In this document: positions 1 to 64,000 of the stretch, one piece after another | How the letters are laid out: each line of letters starts with the position of its first letter | How positions within the stretch are numbered: position 1 is the stretch's first letter | DNA from: Eledone cirrhosa | Taxonomy: Eukaryota | Assembly: GCA_964016885.1 (NCBI GenBank) | Contig: OZ024742.1 | Coordinates: forward strand, 354,330,001-354,394,000 | DNA length: 64,000 nt | Direction: 5' to 3' | Program-made: the position numbers and the translations under genes | The notes under the pieces: generated by a model | Database searches by the model: none | What the model saw: only the letters and a program-made list of their open reading frames with translations | Told to the model about the DNA's origin: nothing

Positions 1-90
1 TTTCCCAGTGCATTACTGGTACTTTATTTTATCGATCCTGTAAGGATGAAAGGCAAAGTCAACCTCGGCGGGATTTGAACTCAGATCGTA
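1..90 (-). mobile_element. tRNA-derived SINE fragment (Nin-domain-like core)
   Basis: Reverse complement has B-box GAGTTCAAATCCC followed by GCCTTTCATCCTTACAGGATCGATAAAATAAAGTACCAG; same family as 6087-6265 and 7898-8082. Confidence 0.75.
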
Positions 91-774
91 AATGTGTTAT
101 TTTCAGTGCAGTGGAATAGGAGTATCGATCGAGCGTCGGAGAACATGCTTTTCTGCATAGAGGGACATCCCTTTACATTCTGATTTCAAATCCCGCTGAT
201 GAAGTGTCATCTTTACGTGGTTCACAAACTATAGTAATATTAAGGCATCTTTGTCGATTTAACCAGTTTTCTCTTCCCACAAACTGGTTGGCTTGTGTCT
301 ATATCAGAAACCAATATTGATTGGCAGATTATCCATTAGAAAATCGGTCAAATGTTTGTCAGTAATTTTTTTTTATTTTTAATTTCTAGTTTTAGTTCAT
401 TGAGAAGTAGACACAAATGGCATTGCACTTAAAATAGAAATGCCTTTAATCATCTATTTAAAGTCATTACTAGGATTATTAATCAAACGATTTTTTTTTT
501 CCTTTTCCAATTGTCAAAGCTTTGTCTCCCGCATCCTGCGGAATTTGTAGTGACATGTGTTCTTGTTTCTGACTAGCTCCTGTTACTGCAATTGTTTCAC
601 TTTTCTTTGAATTACTGCATTATATGTGGTTTCTGAATGGTTATATGTGTGGGGAGTAATGTGTACATGGATCTGTGTGTATGTGTATGTATGTGTGTGT
701 GTCTATGTTTCTTTGACCTTGTTCCCATAGAAATCTCTGTGCCAGCACCTTCCTGCCATATTGGTGTATAGCAC

Positions 775-2822
775 CTAGAGTTGGTGGTCCAAACAAGAAA
801 TATGTAAACCCTAGAAACTATAGAAGAATTAAATAAAGAAAATACCTGTGGTTTAATCCAATCTTCAATTCCTCTGTAAAAACTAGACTGCCTTCTACGT
901 TTTTTAAACTAATTGATAAGCACTTTCCTATATTACATAGATATCATAAAATCCTCAATAGAAAAACTAAAAATTCTCATGCTCTACGGCTGCAAATATA
1001 GAATCCCACATACGCAAGATCAACCACAGAAATACCTCTAGGGAAACCACCCCAATTATGCGCAACATAGCACCAAATTCTAAACATAAACACATCACCG
1101 TATCACAACCGCAGACGCATACGAGCGCGCCGCAGCAAAACCTTAACGGGCATGAATTCCAACCCACTTATAGCAGTGTACAAAACAGTAGTGTGGAAGC
1201 TGCACGGAAAAACAACTCAAACTGCAATTGTCACCTACCAGATAGGTGCCCATTGGCGAACAGGAGCCTTGAATCGAACCTAGTGTACATGTGTACGGTG
1301 AACTCGGGCAACTCCACTTGGCATTACATTGGCGCCACCGCGGGTACGTTTAAAAAAATGATGGTATGTGCACAGACATTCGATGACGAACCGTGCACTA
1401 ATAGGTTCTACAACCCTCGCCAAAAAAATCTGGGAACTTAAGGACAAAAACATTGACTACAATTTCAACTGGTTGATGTTGTCGTCCGCAAGGGCATATA
1501 GTGCTATTGTAGGCTCTGCGACCTTGAATTACTGTATATCCTTAGGAACGATAAAAGGCTACTCAACAACAACATAGAAAGGTCAATTTTCAGCAGACAC
1601 AGGATCGCTACTAAATTCACAAGTTTTAAGCCACCGTGATTCGAACCAACATAACTTAGCATTCAACATATGAAATCAGCACTCTCACACAGACAACCAC
1701 AGAACTATAATATTCTTTAAACAGCTTCTAGCCTCCTTAATTCTATACCACAGTAATGCCTGTAAATATCTTATCAACCCATAAATATATCTCTTCTCGG
1801 CTGCTGTCAACACCACCTCCTCACTTTGATTTTCAACAGATGAACTTAATTCTAAGTACATTATTTGACTACCATCACAGTCCTTGGAATATTTCCCTCC
1901 TCCTGTTGTTATAATGAACACCACAATGTATCCGTAATAGTATTCATCATGTTCTCTCTATATATACCTTGCTTTCTTAAACTCTGTATTACCTTATTGC
2001 CTATATTATTGTTGTGTTATTCATGCATGATATATTATTGGAGCTGTGAAAGGTAAACAACCCACATGATTCGAACCAACAATCCCTTCATCTAATATAG
2101 ACTCCTTAAATAATGAATCCGATTTACACCACATAAAAACTACCATCCTCACTAGAATGAAAATATTTTATCTGTCAGATAATAAATAAATCTTACGGTC
2201 ACACAAACCTACAGTAAAGTAAATGGTTCATTATTTCAAGCCCAGGTTTTCTCTACACTATATATAATATACCCCATGACAGCTTTTACATGTTAATATC
2301 ATATATCTGTTTCGTATCGGTTCGTTTTACATGCTTAAGTCATCAGTACACTCTATTTCTTACTTAGATTGATGTGATTATTTTAAATATTTACTATCTA
2401 TCTAATTTATTTGAGTATTGTTATTATTGTTCTGATTTAATGCCACTACTATATATAGATACCCCGCCTGTGTATATCCTTCATTCTCGCATGCTCTTAT
2501 GAATAGACTGGTTATAACAAAGTATTGGTGATCGATTGACGCAAAAACAGGTGGGTAGCGATTTCTAGACCTACCAGTTCAGATAAACAATTGTCTGCAA
2601 TGTGAATAAAGCCCTTATTGTATAGCAAACCATGTCACTCTTCTTTCTTGATTTATTATTACTCCAAGTGTAAACTACATAGAAATCACCGCGTACTCGC
2701 AGCATCACTTAGAAACGTCTTGTTGAGTCAAACTTACCCAAGCGTTAGTACTATCCACTACGCGGAGTAACCTAACTGGACTACATCTAAGTGGACTACC
2801 TATAACAATAATTTGTTATCCC

Positions 2823-2823
<1 letters not shown>
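775..2823 (+). mobile_element. 5'-truncated, frameshifted Penelope-like element (linker + GIY-YIG + 3' UTR)
   Basis: Translates to LWFNPIF, CNCHLPDRCPL, LVYMCTV..YIGATAG, RHSM..TTLAKKIWELK. Colinear with 62280-64000; ends in (TA)n. Confidence 0.85.
2492..2599 (+). ncRNA. degenerate hammerhead ribozyme with long stem II
   Basis: CUUAUGA core (CCGAAGA in the copy near 63917), CUGGU...ACCAG stem II, UAAA in place of GAAA, palindromic CAAUUG, then UC. Confidence 0.4.
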
Positions 2824-2891
<68 letters not shown>

Positions 2892-2938
2892 TATGTATGT
2901 ATACGTACATACATATATGTGTACAGACGTACAGTAGC

Positions 2939-2985
<47 letters not shown>

Positions 2986-3135
2986 CAGGCACACATATAT
3001 ATATGCACGTATCAGTTTACCGAACATTTATTATAATGTTCGCTTTGTTCGTTTGTAAACAAACGAACAGCCTGATTTACGCCGTACAGAGTTTAGGCAA
3101 CCACGTCACCTTTTTGTTCAACACTGACACAAGAA

Positions 3136-3176
3136 CGATGTACTAGTTTCAAGCTTGTTAGCTATCGTCAGCACCG
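3136..3176 (-). ncRNA. minimal type I hammerhead ribozyme (intact core)
   Basis: CGGUG-CUGACGA-UAGC UAACAA GCUU-GAAA-CUAG-UA/CAUCG; stem I CGGUG:CAUCG; palindromic stem III ACUAGU. Confidence 0.85.
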
Positions 3177-3415
3177 TATACCTTTCTGCCAGATGGTTGA
3201 ACATCCGAAAGTATATACTTTCCTTATGAAAATTAACGGCTGAGCAGCCTAATTTGCATATCGAGTGAGTTCAGTCGGCCAGGCGCACCGAAAACGATAA
3301 ATGGAATAGAATGAAACGAAATTTCATTTCTCACTCTTAGTACGGCACTTACTTAAATTTAAGTATGTATGTATACGTACATACATATATGTATACAGAC
3401 GTACAGTAGCATGTA

Positions 3416-3468
<53 letters not shown>

Positions 3469-3612
3469 CAGGCACACATATATGTATGCACGTATCAGTT
3501 TACCGAACATTTATTATAATGTTCGCTTTGTTCGTTTGCAAACAAACGAACATCCTGATTTACGCCGTACAGTGTTTAGGCAACCACGTCAACTATCTGG
3601 CAGAAAGGTATA

Positions 3613-3653
3613 CGTTGCTGACGATAGCTAACAAGCTTCAAACTAGTACATCG
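3613..3653 (+). ncRNA. hammerhead ribozyme, mutated inverted copy
   Basis: Same motif as 3136-3176 but GAAA->CAAA and one stem I mismatch. Confidence 0.6.
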
Positions 3654-3699
3654 TTCCTGTGTCAGTGTTGAACAAAAAGGTGACGTGGTTTATTAGGTT

Positions 3700-5495
3700 C
3701 ACGCTTTTGAGAGCGTGTGGGGGGGACGTTTCGGGATAATCCCTTCATCAGCAGACAAGTGAGTAGGAGTTCCGAGGGTGTGTTCGGGAGTGTTGGAAAG
3801 ACATTAAAAAGGGGGGGGCGATTTTTTTAGAAGTACAAATAAAAATAAAAATAAACATAAAAATAAACACGTGGTGGAAGGGTGTGTAGTATGTAGGGGT
3901 GGTGTGGCGGTGGAGTTGGGAGAGGAGGGCTAGGGGTCCGAGTGGGGAATGCTGAAGGTGGTGTTTGTGTATGTGTGTAGGTGTACGTGTGTGTGTGTGT
4001 GTGTGTGTGAATGTGAGAGTTGGGGGAAGAACGAGGTTCCGTGTTCAGGTAAAGGGGAACCGGTATATACATGTTGTGGGGTGTAAGTCGGTGTGTGCGT
4101 GCGTGTGGATGGAGACGGGTCAGAGGGTTGGGGGAGGGGGAGTGTGGGTTCCAGGAGCTGAGTGTGTGTATGTGGGGATACGCACGTGGGTGTTTGTGTT
4201 TATACGTGGTGTGGATGTAGGTGCCGTAGTTTGAAAAAAAAATTGAGTGATTGTTCCGTGGAGTGTGCGATAATATGTTGGATATTTCTCATATTGTAGA
4301 ATGGATAGCTGGAACGATGACCGGTGGTGTGAAATCCATTTGTCGTGGTGCAGAAGTGGAGAGACGTCGGGTGCGCGTGCAACAGGAAGTGGTCAGAAGG
4401 TCAAGGCAGGGTGAAGAGGTAGCATAGAGGAGGATGACAGGTGAAGAAAGGGTCTGTATGTGGTGTGGACTGTGTGTCTGTGTGTGCGGAGGTACGTTAG
4501 GGAGAGCAGAGAATGGTTAGGCTTGAAAGGTTGATGGAGAAGGTGGTGGTGTGGGGCATGGGGTGTATATTAGTGGAGATGTTAGTGGGATGTATGTGTG
4601 TGAAGGGGTCAAGGTGGAGCGGGGAGAGGGAGAGAAAAGGTGATGGTGAAGGAGGAGGCAGTGTAGTGCACTGGTGTGTGCGTGCGTGTTTGGAGGAGTG
4701 TGTGTGGTAGAGGGGGGGGGGGTGTTAGTATTACTGGTGGTGAGGAAAGGGGTGATTGCAGGTGTGGAAGTGGGAGTTAGTGGAGGTTGCATATGTAGAG
4801 AGGCTGGTGTACGTAGGTGTGGGTGGGTGTATGTGTGATGGTGTGTGTTCCTGTGCGTTGGGTTGGCGGGATGTTAGTGATATTAGTTGTGGGGTGGTAG
4901 GAGTGGATGTGTGAGTGAGGGTTAGTGGTGGTAGTAGGTGTGCGGATAGTGTGAGTGCGTGTATATATATGTACATGTGTGGTGTGTGCGTGTGGGAAGT
5001 GTGGGTGCGCGGGTGTTAGGGGCAGTTGGAAGTGTGGGTGCGCGGGTGTTAGGGGCATTGGTGGGGATGATAGTATTATTAGTCGTGGTGTGGGCCAAGG
5101 GGTTGGGGGCAGTGAAATGGAGGAGTGGGTTAGTGGTGTTAGTGGGGGATGTGTGGAGGGAAAGGTGGGCGGTCGAAGGCTAAAGGAATAGGGGTGGGGA
5201 GTTCAGGCCGGTGGAGGTCAGTAGGGTGAAGATGGTGTGTTTTTCGACCGTGATGCGGGTGGCGGATGTTCCATGGCATTGGACCGGGCCACAGACAGTG
5301 GAGTGGTGGGCGGAATGTCCAGGTGAGCCAAAGTGGCGGACGGTGGGGGAAGTCCCGCCGAGACGAATATCACCAAGGTGTTCTGTGAAACGATCCGCCA
5401 GGCGACGTCCAGTCTGTCCGACGTAGGATGCGAAGTCCATAGACGAGGTTGGGGGAGATGCAGCGGAAGGCGTGCCGGACAGAGACAGAGTGGCC

Positions 5496-5496
<1 letters not shown>
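3700..5496 (-). mobile_element. Penelope-like element 3' fragment (GIY-YIG, long C/A-rich UTR, HHR)
   Basis: ORF 5180-5440: YVGQTGRRLADRFTEH...RHF...E. Strongly strand-biased UTR 3850-5170; HHR core at the distal end. Confidence 0.75.
3725..3751 (-). ncRNA. minimal hammerhead core
   Basis: CUGAUGA-A-GGGA UUA UCCC-GAAA-CG-UC; the stem I partner is not preserved. Confidence 0.6.
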
Positions 5497-5542
<46 letters not shown>

Positions 5543-5548
<6 letters not shown>

Positions 5549-5894
5549 AAAAAGAGATGAAATCGAAAATGCAACTGAAGTCTTATTTTTTTTAAAAATA
5601 TATATATTTATTTGGTTCCTTTACCGGTTTCGCAGTTCTTCTGCTTTTTAAAAGGTGAGTTGAGATGGAGGGTCTGTGGGAAAAACCACATATGAGAAAA
5701 ACCACAGACCCTCCATCTCAACTCACCTTTTGAAAAGCAGAAGAACTGCGAAACCGGTAAAGGAACCAAATAAATATATATATTTTAAAAAAAAATAAGA
5801 CTTCAGTTGCATTTTCGATATCATCTCTTTTTCTTTATACTTTCACTCGTGTAGGACACCTCGGTTATTTTTCATTTTGTAAAAAAAACCACAC

Positions 5895-5900
<6 letters not shown>
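5543..5900. mobile_element. foldback element (~145-bp inverted arms) in (TA)n
   Basis: ~5543-5690 is the near-perfect reverse complement of ~5701-5839; flanked by TA runs. Confidence 0.85.
5726..5763 (+). ncRNA. hammerhead ribozyme, U3:A8 variant
   Basis: CCUU-UUGAAAA-GCAG AAGAA CUGC-GAAA-CCGG-UA/AAGG. The minus copy at 5618-5655 has G5->A. Confidence 0.75.
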
Positions 5901-5939
<39 letters not shown>

Positions 5940-6086
5940 TTGTTTCTGATTATATGATTCTTATAACGTAATTTGATACAACCATATCTTTTTGCCTATG
6001 ACGTATGAATTGTTGTTTTGTAATGGATGACATCATCTATTGTCAGAAGGTAGTATTGACGCATCACTTCAGAGAGAAATAATTAA

Positions 6087-6265
6087 TTGTTTCTACTTTA
6101 GGCACAAGGCCAGCAATTAACCAGTGCATTACTGGTACTTTATTTTATCGACCCCGTAAGGATGAAAGGCAAAGTCAACCTCGGCGGGATTTGAACTCAG
6201 ATCGTAAAGGGACGTAACTATGCTGGAAACATGGCGTCCGACCCTCTACCGATACTGCCAATCCA
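6087..6265 (-). mobile_element. tRNA-derived SINE
   Basis: A box TGGCAGTATCGG, B box GTTCAAATCC and Nin-like core on the minus strand. Confidence 0.85.
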
Positions 6266-7897
6266 AAATATTTAATGAAAGCCATACACAGTTTGGATTG
6301 TCCAGATGAAATAAACGATCCCAACTCATACAGGCAGCTTCATATCTCTACTTGCAATGTTCAAACATAGTAACTGACTCAGTGAATTCGAGCCTTCAGA
6401 ATTACACTAATAGAAAGCGAAGCAGCAATATCCTATTTAAACCTAACTGTTGCTCTTTTCTACGCGTTGGATATTCGATGGATACACTATGTTACGTTAT
6501 ATAAGAGATGAGATCTCAAGACTGCTACTATTTTAAACATACCATCACTTGATGCGATTTGAAATATATCTAATTACATAAGGAGGAAAAATACATACCT
6601 TGCACATTTGATTTTCTTAACATATATTTCATTGAAGCAGACGATCGCAGGTTTTCTAATAATGTCATTGATTATCGTTTGTAATAAGGTTTCATTTATT
6701 TACTTCTTTGCTTCATTGCTGGAAGGTATGACACATAATTTTATATACAGTAGAACATCACATTATTATTACAATATGAAATATTTTATAGCAAAGCAAC
6801 GACTATCATTCTATTGTCATTTTACATTTGTCTTGAAACTAAATAACAACGCCCATGGTAAACAGAAGCAGTAATAAAATAAAACATATCTTCATGAATG
6901 TATTATTTCAGTGTATAATATTGCATACGTAATCGAATCAGAAATGAAGTTTTTGCGGATATTTTTCAAATAAACAATTTCAAATTTCTATGAAATATTA
7001 CAAGATGATGTTTTACTTGATTTTTCAATGACTTATGTTTCATCACTTTCAGAATTTTAGATTTAAATAGTGGAAAGAATCAAATACATGTGTCGTTTGT
7101 TTTTTAAATAATAAAAACTAATCACATTTGCAATATTTTTAACTTTAACCTTCAATTTGTATAACAAATAATCACTACCTTGAAGTTTCCGTTCAATATC
7201 ATTGACATTTTACACCTGTTCTTTTGGATAATATTCCGTTTCTAATGCAATTTAATGATTCGAATGTTGATACAATTTGCATTTGCGAAAACGAGTAGCA
7301 TTTAGAAATAAACTTATACAATTCAGCATAATGTGAAACATTTCCATTGTATACCAATTCTATTTCAAATTCTGAACGTAACAGCTAAATCTCACTGATT
7401 TTGTATGTAACAGTAAAATCGCAGCCATGAAAGTTTCTGCAGTATTTCCGAAAGAAAGTGAGTATTGGTCATATTTATAAATGTAGTCGGCAATATCAAA
7501 ATTCCACAAACCACACCAAAACTTATTAAAAAAAGATATTGGTCAGTCAATTTCATATATCATGTTCTTAACAATATTGATGCTTATAGCTGCAGTGAAT
7601 TCCATCGTGTCTGTTTGACTAGTTATATTGCAATCTTAACTACAGTATGAACAAGAATAATATGTTTACATTTACGTATTAAAACGTGAAGGCACGTCAA
7701 TGTAATATTATTCCCGTAACATAAATGAATTTACTTACTAAGTATGAGCATAAGCCATGTATTTAGTACTAGGTGGAGCAGGTATTAAACCTGCTATGAT
7801 TTATCATCCTGGTTAAACAACCCTCAAATCGTCAAGAAAATCACATTTTTTAGATAGTGAAATAATATCATCTACAAGACATCATTATTATTATTAT

Positions 7898-8082
7898 GGG
7901 GTGGATTGGCAGTATCGGTAGAGAGTCGGACACCATGCTTTCCAGTGTAGTTACGTCCCTTTGCGGTCTGAGTTCAAATCCCGCCGAGGTTGACTTTGCC
8001 TTTCATCCTTACGGGGTCGATAAAATAAAGTACCAGTAATGTACTGGGTCATTACTGGACTTGTGCCAAAAGTAGAATCAAT
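7898..8082 (+). mobile_element. tRNA-derived SINE
   Basis: TGGCAGTATCGG...GAGTTCAAATCCC...GCCTTTCATCCTTACGGGGTCGATAAA. Confidence 0.85.
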
Positions 8083-10744
8083 TATTAAAGAAAAACAAAC
8101 ACTCATTGTAAAATATTCATTTTTCCTTTCTTTTAACACAACATTTTTCTTCGTTTCATGTCATGATATTATGCGTAAATGGCATTCGTTCCAAGAATTT
8201 ACAAATACCTAACTACCTTTGTGTATCAGATGAGGAAATATAAACAAATATGTATAGAAAATAATTAGATGAACAACTATAAATTATTCATTTAAATGTG
8301 AGATCTTCTCTGAATAGAATCTTCCTCAACGTTTATTTATTTCAGTTATATGGCTATAAGGGATTAAGCGGATTCCAAGTGATATACATTTCTTCAAAGA
8401 GTATGGGTAGGAAATGAATACTTTAATTAGAAAAAAGTTTTATAGTGTTTGAATTTTTGCTCTTTGTTTAATTTTGTTATTATCAAAAGAATGAGTGCTT
8501 TCATGTATAAACCACAGAGTAAGTCCCATACAGTCGGAGATGAAAGTATCACAATTCAATTTGTGACTCGATTCGATAAAATAAAACTAATATTACTAAA
8601 TTGGAGATTAAACCATCTGACATTAGGATTACATAGCTGGAGTTAGGATCAAAAGCTTTTTAAGAAGAGATGCTTAGATAATATTCTGTAACATTTGGAA
8701 TTATACTTGTCTAAAACCATTCTTGCAGCGGTCAATGAAGTATATATATCCAAATTATAATTTCTTATATGGAAATCGTGCATTAGCTTGTAAAATCATT
8801 TTTTATAAATACAATATTTCTTTTATATGGGAATATTGTATGTGTAATGATTCGTGCTAACTGTAAATTTACATTTTCTTCGCTAACATTAGCAGATATC
8901 GTAACATTAGCAGATATTTTACGCCAAACTGAGAAAGAAATATCTGATGGTTTTGATAAAGTTGTTCCTTAACAATAAATATGTATCTCGTCATGTATGC
9001 GAGTAGAACATATAAAAAAGAAAAAAACATCTAATATGACTATAAATGCAATAAATGAAAAGAATGGGACGGAGAACAAGGACTACTAGACGAAAGAAGA
9101 AAGAAAGATGGCAGGTGAAAGGGTGACATATTCTGCAGCTATGTCAAAGCGGTGTTTCGGCTGTGCACCGCAGACAAAATGGCAGTTATATTTCCTCGGA
9201 TATGGCCAGCGGCACACGCCACTCCAGCCAGCACACTCCCAGTAGTTCGTCGTCAGAGGGGCAGCTATCGATAAGATTTTACGGAATAGGTCAGCTGTGT
9301 GGGGCCCGAGGACGTCTCAGGTCTCGTCAGTGACCCCTGCAAACAGAAAGCGAACAGAGAATTTCTGATATTTTCTTGTCTTCCTGTCCTCTGCATTGTG
9401 TGCCGCAGTACCACGGTTTGGAGCCGAGATGTTTTAGTTGAAAGTGCTGAACGTGTCACAGAATGTCACGTCACAGACGAGACATTTATCTCCTTTGAAA
9501 GGGAAGAGGGTAATTCCGTCAAGGTGCTTGTCCTCACCACGATCGTGGCTAACGGGCTCCAGATGTGACGGGATTCCGCTTGCGTCGGGGCTCTTTTTCA
9601 TTATATCGTCGAGAGTAGCATATCGGCGGCAGGATTATGGGTGCAGGCTGAACTCAACTTCTATACAGTAAGTAATGCTAATTGATATTATAGTTGTTCA
9701 CACTCCTGTTTCGATTGCGAAATGTTCAAACTTACGAAATTTAGTAAAAAAGGGAAATATATTTTCAATAAAACAACATATGTTAAATTATTTCAATGAA
9801 CGAACAGATCACCATATTTTAAGGATAAACCCCTTTATCATAGCCATACGTGCCATCTGGCTTCACGACTCACACTTTAAATATCAGCAAATCCCCGTAG
9901 CAAAATGTACATTATTTCTTAAATACAAATCCTTAGCCATCATTATTGATATTGATATAATTACAAAGCATCTAAGCGTTGATATATACTAACTTATGGC
10001 ATAGGGATGTAGCACGTAATACGTCATTACAGGTACTATCAATTAACATAAATTACTAAGAATGAATTTCTTCAAATACACAGTCATATATTTACACAGT
10101 CATATATTAAATGTGAAACTAGATACAATTCTATATCGACCATAATCAAAGGAATTACAACTTACCTGAGTATTCTAAACCCTGTATTTTACACACGTAT
10201 GTAATGCAACGTACTCATTCAGCTAATATTGATTCCCCCCAGGCAAACTACGTATTTCTTTTCAGGTTTTACTGAACGGAATTAATAAACTGTTTAAATA
10301 CGAACTATAATTCAGTGTTCATGGCGAGAAGACACACGAGATGATATTGAAATATAGCTTGATTTTTTAACTGCCCCAAACAATCTAATGGGTTACTTAG
10401 TATAATCACACTCCAATCCAATGTAGTAGCCATAGCTTCATGAGCTTTACTTACTTAAATCGAGCCACGAGTTATGCAACTTTATGAATTCTGCTTATTT
10501 AACTTGCAGTTAAATGTATGATGTTGGACATCCGTCAATCGAGACGACTAGTGTTCTAGTTTTAATTCTGTCAAAGAAACAGTCCCCCCCATGAAATCAG
10601 TATTCATGTGATGTGTGTATATATATATTCACAAAGAAACACGTGTATACTTAAATTAGTTTTCTTGCGGATTCAGCTTAGCATAATTTGAGACAAGGAC
10701 TGGTCATTTCAGCCACGCTTAACACAAGCATATGCAAGCATATA

Positions 10745-10865
10745 TAAGCCGGAGATAGCATGAAACAAAGCGTAATTTTCTAGAAGATAAGACGGTACTG
10801 GGATTCAAACTCACGAAATTATAATCGTGAGCTGAACACCATAACCATTATACCACGTGCCTCTA
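10745..10865 (-). mobile_element. degenerate tRNA-head SINE (second family)
   Basis: Minus strand GTGGTATAATGGTTA...GAGTTTGAATCCC; resembles 18545-18710. Confidence 0.45.
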
Positions 10866-11139
10866 CAGTTTATGTTAAGTTAATAAGAATGAACGTTTAT
10901 CCTTAGTGAATAACCCGACATCTAAGAAGAAATGTTGTTCACTCTATTATTAAAAACATAAAGAAATGTTGTAATGTTTCCTAATATATTTAACAGAATG
11001 GAACTATAAAGATAATCAGGTGAATTGAACTACATATCTCGGTTGCATGACTAGTGTGTTAACTATTATGCAAACGTTGTTCACACATTTATCTGCGGTC
11101 TTGGTGGATTCATTGGGAACCCATTTAGGTATCGATAGC

Positions 11140-11415
11140 TGGAGATCCAAATATCACGGGTGGACTTCCCAATATCATGGGAGGACTTCCCAACATCACA
11201 GGTGGATTCCCAACATCACGATTGAACCTCCCAATACATGAAGTGGACTTCCTAATATCATCAGGTGGACTCTCCAATATCACGGGTTAACTTCACTATA
11301 TAACTGGGGGACTTCCCAATATCACGGGTGAACTTCCCAATATCACGGATGGACTTCACTATATCACGGGTTGACTTCCCAATATCACGGGTGGACTTTC
11401 CAATATCAGGAGGTG
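11140..11415 (+). repeat. 21-bp minisatellite (~12 degenerate units)
   Basis: Unit GGTGGACTTCCCAATATCACG. Confidence 0.85.
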
Positions 11416-11700
11416 AGTATTTCATGCTGCTATGTTTTAAGTTTTGGAGCAATTTGAACATGTTGGTATTGGAAATTTCTCACACTATTTAAGTGTCGTT
11501 AACTTATTACACAGACGCCATTGAATGTCATTATTAATAGCCCAGGTGATTTTACATTTGTGTGTTTTAGCATTTGTCTCTTTGTGTTGTTATTGAGTGT
11601 TCTTTTTTATATCATTTAGCTTTTGCTTGTTTACCTGCAAAACATATTCGAAGGTCATCGTATCTGCAAAACATATTTTGAGTAGAAATGCCGTATGACG

Positions 11701-11808
11701 AAAGGTATAATGATGTTAACGTGCACCAAAGGTATAATGATGTTAACGTGCACCAAAGGTATAATGATGTTAACGTGCACCAAAGGTATAATGATGTTAA
11801 CGTGCACC
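11701..11808 (+). repeat. 27-bp tandem repeat x4
   Basis: AAAGGTATAATGATGTTAACGTGCACC, identical copies with no spacers. Confidence 0.9.
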
Positions 11809-12746
11809 TTTATATGAAGATAACAACAACTAACGCATTGTCTCCTACAACCAACACTAACATCATCATCACCATATGGAGTTGCAAAAGGTGGTGGAGT
11901 AGAAATTTCGCATAAAATTAACGTAAACGTGACGGAAATAATGAACATATTCCCGGCCTCGGTAATGGCTTTGTTCATGCAGGTATCATAATATCCTTAT
12001 ACGGAAATATCCACGACTTTAGTTAGATTTACACTATATGTTATGCCATTATATCATCGTAACACATTTCTTCCAGACCAATTGCGATGTAATACGAATT
12101 ATGAAGCATTGCCATTCTCTCTCTACACAAATTGGATGTAGGGCATCGCAGTAATTAAAACTGATTTTACAAGGATCTTAGTTCATGCTAGATGAACAGG
12201 TCAAAGCAGTTGTGCATAAACGGTCCTAACGCCAATCATAAAACTTCTCTTTCTACTCTGAAATCCATTAATTTGTAAAATATTTGCAAAAGTGTAGTGA
12301 AATTAATGGGGGTAGTAATGAAAATTGACACGGATATTTCTCTTGTGTTGTAGAAATTAGGTTATCTGTTTTATTATTTTTCATATTACCAGTTTCCATT
12401 TCACAAATAATATTGACAAAACCACTGGGAATTAATTTAATGATTTAAAGAAAGAAAATTCAATTACTGTGTTAGGGTGTTCGCTCATTTCATTAGATAT
12501 ATTAATAAAATCGAGCGTATTTGAAATTATTATAACTAGCAAAGGCAATAAATTCTAACTGGGATGAGGTACGACAAATCCATATCACAATTGACCGATG
12601 GAGAATGAAATTTGAAATTGATATGATTATATTAATGGCTTGAGAAGAATAGTCAATTATTTCTCTCTCTCGCTCTCTCTGTTATATATAAATATATATA
12701 TATAAGTGTGTGCGCGTGCGTGTGTGTGCGTGTGTGTGTGTGCCAT

Positions 12747-12801
<55 letters not shown>

Positions 12802-13108
12802 CACAAACACACACACACACGGACACACACACACACAAATATATATATTTATATATAACACTATTAATAATTGTACACAAAATATCGGTCATATTGGCTG
12901 GTAATCACTCCATGGCAGAAGAGTTGTTAAAAGAACCAGAGTGTAGACATCAGTAAATATTATCTAGATAATATTTATTTAAGGACAAGTGGAAATATAT
13001 AGATATTCAAGGAAAGTGGGAAGACGAGCCAGAAACACTTATATGAAGACAGTAAATACCGAGTCTTATATATGCATGTAAGTATATATAAATATACACA
13101 CACACACA

Positions 13109-13140
<32 letters not shown>

Positions 13141-13146
<6 letters not shown>

Positions 13147-14411
13147 GAGAAAAAAAAAGAATACTGCGTAGTTGCACATGGGTTACATATGATAAAAATA
13201 GTCTTTCGTCAGTGATTTTCCAACCATCATTGGTATGTCATCGCATTAAAAATCATATACCTCAGGTTGGTGCGAGCAATAACTAAAAACAGTTATTGGG
13301 ACCAGTAAATCGCGTAAAGCGAGGGGGACAAGTAAACAACATAGAAGGATAAAAGCAAACCAAAGATAGGAAAAAAAACAAGCAACATGGTTGTCCGGTC
13401 AGCATAAGCTTGGTGGATTTCATGAGCGAAAGGTACAGACCGTCCGACGTGAGTGAGATGTAAGCAAGAAGAGACCTCACTACTAGCCAAACGGGAGGAA
13501 GTGAGAAGGGGATAAACAGAGAGTGAGTGAGTGGAAGTGCGAGGAAGCGGTCAGTCGAGAGAACGTGTAACTGACAGAGGGGGCGAAAGAAGGTGAGAGA
13601 AACAGAGAGAACAGGGAAGCAGTAAGAGAGAACCAGACAAACGCCGCCGAGGTAAATATATATAAAAAACATGAGAAGAAAGAAGAATACTGCGTGGTTG
13701 CACATGGGTTACATATGATAAAAATAGTCCTTCGTCAGTGATTTTCCAACCATCATTGGTATTTCATCGCATTAAAAATCATATACCTCAGGTTGGTGCG
13801 AGCAATAACTAAAAAAAGTTATTGGGACCAGTAAATCGCGTAAAGCGAGGGGGGACAATTAAACAACATAGAAGGATAAAAGCAAACCAAAGATGGGAAA
13901 AAAACAAGCAACATGGTTGTCCTGTCAGCAAAAGGTGGGTGGATTTCATGAGCGAAAGGTACAGACCGTCCAACGTGAGTGAGATGTAAGCAAGAAGAGA
14001 CCCACTGTAAGCCAAACAGGAGGAAGTGAGAAGGGGAGAAACAGAGAGTGAGTGAGTGGACGTGCGAGGAAGCGGTCAGTCGAGTGAAAGTGTAACTGAC
14101 AGAGGGGGCGAAAGAAGGTGAGAGAAACAGAGAGGATGGGGATGCAGTAAGGGAGAAACTTACAAACGCAGACTTGGTAAATATATATTAAAAAACATGA
14201 GAAGAAAGAAGAATACTGCGTGGTTGCACATGGGTTACATATGACAAAAATAGTCCTTCGTCAGTGATTTTCCAACCATCATTGGTATTACATTGCATTA
14301 ACAATCATATACCTCAGGTTGGTCCGAGCAATAACTAAAAAAAGTTATTGGGACCAGTAATTCGCGTAAAGCACGGGGGACAAGTAAAAAACATAGAAGG
14401 ATAAAAGCAAA
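13141..14411. repeat. 526-bp tandem repeat x2.4 within (TA)n
   Basis: Unit starts at 13141, 13667 and 14193; copies are slightly diverged; an inverted homolog lies at ~39380-39910. Confidence 0.9.
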
Positions 14412-14478
14412 TATATATATATATATATATATAATGACGAAACATAAGTCAATTACATTAACTCATAATCCTTTATTT

Positions 14479-14534
14479 ACTGCTATATATATTTCAATGA
14501 TTGCCATTGAATGGCTATGACCTCATCATGCAGT
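14479..14534 (-). ncRNA. degenerate hammerhead ribozyme
   Basis: ACUGC-AUGAUGA(C3->A)-stem II GCCAU/AUGGC-GAAA-UAUAUA-UA/GCAGU. Confidence 0.55.
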
Positions 14535-14597
14535 TACTCAGTTCTTAGATATGCCAGCTCTGTATTTTTGGTGTTGATGGTATCAGAGCCTTGGGAC

Positions 14598-14689
<92 letters not shown>

Positions 14690-15000
14690 GGAATAGAATG
14701 AAACGAAATTTAATTTCTCACACCTAGTACGGCAGTTACTTAAATGTAAGTATGTCTGTATGTATTCGTACATACATATATGTATACAGACCTACAGTAG
14801 TATGTATATATATACATATATGCACACATATATATATGCACGTATCGGTTTACCGAACATTTACTATAATGCTCGGTTTGTTTGTTTGTAAACAAACAAA
14901 CAGCGGAATTATATATATATACATAGGTTATTCCGGGTTGAATCGGAGGCAACCACAGTAAGTAAGGTACTCAATACATAGCAGAGTATATAAGATTTAA

Positions 15001-15113
15001 TATAGATGAGATTCTACAGGACTAGAATTGTTTCATTCTTTAGAAATCAACAGTAATCTCCTGATGATTTCTAAAGAATGAAACAGTTCTAGTCCTGTAG
15101 AATCTCATCTATA
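15001..15113. mobile_element. short foldback with hammerhead core
   Basis: ~52-bp inverted arms; + strand 15061-15094 reads CUGAUGA-UUUC UAAA GAAU-GAAA-C..GUC; the 5' strand of stem I is missing at the inversion point. Confidence 0.7.
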
Positions 15114-15115
15114 TG

Positions 15116-15179
<64 letters not shown>

Positions 15180-15469
15180 TATAGTAATAATAATAAATTT
15201 GAAGACTAAAATGCAATGAAGGCTCGATAAGGATAAATATGTATCAAATATATAAGAACCATAGAGAAAATATTTATTAAAATAACAGATTAAAGTTTAA
15301 GCAAAGAATCGTTGCTTTTAACATTTTTCGAAATATTTACCTCTACGTTCACCGATTTATTTTTTTAGTTTCAGAAGATCCCGTTAAGTGTGAAAGCACC
15401 CATTATTTGCTTTAACTTTAATCTTTTATTTTAATATATTTATATATATATATATATATATGTGTGTGT

Positions 15470-15730
15470 AATGGTAGCTATAGTGTTTCCATAGGCGGTA
15501 TGCCAAAATTAGCACTCAATATTCATACACAGAAGAGTGTGAATAGCATGAAAAAAAGAAATATGAGTGAGAAAATTTGCTCCGAACGAATTGCATGCGT
15601 CCGAAGGAACCTGCAGCTGTAGAATCACCCAGATCCATACAGTGATCATGTCTCGAGCTACCTGACGGCGAAACAATTGTAACACGCAATACACTGATCC
15701 AAATGCATCACTTGATTCTTTCGTTTTTTA
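15470..15730 (+). mobile_element. diverged copy of the 31484-31915 HHR element
   Basis: CCGAAGGA...GUAG..CUAC...GGC-GAAA-CAAUUG-UA-ACACG; its left part is inverted relative to 31855-31905. Confidence 0.6.
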
Positions 15731-15799
15731 CACTATATATATATATATATATATATTTGTTTTGCGAGGTTTTTGATATGAAATCGTGTGTCGAAACAA

Positions 15800-16703
15800 A
15801 TATTGTTATACTTGGGGATGGTCATATTGTTACTTTACTAGTAAGAAATGTTATATATAAAGTAAACCACCGGATAAAAAGTAAAACTAGAAACGTAGTC
15901 TATAGCATAATATGTACAGAGGGTACTTGAAGAACATGACAACAACATACATAGGCAAGACAGCTCGTAGCTTAGGGAAAAGGGTAGACCAACATTTCGA
16001 ACTAAAAGGACGAAAAAACGGTTCAGTACTATACGAACACGCCAGACAACAAAATGACAGTAACATAGACAACATAGAAATTAAAATAATATCTAAACAT
16101 AGAAATGACCCAGCACATAGGCAAATCAGAGATGGAAGTGAAATAGATCTTAGAAGGCCAAAGCTGAACAGAATAAATCAATGGAATAACAACAACACCC
16201 AACCAAACAATACTGACTTAAGAGAAATGTAAATAAATAAATATATACACAAGCATAATAACAACAAACACATGTAAACACATTCTAGTAAACTAAGAGA
16301 GAATGCAATAACCAAAAACAAGTCACCCAAACGCGAACACACACCAAACACTATACACACACGCAAACGCATGCGCAGAGAGGAAGTAAAACATAAATAA
16401 ATAAATAAACAGATAAGATAAAGATGGCGTAGACATACAATACAGCAGGAGGAACATAATAGTACCACTGATGATGTTGCAGATGTGCAACGAAAGAACT
16501 TCGTTAGACTATATATATGTGTTTATATCTATATTATATCTGTATTTTTGACCGTTGGTCAGTCAATGGTAAACATTGAGGACCGAATGAATTAACTGTG
16601 GAGATATAAATGACACAGAAGCGAAAACCAGCCAAACAGTGAGTGTGTTATGTTATTAATTATGGCAATAGTATTACAACAACATGAACTTCCCCAAGTA
16701 TAA

Positions 16704-16706
<3 letters not shown>
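15800..16706 (+). mobile_element. Penelope-like element 3' fragment (GIY-YIG + HHR-bearing UTR)
   Basis: NVVYSIIC / YIGKTARSLGKRVDQH..LYEH..PKLNR; a short inverted copy of the 3' terminus (ttgttatacttgggg) sits at the 5' end. Confidence 0.85.
16459..16512 (+). ncRNA. hammerhead ribozyme (PLE 3' UTR)
   Basis: CUGAUGA-U-GUUGCA GAUG UGCAAC-GAAA-GAAC-UU; stem I partly decayed. Confidence 0.65.
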
Positions 16707-16765
<59 letters not shown>

Positions 16766-18344
16766 CATATATAGATTTACATATACAAAAAACTAGACAG
16801 AGCCATATATATATATATATGTGTTTTTGGCAACCAATTCCCGGTGTGGTTCAATGACGAATTAATTAATTAAATAATCAACAATCAGAGCAATATATAA
16901 GAAAGTACCTCCATAGAATCATTTGATAAAATATATACAGTATTTCCTCTCCAAATCAGCATAATTAACCACACAAAAAAATCAATTAATCAAGGCAATA
17001 AGTTTAAAAATCACCTACGAAGAAACAATAGATAAATAAACGATAGCTCTTTTATCCGCGATCAACGGCCACAGAATATTTACCCAGTATTTCTAATAGC
17101 CCGTGGAAATCGATTAGATATATAGCCAACGAAATACAATTAGGTACAAACTCAAAGTTAGAAGAACAAATGTATATAAGCATACCAACATTATGGACGT
17201 ACTTTCTTATATATATATATATATAAATATGCAAGTGTGTGTGCGTGTGCGTGTGTATGTGTGCCCGTGTGTGTGTGTGTGTGTTTGTGTGTATGTATGT
17301 GTGTGCGTGCGTGTGTCAGAGAGATAGAGCTTCAATATATATAGGAGATGGTAAATAGAGTTCATATATTTACTGTAATGTTGAGACTATCTATCGTTTT
17401 TTTTTTCCTAAGTTTCGTCAATGTTGTTAGTTATGTAAATGATTTCTGAAGTATAACATGTTATTTATATGTAGATAACTATGGGTGTATATTTACATCG
17501 AGGATGACAATTGGCTTAGTCGTCGTTAGAATTAACAGAGTCGAATATAATGTGTTATGGCAATCGGTTAATCTCTCTGCTTCCTGATTTCAAATCACAC
17601 TGAGGTCAACATAGCATTTCATAATTTCGAGGTCTATAACGAAGTACCAGTCTAGAAATGTCGTTGATTCTGCCTATATATCTGTTTCTCGTTCCGCTCT
17701 GTCAAACTTTCTATTTTTGTCTGCAAGAAATCTGGTGTACTCTGCCTTGGAGAGGGATGGGCTCCGTCATGTTTAAAATGCCCAACAAACGCCGAATGTC
17801 AATATGGCACCACTACGACTGATCGAGTGTTACAGGTCCATGGTTGCATGTATAGGTTATTTCATAACACATTTTATATATGAAATCATCACTAATTATT
17901 TGTTTCCAATGATCCACTCTCGTGTTCAATTAATTTATGACAGAACGCTCCTTGATTTATAATACATATTAAAAAGGACATCATTCGTAAACCACAGATG
18001 ACGGTATTTAAATTCATTTCTGATATACCTCTCCAAAATACACCTATATATACATTTAAATTCATACATATGAGATTAATTTTCTAAACATTAACCAATA
18101 ATAGAAATAAAGACATAATATCCGCAGACATATACACATATCCGCGCATTAATACCTTCTAACCTCCCCCTCATGACGACACATAATATTTTATACACCA
18201 ACCAAGGAAATGAACTGGCAATAATGCTCGGAACACCTCGCTAGTGAACAAACTGTTTCTACGCCATGTACATTAGGTATATTAGAATACGCTATAACGT
18301 TATCAACGGCAGTTACTTATTGTGTGTGTGTGGGAGAGGGGGGC

Positions 18345-18428
<84 letters not shown>

Positions 18429-18544
18429 GTGCGTGCGTGCGCGCGTGTGTGTGTGTGTGTGTGTGTGACAGCTCACAGCTATGCGGGTTTAGCTGGCCTC
18501 CCCCAAGGTATATCTCGTTGGAGGTGTCTTGGGTGATTTAATGA

Positions 18545-18710
18545 TAGGGACCCCAGTCCTATCATCTCATTTCTACAGCTGAGTAAACTGGAGCAACGTG
18601 AAATAAAGTGTCTTCCTCAAGGAAACAACACATCACCCTGTCCGAGAATTGAACTCGCAACCTATCCATTGCAAGCCCAATGCTCTAACCACTAAGCCAT
18701 GCGTCTTCAT
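18545..18710 (-). mobile_element. tRNA-derived SINE (second family)
   Basis: TGGCTTAGTGGTTAGAGC...GAGTTCAATTC followed by CCTTGAGGAAGACACTT..CTCAGCTGTA. Confidence 0.75.
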
Positions 18711-19074
18711 GCTTATTGGATGTGAATGCATCATCTCAGCTTGAGGAAAATGTAAACATGTATGAACTAACTTAGAATATAGAGTTATAGAATCCACGCT
18801 ATAAATTCAATCATAAATCCTCTTGATTATATTTATAAAGATTTGAATTAAATAAGAAAATGCTGGATTTTTCAAAACAAGGCAAATGTATATATTCAGT
18901 ATCCTCGAAACCTACTTGATTTGTGATACACTAAATATTTCCACGAACCCACGTATGTGCTTATGACACACAAACACATACATGAAGAATAATCTCACCA
19001 ATTCCAAAACACCCACATGCATAAGCACACACAAATACAAACCATGTACAAAGCTAGCAACATTTAGGGGAGTG

Positions 19075-19232
19075 GAAGATCGATTAAATCGACACTAGTA
19101 CTTTATTTTATCCACGTCGCAAGGCTGAAAGGCAAAGTTAAACTCGACCAGATTTTACTAGGGACGTATAGGGCCGTACCTCTATGATGTAAATAATGTT
19201 GTGTGATGCTCTACCGATACTGCCAATCCAAC
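19075..19232 (-). mobile_element. degenerate SINE
   Basis: Homologous to 6087-6265. Confidence 0.65.
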
Positions 19233-19764
19233 CATAATGTCCTCAAATCAAGAATATGTCAGCTTTCCATTCCCTTTATATCCTACTTTGTGTCCGAGAG
19301 GCTGTAACATCTCCGATTCCTCTGACTAAACTCACAACTCACTAAACCAATAAAAGCGCAATCTTTATTCTAAACCGAAAACGCACATAACGCACGTCAA
19401 TCATCTTATGAAACACTTAAAACGGGGAGAAGGTTTGCTACTAAAACTAATAATATTGATACCATTCTTAAGAGAGTTGCTCACGTTGACACAACAGTGA
19501 AGTCATTGTCTCCATTCATTTCTCCATTAATCTACCGTGTACAGCTTACATACTACATACACATTGTTTATGAGATTTCTTATTAGAACACTTTTATGTA
19601 TTGTTTAGGAATATAGTAATTGTTGTATTTGTGATTTATTATTATGTTTAACATGATTTGAAAAAAAATATATATATGCATGAATTCTATGTATACAGAT
19701 GCTAGTGAAAGTCCAATTACTTTGTTTTATTTATGACATATTCGTCAGCATTATTTTATAGTAG

Positions 19765-19878
19765 TATCAAATCCCGCCGAGGTTAACTTTGCCTTTCATC
19801 CTTTCGGGGTCGATAAAATAAAGTACCAGTAATATACTGGGTTAATTGCTGGCCTTGTGCCAAAAGTAGAAACAATTA
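19765..19878 (+). mobile_element. SINE 3' part
   Basis: Core GCCTTTCATCCTTTCGGGGTCGATAAA. Confidence 0.75.
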
Positions 19879-20341
19879 TTTTATAGTAGTGTCATTCATA
19901 CTTCATTCATTTTCTTTTCAGAATAAGTTAAATCCTGGAATTTTGTATATGTGGTATATTATATTTCTATATTGTTTCTAACACGTAGTGCTTCAGTCAC
20001 GAAAACAACTCCTATTAAAATAATATGCAATTTATGCTATATATGTTTGACAGGTTGAAGTACATTTGGTTTACATTGTTCATATTTAGACTTATTTCTC
20101 TGATGGATTTTAGAAACAAATGTATTAAATATTAAACAAAACGGAAATATTGTAAATGCTGTTCTTGCATATGTACTTGTAGGAAAAAATATGTGTAAAA
20201 CAGCTTTTTCTTGAATAGTGAAGAGAATACAATAAATTGACTTGAATAATTGAAACACGTTTGATGTAATACTTCAATACACGTACATAGAATACACATG
20301 CACACACACACACGCGCACACACACATATATATACACACAC

Positions 20342-20427
<86 letters not shown>

Positions 20428-20433
20428 GTCTTA

Positions 20434-20483
<50 letters not shown>

Positions 20484-20588
20484 TTATAGTTACATAATTA
20501 GACTATCTCGTTCTCCTACATTAGTTCCATATATCCACCCCTCTCTCCCTTCCTCTCCCATTCTCTCTCTCTCTCTATATATATATAC

Positions 20589-20644
<56 letters not shown>

Positions 20645-20648
20645 TATG

Positions 20649-20749
<101 letters not shown>

Positions 20750-21998
20750 TAAGTTGCTGGCATTTTTCGATTTCAGCAAATTCAGTCATAAAAAAATCTA
20801 TCTAAATCTAATATGTTGCATGTTAGTATTTCAAGGTTGTCAGTGAAGAGGAAGGAAATGAAAACAAAATCAACCCAAAATAGATATATTCTGATTTGAA
20901 ATGACTAAAAATGGATTTTCAATTTTGCTAAACCAATTGATCTGACAAATCTCAGCAATATAACAAAAATGAATGTCTGTTGCAGATTGGGAATAATCTT
21001 GAACTTTGAGCTGGTAACAATATTGATAGGAAAATTATGGGCCATTCATTTTTATGTAGCTCAATAACTATAGAAGAGAAAGTAGGGCTTAAAGAATTTC
21101 TAGGCAAAAGACATTTGGCCGTCATCCAGAAATCACATTGCTATTTGGATTGAATAGAAATTGACGTATAATATATGAAATATAAAATAATTTTCGTTTT
21201 TCTAATAGTATGTCTATAGCAATAACAACATGACAAGAGGCATGGTTAATTTGGAGATATAAATATAAATACAAAAAATCGTGAATACATCTCTCCGAAA
21301 TTAAATGTGGTCATATCAATATTTTATATTGCTACTATGTCAATATATTCAGTTCTGAAGCTGGATAGATGCAAAGAAATGTTTATGGAGTTTCTTCCCC
21401 AACATCCTCTATGTTGTACTGCAACAAATATAAAATCTTCCATGAAGCTACTATGATGATAACATATATTTCAATGTTACTTCTCACATTTTAAGCATCT
21501 ACTATTGATCGGGTCTATAACATAATACGCTAATCTGTCTTTTGCAGATTCTTAGCATCAGATCATGATAAATCTATAACTGTTGATATAAGCAAAACTC
21601 TACAATTAATAGATAAAGTACGAAATGTGAGAAAAAAATTGAAATCCTACAGTTTGTTCTCGATTTGTATAAAGCATGATAGCTGGGGTACAATATCTCT
21701 TACAAGATCTCTTTGGATTTGTACGTGTGTTATAGTTATAGAGGTATTTATTTACGCTTTAATTTATATATTTAATTATCGTGTCTATAGTCTGCTTTTC
21801 ATGGGTTATATATTCCATACGCTGGTGCTTTTATTCCCTGTTTTATTGATAGCGCACTGTATATCTCTCTCTAGTGTGTTACCTTTACAACATATTGTAT
21901 TTTAAAGAGCTCAGGATTTCTGCTCCTTAGATCACATTATTTACAGGGAATGGCGAGGGCCTATGGCTCCGTTAATTTATTGTGATATATATATATAT

Positions 21999-22326
<328 letters not shown>

Positions 22327-22385
22327 TATACATATATATATATATACATATATACATATATGTATATATATATACATATATATAC

Positions 22386-22419
<34 letters not shown>

Positions 22420-22447
22420 ATATATACATATACATATACATATACAT

Positions 22448-22504
<57 letters not shown>

Positions 22505-22922
22505 GATATATATACATGTATATATATATATACATATATATATACATATACATATATATATATAGATATATATACATATACATATATATATATAGATAGA
22601 TATACATATATATACATATATATAGATATATATATACATATATTGTTATACTTTGGGAGGGTCATGTTGCCAGAAACGAAATATATACATACACATATAT
22701 ATATATAGATATATATACATATATATACATATATATAGATATACGTATATATATATATATATATTGGAATAAATGCTCTGAAATAGCGATATATATATGA
22801 ATATAGACATAGAATATTCGAAAAATATTCTGTATGTTTATAATAAACATTTTGAAGACCTAATCGCTATAGAATAGAATACGTCACGTATTACAATTAG
22901 ATTCTCGATAAAAGCAAGGGAA

Positions 22923-23587
22923 GTAATCTACGCGTTTCATTCTTGTTAGAATTCATCAGGACTACATATCCAGTGCTTTTATCGAGAATGACACAGCTAG
23001 AGACTTATAGAATACTTAGCTGTGTACAGGAACTGGTTTGAAAGAGCGGTTGCCGGTCCGGCAGAAATTAGAAATTGGAATAAATGCTCTGAAATAGCGA
23101 TATATATATGAATATAGACATAGAATATTCGAAAAATATTCTGTATGTTTATAATAAACATTTTGAAGACCTAATCGCTATAGAATAGAATACGTCACGT
23201 ATTACAATTAGATTCTCGATAAAAGCAAGGGAAGTAATCTACGCGTTTCATTCTTGTTAGAATTCATCAGGACTACATATCCAGTGCTTTTATCGAGAAT
23301 GACACAGCTAGAGACTTATAGAATACTTAGCTGTGTACAGGAACTGGTTTGAAAGAGCGGTTGCCGGTCCGGCAGAAATTAGAAATTGGAATAAATGCTC
23401 TGAAATAGCGATATATATATGAATATAGACATAGAATATTCGAAAAATATTCTGTATGTTTATAATAAACATTTTGAAGACCTAATCGCTATAGAATAGA
23501 ATACGTCACGTATTACAATTAGATTCTCGATAAAAGCAAGGGAAGTAATCTACGCGTTTCATTCTTGTTAGAATTCATCAGGACTAC
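22923..23587 (-). ncRNA. three minimal type I hammerheads (22923-22965, 23234-23276, 23545-23587)
   Basis: GUAGUC-CUGAUGA-AUUC UAACAA GAAU-GAAA-CGCG-UA/GAUUAC. Confidence 0.9.
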
Positions 23588-23861
23588 ATATCCAGTGCTT
23601 TTATCGAGAATGACACAGCTAGAGACTTATAGAATACTTAGCTGTGTACAGGAACTGGTTTGAAAGAGCGGTTGCCGGTCCGGCAGAAATTAGAAATTGG
23701 AATAAATGCTCTGAAATAGCGATATATATATGAATATAGACATAGAATATTCGAAAAATATTCTGTATGTTTATAATAAACATTTTGAAGACCTAATCGC
23801 TATAGAATAGAATACGTCACGTATTACAATTAGATTCTCGATAAAAGCAAGCACTGGATAT

Positions 23862-25148
23862 GTAGTCCTGATGAATTCTAACAAGAATGAAACGCGTAGA
23901 TTACTTCCCTTGCTTTTATCGAGAATCTAATTGTAATACGTGACGTATTCTATTCTATAGCGATTAGGTCTTCAAAATGTTTATTATAAACATACAGAAT
24001 ATTTTTCGAATATTCTATGTCTATATTCATATATATATCGCTATTTCAGAGCATTTATTCCAATTTCTAATTTCTGCCGGACCGGCAACCGCTCTTTCAA
24101 ACCAGTTCCTGTACACAGCTAAGTATTCTATAAGTCTCTAGCTGTGTCATTCTCGATAAAAGCACTGGATATGTAGTCCTGATGAATTCTAACAAGAATG
24201 AAACGCGTAGATTACTTCCCTTGCTTTTATCGAGAATCTAATTGTAATACGTGACGTATTCTATTCTATAGCGATTAGGTCTTCAAAATGTTTATTATAA
24301 ACATACAGAATATTTTTCGAATATTCTATGTCTATATTCATATATATATCGCTATTTCAGAGCATTTATTCCAATTTCTAATTTCTGCCGGACCGGCAAC
24401 CGCTCTTTCAAACCAGTTCCTGTACACAGCTAAGTATTCTATAAGTCTCTAGCTGTGTCATTCTCGATAAAAGCACTGGATATGTAGTCCTGATGAATTC
24501 TAACAAGAATGAAACGCGTAGATTACTTCCCTTGCTTTTATCGAGAATCTAATTGTAATACGTGACGTATTCTATTCTATAGCGATTAGGTCTTCAAAAT
24601 GTTTATTATAAACATACAGAATATTTTTCGAATATTCTATGTCTATATTCATATATATATCGCTATTTCAGAGCATTTATTCCAATTTCTAATTTCTGCC
24701 GGACCGGCAACCGCTCTTTCAAACCAGTTCCTGTACACAGCTAAGTATTCTATAAGTCTCTAGCTGTGTCATTCTCGATAAAAGCACTGGATATGTAGTC
24801 CTGATGAATTCTAACAAGAATGAAACGCGTAGATTACTTCCCTTGCTTTTATCGAGAATCTAATTGTAATACGTGACGTATTCTATTCTATAGCGATTAG
24901 GTCTTCAAAATGTTTATTATAAACATACAGAATATTTTTCGAATATTCTATGTCTATATTCATATATATATCGCTATTTCAGAGCATTTATTCCAATTTC
25001 TAATTTCTGCCGGACCGGCAACCGCTCTTTCAAACCAGTTCCTGTACACAGCTAAGTATTCTATAAGTCTCTAGCTGTGTCATTCTCGATAAAAGCACTG
25101 GATATGTAGTCCTGATGAATTCTAACAAGAATGAAACGCGTAGATTAC
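23862..25148 (+). ncRNA. five minimal type I hammerheads (43 nt each, starting at 23862, 24173, 24484, 24795, 25106)
   Basis: Same motif; 6-bp stem I, 4-bp stem II, palindromic stem III ACGCGU, GUA cleavage triplet. Confidence 0.9.
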
Positions 25149-25209
25149 TTCCCTTGCTTTTATCGAGAATCTAATTGTAATACGTGACGTATTCTATTCT
25201 ATAGCGATT

Positions 25210-25409
25210 NNNNNNNNNNNNNNNNNNNNNNNNNNNNNNNNNNNNNNNNNNNNNNNNNNNNNNNNNNNNNNNNNNNNNNNNNNNNNNNNNNNNNNNNNNN
25301 NNNNNNNNNNNNNNNNNNNNNNNNNNNNNNNNNNNNNNNNNNNNNNNNNNNNNNNNNNNNNNNNNNNNNNNNNNNNNNNNNNNNNNNNNNNNNNNNNNNN
25401 NNNNNNNNN
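25210..25409. other. assembly gap
   Basis: 200 N. Confidence 1.
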
Positions 25410-25410
25410 T

Positions 25411-25446
<36 letters not shown>

Positions 25447-25478
25447 TAATATATATATATATATATATATACGTATAT

Positions 25479-25525
<47 letters not shown>

Positions 25526-25547
25526 AATATATATATATATACATATA

Positions 25548-25927
25548 TATATTAACAAGAGGAATTCCAACTTTGTTTGATTTACTCGTTTTTATTTACA
25601 ATCCTTTAAAAATTAAAATGTTATTATAAAAAATAGTATGATAGTATATTAAATGTTAAGTGTTAATTGAAGAAGTACTTTCATGCTTTCGCAATCTTCA
25701 CGTTCATATTGTGTGGTGACAGTCAATTTTGCAAGTTGGAAATTGCAAACTTGACTGTCACCACACATTACGAACCTGAAAATTGCGAAAGCATGAAAGT
25801 ACCTGATCAATTAACACTTAACATTTAATATTCTACCATAATATTTCATTCTAATACCATCTTAATTTTAAAGTATTGTAAATTAAACGAGTAAATCAGA
25901 CAAAGTTGGAATTCCTCTTATTAATAT
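25548..25927. mobile_element. older foldback element (~185-bp diverged arms) with decayed HHRs
   Basis: Arms are reverse complementary around ~25738; HHR remnants at 25669-25705(-) and 25772-25808(+). Confidence 0.8.
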
Positions 25928-26448
25928 AATCTTCTATACACAATCATACACACCCGTGTATATTTATCTATCTATATATATTCACATATATTATCACTTC
26001 GGAAGAAGGATAAGAATGGAGAGAGAGGTGCTTGGCCACAGGCAGTTTTATGAAAGGTGGGTGATAGTGGCGAGAATGGCTCGTGTAAATGGGCCTTCTC
26101 TGTATACCATCCTGTAGGTAAAGAAGTAAAGGAGAGGGGATCACCTTCTCCATGTGCTCCCCGGGCAAAGGATTGCACACTTTTTCGGGGGTGTGTGCAA
26201 CCCCCATCACCTCCCCTCCCTTTTGAGGTTATTTTCGATTATTTTCATGTTATACCCTTTTTACTCGATCGTATGTAAACTCCCCCTTTGTATTTGTCCC
26301 TTCTTTTTATGCCTTTATGGTAAATATAGAAATATATATATATTCATATATATATATATATATATGAAAAAGTATGACCCTGACGACAGAATTCAAGACG
26401 TTTCGACGGCTATTTCGGTCGCGAAAACTCCTTACCACAACTACTTCG

Positions 26449-26499
<51 letters not shown>

Positions 26500-26570
26500 G
26501 AAGAGCGTCAACCTAATAAACCTTTCTTTGTCTACCTGTCTGCTTTGTGCCCGTCTATATTTGTACTATA

Positions 26571-26619
<49 letters not shown>

Positions 26620-26683
26620 TTTGTGTTTGTGTGTGTGTATGTGTGTGCGTGTGCGTGTGTGTATACATCGTTTTTTAAATATG

Positions 26684-29077
26684 TAAATGAAATGAATGTG
26701 TTTCTCTTTGTTGAATATAAGTCACCAATTTAGCGGGGAAGTATTTAGAAGTTGGTAAGTTTGTCACGAGGAACCAGGTTTGGTAGAAAGATATGATAGG
26801 AATATCGACCACGACTTTAGCTTGTTTTTACATTATTTATTAACAAATGTTGAGCTGGCATGCCAAGAGAAATTAAACAAACGAATTAAGATTCCAGAAA
26901 GACATGGGCTACTGGCTGAGAGAAGCGTTGCCAGGCCGTGGTTAAATTGTTGTGTTACATATTGGCTAGTGATTTCTCGGCGCAAGAAAAATGGTTGTTT
27001 ACCTTAGCACGGTCGAAGCTGCGAGACATAGCGTCCTCAAATCGTTGCGGGCTATTTCTTCCTCAGAACGCGTAGGGATACATCCTCTTCTCCTAGCGCT
27101 GATTGGCTGAGCTGAGCCAAATCACGCACAGAGAATGTATGTGAGCCCGCGGAATGTAGGTCACTACATCACCTCCGAGCACATTTTTAGCCGAAAATCG
27201 TTAACGATGTAGCCGAAGACCCACAGATTATTGAATCACCAAGAACAAATGCTGAAAGAGCACATCAGTGAAAAAATAATTGATCAGAAAGATGCATGCA
27301 AGAAAAAAAAATGAGGCACGACGGGCCGTGTTGAGCCGCTGTCAAATGACTAGCTGTTTTGTAGTTTATACGTGACCACCAAATGTCTACCAGAAAACAG
27401 ATAAAGTCTGACATGGGCGAAGTTGCTGTTCTTGCATTAAAAGTTAATGGTAAGTATTGTACCAGTAGCTGTGGACGAAGCTATTATGGTAGTTTACCAG
27501 TGCTGGCGAGACAATGATGGCCTCCCAGATGTATTGCCGAATGTGCTAGGGATCCAGGAAAAAATGGCTGGTTGCTTTGATAAGAAAAAAAAGCAAGTTG
27601 AATCTGTAGGTGTGTGTATATATGCAGGCATGTAATACAGCAAGGAAAATGTGTGCGTGCGGTCACATATACAATGATAGAGAGAAATGAATTTTCATAT
27701 AATACAGTTTAAAAAAAATAAATGTTCCAAATAAATGCCTGAAAAAAAAGGAAGAAAGAATTGTTTCTTTTCTTTTAACAAAAAGTTCGCTTCTTTTTTC
27801 TTTGGGAACGCTCTTACTAGGGAGCCAGCAGAGATGTTGCTGCTGCCAAAGCAAAGTCACACTAAATCTTCTGTAGAGTAGAAGTCGAGCGTTGAAGAAC
27901 CTATAGTCACCAGCATGGCAGCCACGTCTGACGCCATAATGGTGACAAAACTAATGTCTTAATTTCTCGATTCCTTGTGGTAACGAGACAGAAGGTATGG
28001 TGGTTGCGTCGGTAAAGTTACAAGCCGTTTCCTGGTGTTGGTTAATAGTTAGCCATGTGTTGCTGCTGATGGGTGGTACTTGGTGGTAGCCGTTTTGAAA
28101 TATCCTCGTGGCGTAAAGTTTTTTAAATACTGCTAATTTTTTTTCTAAAAATATTCTAAAGACAATTTGAAAATATTCTAAAAAAAAAAAATATTTTCCA
28201 TGATGGCCGATCGAAAAATGTGTCCGTGATGAAAAAGCCGTCATGTGGCACGATGCAGCCAATCAGATGGCTGGGATTGAAAAAGACAAGCTGAACGCGG
28301 GAAAACAAAATTTCTGAGTCTCCATTTGTAATTTCAACAGAACGCCGAACGCAAAATTCCACATCCAGAGAAATCCTTTTTCTTTGAATTAATTTTTTTT
28401 TTGTGTCGTATTTTTGTGTTTGTCTGTATGCGTGCTTCAACAAATGGAATATTATGAATTTTATGGACTTACGCTAAGTGAGTCTAGCTACCCGATTCGA
28501 ACATTCCAAATGTTAAGCCATTCCACATTGCCGTTAAAACGAATGGCGAATTCAAATAGGCTGTGTTTTTCTTCTTAATCGTCGAGGGCGCCAATAAAGG
28601 AAAATAATGTTTCTCTTTGTTGAATATAAGTCACCAATTTAACGGAGAAGTATTTAGAAGTTGGTAAGGTTACCACGAGGAACCAGGTTTAGTAGAAAGA
28701 TATGATAGGAATATCGACCACGACTTTAGCTTGTTTTTACATTATTTATTAACAAAGGTTGAGCTGGCATGCCAAGAGAAATTAAATAAACGAATTTAGA
28801 TTCCAGAAAGACACGGGCTACTGGCTGAGAGAAGCGTTACCAGGCCGTGGTTAAATTGTTGTGTTACATATTGGCTAGTGATTTCACGGCGCAAGAAAAA
28901 TGGTTGTTTACCTTAGCACGGTCGAAGTTGCGAGACATAGCGTCCTCAACTCTTTGCGGCCTACTTCTCCCTTAGAACGCGTAGGGATACATCCTCTTCT
29001 CCTGGCGCTGATTGGCTGAGCTGAGCCAAATCACGCACAGAGAATGTATATGAGCCCGCGGAATGTAGGTCACTACA
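26684..29077 (-). mobile_element. non-autonomous LTR retroelement (LTRs ~26684-27168 and ~28595-29077)
   Basis: ~480-bp direct repeats; minus strand starts TGTAGTG; PBS-like TGGCGCC at 28587-28593; purine-rich GGAGGTGA before the 3' LTR; TATG on both flanks; no intact ORF. Confidence 0.75.
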
Positions 29078-29329
29078 TATGTATTGTAAGTTTCCTTATC
29101 TGAAAGCGTGTGTTGAAACATTGTTTCAACAATATATGAACAATTAAATTTAAATCAAACTTTAATCCCAAACAGAGGAAATTGAAACATTATCCACTTA
29201 ATGTTTCTTTAACCTTTATTAACTGACTATTGGACAGAAAAAATGAAGAGCCGCAAAAAATAAAACAAAGATTACGAGATAACTTACTTTTGCATTGTTT
29301 AGCCATCCAACTCTTACAAAGTTATATAT

Positions 29330-29572
29330 ATTGTTATACTTTGGGATGAGCATGCTGCTAAGAACAAACGAGCGACACAAAAGAACAAACTAGTCACTGA
29401 GGATGCCACATAATGTGTGACGAAAGAGCTTTGACAATATATAAATAAACATCCGGTTATCGAATCAAGCGAACAATCGATCCAAAATTCGTAATAAATT
29501 GAAGTGAAAACCGACAGGTGCCGGTCTCTTTATTGCCGGTCTCTTTATTGACCCTTCCAAAGTTTAACAATA
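29330..29572 (+). mobile_element. ~240-bp mini element with inverted termini and HHR
   Basis: Ends ttgttatactttggga / tccaaagtttaacaa; termini match the 15800-16706 PLE family. Confidence 0.7.
29393..29435 (+). ncRNA. hammerhead ribozyme
   Basis: GUCA-CUGAGGA-(CACA UAA UGUG stem II)-GAAA-GAGC-UU/UGAC. Confidence 0.7.
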
Positions 29573-29904
29573 TATCTATATACTACCAAAATTATATGAG
29601 GGCTTACTTGCGTGTCTGTAATGTAGTTCAACCAAAAGTGTGCATAACAGAGAAATACATTGAAGGGAAGTTGATACAAATGGAATAAAACAAGTTTCGC
29701 CTAAATCGGAGCATGTGTTCCCGAAATATGGGGTTTTCCGTGTTCCTTCCTAAACAGAGAGAGAGAGAAATATAGAGTTGATTGAAAGAGAGACATAGAG
29801 AGAAGGAAAATGTAAGAGAGAGCTGGTGGTAGTGTTGTGTATATATACATATATATATTAATGTGTGTGTGTCTATGGCCAGTGTATATAGATCAGGGAC
29901 ACCC

Positions 29905-29936
<32 letters not shown>

Positions 29937-31029
29937 ATGTGTGTGTGTGGGTGTATGTGTGTGTGGGTGTACATATATATACAGATACAAACACACACTT
30001 ATACATATGGGCCTTCCAGGTTCATTTCACATTATATACATGTCTGTATATTAGTAATTTAGGAATGTCTATGAAGTGAACATGATATTTTGAACATGAC
30101 ACAACGGGTCACGGGTGGTCTCGTATATAAACAAAATTGTAATATGTGATTTGAGGAAAAATTAAATGACATTTCTAAATCATATTTTATATTAATATAT
30201 CATTATTTTAGTTAAATTAATTACCTCATAAAGTACTGCAAGCATCTGAATGGTGTTGTACGGCAGCAAGATGTCGTGGCTGGCATTGTCAGTCTTACTA
30301 GAAGATAAATTGTCTGTTAGAGTTTAGTATGATGTACGTTTGACATACATCTTGGATTTCTTTCTGCGCGTGTAAAATACATTCGAGATTTGATTCATGA
30401 TTTTCATGTGGCAGATATGGGAGGCTTCCTCGATTTTGTGGCAATTCGTATCACTTTGGCTCTCAAAGATAACGTTAATATCTAGTGTGTGTGTGTGTGG
30501 GGGGGGGGGGTGATGAAATGTCAGCATGGGAAGCTGATTGTTTCTGGGAGGCGTATTACGTTTTGCACAATGATATTTAATAATGCTATTAATTTGTTTG
30601 TAAGTTTCCTTTTGCATTCCGATATGTTCATAGTTTCGCCCGATTCTTTACCCGGAGTTGTTTCTCGATCTAGTTGGTGTATAACCACCTCACCCAACTC
30701 ACTCGTATTCCTCTGCGTTGCAATATCTGTATGTTGAATGATTTCCCTGGATTAGCTGTAATGAAACTAGGCTACATGTAAGTGGGAGTATATGTGTGCA
30801 TTGGGTTATACAAATTAGTCGCTTAGGCCTCGACACAATACACATTAAGAGTAATTAATAATAATTTAATTATTTTTTGTTCTGTTCGAAATTCATATAC
30901 TCTTCCAAACATATCGGAAATCCTCCTCAAAATTGTTTAGTTCGGATAATTCAAATTGATGTAAAAAAACAATTTCCACATTAAAAAGTAATATTGACAA
31001 TGAAATCACCCAGATGACATGTGACCACC

Positions 31030-31205
31030 AAATTGACAGTATCTGTAGAGGGTTGGGCGCCATGCTTTCTAGCATAATTACATTTCATTACGGTCTGAGT
31101 TCAAATCCCGTCGAGGAAAACTTTGACTTTGATCCTTACGTGGTCGATAAAAATAAGTACAACCAATCTTCTGGGTAATTGCTGGCCTTGTGACAAAAGT
31201 AAAAA
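31030..31205 (+). mobile_element. degenerate SINE
   Basis: B box GAGTTCAAATCCC and core similar to 7898-8082. Confidence 0.7.
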
Positions 31206-31483
31206 AAACAATTATATTTAAAATGTTTCCATAGCAGAAGAACCTACTTTTGCTCGAACTTTATCTCATTCATTTTCATGTACATATCAGCGACATTGAA
31301 ATGGGAATGGAAGGCAACAAACGTGAATACATGAATTACTCTCATTGTAAATAATTGTACTTTAATCTACGATGCACAAGCTTGATTGGTCTACAATATA
31401 TTTATATATGTACAAAAGGTTATACAAATACGTGACTGAAATTGCTAAAATCGAAAAAAAACACCCACGTACCATATATATAT

Positions 31484-31910
31484 ATATTATCAAGACAACG
31501 AAAAATCAGTGATGCATCTGGACTTAGTTTATTTCGTGTTACAAATGTGTCGCCGGCATGTAGTTCGAGTCATGGTCTTTGTATGGATCTGGCTGATTCT
31601 ACATCTGTGGGTTCTTTCAGACACGGCTGTTATGTCCGGAGCAAATTTTATCACATAACATGTGATAACATTTGATAAAATTTACTCCGGATATAACAGC
31701 CGTGTCTGAAAGAACCCGCAGAAGTAGAATCAGCCAGATCCATACAAGGACCATGTCTCGAACTACATGCCGGCGAAACATTTGTAACACGAAATAAACT
31801 AAGTCCAGATGCATCACTGATTTTTCGTTTTATTGATAATATCTACACTCTACTCGAGTGCTAATTTTGGCATACATACCGCCTACGGCTGCACCATAGC
31901 TAACACCATA

Positions 31911-31915
<5 letters not shown>
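31484..31915. mobile_element. foldback element (~175-bp arms) in (TA)n
   Basis: Inverted arms centred at ~31662. Confidence 0.85.
31701..31791 (+). ncRNA. hammerhead variant (CUGAAAGA core, ~60-nt stem II)
   Basis: CGUGU-CUGAAAGA-ACCCGCA..GUAG..CUAC.UGCCGGC-GAAA-CAUUUG-UA/ACACG. The minus copy 31535-31625 has GACA. Confidence 0.65.
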
Positions 31916-31942
<27 letters not shown>

Positions 31943-32088
31943 AGTAGAAGGGGTATTTAAATTGTTGGAAGTCCGACAGATATAAATGTGTATAACTGAT
32001 TTAGAGCACTCAACAGTAACGGAGTAAATATTCAATGATATTAATTAAATGGAAACTATATTTGTAAAACCATATTGATTGTATTATA

Positions 32089-32953
32089 TACTAGCAGTGG
32101 TAGCCGGCGTTGCACGGGATAAGGTATTTTGGAACGCGGTACGCCAATAGACCTAATCGTGGAGAAACTACATGCCTAAACAATATGTATATAAAATAAA
32201 CGTAATCCTTTGATGGCTGGATAATCTTTAAGATTTTCATCGATGAAGCAGGAAAAATGCAGATTTTCACCTAATGTTGGCCCTAGGAGATCAAGAAAAT
32301 GAATTTTTTTAATGTGCATAATATGCCTTGAAATTTCAGGAAACATCGGCTCGACGTAACGCCTCCAAAAAGCCCTAAAAAGCTGAAAAAATGAAGTTTT
32401 TACCCTAATGCCATAAAAAGTTGGATTTTCTTTGCTTATGGTATGAAGAAGAGACTGACTAATACATAGTTACAAATTCAAGGAAATCGGTCTGACATAA
32501 CGCCTCAAAAAACTCCTAAAAATGTTAAACAACGCAGTTTTTCACCAACGAGATAAAAAAATTTGAATATTTTTATGTGCATAACACTCCCTGAAACATA
32601 AGTAATACACATGTATAGTTTGAAGAAAATCGGTTGGGTACTTCTCGAATTTTAGGGATTCAAACTCACACACACACACACACACATACACACATAGAGA
32701 TATTATAATGGCGCGACGTTATATGTATGTATCTATCTAAAAAGAGAAAGACTAAGAATTATAGAGAGATCGCTTAATCGCCTAATGTGGTCCCTAGGGC
32801 ATAGAAGATCTGAAATGTTCTTTGCTCAGAACACTCCCTGACACATAAGTATTACATGTGTATAGTTTGAAAACAGTCGGTTGGGTGGTTCTCTAGTTTT
32901 AGGGATGCGAACGCACACACACACAGACAGACATCCTCAGTTTTATATATATA
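32089..32953 (+). mobile_element. non-autonomous Helitron/Helentron-like element
   Basis: 5' ACTAGCAGTGGTAGCCGGCGTTGCACGGG, internal repeated AAATCGG modules, (CA)n/ACAGAC and a TTTTATATATATAG end, resembling DINE-1/Lep1-type elements. Confidence 0.5.
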
Positions 32954-33382
32954 GGTATGTCAAGTGTACCAAGATAACATCGGCTAAAACGAATATAGGT
33001 TAACCACCTAATAGAATATTAGTCTACGACTTCTTTTATACCATAAACGTGGTTTTGTCTTTGCGTGTAATTGTTTTTCACTGCTCCAAATAATGACGTA
33101 TTATTTTTGTTTTTCCCGTTCTTTGCCGGGGAACGTTTCCACGAACCAAAGTATGGTCTTCCTCTCTTCCTCCGATTGCAACGTTTTTTGAAATATTCAC
33201 TTCTGGGTTCACAGATTGACTTTGTTAATTTCAGAAGATCCCGTTGTGTGTGGAGTAGCGATTCGTTGCTTAAACTTTAATCAGATTTTTAATAAATATT
33301 TGCCCTACGGTTCTTATATTTTTTATATATATTTATCCTTATCGAGCCCTCTTTGGATTTTAGTCTTCAAATTTATTATTAT

Positions 33383-33468
<86 letters not shown>

Positions 33469-34613
33469 CATATATAAATATATGTATGTATATATTTATG
33501 TAGCCACATCCAAACTCGAATAATCTCGGCTATACACCCAACTACAGAGGAATAACTTTGTCCTCCATTGCAGCCAAATTGGCAAATCGAATGCTCCTCA
33601 GATGAATTCGACCGAAAATCAATCAACAACTACGTCCAAACTAGAATTTATTCGACCAGTAAGGTAGACTATTCACTGAAACACGTGTAGTGATTCAATG
33701 CAAACTCCAAGTTGACTGAGGGCAGTACAATGAAAAACGGGTTTGGTTACATGTCATTGGTTGTTGTAATTTTGCCATGAATTATATATTATATTAGATT
33801 ACATGAATATGGTTTGAAATGTATATACATGACCTGTAGGTTTGGAAACTTTTAGCACAGAAGTTGAAGAAAATTTAGAAATTTGATTAACTTGAGTAAG
33901 GCTATTTATTTAGGAAACAAACTATAAGAATATGTTTCAAAACATTCACCATCATATTTACAGTATTGTGCATTAATTTCTCTTTGAATATTTCCAATTA
34001 AAGTAAAAATGAAACAAAAACAAAATACTGCCAAACAAACATATATTTTCTCCACTATAAAAATAGTGAGAACGTAAATTTCAGTAGATGTTTGCAGGTG
34101 GAATGAGGTGTGAATTTTAATTAGGTTAGGGATAATTAGTGAACGTTCTCAAAGTTTGTTTAAAAAAAGCTCTCTTCAAAATTGTTAAATTCATTGTAAA
34201 TTCACATAAAATAACAACAAAAACTAGATAATAAAGAAATAATGCAATTAAACTTTGCAGGTGTGTTTATCACCATCATTGGTAAGATTTTATAATTAAA
34301 ATTGTAAAACCATTTACAATTATCTTTTAAAGATATTAGATTCTTTATTACTTGGAACATTTTATTTTAAGTAATTCATAAATACTATCAATTTATTCAC
34401 TTGAAAACAATTTTTGCGGAAGGAAACAAATATTATTGAAAGTTAATATACTTATTTTATATGGGTTCATTTATCTATTCCTATATCTCGTTACGTGATA
34501 CGTAATACATTGCCATAATGTAAACGAAACGATTGTGGAAATTTAATAAACAAATAAACACGGTGAGATATAAAGATAAAAATATGTATATATATATATA
34601 TACACACACAAAC

Positions 34614-34644
<31 letters not shown>

Positions 34645-34647
34645 GAG

Positions 34648-34691
<44 letters not shown>

Positions 34692-34809
34692 ACACACTCA
34701 CATGCACACACACACACACACATACACACACACATACAAACACACACACACGCGGATATTCTTATATATATATATGTAGATGTTATATTTAATTTGTTGG
34801 GATACAACA

Positions 34810-37504
<2,695 letters not shown>

Positions 37505-37506
<2 letters not shown>

Positions 37507-37775
37507 AAAATGACGTAGATATTACAATACAATACAATAGTACCACTGATGATGTTGCAGATGTGAAACGAAAGAACTTTGATAGACTATATATATATAT
37601 ATGTATATTTATATCTGTATTTTTAACCGTTGGTCAGTCAATGATAAACGTTGATTGCCAAATACATTAACTATGGAGATATAAAAGATACAGAAGCGCA
37701 AACCAACCAAACAATGAGTGTGTTCTGTTATTATTTCTGGGAATATTATTACAACAATATGACCCTCCCCAAGTA
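37505..37775 (+). mobile_element. PLE 3' UTR fragment with HHR (37537-37590)
   Basis: Homologous to 16420-16706; CUGAUGA..GAAA-GAAC-UU/UGAUAGACUAU. Confidence 0.75.
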
Positions 37776-37801
37776 TATATTTGTAAGTATGCACACACAC
37801 A

Positions 37802-37840
<39 letters not shown>

Positions 37841-37882
37841 ACCCACACACATACATACCCACACACACACACACATACATAC

Positions 37883-37913
<31 letters not shown>

Positions 37914-38556
37914 TGCATATATACATACATGCGTATGGGCGTATGTTTTCATCTATGCACTTACGGGCAAAATAAATGCTTATTTTGCTATTAAGCTTTC
38001 GTAGTTATATATATTAAAATACTGATACGATAAATTTGTGAATTCAGAATATTTCGTTTCCTATCTTTAGCCTTTTCTGGCACACTACTATATCATTTCC
38101 GTTCCAGAAGTCTGGTCATTATTATAATCAATACAACAGCTCTACTTATATTCCCTCATACATAGACTTTAAAAAGCCATCTCTCTTAAATAATGCTCAA
38201 TAATAATCTGGAGATCTCCACATTAGTTTGCTGCCTATCTGAAATTAGGAAACTAAATCTACTAAAAGAGGCAACATGGATAGCTTTCTATATCTCTAAT
38301 GCATTGTATATCTTTTCTAGTGGAGCAGTTTAAAATGAAACTTGGATTAGTCAATCTTCATTTAAGAAAGTCATGTATGACATTTTATACCACTTCTTTT
38401 CGTTTTTTGGAACTACTCCAAACATAATGTTGTCCATGATAAATCAGGAGAGTCAAATGATAAGTTATGTTACCGAAAACATATTTCTATAATAAAGGAT
38501 GTGGATGTCTCAGAATTCCAAAATAAGCTGTTCATTTCCTCTAAAGGACTGAAATG

Positions 38557-38609
<53 letters not shown>

Positions 38610-39379
38610 GCGGCGAAGAATAGCGATAACTTTGTTCAAAAGGTGAGCGTTAACATTCGTTAATAAATTGATATTACATCAGCAAAATATATACAAATCT
38701 AACAGTTGCATATGTTAGCGCACTGGATGGGTAGCCTCACAATAACTGTTCCTCGTTTGTAACTTTGAATTCAAATTCTTCCAATATTATCTTTCGTTTT
38801 CATTCTTCTGACCTACATGCATGAAATAACACACTATTGCTTCCGAATTTTAGCATACACACTTTAAACGTAATTACCTATTTCAAACGTCTAGGCATTT
38901 CGTACAAATTTGAATAAGTATATCTGCAAGAGTTCACATTATGTATGACATATTGAGCTATGGTAATGGATCATCTTGCTGTGTAACGTTGTCAGAAATT
39001 TGGTATGATGGCATTATTTAACGTACCTTCCTGTTTATGGGAATAATTACACATGTTTTCACTTCCTTCGCTCCGCATCGGTCCAACACAAGATTTAGAT
39101 TGATATGGCAAGCACTATCTGAATTACAGAAGTAATTTGTACTAATATGTTACACTTTACCTGGGCTCTTACTGGTCGAAACCGAACAAGTTAACAAAGT
39201 TATACGTATACACCCACACACCCACACACGCACGCACACACATACACACACACATACACACATACACACACACACACACACACGCACAAGCGCACCCACT
39301 CACATATATGCATAATATGAAATATAGTTTTTAAAAGCTGTAAATCTCATTCCAATATATATGTATATATATATATATA

Positions 39380-39910
39380 TTTACCTTAACTGCGATTCTG
39401 TTTTTTTCTCTCTCTCTCTCTCTTATTGCTCCCTCGTTCTCTCTGTTTCTCTTACTTTCTTTCGTCCCCTCTGTCATGTCAGTTAACACTTTATCTCTAC
39501 TGACCTCTTCCTCAAACTTCTACTCACTCACTCACTGTTTCTCCCCTTCTCACTTCAGCCCGTTCACGATGTTAACGATTTTCCTTCTTTCTTACATTGG
39601 ATTCATCTCGAAAGGTTTATTTTCTACTCGCTCATATATTCACCCAGCTTATACTGATAGAATAACTATGTAGCTTGTGGCTTTCCTATCTTTGGTTAGC
39701 TTTCCTCTGTGTTGTTTACTTGTCTCACTCGCATTACGCGTTTTAATTGTCCTAATAACTTATTTTAGTTATTATTGCGCCAACGTGAGGTATATGATTT
39801 TTAATGCAATGAAATACCTGTGACCGTTGGTAAATCACTGATGAGGGACTCATTTTATAACATGTTATCCATGTGCAACCATGCAGTATTCTTCTCTCCA
39901 TTTGTTCACA
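39380..39910 (+). repeat. single inverted homolog of the 526-bp unit
   Basis: Shares ttttagttattattgc..tgaggtatatgatttttaatgc..cactgatgaggga..tgcaaccatgcagtattctt. Confidence 0.7.
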
Positions 39911-39959
39911 TATATATATATACATATGTAGAGAGAGAGAGATAAAAAAAGAGAGAGAT

Positions 39960-41162
39960 AGTGGTGAGACTTGGTGATACAACAACTTAGCAAAACATAC
40001 TCGAGACGAAGCGTGTTTCAACTAGAGTATTCGCGTGTTTTGAGAGGAGTAATCGTGTTACTCTGGCATGACAGAGTCGCTAGCCCCCTAAGTAAGACAT
40101 TTGCCCCTCGCGGTGCGCACACCTGTGAGATGACCGAAAAGATGTGTCCTTTGATGCATACAATTACTCAGAATCTCGAACCCGGAGGTGATCATCCGCC
40201 CGCGTAACTTTAGGATCTCCCTGCTCTCAGAGATAAAGAGCCCGCAATCCTGACTGCCCAGCCCCGGGTGGCCGTAAAACGGAGAATTTTCAACCTCAAT
40301 TTGAAGTTCTGGATCTTGTCCTTGAGCGTTCAAACGACCTCGGCAAGATTAGTGATGGACCTCTTACAACTGTGCCTGAAGGAGCACATGTGGTTGTGGA
40401 ATCGGGATGTGAACTCAATAATTGTGGAATGCACATACATCAATTACTCTCTTTGGTAGAGTACGTACAGCTGTAGACCACACCTGAGGCTCTGCAATGA
40501 ATGTTAGGGAGCAGTCACGGGGTGATCTGCAGTTGCAGGTCGTCAGAGATCTACCAGGGAAGCCGCAGGGTGCGGTGTCAATGCGAGGGAGGGGATATTG
40601 CAATAGGGCTTCAGATTATTTACGATGGATGGAACGGTGTCCATACATCTACTGGGGAGTTCTGACCCGTCGGCTACCCTCACAGAAGGATAAATATTGA
40701 GGTACTCCCGTAGATTTTTGCGGGTGAGGGATGCAATGACCTCTTCAAAGTTGAACACGGTGGAGAAGGAGATATTCACTGTGTGCCGGTTCAAAAGCTT
40801 ATGGTTACTATGCGAGGGTGAACAAATTTATCCAGGTCCCGGAAGAAGAATCCTGGTAGTTTGTTCTAAGGCACCTGGATTAGGTTGAAATATACCATGT
40901 TATATTTCTACTGCATGACCAGCGAAGATTCCGTTGACTCCAGAATCCATTCATGTATGCGTGGGTCCCCAAATTGTGCAGATTCCCTTGAGTCGGTACC
41001 GTGGTGTGCAGGTGATGCGCCCTTTGCATGACGATGTGCTGGGGTGCCGGGTAGGGGGTTTGCGCCCGCAGGGCGTTGTCGCTCACAGACATGACATTGC
41101 GGAAAAGGATGCCATGCAAACCTGGCACAGGGCGATGCCAGGTATCCGTGTGTGCGTTACAA

Positions 41163-41165
<3 letters not shown>
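39960..41165 (-). mobile_element. possible decayed retroelement ORF1 relic
   Basis: GC-richer block with a broken Cys knuckle-like CNCRSPRDC after FPG; no intact ORF. Confidence 0.25.
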
Positions 41166-41214
<49 letters not shown>

Positions 41215-41216
<2 letters not shown>

Positions 41217-44200
41217 GATAAATCTACCAAAATATACGGTAGTGTCCAATCCGTATGAAGAACTCAATGTAATCCAAATATCATGAAAACAGAATATAAT
41301 AGGTCTGTTTGGGAACAGGTTTTGAATTGACCAATAGAAAAGTAGCAAGTGGTGAAGGTGATAGAATAGTAGTAGTAGAAATTTAATTTAGGGGTAGAGG
41401 AATGCAGACTTCAGTTTTGAATGGAAATAGTATTTTGATTGAAAAGATTACTTTGGGGATGAAAATAGGTCAAGCTGGTGAAAGGTACACGAACATTTGA
41501 TGTTATTAAAGAATAATGGTAATGTTAAAATCTAAGGAGAATAAAATTTTACTATAAATGTGTTAGTGAAATATATCAATCTTATTTAAAACATAAGGAA
41601 TATAGATCTATAAAAAGAAATTAAATTAATTTAATTGATAGGTATATTTTTAGGGATACATTTATATTAATTCATATAGATATGATAAATAAGACAGAGA
41701 TGTTATTAAAGAATGTTGTTAAAAACGAAGGAAACAAATGAGGGGGGGGGGGGGTAAATGTATTAGTGAAATATAACAAATTTATATAGATTATAAGGAA
41801 TTTAGATTCATAACAGGAAATTAAAATAGTTTATATGCATACTTATTGGTATAAGTTTTAGAAAAAGATAGCTGTAAAAGGGAAATAAAATTATGCAGTT
41901 CTTAGTAGTAGAATATTAATTATAGGTTAACTAATTTAAAAAATTAATTATAATAATTTGTAAAATATAAGTGTATATTAATTAGGTTTATAATATTTGA
42001 AAGTTTTTCTAATTCTCTGATTGCATGATATAATTAATTATTGTCGCTTATTTAATAGGATATCCTTAGATTTCATTATTTCAAAAAAGTTCCTGGGAAC
42101 ATAATCTACATTCATATCTATTATTTTGATAATTGGTGGCCCTTTTGAGCACACTCCTTGTCAAGTTATAATCGATATTCTTTTTTCTATAATTATTAAT
42201 TACTTCAGCTAAGGATGTTGTATTAGCTAATGCGGCATTTTTAAAACTGTGCTTGTGGGTATTAAATCTTACTTTAAATTGGTTAGAAGTAGCTCCTATA
42301 TATGAATAAGTTGAGTCCTTAGTGCTCATTTTACATTTATATACTTTGTTATTAATAAGGCAATTTCCTTTTAATGGGCAATTTGCTTTGTTTCTACAGT
42401 TACAACCTTTCGTGAATGTTATATCAGGCGAGTTAGTCAAATTAGGTGTGGAATTTTCTCGACTTGTTTTATGTGAATGAGATGGTGGTTTGCTGTGGTT
42501 TATTTTAGTATTATGGTTAGTTTGATGGGTTGGTGGTATATTCATGTTTTTTTTACATTTATATGCATTGTAGGCACTTATATTTTGTTGTATATTTTTG
42601 GTTGTTGAGTAAGAGAATTTGACCGTTGATCTATTTAAAATTTGATGGTATTTATGGTTTGGCGGGAAGTTTTTCTCTAGGATAGAAAAACATTGTTTAG
42701 GTATATTATCTTTAATTTGTAGATTAAATGGAGCATTATACCAAGTAACTCGTCTATAACGGTTTCGATGTTGTTTTTTATTAATATCCGATGCATCCTG
42801 ATGTTTACTAAGAGAATTAGTATTTTATTACACATATTTTTAGTTAGATTCACTGATTTAGGTGTTTTAGCCTGATTATTAGGAATTTTGTTAGTAATGT
42901 TATTAACATATATCGGAATATTAGGATGAATGGTTTTTTGAATGTTATTATATTGTATATTAAAAGAGGTAGATAAATTAAGTTTTTAAGTTGGTATTTT
43001 GGGGTATAGTGTGAGTGGAATTTAGGTGTGTATATTTCATTTGTTGTTTGTTGGGAATATTGGGTTGTATGTTTGTAGTACTATTGGTACAAGGTATATA
43101 TACTAATTTGTTTTTGTGGCCGCTTCTAGCTAAAGCTTCGTTATAAACGGTCGCATTTTTATCGAATACATCCTGGTTAGATGAAAGGTTAGACATTCTG
43201 AGTGATATATTATATGCTAGATTTTTAGGATAGATTTAGGGTGATTAGATTTCGAGTGTATGTAATGTAAGTTTTGGTTAGGTTTATGGTAAGCTTGGTA
43301 GATACCCGTAGATAAGTCTAAATTTATATCTAGGAAATTAACTACTTTAATTGTGTTTTCAAATCTAATAGTGAGACTACAATAGTCTTTGAGGAAAGTT
43401 CTAATAATTTTTTTTTTTTTTTCAATTTCTGATAGGCTAAGGTTAGTGGAAAGAAGAAGACAGTCATCACGATATAAACCACATTTAAGGTGGGGAAAAG
43501 AAGCATTTATGTTAAATAGAAGAAATATGCCCACAAGATCGGTAATTTGGGCAGAATTGCTAGAGCCCATAGTAATATCGAATAGATTACTATATGTATT
43601 TCTGGTCCAGTATTCCTTCTGAAATTCCAGTAGTGTTTGTCTAGCGTGCGTGATAATATTAATGTCATCCATAGTTAAGTGTAATCTATTTTTGGCAAAT
43701 ATCAAGACTTTGTTCATGAGTATGGGTGATATAGATGGATAATAAGCATCTATATCGAATCGTAGAAATGAAGCAGATGAGTTATTTGTAATTGCCTAAT
43801 AGATATGAATGTAGATTATGTTCCCAGGAACTTTTTGAAATAATGAAATCTAAAGATATCCTATTAAATAAGCAACAAGACTTAATTATATCATGCAATC
43901 ATAGAATTAGAAAAACTTTCAAATATTATAAACCTAATTAATATACACTTATATTTTACAAATTATTATAATTAATTTTTTTAAAATTAGTTAATCTATA
44001 ATTAATATTCTACTACTAAGAACTGCATGATTTTATTTCCCTTTTACAGCTATCTTTTCCTAAAACTTATACCAATAAGTTTACATGTAAACTATTTTAA
44101 TTTGCTGTTATGAATCTAAATTCCTTATAATCTATATAAATTTGTTATTTCTCACTAATACATCCCCACCCCCCATTTTTTTTCCTTCGTTTCTAAAAAC

Positions 44201-44845
44201 ATTCTTTAATAACACCTAACTCTTATTCATCATATCTATATGAATTAATATAAATTTATCCCTATAAATATACCTATGAATTAAATTAATTTAATTTGTG
44301 TTTATAGATCTATATTCCTTATGTTTTAAATAAGATTGATATTTTTCACTAACACATTTATAGTAACATTTTATTCTCCTTAGATTTTAACATTAGCATC
44401 ATTCTTTAATAACATCAAATTATCGTGTACCTTTCGCCAGCTTGACCTATTTTCATCCCCAAAGTAATCATTTCATTCAAGATACTCTTTCCATTGAAAA
44501 CTGAAATCTGCTTTCCTCTACCCCTAAATTAAATTTCTACTACTACTATTCTATCAACTTCACCACTTACTACTTTTCTATTGGTCAATTCAAAACCTGT
44601 TCCCAAACAGACCTCTTATATTAAATCTTTGTTGTTTTTTTTCAATAAACAAATATCATTATTTCTGAAGACAGCATATATATGTGTACGTATGTATCTT
44701 CCCTGTGATAGTTTGTAAACCTTTACATATATCTATATGATATACATACCAACACACACATATATATCCTAGAAACGATCGTAAAATGATGAATTTTTAA
44801 TATAAGGAACTGTTTCTTTGTTTTTATTCATTATTTTATTAATTA
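41215..44845 (-). mobile_element. Penelope-like element (RT + GIY-YIG) with ~800-bp inverted 3' duplication
   Basis: Minus strand FLRFDIDAYYPSI, TMGSSNSAQITDL, YRDD, NFLDINL, SNHP, CNCRNKANCPLKGNC, YIGATS; ~41300-42110 is inverted at ~43812-44620; frameshifts and stops. Confidence 0.9.
44656..44792 (+). ncRNA. hammerhead ribozyme with ~100-nt stem II
   Basis: UCAUUAUUU-CUGAAGA-...AUAUAUAUGUGU...ACACAUAUAUAU..-GAAA-CGAUCG-UA/AAAUGAUGA; 9-bp stem I, palindromic stem III. Confidence 0.75.
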
Positions 44846-44865
44846 ATTTATATATATATATATAT

Positions 44866-47800
44866 ATATTAGAAAGATCGAGTATCGAAAAATCGGCGCA
44901 CGAGTTCACGATAAACGGAATTCGATATGAGCGGCAGAGGGCTCAATAATTCAGATGAATCAGAGCTATAACTATCGTTAAAATACCGTCACATATAGAA
45001 CAAGTCTACAATCAACCATACGATTTAAAATCGATAAAGGAAGATTCGGGCCAAACAGATAAAAAATATCAATAAAACAATACGTCAATAATTTAAATGA
45101 ATGTAAAATCATACCCGGACCCACTAGAAAGGTGTTAAATCTAGCTTCATGGGTTTCTGTAAATCCTTAGACTGTACTCTATCAGCTCACATATAAATAT
45201 AAAAGCCTACTAGAATAAGTGGAACGGAGTTTACGTTGTCAACGAGTTTTATCCTGGCGGCAAAGGAGTCAACTAGCGGTGAAAAACGCACATGGCATTA
45301 GACAAGGGAGATGACCCCTATATCCGCGAAAACAATTCGAGTGAATGTGGAAATACACATATCGAATTAGAGTGCTCAATAGACATGTTAAAATAAAACA
45401 AAAGCTATTCATCACTCAATAGAATCGACAAAAAATGAGCAATAAAATTAACTGGTGGATAGCTATGTCCAGAGCTAAATATATTAGAAAGATCGAGTAT
45501 CGAAAAATCGGCGCACGAGTTCACGATAAACGGAATTCGATATGAGCGGCAGAGGGCTCAATAATTCAGATGAATCAGAGCTATAACTATCGTTAAAATA
45601 CCGTCACATATAGAACAAGTCTACAATCAACCATACGATTTAAAATCGATAAAGGAAGATTCGGGCCAAACAGATAAAAAATATCAATAAAACAATACGT
45701 CAATAATTTAAATGAATGTAAAATCATACCCGGACCCACTAGAAAGGTGTTAAATCTAGCTTCATGGGTTTCTGTAAATCCTTAGACTGTACTCTATCAG
45801 CTCACATATAAATATAAAAGCCTACTAGAATAAGTGGAACGGAGTTTACGTTGTCAACGAGTTTTATCCTGGCGGCAAAGGAGTCAACTAGCGGTGAAAA
45901 ACGCACATGGCATTAGACAAGGGAGATGACCCCTATATCCGCGAAAACAATTCGAGTGAATGTGGAAATACACATATCGAATTAGAGTGCTCAATAGACA
46001 TGTTAAAATAAAACAAAAGCTATTCATCACTCAATAGAATCGACAAAAAATGAGCAATAAAATTAACTGGTGGATAGCTATGTCCAGAGCTAAATATATT
46101 AGAAAGATCGAGTATCGAAAAATCGGCGCACGAGTTCACGATAAACGGAATTCGATATGAGCGGCAGAGGGCTCAATAATTCAGATGAATCAGAGCTATA
46201 ACTATCGTTAAAATACCGTCACATATAGAACAAGTCTACAATCAACCATACGATTTAAAATCGATAAAGGAAGATTCGGGCCAAACAGATAAAAAATATC
46301 AATAAAACAATACGTCAATAATTTAAATGAATGTAAAATCATACCCGGACCCACTAGAAAGGTGTTAAATCTAGCTTCATGGGTTTCTGTAAATCCTTAG
46401 ACTGTACTCTATCAGCTCACATATAAATATAAAAGCCTACTAGAATAAGTGGAACGGAGTTTACGTTGTCAACGAGTTTTATCCTGGCGGCAAAGGAGTC
46501 AACTAGCGGTGAAAAACGCACATGGCATTAGACAAGGGAGATGACCCTTATATCCGCGAAAACAATTCGAGTGAATGTGGAAATACACATATCGAATTAG
46601 AGTGCTCAATAGACATGTTAAAATAAAACAAAAGCTATTCATCACTCAATAGAATCGACAAAAAATGAGCAATAAAATTAACTGGTGGATAGCTATGTCC
46701 AGAGCTAAATATATTAGAAAGATCGAGTATCGAAAAATCGGCGCACGAGTTCACGATAAACGGAATTCGATATGAGCGGCAGAGGGCTCAATAATTCAGA
46801 TGAATCAGAGCTATAACTATCGTTAAAATACCGTCACATATAGAACAAGTCTACAATCAACCATACGATTTAAAATCGATAAAGGAAGATTCGGGCCAAA
46901 CAGATAAAAAATATCAATAAAACAATACGTCAATAATTTAAATGAATGTAAAATCATACCCGGACCCACTAGAAAGGTGTTAAATCTAGCTTCATGGGTT
47001 TCTGTAAATCCTTAGACTGTACTCTATCAGCTCACATATAAATATAAAAGCCTACTAGAATAAGTGGAACGGAGTTTACGTTGTCAACGAGTTTTATCCT
47101 GGCGGCAAAGGAGTCAACTAGCGGTGAAAAACGCACATGGCATTAGACAAGGGAGATGACCCCTATATCCGCGAAAACAATTCGAGTGAATGTGGAAATA
47201 CACATATCGAATTAGAGTGCTCAATAGACATGTTAAAATAAAACAAAAGCTATTCATCACTCAATAGAATCGACAAAAAATGAGCAATAAAATTAACTGG
47301 TGGATAGCTATGTCCAGAGCTAAATATATTAGAAAGATCGAGTATCGAAAAATCGGCGCACGAGTTCACGATAAACGGAATTCGATATGAGCGGCAGAGG
47401 GCTCAATAATTCAGATGAATCAGAGCTATAACTATCGTTAAAATACCGTCACATATAGAACAAGTCTACAATCAACCATACGATTTAAAATCGATAAAGG
47501 AAGATTCGGGCCAAACAGATAAAAAATATCAATAAAACAATACGTCAATAATTTAAATGAATGTAAAATCATACCCGGACCCACTAGAAAGGTGTTAAAT
47601 CTAGCTTCATGGGTTTCTGTAAATCCTTAGACTGTACTCTATCAGCTCACATATAAATATAAAAGCCTACTAGAATAAGTGGAACGGAGTTTACGTTGTC
47701 AACGAGTTTTATCCTGGCGGCAAAGGAGTCAACTAGCGGTGAAAAACGCACATGGCATTAGACAAGGGAGATGACCCCTATATCCGCGAAAACAATTCGA

Positions 47801-50800
47801 GTGAATGTGGAAATACACATATCGAATTAGAGTGCTCAATAGACATGTTAAAATAAAACAAAAGCTATTCATCACTCAATAGAATCGACAAAAAATGAGC
47901 AATAAAATTAACTGGTGGATAGCTATGTCCAGAGCTAAATATATTAGAAAGATCGAGTATCGAAAAATCGGCGCACGAGTTCACGATAAACGGAATTCGA
48001 TATGAGCGGCAGAGGGCTCAATAATTCAGATGAATCAGAGCTATAACTATCGTTAAAATACCGTCACATATAGAACAAGTCTACAATCAACCATACGATT
48101 TAAAATCGATAAAGGAAGATTCGGGCCAAACAGATAAAAAATATCAATAAAACAATACGTCAATAATTTAAATGAATGTAAAATCATACCCGGACCCACT
48201 AGAAAGGTGTTAAATCTAGCTTCATGGGTTTCTGTAAATCCTTAGACTGTACTCTATCAGCTCACATATAAATATAAAAGCCTACTAGAATAAGTGGAAC
48301 GGAGTTTACGTTGTCAACGAGTTTTATCCTGGCGGCAAAGGAGTCAACTAGCGGTGAAAAACGCACATGGCATTAGACAAGGGAGATGACCCCTATATCC
48401 GCGAAAACAATTCGAGTGAATGTGGAAATACACATATCGAATTAGAGTGCTCAATAGACATGTTAAAATAAAACAAAAGCTATTCATCACTCAATAGAAT
48501 CGACAAAAAATGAGCAATAAAATTAACTGGTGGATAGCTATGTCCAGAGCTAAATATATTAGAAAGATCGAGTATCGAAAAATCGGCGCACGAGTTCACG
48601 ATAAACGGAATTCGATATGAGCGGCAGAGGGCTCAATAATTCAGATGAATCAGAGCTATAACTATCGTTAAAATACCGTCACATATAGAACAAGTCTACA
48701 ATCAACCATACGATTTAAAATCGATAAAGGAAGATTCGGGCCAAACAGATAAAAAATATCAATAAAACAATACGTCAATAATTTAAATGAATGTAAAATC
48801 ATACCCGGACCCACTAGAAAGGTGTTAAATCTAGCTTCATGGGTTTCTGTAAATCCTTAGACTGTACTCTATCAGCTCACATATAAATATAAAAGCCTAC
48901 TAGAATAAGTGGAACGGAGTTTACGTTGTCAACGAGTTTTATCCTGGCGGCAAAGGAGTCAACTAGCGGTGAAAAACGCACATGGCATTAGACAAGGGAG
49001 ATGACCCCTATATCCGCGAAAACAATTCGAGTGAATGTGGAAATACACATATCGAATTAGAGTGCTCAATAGACATGTTAAAATAAAACAAAAGCTATTC
49101 ATCACTCAATAGAATCGACAAAAAATGAGCAATAAAATTAACTGGTGGATAGCTATGTCCAGAGCTAAATATATTAGAAAGATCGAGTATCGAAAAATCG
49201 GCGCACGAGTTCACGATAAACGGAATTCGATATGAGCGGCAGAGGGCTCAATAATTCAGATGAATCAGAGCTATAACTATCGTTAAAATACCGTCACATA
49301 TAGAACAAGTCTACAATCAACCATACGATTTAAAATCGATAAAGGAAGATTCGGGCCAAACAGATAAAAAATATCAATAAAACAATACGTCAATAATTTA
49401 AATGAATGTAAAATCATACCCGGACCCACTAGAAAGGTGTTAAATCTAGCTTCATGGGTTTCTGTAAATCCTTAGACTGTACTCTATCAGCTCACATATA
49501 AATATAAAAGCCTACTAGAATAAGTGGAACGGAGTTTACGTTGTCAACGAGTTTTATCCTGGCGGCAAAGGAGTCAACTAGCGGTGAAAAACGCACATGG
49601 CATTAGACAAGGGAGATGACCCCTATATCCGCGAAAACAATTCGAGTGAATGTGGAAATACACATATCGAATTAGAGTGCTCAATAGACATGTTAAAATA
49701 AAACAAAAGCTATTCATCACTCAATAGAATCGACAAAAAATGAGCAATAAAATTAACTGGTGGATAGCTATGTCCAGAGCTAAATATATTAGAAAGATCG
49801 AGTATCGAAAAATCGGCGCACGAGTTCACGATAAACGGAATTCGATATGAGCGGCAGAGGGCTCAATAATTCAGATGAATCAGAGCTATAACTATCGTTA
49901 AAATACCGTCACATATAGAACAAGTCTACAATCAACCATACGATTTAAAATCGATAAAGGAAGATTCGGGCCAAACAGATAAAAAATATCAATAAAACAA
50001 TACGTCAATAATTTAAATGAATGTAAAATCATACCCGGACCCACTAGAAAGGTGTTAAATCTAGCTTCATGGGTTTCTGTAAATCCTTAGACTGTACTCT
50101 ATCAGCTCACATATAAATATAAAAGCCTACTAGAATAAGTGGAACGGAGTTTACGTTGTCAACGAGTTTTATCCTGGCGGCAAAGGAGTCAACTAGCGGT
50201 GAAAAACGCACATGGCATTAGACAAGGGAGATGACCCCTATATCCGCGAAAACAATTCGAGTGAATGTGGAAATACACATATCGAATTAGAGTGCTCAAT
50301 AGACATGTTAAAATAAAACAAAAGCTATTCATCACTCAATAGAATCGACAAAAAATGAGCAATAAAATTAACTGGTGGATAGCTATGTCCAGAGCTAAAT
50401 ATATTAGAAAGATCGAGTATCGAAAAATCGGCGCACGAGTTCACGATAAACGGAATTCGATATGAGCGGCAGAGGGCTCAATAATTCAGATGAATCAGAG
50501 CTATAACTATCGTTAAAATACCGTCACATATAGAACAAGTCTACAATCAACCATACGATTTAAAATCGATAAAGGAAGATTCGGGCCAAACAGATAAAAA
50601 ATATCAATAAAACAATACGTCAATAATTTAAATGAATGTAAAATCATACCCGGACCCACTAGAAAGGTGTTAAATCTAGCTTCATGGGTTTCTGTAAATC
50701 CTTAGACTGTACTCTATCAGCTCACATATAAATATAAAAGCCTACTAGAATAAGTGGAACGGAGTTTACGTTGTCAACGAGTTTTATCCTGGCGGCAAAG

Positions 50801-52645
50801 GAGTCAACTAGCGGTGAAAAACGCACATGGCATTAGACAAGGGAGATGACCCCTATATCCGCGAAAACAATTCGAGTGAATGTGGAAATACACATATCGA
50901 ATTAGAGTGCTCAATAGACATGTTAAAATAAAACAAAAGCTATTCATCACTCAATAGAATCGACAAAAAATGAGCAATAAAATTAACTGGTGGATAGCTA
51001 TGTCCAGAGCTAAATATATTAGAAAGATCGAGTATCGAAAAATCGGCGCACGAGTTCACGATAAACGGAATTCGATATGAGCGGCAGAGGGCTCAATAAT
51101 TCAGATGAATCAGAGCTATAACTATCGTTAAAATACCGTCACATATAGAACAAGTCTACAATCAACCATACGATTTAAAATCGATAAAGGAAGATTCGGG
51201 CCAAACAGATAAAAAATATCAATAAAACAATACGTCAATAATTTAAATGAATGTAAAATCATACCCGGACCCACTAGAAAGGTGTTAAATCTAGCTTCAT
51301 GGGTTTCTGTAAATCCTTAGACTGTACTCTATCAGCTCACATATAAATATAAAAGCCTACTAGAATAAGTGGAACGGAGTTTACGTTGTCAACGAGTTTT
51401 ATCCTGGCGGCAAAGGAGTCAACTAGCGGTGAAAAACGCACATGGCATTAGACAAGGGAGATGACCCCTATATCCGCGAAAACAATTCGAGTGAATGTGG
51501 AAATACACATATCGAATTAGAGTGCTCAATAGACATGTTAAAATAAAACAAAAGCTATTCATCACTCAATAGAATCGACAAAAAATGAGCAATAAAATTA
51601 ACTGGTGGATAGCTATGTCCAGAGCTAAATATATTAGAAAGATCGAGTATCGAAAAATCGGCGCACGAGTTCACGATAAACGGAATTCGATATGAGCGGC
51701 AGAGGGCTCAATAATTCAGATGAATCAGAGCTATAACTATCGTTAAAATACCGTCACATATAGAACAAGTCTACAATCAACCATACGATTTAAAATCGAT
51801 AAAGGAAGATTCGGGCCAAACAGATAAAAAATATCAATAAAACAATACGTCAATAATTTAAATGAATGTAAAATCATACCCGGACCCACTAGAAAGGTGT
51901 TAAATCTAGCTTCATGGGTTTCTGTAAATCCTTAGACTGTACTCTATCAGCTCACATATAAATATAAAAGCCTACTAGAATAAGTGGAACGGAGTTTACG
52001 TTGTCAACGAGTTTTATCCTGGCGGCAAAGGAGTCAACTAGCGGTGAAAAACGCACATGGCATTAGACAAGGGAGATGACCCCTATATCCGCGAAAACAA
52101 TTCGAGTGAATGTGGAAATACACATATCGAATTAGAGTGCTCAATAGACATGTTAAAATAAAACAAAAGCTATTCATCACTCAATAGAATCGACAAAAAA
52201 TGAGCAATAAAATTAACTGGTGGATAGCTATGTCCAGAGCTAAATATATTAGAAAGATCGAGTATCGAAAAATCGGCGCACGAGTTCACGATAAACGGAA
52301 TTCGATATGAGCGGCAGAGGGCTCAATAATTCAGATGAATCAGAGCTATAACTATCGTTAAAATACCGTCACATATAGAACAAGTCTACAATCAACCATA
52401 CGATTTAAAATCGATAAAGGAAGATTCGGGCCAAACAGATAAAAAATATCAATAAAACAATACGTCAATAATTTAAATGAATGTAAAATCATACCCGGAC
52501 CCACTAGAAAGGTGTTAAATCTAGCTTCATGGGTTTCTGTAAATCCTTAGACTGTACTCTATCAGCTCACATATAAATATAAAAGCCTACTAGAATAAGT
52601 GGAACGGAGTTTACGTTGTCAACGAGTTTTATCCTGGCGGCAAAG
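44866..52645. repeat. 615-bp tandem array x12.6 within (TA)n
   Basis: AGAAAGATCG at 44871, 45486, 46101 ... 52251; only one substitution noticed (~46548); no ORF in the track. Confidence 0.95.
45109..45196 (-). ncRNA. candidate atypical hammerhead, one per 615-bp unit (13 copies)
   Basis: CUGAUAGA-GUA C AGUC UAAG GAUU UAC-A-GAAA-CCCA..CUAGA..UCUAG UGGG-UC; stem I is weak next to the core. Confidence 0.45.
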
Positions 52646-52664
52646 ATATATATATATATATATA

Positions 52665-53270
52665 TAAGAAAATGAGATTTATTTTATATAAAAAACCCAA
52701 AAGAGAAAGATGAGATCTCCCACATGGGCGAAAGTATAAGGAAAATAAATTGGAAATGCAACTGGAGTCTTTTAAGTCTATTTATTTATTTACTGTACCG
52801 GTTCGCAGTTATTATACTTTTCAAATGAAAATTGAGATGGAGGGCTTGTGTTTCGGTTGTGAGCTGCCTAGCATCTGGTTCTTCTTCCTAAGTTCATACT
52901 GTATTTGCCTTAAAAAATGTGGCTCAAATTATTGCTTATTTAAAAGTGTAATTTGGTTGGTTGATGAATGTCACGTGAATAAGTGCATCCGTGTCAGTTC
53001 GTGTTCGAAGGTCCTTTATTGCATTTGTCATTTTAATTAGTGGTCTTGTCACATGATGGCCATATAATATAGGTGCCCGAAAAGAATGGTTTGTCATAGA
53101 ATGTTTTGTGACATACAATAGACAAGCGTCAAGATATGGGAGCGAGAGAAATAGTTCTGTGTCAGTGAGTATGGCTGATGTCGTGCTGAATTGTCAACAT
53201 TCAGACTTTCTATTGAAACAAATTGAATGTTTGTGTCGATAGTGGTGGCGTCGGCGATGGTGGTGGCAGG
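52665..53270 (-). mobile_element. decayed PLE-related relic
   Basis: 52745-52850 resembles the 5555-5680 HHR arm; further on, the minus strand reads YDKPFFSGTYI, similar to the PLE thumb. Confidence 0.35.
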
Positions 53271-54199
53271 GTATAAATGAGAAATATATTTGTTTATTTG
53301 TGTTTGTTTGTAGCAAAGCCGTTTATCGTCTTGATAATAGAAATAAAATTGATTCCATTAGTAGAAATGGAGAAGGGTGTTATGTGTGTGTGTGGAGGGG
53401 GGGGGGTATGGTTAGCATGGTTCTATATACAGCATAACACACATTATAACAACAATGTACCTCCTTAATTGTAATGGGTTACAAGATGAAATTTGGAAAG
53501 TAAAACTGTCGAAATGATGTGATTACAACGACTAACATTGGAAATCTAGTTCGAATAAATCTACTCATAACGAAAAGGATATTCCATATATTCAGAGAAA
53601 AAATACGATGTAAAGACTGAATATACTCTGGCCACTCTAGCTATAATCGAAGACGGTAACACGAACTTAAGATATGCCTCATAAAGGATTTTCTTCTAAT
53701 TGTTGTACAATAATATAACAAATTCATATTTTAGTTATTTATTTCTAGCCAGAAAATATGTAAACGATGTGTGTTCGTAAATGTTGCCTTATCACAATAA
53801 AAAGAAGAAAAAAAAAACTCGATATTCGAATTCTCAGTTCATTATATTATTTATATATATAACAGGGAAATATTTCAACATTGCTTTTTAAATATATCAT
53901 ATATTTAAAATGTGCTGACAAACATAATGTTAACAAAAGATACTTAGATCAAATTTAGTATTATGTGTGCTGATAAACTTTTATTGATTTCTAAGAAACA
54001 CAAAAAATAGTTTATGTTCACAATTGAAAGAAGTAGTCTCGTATTTCCTGCATGTATACTTTGTGCGTAAAAGTTAATACATTTACTGAACATTTATAAG
54101 TAGATGTCACCTTTTGTTGTTTAGCTCTGTTTTGATTTCAGTCTGTTATAATTCCTGTTCTTTTTTTTTTATAAAACTAACATTAAGACGGAAAATATC

Positions 54200-54410
54200 T
54201 AGATGCCTGGCTTCCCCGGGATATGTAAGGATATTTATTCAATTCAACTTCCTATAATTCTTTTCCATGCAGTATTAATATTGTATCATTCATTCAAGCT
54301 CCAGGCAACCTCAATTTACATTCACGATTCAATGCCGAACTTGGCATTCTTCTATTTTCCATGGTTGAATCTGATCACAGTCAGTTTCTGCAAGATGTGT
54401 GAACCTCAAT
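54200..54410 (-). mobile_element. possible LINE (RTE-like) C-terminal relic
   Basis: Minus strand MENRRMPSSALNR..RLPG with stops. Confidence 0.3.
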
Positions 54411-55419
54411 AAACCGAAATAATACAGTTGTTCTAGAATGATTCATAATGGCGCAGTTGATAGAACGTAAGGCTCTGTTGTATTAGTTCTAATATACTAC
54501 AATCTGAGTTCGGCTTTAATTCTGACGGGCGCGATAACACATATACTAATCAGTGACTTAGAATTGGAAGAATGGTCAGTTCATCATTGGGTGAGCATTG
54601 AATTTGCAGAATGTTTAGATGTGTTGTGATGAGGTCTGGTTCTTTTAAATTCTACACTAATATCTGAGATTTTCAATATATCCCACATTCGTTGAATCAG
54701 TGAGTGCCAGATGATTGTTTCAAATTGAGAAAGATGTCAGAAATGTATGTTACATTCTTGACTAGCATGTCATCAGTTGAAGGGGAGTAAATGTAAAAGA
54801 AAATGTAAACTGACACATCATTTAATGTACAACACCGTTTTCATCCTCACAAAAGTATAACAGGCATAGTTATTTCTTTGGTGACATTTGATATAAATGT
54901 GTCTAACTGTTATTATCTAATTTCTTCAAATATATAAGGGATACGTGTGGAGTCATATAGACAGAGTATGTAACATATACGTCTGTAAACATACATTGCG
55001 TATTTTTATTCTTGGCCCTATGTAAACGTAAGTAACAAAGTGATCAAAATGGTGATAAAAAAGAGGGACTCAAAGAAAAGAATAAACAGTGGGAGAAGAG
55101 GAGGGAGAGAAGTGTTAAAGAGCACCATTTGTAGTTGCAACCGTATGATTTGATAGAGCTTTATACCAATGTTTACGTCCGACAGGATTTAGAATATGTA
55201 ACTGGCTTTGTTTTCAGCTATACATTTGCGTAACAATCTTAGCCAAATAATATAAATGTTTGATACACACCTTCTTCTAGCTGCGACCTCTACGATACAC
55301 TACGAGATAATTGAAGTCACACATTAGCTGAGATATTATTAATTTGTTGAACACATTAATAAATGTTGGTAGTAAAATACATCAATATAAATGTTCTCTC
55401 GTTTTCTCAGCAAATATAC

Positions 55420-55700
55420 AGGCAGAAAGAAATTATTGCAGCATTAAAACAAAACAAAAACAATAGATGCGTAAACAATACGGTCACGTTCTCCGAGAGA
55501 ACATAATGTCTGAAACCATTCTCCAAAGCACAGTTAGAACAGGGCGAAGAACACGTAAATAAAGCATATCTTGGTCCCAAAATATTAATCAATGTAGAGG
55601 TCACAAAACTTCGACCTTTGTGGGCATGTGGGAAATCGGAGGCCATTGCTGACTGCTGCCAGAAGAAACGTCTGACAAATGGCTGCAGTACTTGCAGTTG
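55420..55700 (+). mobile_element. RTE LINE C-terminal relic
   Basis: QYGHVLRENIMSETILQSTVRTGRRTRK*SISWSQNI. Confidence 0.55.
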
Positions 55701-56232
55701 GTGATGGTAAGATTAATGATTCTGCCTGCATTTATAGTAATAAATATATGAAATGTAGAAGCATATTTAAAATATACCTTATGTAGATATGGAAATAATA
55801 AATTATTATTCATTTCGGAGTAGTTCGATCATCAAATAATCACATTTATGTGATATCTACTTCAAAGGTATTTATGAAATTAAAAGGTATTTATGAAATT
55901 CAGAGTAGTCAAAAGGTAATTGTGTTAAATAACAGATAAATATATTTATCAAAACCAGAAAAAAGGGATAAGTAGAGATCGAAAGCATTGTATAACGAAA
56001 TGTCTCAAATCCGAAACAATTATTTGTAGACACCTAGAGTTTATTGATTCTAGTATTAACATTATGGGTGGGAGATTGATATAAATAGAGTGACAAAGAG
56101 AGGCGGAATGAGTGAAACCACACGCTTACATGGAGACACACACACTCACACACAGATATATATATATTTTAGTCCAGAATTAGCCGTCGAAACGGCTTGA
56201 GCTCAGCCGTTGGGATCCTGCTCGTTCCTATA

Positions 56233-56991
<759 letters not shown>

Positions 56992-56992
<1 letters not shown>

Positions 56993-57800
56993 ACTCACAC
57001 AATTATTTTTATATTTATCATTTCACTAGCTTCCACAACGTATTTATTTTTACCCTCATTTTCTCTCCCATGCTGTCTCTCTACGAAGTCATCTACTCTC
57101 TTCCTCTCTCTTACACTATTATTAGTGTTGTTGTATTTATCAGTTTGCTGTCTCTACGAAGTCATCTACTCCTATCGGTTTATTTTGCAATCAGATGCTA
57201 CAGGCCATGATGGCTACCTATTCACTCCTATAGGTTATTTTGCCATGACGGCGACCCTTTCTATATGATGGCTACCCTCTCACTCTATATATATATCTAT
57301 ATATCTATGAGGGCTATACCCTCTCTCTCCCTCGCTCTATCTATCTCTAAGCCACCTATTACCTCCCTTTCCTTCTCACCCATTCCTTCCTCACTCATCT
57401 TGAAGTTCTTGAAGAGATAAGACACACTTGACTCTGAAAGGTTAAAATGAATCACTAGAGCTGATTAACCACGTCCCAGCCATCCAACCATATAATCCTC
57501 CAGGTATCCCTCTATTTCCCAATTGCAAATGTTCCACTCACACAATTATTGCTGTATTTATCACTTCACTAGCTTCCACAACATATTTATTTTTACCTTT
57601 ATTTTCTTTTCCCATGCTGTCTCTCTACGAAGTCATCTACTCTCTTCCTCTCTCTTACACTATTATTAGTGTTGTTGTATTTATCAGTTCGCTGTCTCTA
57701 CGAAGTCATCTACTATCAGTTTATTTTGCCATGAGATGCTACAGGCCATCCCAATTGCAAATGTTCCACTCACACAATTATATCTATATTTATCATTTCA
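56992..57800 (+). repeat. local duplication upstream of the LINE
   Basis: ~56992-57208 is repeated at ~57535-57748, with a third partial copy at ~57748-57800. Confidence 0.75.
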
Positions 57801-57801
57801 C

Positions 57802-60618
57802 AAGAAATGAAGAAGGATTCAGACTTCTAGAATTCTGCGACGCCAATGACATGTCGATATGTAACACAAACTTCAAAAAACACGACAACCACCTGATCAC
57901 CTATAGATCAGGGGAGCATTCTAGTCAGATAGATTTTATCCTCATCAGAGGACGTGAGAGATGGACTGTCGTAAACACAAAAGCCTTCCCTAGTGAGGAA
58001 TGTACCTCCCAACATAGCTTAGTTGTCAGCGACATCACGGTCAGAACTAGACGAACCTGGAAACAGAGGCCAACCTGGAGAAGAAAGATCTGGAAGCTGA
58101 AAGACCCCTCGGCCAGTAACAGATTTAAAGATATTTTACTCGACGCCTACGACAGTAAAGAAGCACAGATACAGACATTCAATGTAGAAGAGTACTGGGA
58201 GTTCCAAAAAAGTAACTTACTAGATGCGACGGATGAGATCTATGGCTGAAGTAAAGCACAAGCAGGAGGAGAGTAACTTGATGGTGGCACAATAAGGTAG
58301 ATGAGGCAGTTAAGGCCAAGAGACAGGCATGGAAAGAATGGAAGAACGGGGGAAGCAGGGTACATTACATAGAGACCAAGAGAGAAGCAGAGGATAGCAA
58401 ATTAAGCATGTTTTGCAACGTGAGGACCAGAAACCGGAGGTGCTCAAGATTGCGAGGCATGGTGTCAGAGAGAATTGTGATGTCTTTGGAGAGAAGTGTA
58501 TCCGGAATTATAAAGGTGAGCTGCCCTCACAAGTGCTGAGAAGAAAGATGCATGGAAGAGCCAATATGATAGATTACTAAATGAGGAGAATGCATGGGAA
58601 GAAGAGACCCTACCCCAAATAGACACTATAGAGGGGCCAGCAGTACTATTCAGCAGCAGCGTAGTGAGTAAAGCAATCAAAGATATGAAGATGGGGAAGG
58701 TAACCGGTCCATCGGATATAGCTGCCTAGATCCTGAAGGCATCTGGGTCTGTAGGTCACACTATGACCACACGTATTGTTAACCAGGTAATACTAGAAGG
58801 TGTCATACCAAAATATTGGTGCAGTAGCATCATTGTCAATTGCTACAAAGATAAAGGTGATGAACTAGATAGAGGAAACTATAGAGGTATAAAGCTGATG
58901 GACCAGGTCATGAAAGTAACAGAAAGAGTTATAGCACACTTGATTAGGGACCGGGTGAAACTAGATGAGATGCAATTTGGGTTTGTACCAGGAATAGGCA
59001 CCACTGATGCCCTCTTCAATGTGAGGCAGTTACAGGAAAAGTACCTAGCTAAATGTAAGCCACTCTACCTGGCATTCGTCGATCTCGAGAAAGCCTTTGG
59101 CAGAGTTCCACGTGCTATAATCTGGTGGGCTCTTAGAAAACTATGAGTAGATGAATGGTTCTGAAAGCTGTACAAGCCATGTATAGAGGAGCAGTCAGCA
59201 AATTTAGGATTAGCAATGAGTATAGCGAGGAATTTAGCGTACATGTTGGTGTCCACCAGGGCTCTGTTCTTAGCCCTCTCCTGTTCATAATAGTCCTGCA
59301 GGCAATAACGGAGGAGTTTAAGACCGGATGCCCATGTAACTCCTGTATGCTGATGACCTCGAACTTGTAGCTGAATCTATGGTAGAACTAGAGAAGAAAT
59401 TCCAAACCTGGAAGCAGGGACTAGAAAGAAAGGGTCACGAAGTCAACATGACAAAGACTAAGGTCCTTGTAAGTAGACCAGAAATTAGAACCCAGATCCC
59501 CTCAGGGAAATGGCCTTGCTCAGTATGTAGGAAAGGTGTAGGTAGGAACTCCACTCTGTGCCCCAAATGCAAACAATAGGTACAGAGGAGATGTAGCGGG
59601 ATCTCAGGAACCTTAATTAAGAATGTAGGCTTCACATGCAGCAGCTGTACTGGGACAGCAAGCAGCAAACAGCCACAGGAAACAAGTACCACCAATCTCT
59701 GGGAGGGCTCTGTAGAAACAGTAGACAGCTTATGCTACCTAGTTGACAGAATTAGCAGTGGAGGTGGGTGTTCAGAAAGTACAATATCTAGGGTAAGAAC
59801 GGGATGGTAGAAGTTCAGGGATCTACTGCCACTGCTAGCTGCAAAAGGCTTCTCCCTCAAAATGAAAGGCAGACTGTATGATGCGTGTATCCGAACAGCA
59901 ATGTTACATGGTAGTGAGACCTGGGCGCTGAAGGTGGAATACTTACATAGATTAGAGAGAAACGAAGCCTGCATGCTCCGATGGATGTGTAATAGTAATA
60001 TACGTGAACGGCAAAGCATAAAGGAATTGAGAGAGAGACTGAGCATAAGAGGAATCAAATGCTGTGTGCAGGAGAGGCGGTTGCGTTGGTATGGACATGT
60101 GATGCGTATGAAAGGTGGCAGCTGCATAAAAATGTGCAGAGCACTAGAAGTCAATTGAAACCGCGGAGTGGGGAGACCCAAGAAGACCTGGGATGAGGTG
60201 ATAAATGCTAACATTACCCAATTATGCCTCTCAAAGGCGATGACACACGACCGTGACCTCTGGCGTCACGCAGTAATACAGAGTACCCGACCTGTCATGG
60301 GTACAAGCGGAAGCATATAGACAAGATGTGCCCCCCCCCACACACTGCAATGTGGTCGTGGAGGTGCAACGGCAAAAAAGTACCCAGCCCACTCTGTAAA
60401 GTGGACGTGTAGGCGCCACGGAAAAAAAGCATCCAGCACTTACTGTAAATGAGGTTGTTGTTAGGAAGGGCATCCAGCTGTGGAAATCAAGCCAAAATCA
60501 GTTCCTGTATGAGCAATGCATGGTCAGCCGACCAGACACTGCTCACAACACCAAAAACCGTCTAACCCATGCTAGCATGGAAGAACGGACGTAAAACGGT
60601 GATGATGATGATGATGAT
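57802..60618 (+). mobile_element. RTE-clade LINE, 5'-truncated pseudogene
   Basis: APE end (RNEEG..SQIDFIL), RT (NYRGIKL, QFGF, AFVDLEKAF, GVHQGSVLSP, YADD), Cys-rich insert CSVC..CPKC..CSSC, LHGSETW, RLRWYGHVMR, (GAT)n tail. Confidence 0.92.
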
Positions 60619-60653
60619 ATATATAGCAAAGGAGTCAGGACTATGTTCTATGT

Positions 60654-60732
<79 letters not shown>

Positions 60733-61064
60733 ATGACAGCTTTGTTTGGTGCATTTAATAGCTAACGATCGTTTCTTCCAAACACTTGTCTGAGTTCATT
60801 GGAGCATATTCAATGTTATAACAAATAAATTCCCAATCCTTTGAACATTCATTAAGATATATTATATTTGAGAAGACTAATAATAATTATTAGTGTCAGT
60901 TACAATATACTGAGGAATAAGAGTAAATGAAAATCACAATGAAAAGACAGCCACATATTAAAAAAGTATTACAAAGAGAATCTGTTTTGAAGCTATATGA
61001 TATGTGCAAGGAATATTACTTATAAATCAATATATCAAGTATATCATACCAATAATATCAATAA

Positions 61065-61368
61065 CTGTTTCAACTTTTGGCACAAAGCCACCAAGTACCC
61101 CAGTGCGTTACTGGTACTTAATTTTATCGACCACGTAAGGATGAAAGCCAAAGTTAACCTCGGCGGAATTTGAACTCAGAACGTGTAGGGTCATAAGTAT
61201 ATGATGCAAAGCATGGTGTCTGATGCTCTATCGATGATGTAAATCCTCCGCCTTTAAAGAATATAACAATAATATAAATAATTGTTTCTACATTAGGCAC
61301 AAGGCCAGCAATTTCCCAGTGCATTACTGGTACTTTATTTTATCGACCCCGTAAGGATGAAAGGCAAA
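61065..61368 (-). mobile_element. two adjacent SINE copies (61065-61252, 61281-61368)
   Basis: Same family as 6087-6265. Confidence 0.8.
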
Positions 61369-61633
61369 ATTAACAATAATATAAATAATAGCAGAGAACA
61401 TGCATTAAGGTAAGGTAATTGTGTAGTGATAGCATACATATAGGTGTTATGTATTATAAGTAATACATGATGTATTCATTATAGGCAAAGGTATATATGC
61501 AAAAAGTATTATAAACAGTTTTATAAAGTTTATTTAGAAAACCTTAATATCTATAGTTGTGACGTGCGTAAGCAATAAGTATACAAACACCTTAATATAT
61601 TAATACACTCCTTGTAACTTCTTTATATATGTA

Positions 61634-61689
<56 letters not shown>

Positions 61690-61693
<4 letters not shown>

Positions 61694-62145
61694 AGTACAA
61701 TAACAAAAACACACATATTAACACACACTAGTGAACAAAGAGAGAATACAAAAACGCATACACTCAAACACGAACACACACACCAAGCAGGATACACACA
61801 CGCAAACATGTGCACAAACAGAGGCATAGATAAGACTAAATGAATAAATTAATTATTTAAATAAAAGAGGCGTAGGCATTACAATACAATGGGAGGAAAC
61901 ATAATAGTACCACTGATGATGGCACTGATGTGTGACGAAAGAACTTTGATAGACTATACATAATTTTATATCTGTATACATAACCGTTGTTCAATCAATG
62001 ATAAACATTGATTACCAGGTAAATTAAATATGGAGATATAAAATATACAGAAGCGAAAATCAACCCAAACCAAACAGTGAGTGTGTTCTGGTGTTATTTC
62101 TGGCAATATTATAACAATATGACTCTCCCAAAATTTAACAATATT
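61690..62145 (+). mobile_element. PLE 3' UTR fragment with HHR (61904-61957)
   Basis: Homologous to 16250-16706; CUGAUGA..GAC-GAAA-GAAC-UU/UGAUAGACUAU. Confidence 0.75.
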
Positions 62146-62279
62146 TGTTTCAAAACACGATTACATCTCAAAGACATTGCAAAACGTATATATATATATA
62201 TACTCAGCCGTCGGGGTCCTGACTCCTTTCCTACACACACACACCCCCACACACACCCCCACACACATATATATATATG

Positions 62280-63497
62280 TGTGACTAGACATAGGGTTAG
62301 ACATGTAACACCTAGAGTAAACGGCCAAAACACGAATAACGTAAACCCTAGAAACAATAGAAGAAACAGACAAAGAAAATACCTATGGTTCAACCCAATA
62401 TTCAACTCCTCTATAAAAACTAGACTGCCCTCTATATTCTTTAAACTAATAGATAAACACTTCCCTATCTCGCATAGATATCACAAAATACTCAATAGAT
62501 CTACTATAAAACTCTCTTTCTCAACAGAAGCTAACATAGAATCACACATACGCAAGATCAACCACAGAAATATCTCAAGTAAATCAATTGCACCTATACA
62601 TAAGCACAAACTCATCACAACATCACAACCACAAGCGCATACGAACGCGCAGCAGCAAAACCCCATTGGCCATATATCACAACCCACTTATAACAGGGTA
62701 CTAAATAGGAATGTAAAGGCTGCACAAAATAGCGCCTCAAACTGCAACTGTCACCTCCCAGATAGGTGCCCATTGGCGAATAGATGTCTCGATTCGAGCC
62801 TGGTGTACATGTGCACTGTCATCTCGGGTAACTCCACCTGGAATTACATAGGATCCACCGCGGGTTCTTTTAAGAAAAGATGGTATGTGCACAGGCACTC
62901 AATGAAAAACCGAGCACTTATGGGTTCCACCACCCTCGCCAGAAAAATATGGGAATTGAAGGACAGCAACGCTAGCTACACTATCAACTGGTCGAAGTTG
63001 TCGGCTGCTAAAACCTATAGTACAGGGATGTCCTATTGCAGGCTGTGTGATCTTGAGCTATTGTATATCCTTTGAAATGTTAAAAGGCTACTTAATAATA
63101 AGTTAGAAAGATCTATCTTCTGCAGACATAGAATAGCCACTAAATTCATAAGATTCAAACCTCCGTGAATCGAACCAACATAACATAGCTTTAAATTAGG
63201 ATACCTACTACCCACAGAAATATATTCATTAAGTATACTATTTCCTTCACAAGTCTATACCGCACAATTGTCTGTAAATACCTCATCTACCAACAATCTT
63301 ACTCCTTCTCAGCTGCTGCAATCATTTGATCCTAGATCCTAGTTTTTTCTCATTTCACTACTACAATGTTACTTTACCCTCTTTTTGCCATAATTACAAT
63401 TAGCAGGCTTTTCTCTTTGCATGTATGTATATTTTCGTACGAGTGTATATTGATGTGTATCTATGTGTCTATGTACACATATATGTGTGTATATATT

Positions 63498-63553
<56 letters not shown>

Positions 63554-64000
63554 TAGATATATGCGTATATTAATTCGTTAACCTCTGTATTAACTCTACA
63601 ACTATTGAGCTTTGACAGTGGTCCCACTCATGTATACTGTTGAAGATGAAGAGAAAGACTGTAAAAACTAGCTTATCTTTATAATTTAAAATTGATACAC
63701 ACTACGATACTTTTTGCCTTATGACAGCTGGTTTTCCCGCCGTAACATTAGATACATTATATACCCCCCACCTAAGTAATGTCAGGGTCTCCTTAAATAG
63801 TTTATTGATAGCATTGTTTTAATAGTTGTTGTTGATATTGTTCTAATTGAATGCCATAACTACTCCATATTTTCTTTACTTTTCTTGCCTGTGTATTTTC
63901 TTCATTCTCGCATGCTCCGAAGATCTGACTGGTTATAATTCTAAATTGGCGATCGAGTGACGCAAAATTAGGCGGATAGCGATCTCTAGACATACCAGCT
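62280..64000 (+). mobile_element. Penelope-like element (linker + GIY-YIG + UTR), runs off the window
   Basis: ORF to 63075: LWFNPIF, CNCHLPDRCPLANRC, LVYMC..YIGSTAG, CRLCDLE; same family as 775-2823. Confidence 0.9.

Follow-up and report, generated by a model that had tools for sequence, protein, structure and literature searches.

The window analysed here is a stretch of 64,000 nt from Eledone cirrhosa contig OZ024742.1 (positions 354,330,001-354,394,000; assembly GCA_964016885.1, 3.0 Gb). In it, two tandem arrays of one 311-bp unit lie head to head between (TA)n-rich sequence on the left and an assembly gap on the right (Table 1). The two arms form perfect inverted repeats of 1,089 bp (22763-23851 versus 23909-24997; 100% identical) around a ribozyme motif. 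The first-pass annotation had described divergent hammerhead arrays and a palindrome with arms longer than 1 kb, and the minus-strand array (22763-23851), the plus-strand array that it meets (23849-25209) and the measured length of the perfect arms bear out both descriptions. It had also placed the strand change exactly in the 16-bp inverted repeat (IR) that closes the ribozyme. The sequence quoted for that junction is present at 23834-23862, but the joint itself is a 3-bp microhomology, AAG, with 4 extra bases, rather than a change of strand inside the 16-bp match: the left arm overruns the IR by 2 bases, and the right arm begins again within the IR.

Table 1. Features of the two-armed 311-bp array, its flanks and the neighbouring coding element (positions in the window)
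Feature	Position	Strand	Remark
(TA)n-rich microsatellite, left-hand target	22183-22762	.	from sequence
Left arm, 3.5 copies of the 311-bp unit, 1,089 bp, RNA sense leftward	22763-23851	-	outer end at unit 227
26-bp segment (unit 202-227) separating the two fixed ends of the family	22763-22788	-	end mapping
16-bp IR sequence at the joint	23834-23849	+	reverse complement of the left array's IR arm 2, identical to arm 1
AAG microhomology common to both arms, the actual joint	23849-23851	.	4 bases beyond a clean IR switch
57-bp spacer separating the perfect inverted arms, the ribozyme motif	23852-23908	+	arm alignment
Type I hammerhead motif adjoining the joint	23853-23918	+	CUGAUGA at 23868, 5-bp stem II, GAAA, minimal stem III
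Right arm, at least 4.4 copies of the left arm's monomer, 1,361 bp, RNA sense rightward	23849-25209	+	cut by the gap
One whole 311-bp unit	24149-24459	+	unit position 1 at 24149; IR arms 24149-24164 and 24222-24237
Assembly gap, 200 N, then (CA)/(TA) microsatellite	25210-25409	.	from sequence
GIY-YIG endonuclease-like frame of the coding element	42081-42824	-	Atlas clusters
RT-like frame of the coding element	43217-43795	-	Atlas clusters
Inverted copy of the coding element's 3' part	43797-44622		joined at 43795/43797

The IR occurs once per unit, with its arms at unit positions 1-16 and 74-89, and flanks a type I hammerhead motif. In the predicted fold, it forms the outer stem that closes the ribozyme (-32.4 kcal/mol, z -5.97, equalled by none of 200 shuffled sequences). 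CUGAUGA (at unit position 31), stem II, GAAA, stem III and the UH at the cut site could be read in all eight complete motifs of the window, and stem I is found in the fold. Stem III is minimal, with a palindromic CGCG, and the cut is predicted after unit position 61 (after 23898 in the motif adjoining the joint). Rfam Hammerhead_HH9 matched the motif with 23 bits (E 0.0025), below its gathering score of 52; at the gathering threshold, Rfam gave no match in the window. Rfam matches to miRNA families were rejected, as they reflect the long hairpin only. Over the arrays, there is no open reading frame of 150 amino acids or more except for microsatellite frames that end at the array edge, and the unit contains no frame for a reverse transcriptase (RT) with a GIY-YIG endonuclease, so it is not an autonomous Penelope-like element.

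Metazoan non-LTR retrozymes are described in the main texts of Cervera and de la Pena (2020; PMC7229834) and of Li, Clavereau and Pollet (2026; bioRxiv 10.64898/2026.07.22.740005) as low-GC, non-coding tandem units of 170-400 nt in thousands of copies, and the same texts propose that tandem cDNAs are made from a circle and mobilised by Penelope-like elements. The 311-bp unit has the corresponding sequence features: it is tandem, non-coding, low in GC, within this size range, dispersed in thousands of copies and without an LTR, and carries one type I hammerhead motif. Its minimal stem III with a palindromic tetraloop is like that of axolotl HHR_Amex1 and, by comparison with PMC7229834, suggests cleavage in a putative dimer form. 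Cleavage, expression and circles have been demonstrated in the retrozymes of those papers, whereas the 311-bp family is described here from its sequence.

In the whole genome, we found 3,748 exact copies of the ribozyme core and none of a reversed control pattern. Outer ends abutting (TA)n gave 734 exact matches at unit 201 and 1,041 at unit 227. Because 45 of 69 tabulated far ends lie at unit 227, these 1,041 exact ends correspond to a family of roughly 1,600 loci, a lower bound that counts exact matches only. We then picked 80 loci by the 201 end alone (the first 85 places listed, all on one contig, minus 4 taken earlier and 1 within another stretch; a second copy inside L173 and an element common to L103 and L104 were each counted once). 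Seventy-five of them were head-to-head, none was convergent, 4 were single-armed and 1 ran off its stretch. The far end, where visible, was at unit 227-234 in all 71 cases (the 69 tabulated loci plus L151 and L166, which carry a small extra piece at the joint). Among loci picked instead by BLAST, by the ribozyme or by an IR joint, all 38 with both ends visible had one end at 195-201 and the other at 216-234. An insertion of this family thus has two fixed ends, one on each side, with a tail of 26-33 bp at one of them; at the 201 end, a 10-bp AT run matches the target, and the flanks are AT-rich or (TA)n. Any target-site duplication would be masked by these microsatellite flanks.

In view of the 75 head-to-head loci among 80, such a joint is expected at nearly every locus. 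The flagged junction is present in the assembly and is an ordinary example of the 311-bp family, with little novelty on its own. Its left arm ends at the commonest distal end of the family. Since this end is of the 227 type, the end-pairing rule predicts that the true end of the right arm lies inside the gap, at unit 201. In contrast to the retrozyme accounts, insertions of the 311-bp family are as a rule two-armed and head-to-head, with both ends fixed. A search of the main texts of PMC7229834 and bioRxiv 10.64898/2026.07.22.740005 turned up no passage about array polarity, fixed ends, or arrays in inverted or head-to-head order, and a literature search, with supplements and subscription papers outside its scope, found no account of near-obligatory head-to-head retrozyme arrays with paired ends. 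If the locus is transcribed, read-through would give dsRNA, as would be equally true of every two-armed locus.

The position of the junction next to a gap, together with the complete identity of its arms, raises the question of a fold-back or chimeric read. Assembled contigs from 4 of 24 listed sequencing runs were compared with 23730-23908, and none of the 16 matches listed bridges the junction, so the evidence for this locus is the assembly itself and its agreement with the family rule. However, gap-free loci have an identical layout (an N run occurs in only 1 of the 80 sampled stretches), the absence of convergent joints is a one-sided orientation unlike that of random fold-backs, the left end is the fixed end of the family, and half of the joints in the IR region (12 of 24) are slipped, each in a different way. 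An assembly or library artefact is therefore very unlikely at this locus, and a fold-back artefact is unlikely at the level of the family. A plain tandem array could also have been inverted between IRs after insertion, or repaired as a palindrome, as every unit contains a 16-bp IR capable of recombination. Internal inversion should leave one divergent and one convergent joint, but no convergent joint was found, and both outer ends are 3' ends; we consider such a rearrangement exceedingly improbable.

Some sampled loci have unusual structures. At L060, L088, L151, L166, L110 and L140, short extra pieces of the unit lie at the joint in changing orientation, which suggests repeated template jumps before sealing. 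At L105, 272 unrelated bases are found at the joint. L050 and L173 contain the whole two-armed insertion twice, a few kb apart and with an identical junction, probably as a result of local duplication after insertion.

The joints of the 75 head-to-head loci were compared with each other. Break points are spread across the whole unit, and the microhomology at the joint is 0-8 bp long: at least 3 bp in 27 of 75 loci (6.7% under the null), at least 4 bp in 16 (2.2% under the null) and 12 bp or more in none. Inserted bases were found in 20 joints. None of these 75 loci, which had been picked only by their outer end, uses the IR as its joint. Genome-wide, 24 joints fall in the neighbourhood of the IR, so that, besides the one in this window, IR-type joints of the kind first seen here exist at 23 other places. 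Three control windows of the same shape elsewhere in the unit gave 18, 9 and 21 joints, and the IR neighbourhood is above chance only weakly (binomial p 0.07, or 0.10 without this window). Twelve of the 24 are clean IR joints, with visible flanks that differ between places, and the other 12 are slipped or extended, all differently. The clean form makes up about 0.75% of the approximately 1,600 loci, about 21-fold over its random share; ordinary microhomologies of at least 4 bp are enriched about 10-fold, which puts the IR ahead of them by no more than a factor of about two. The reciprocal convergent IR joint had no match in the genome. Nor did break points cluster at the predicted ribozyme cut site: 3 of 150 lay at unit 59-64, versus about 2.9 expected (hand count). 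These results identify the IR as the best single annealing spot and a minor hotspot, yet not as the route by which the polarity switch is made.

The first-pass annotation had attributed the switch to template switching across the paired stem. By that account, one cDNA snaps back or switches template at the ribozyme-closing IR and copies itself into the second arm. At this locus, the joint is at the IR and the ribozyme lies between arms that form a perfect palindrome; clean IR joints are found 12 times in the genome; monomers shared by the two arms are compatible with one arm being copied from the other; and palindromes at inverted junctions are read as self-priming in PMC3846280. The unselected joints argue against it as a general mechanism, since none of 75 is at the IR, the 24 joints near it compare with 18, 9 and 21 in the controls, and the clean form is confined to the small share given above. 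Close break points of the kind that a hairpin would leave (no more than 20 bases apart) occur at 13 of 75 loci versus 9.9 expected. Either arm may be the longer one (the 201-side arm in 38 of 75 loci), and arm lengths are uncorrelated (rho 0.05, with some arms cut by the end of the stretch), while both outer ends are fixed, of the priming type and in (TA)n. Sporadic monomer variants were mirrored in the other arm in 0 of 24 cases, which is weak evidence, because later mutations would not be mirrored either. Taken as the cause of the switch, the fold-back is not supported and is quite improbable, but it may still have sealed this one joint.

Monomer sequences were then compared between the arms. 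The commonest whole monomer is identical in both arms at 43 of 48 loci, whereas only 329 of 2,080 pairs agree between loci, and at least one whole monomer is common to both arms at 47 of the 48. In this window, one monomer, a single change away from its nearest relative among 65 loci, fills both arms. If the template were a long linear multimeric RNA, or if each target end were primed on its own RNA of one variant, two-ended priming would yield the identical layout with no circle involved. Uncut RNA was the main template in vitro, where ribozyme cutting was unneeded (PMC11167929), and with a minimal stem III cutting may be slow. Against a linear template, monomers private to one locus were found in both of its arms in 12 of 12 cases, and 484 of 550 monomers are of the commonest form of their own locus. 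Moreover, 17 of 22 monomer types occur at one locus only, so a matching long source array would be needed for each. We therefore hold a linear template to be improbable. Shared monomers could also be obtained from an RNA pool dominated by one variant or by later homogenisation, so that neither a single template molecule nor a circle is proven. The longest arms exceed 20 units and, with no excess of stops at the cut site, fit a circular template without proving one.

Penelope-like elements with an endonuclease, as characterized in PMC3846280 and PMC8557442, have inverted pLTRs, tails of 30-40 bp, (TA)n targets and microhomology at their 5' joints; non-autonomous multicopy elements of Chlamys, such as MRC1, are mentioned there as well. 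A likeness to inverted pLTRs had been noted in the first pass, and the head-to-head layout (75 of 80) and asymmetric end pairs (71 of 71 and 38 of 38) support it. Like the pLTR elements in these descriptions, the 311-bp family combines a head-to-head inverted copy with an extension, or short tail, on one side only, a (TA)n target and microhomology at the joint. By its place in the layout, the 26-bp stretch at 22763-22788 may be the equivalent of the Penelope 'tail' (compare PMC11167929 and PMC8557442). The tail of 26-33 bp in this family is slightly below the 30-40 bp of PMC8557442 unless the 10-bp AT run is added. In those Penelope-like elements, an inverted copy is frequent and a tail may be absent, whereas in the 311-bp family the two-armed layout is near-obligatory. 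Both arms of the 311-bp family are multimers without an open reading frame and, unlike in the self-priming view presented in PMC3846280, the joints mostly bypass the built-in palindrome.

In vitro, the Poseidon protein of Anolis cuts both strands of AT-rich DNA and extends each of them, and synthesis starts at two internal sites of the RNA, which delimit the tail (Frangieh et al. 2024, PMC11167929). The protein is predicted to be a dimer; the start sites are not homologous to the DNA that is cut, and the two strands behaved alike, in assays that used linear RNA (PMC11167929). The main text of PMC11167929 does not show one start per side of a single insertion, or the way in which two cDNAs are joined. 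In the 311-bp family, by contrast, the 201 end matches the target through its 10-bp AT run and the ends are strictly paired, which counts against a two-ended reading.

Read directly from the loci are the head-to-head layout, the paired fixed ends, the (TA)n flanks, the presence of the same monomer in both arms, and joints at scattered unit positions in which short microhomology is over-represented. We consider it probable that the flagged junction is the central joint of one young non-coding hammerhead repeat insertion, likely made by Penelope-type two-ended priming on the same RNA and closed by microhomology. In such a process, a GIY-YIG endonuclease of Penelope type would cut both strands of the (TA)n target, and each target 3' end would serve as primer for an antisense cDNA, the two starting on one RNA at unit 201 and at unit 227-234. 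Each cDNA would make a variable number of passages round a circular monomer, after which the two cDNA ends would be joined by annealing or a template jump and then filled in. Being both antisense, the cDNAs could pair only at chance microhomologies or at self-complementary sites such as the IR. The recurrence of the IR would be explained by its being the longest complementarity between them, and at this locus the pairing would have slipped by 4 bases onto AAG. The predicted product, with 3' ends pointing outward, a 26-33-bp tail on one side and a long palindrome, is the layout observed. A more specific version is put forward tentatively, at somewhat less than even confidence: a Penelope-type dimer may sit on one circular ribozyme RNA, its two active sites starting 26-33 nt apart, each from a different end of the cut target, and rolling round the circle until any short homology joins the cDNAs.

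In L1 twin priming, two target-derived primers on one RNA likewise produce an inverted segment joined by microhomology; copying begins at the poly(A) end from the first primer, while the second primer pairs with the RNA at internal sites that vary. In the 311-bp family, unlike in twin priming, the two start sites are both internal and do not vary, and poly(A) is absent.

The window itself contains a coding element of the corresponding kind, a broken, 5'-truncated copy on the minus strand (41214-44622) with the head-to-head layout of a Penelope-like element (Table 1). Its RT-like and GIY-YIG-like frames, in that order, and its inverted arm count for the Penelope-type reading. In the Atlas clusters nearest to the coding frames, 12-13% of members are annotated with RVT_1 and 27-50% with GIY-YIG. 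Pfam assigned no family to any of 4 frames from neighbouring coding elements, and both labels depend on these clusters. The coding family has at least 150 scored matches in the genome. Comparison of the 311-bp unit with the best 30 loci of this one coding family revealed no sequence link, which counts against the two-ended reading; with 60 loci of two neighbouring families (30 coding, 30 short hairpin), the unit shared only older relatives of itself in flanks and AT-run matches. The four single-armed loci of the sample also count against two-ended priming, as do, for this window, the right end in the gap and the lack of a listed contig bridging the joint.

Several other repeats in the window are inserted in (TA)n. 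A second (TA)n family, present at 14905-15113 and studied at L206-L235, consists of short hairpins whose two head-to-head arms each contain a related hammerhead-like core, with a longer tail on one side (342 candidates). Its centre is fixed, exact in 29 of 30 loci, in contrast to the free joints of the 311-bp family, and may reflect a template whose 5' end is defined. Related short inserts, in hairpin or head-to-head form and with the core CTGACG...GTTTCGACGGC, some with one-sided tails, lie in (TA)n at 21985-22180, 26370-26450, 56169-56215 and 56527-56720. At 44861-52645, about 12.7 copies (99.9%) of a 615-bp unit run in one orientation between two (TA)n runs; this array, in which neither pattern search nor Rfam found a hammerhead (a single Rfam match on it was dismissed as chance), is possibly another non-autonomous multimer. 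Further endonuclease-like frame fragments and dispersed hammerhead-like motifs of several repeat families were seen at 769-1806, 35166-35771, 62023-63318, 16227-16703, 37352-37784 and 61669-62148, the motifs at 2346, 3171, 3751, 16468, 29397, 37546 and 61913.

The 311-bp unit was also found in 20 sequencing runs from 16 studies, filed under 17 organism labels and with the kind of run unrecorded; no RNA run containing the unit was among those listed. Three of the runs X1, X4, X5 and X6 each gave one 340-nt wrap-round contig, in X1 at very high summed depth. Such a contig could derive either from tandem DNA or from a circle, and its abundance may reflect RNA, library cross-talk or true sharing; these contigs do not enter the argument. 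Two loose contig ends in X1, one contig each, were read as other head-to-head switches.

Retrozyme units and the insertion features of Penelope-like elements are both known; what appears to be new, at the level of sequence, is the near-obligatory head-to-head retrozyme insertion with paired fixed ends. The origin of the inverted repeats and tails of Penelope-like elements and the enzyme that copies retrozyme RNAs are named as open in passages of PMC8557442, PMC3846280 and PMC7229834. The 311-bp family amounts to a built-in test: each unit carries a perfect 16-bp palindrome, and about 99% of joints bypass it. This neglect of the palindrome, together with the strict pairing of the outer ends, favours two-ended priming, and the exact start sites (unit 201 and unit 227-234) make the mechanistic question testable in vitro. 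If a dimer does work on one circle, the approximately 1,600 insertions, near-identical to one another, would document two-ended priming in vivo rather than palindrome self-priming; the inverted repeat and tail of Penelope-like elements would then come from two-ended priming, and retrozyme circles would be the true templates.
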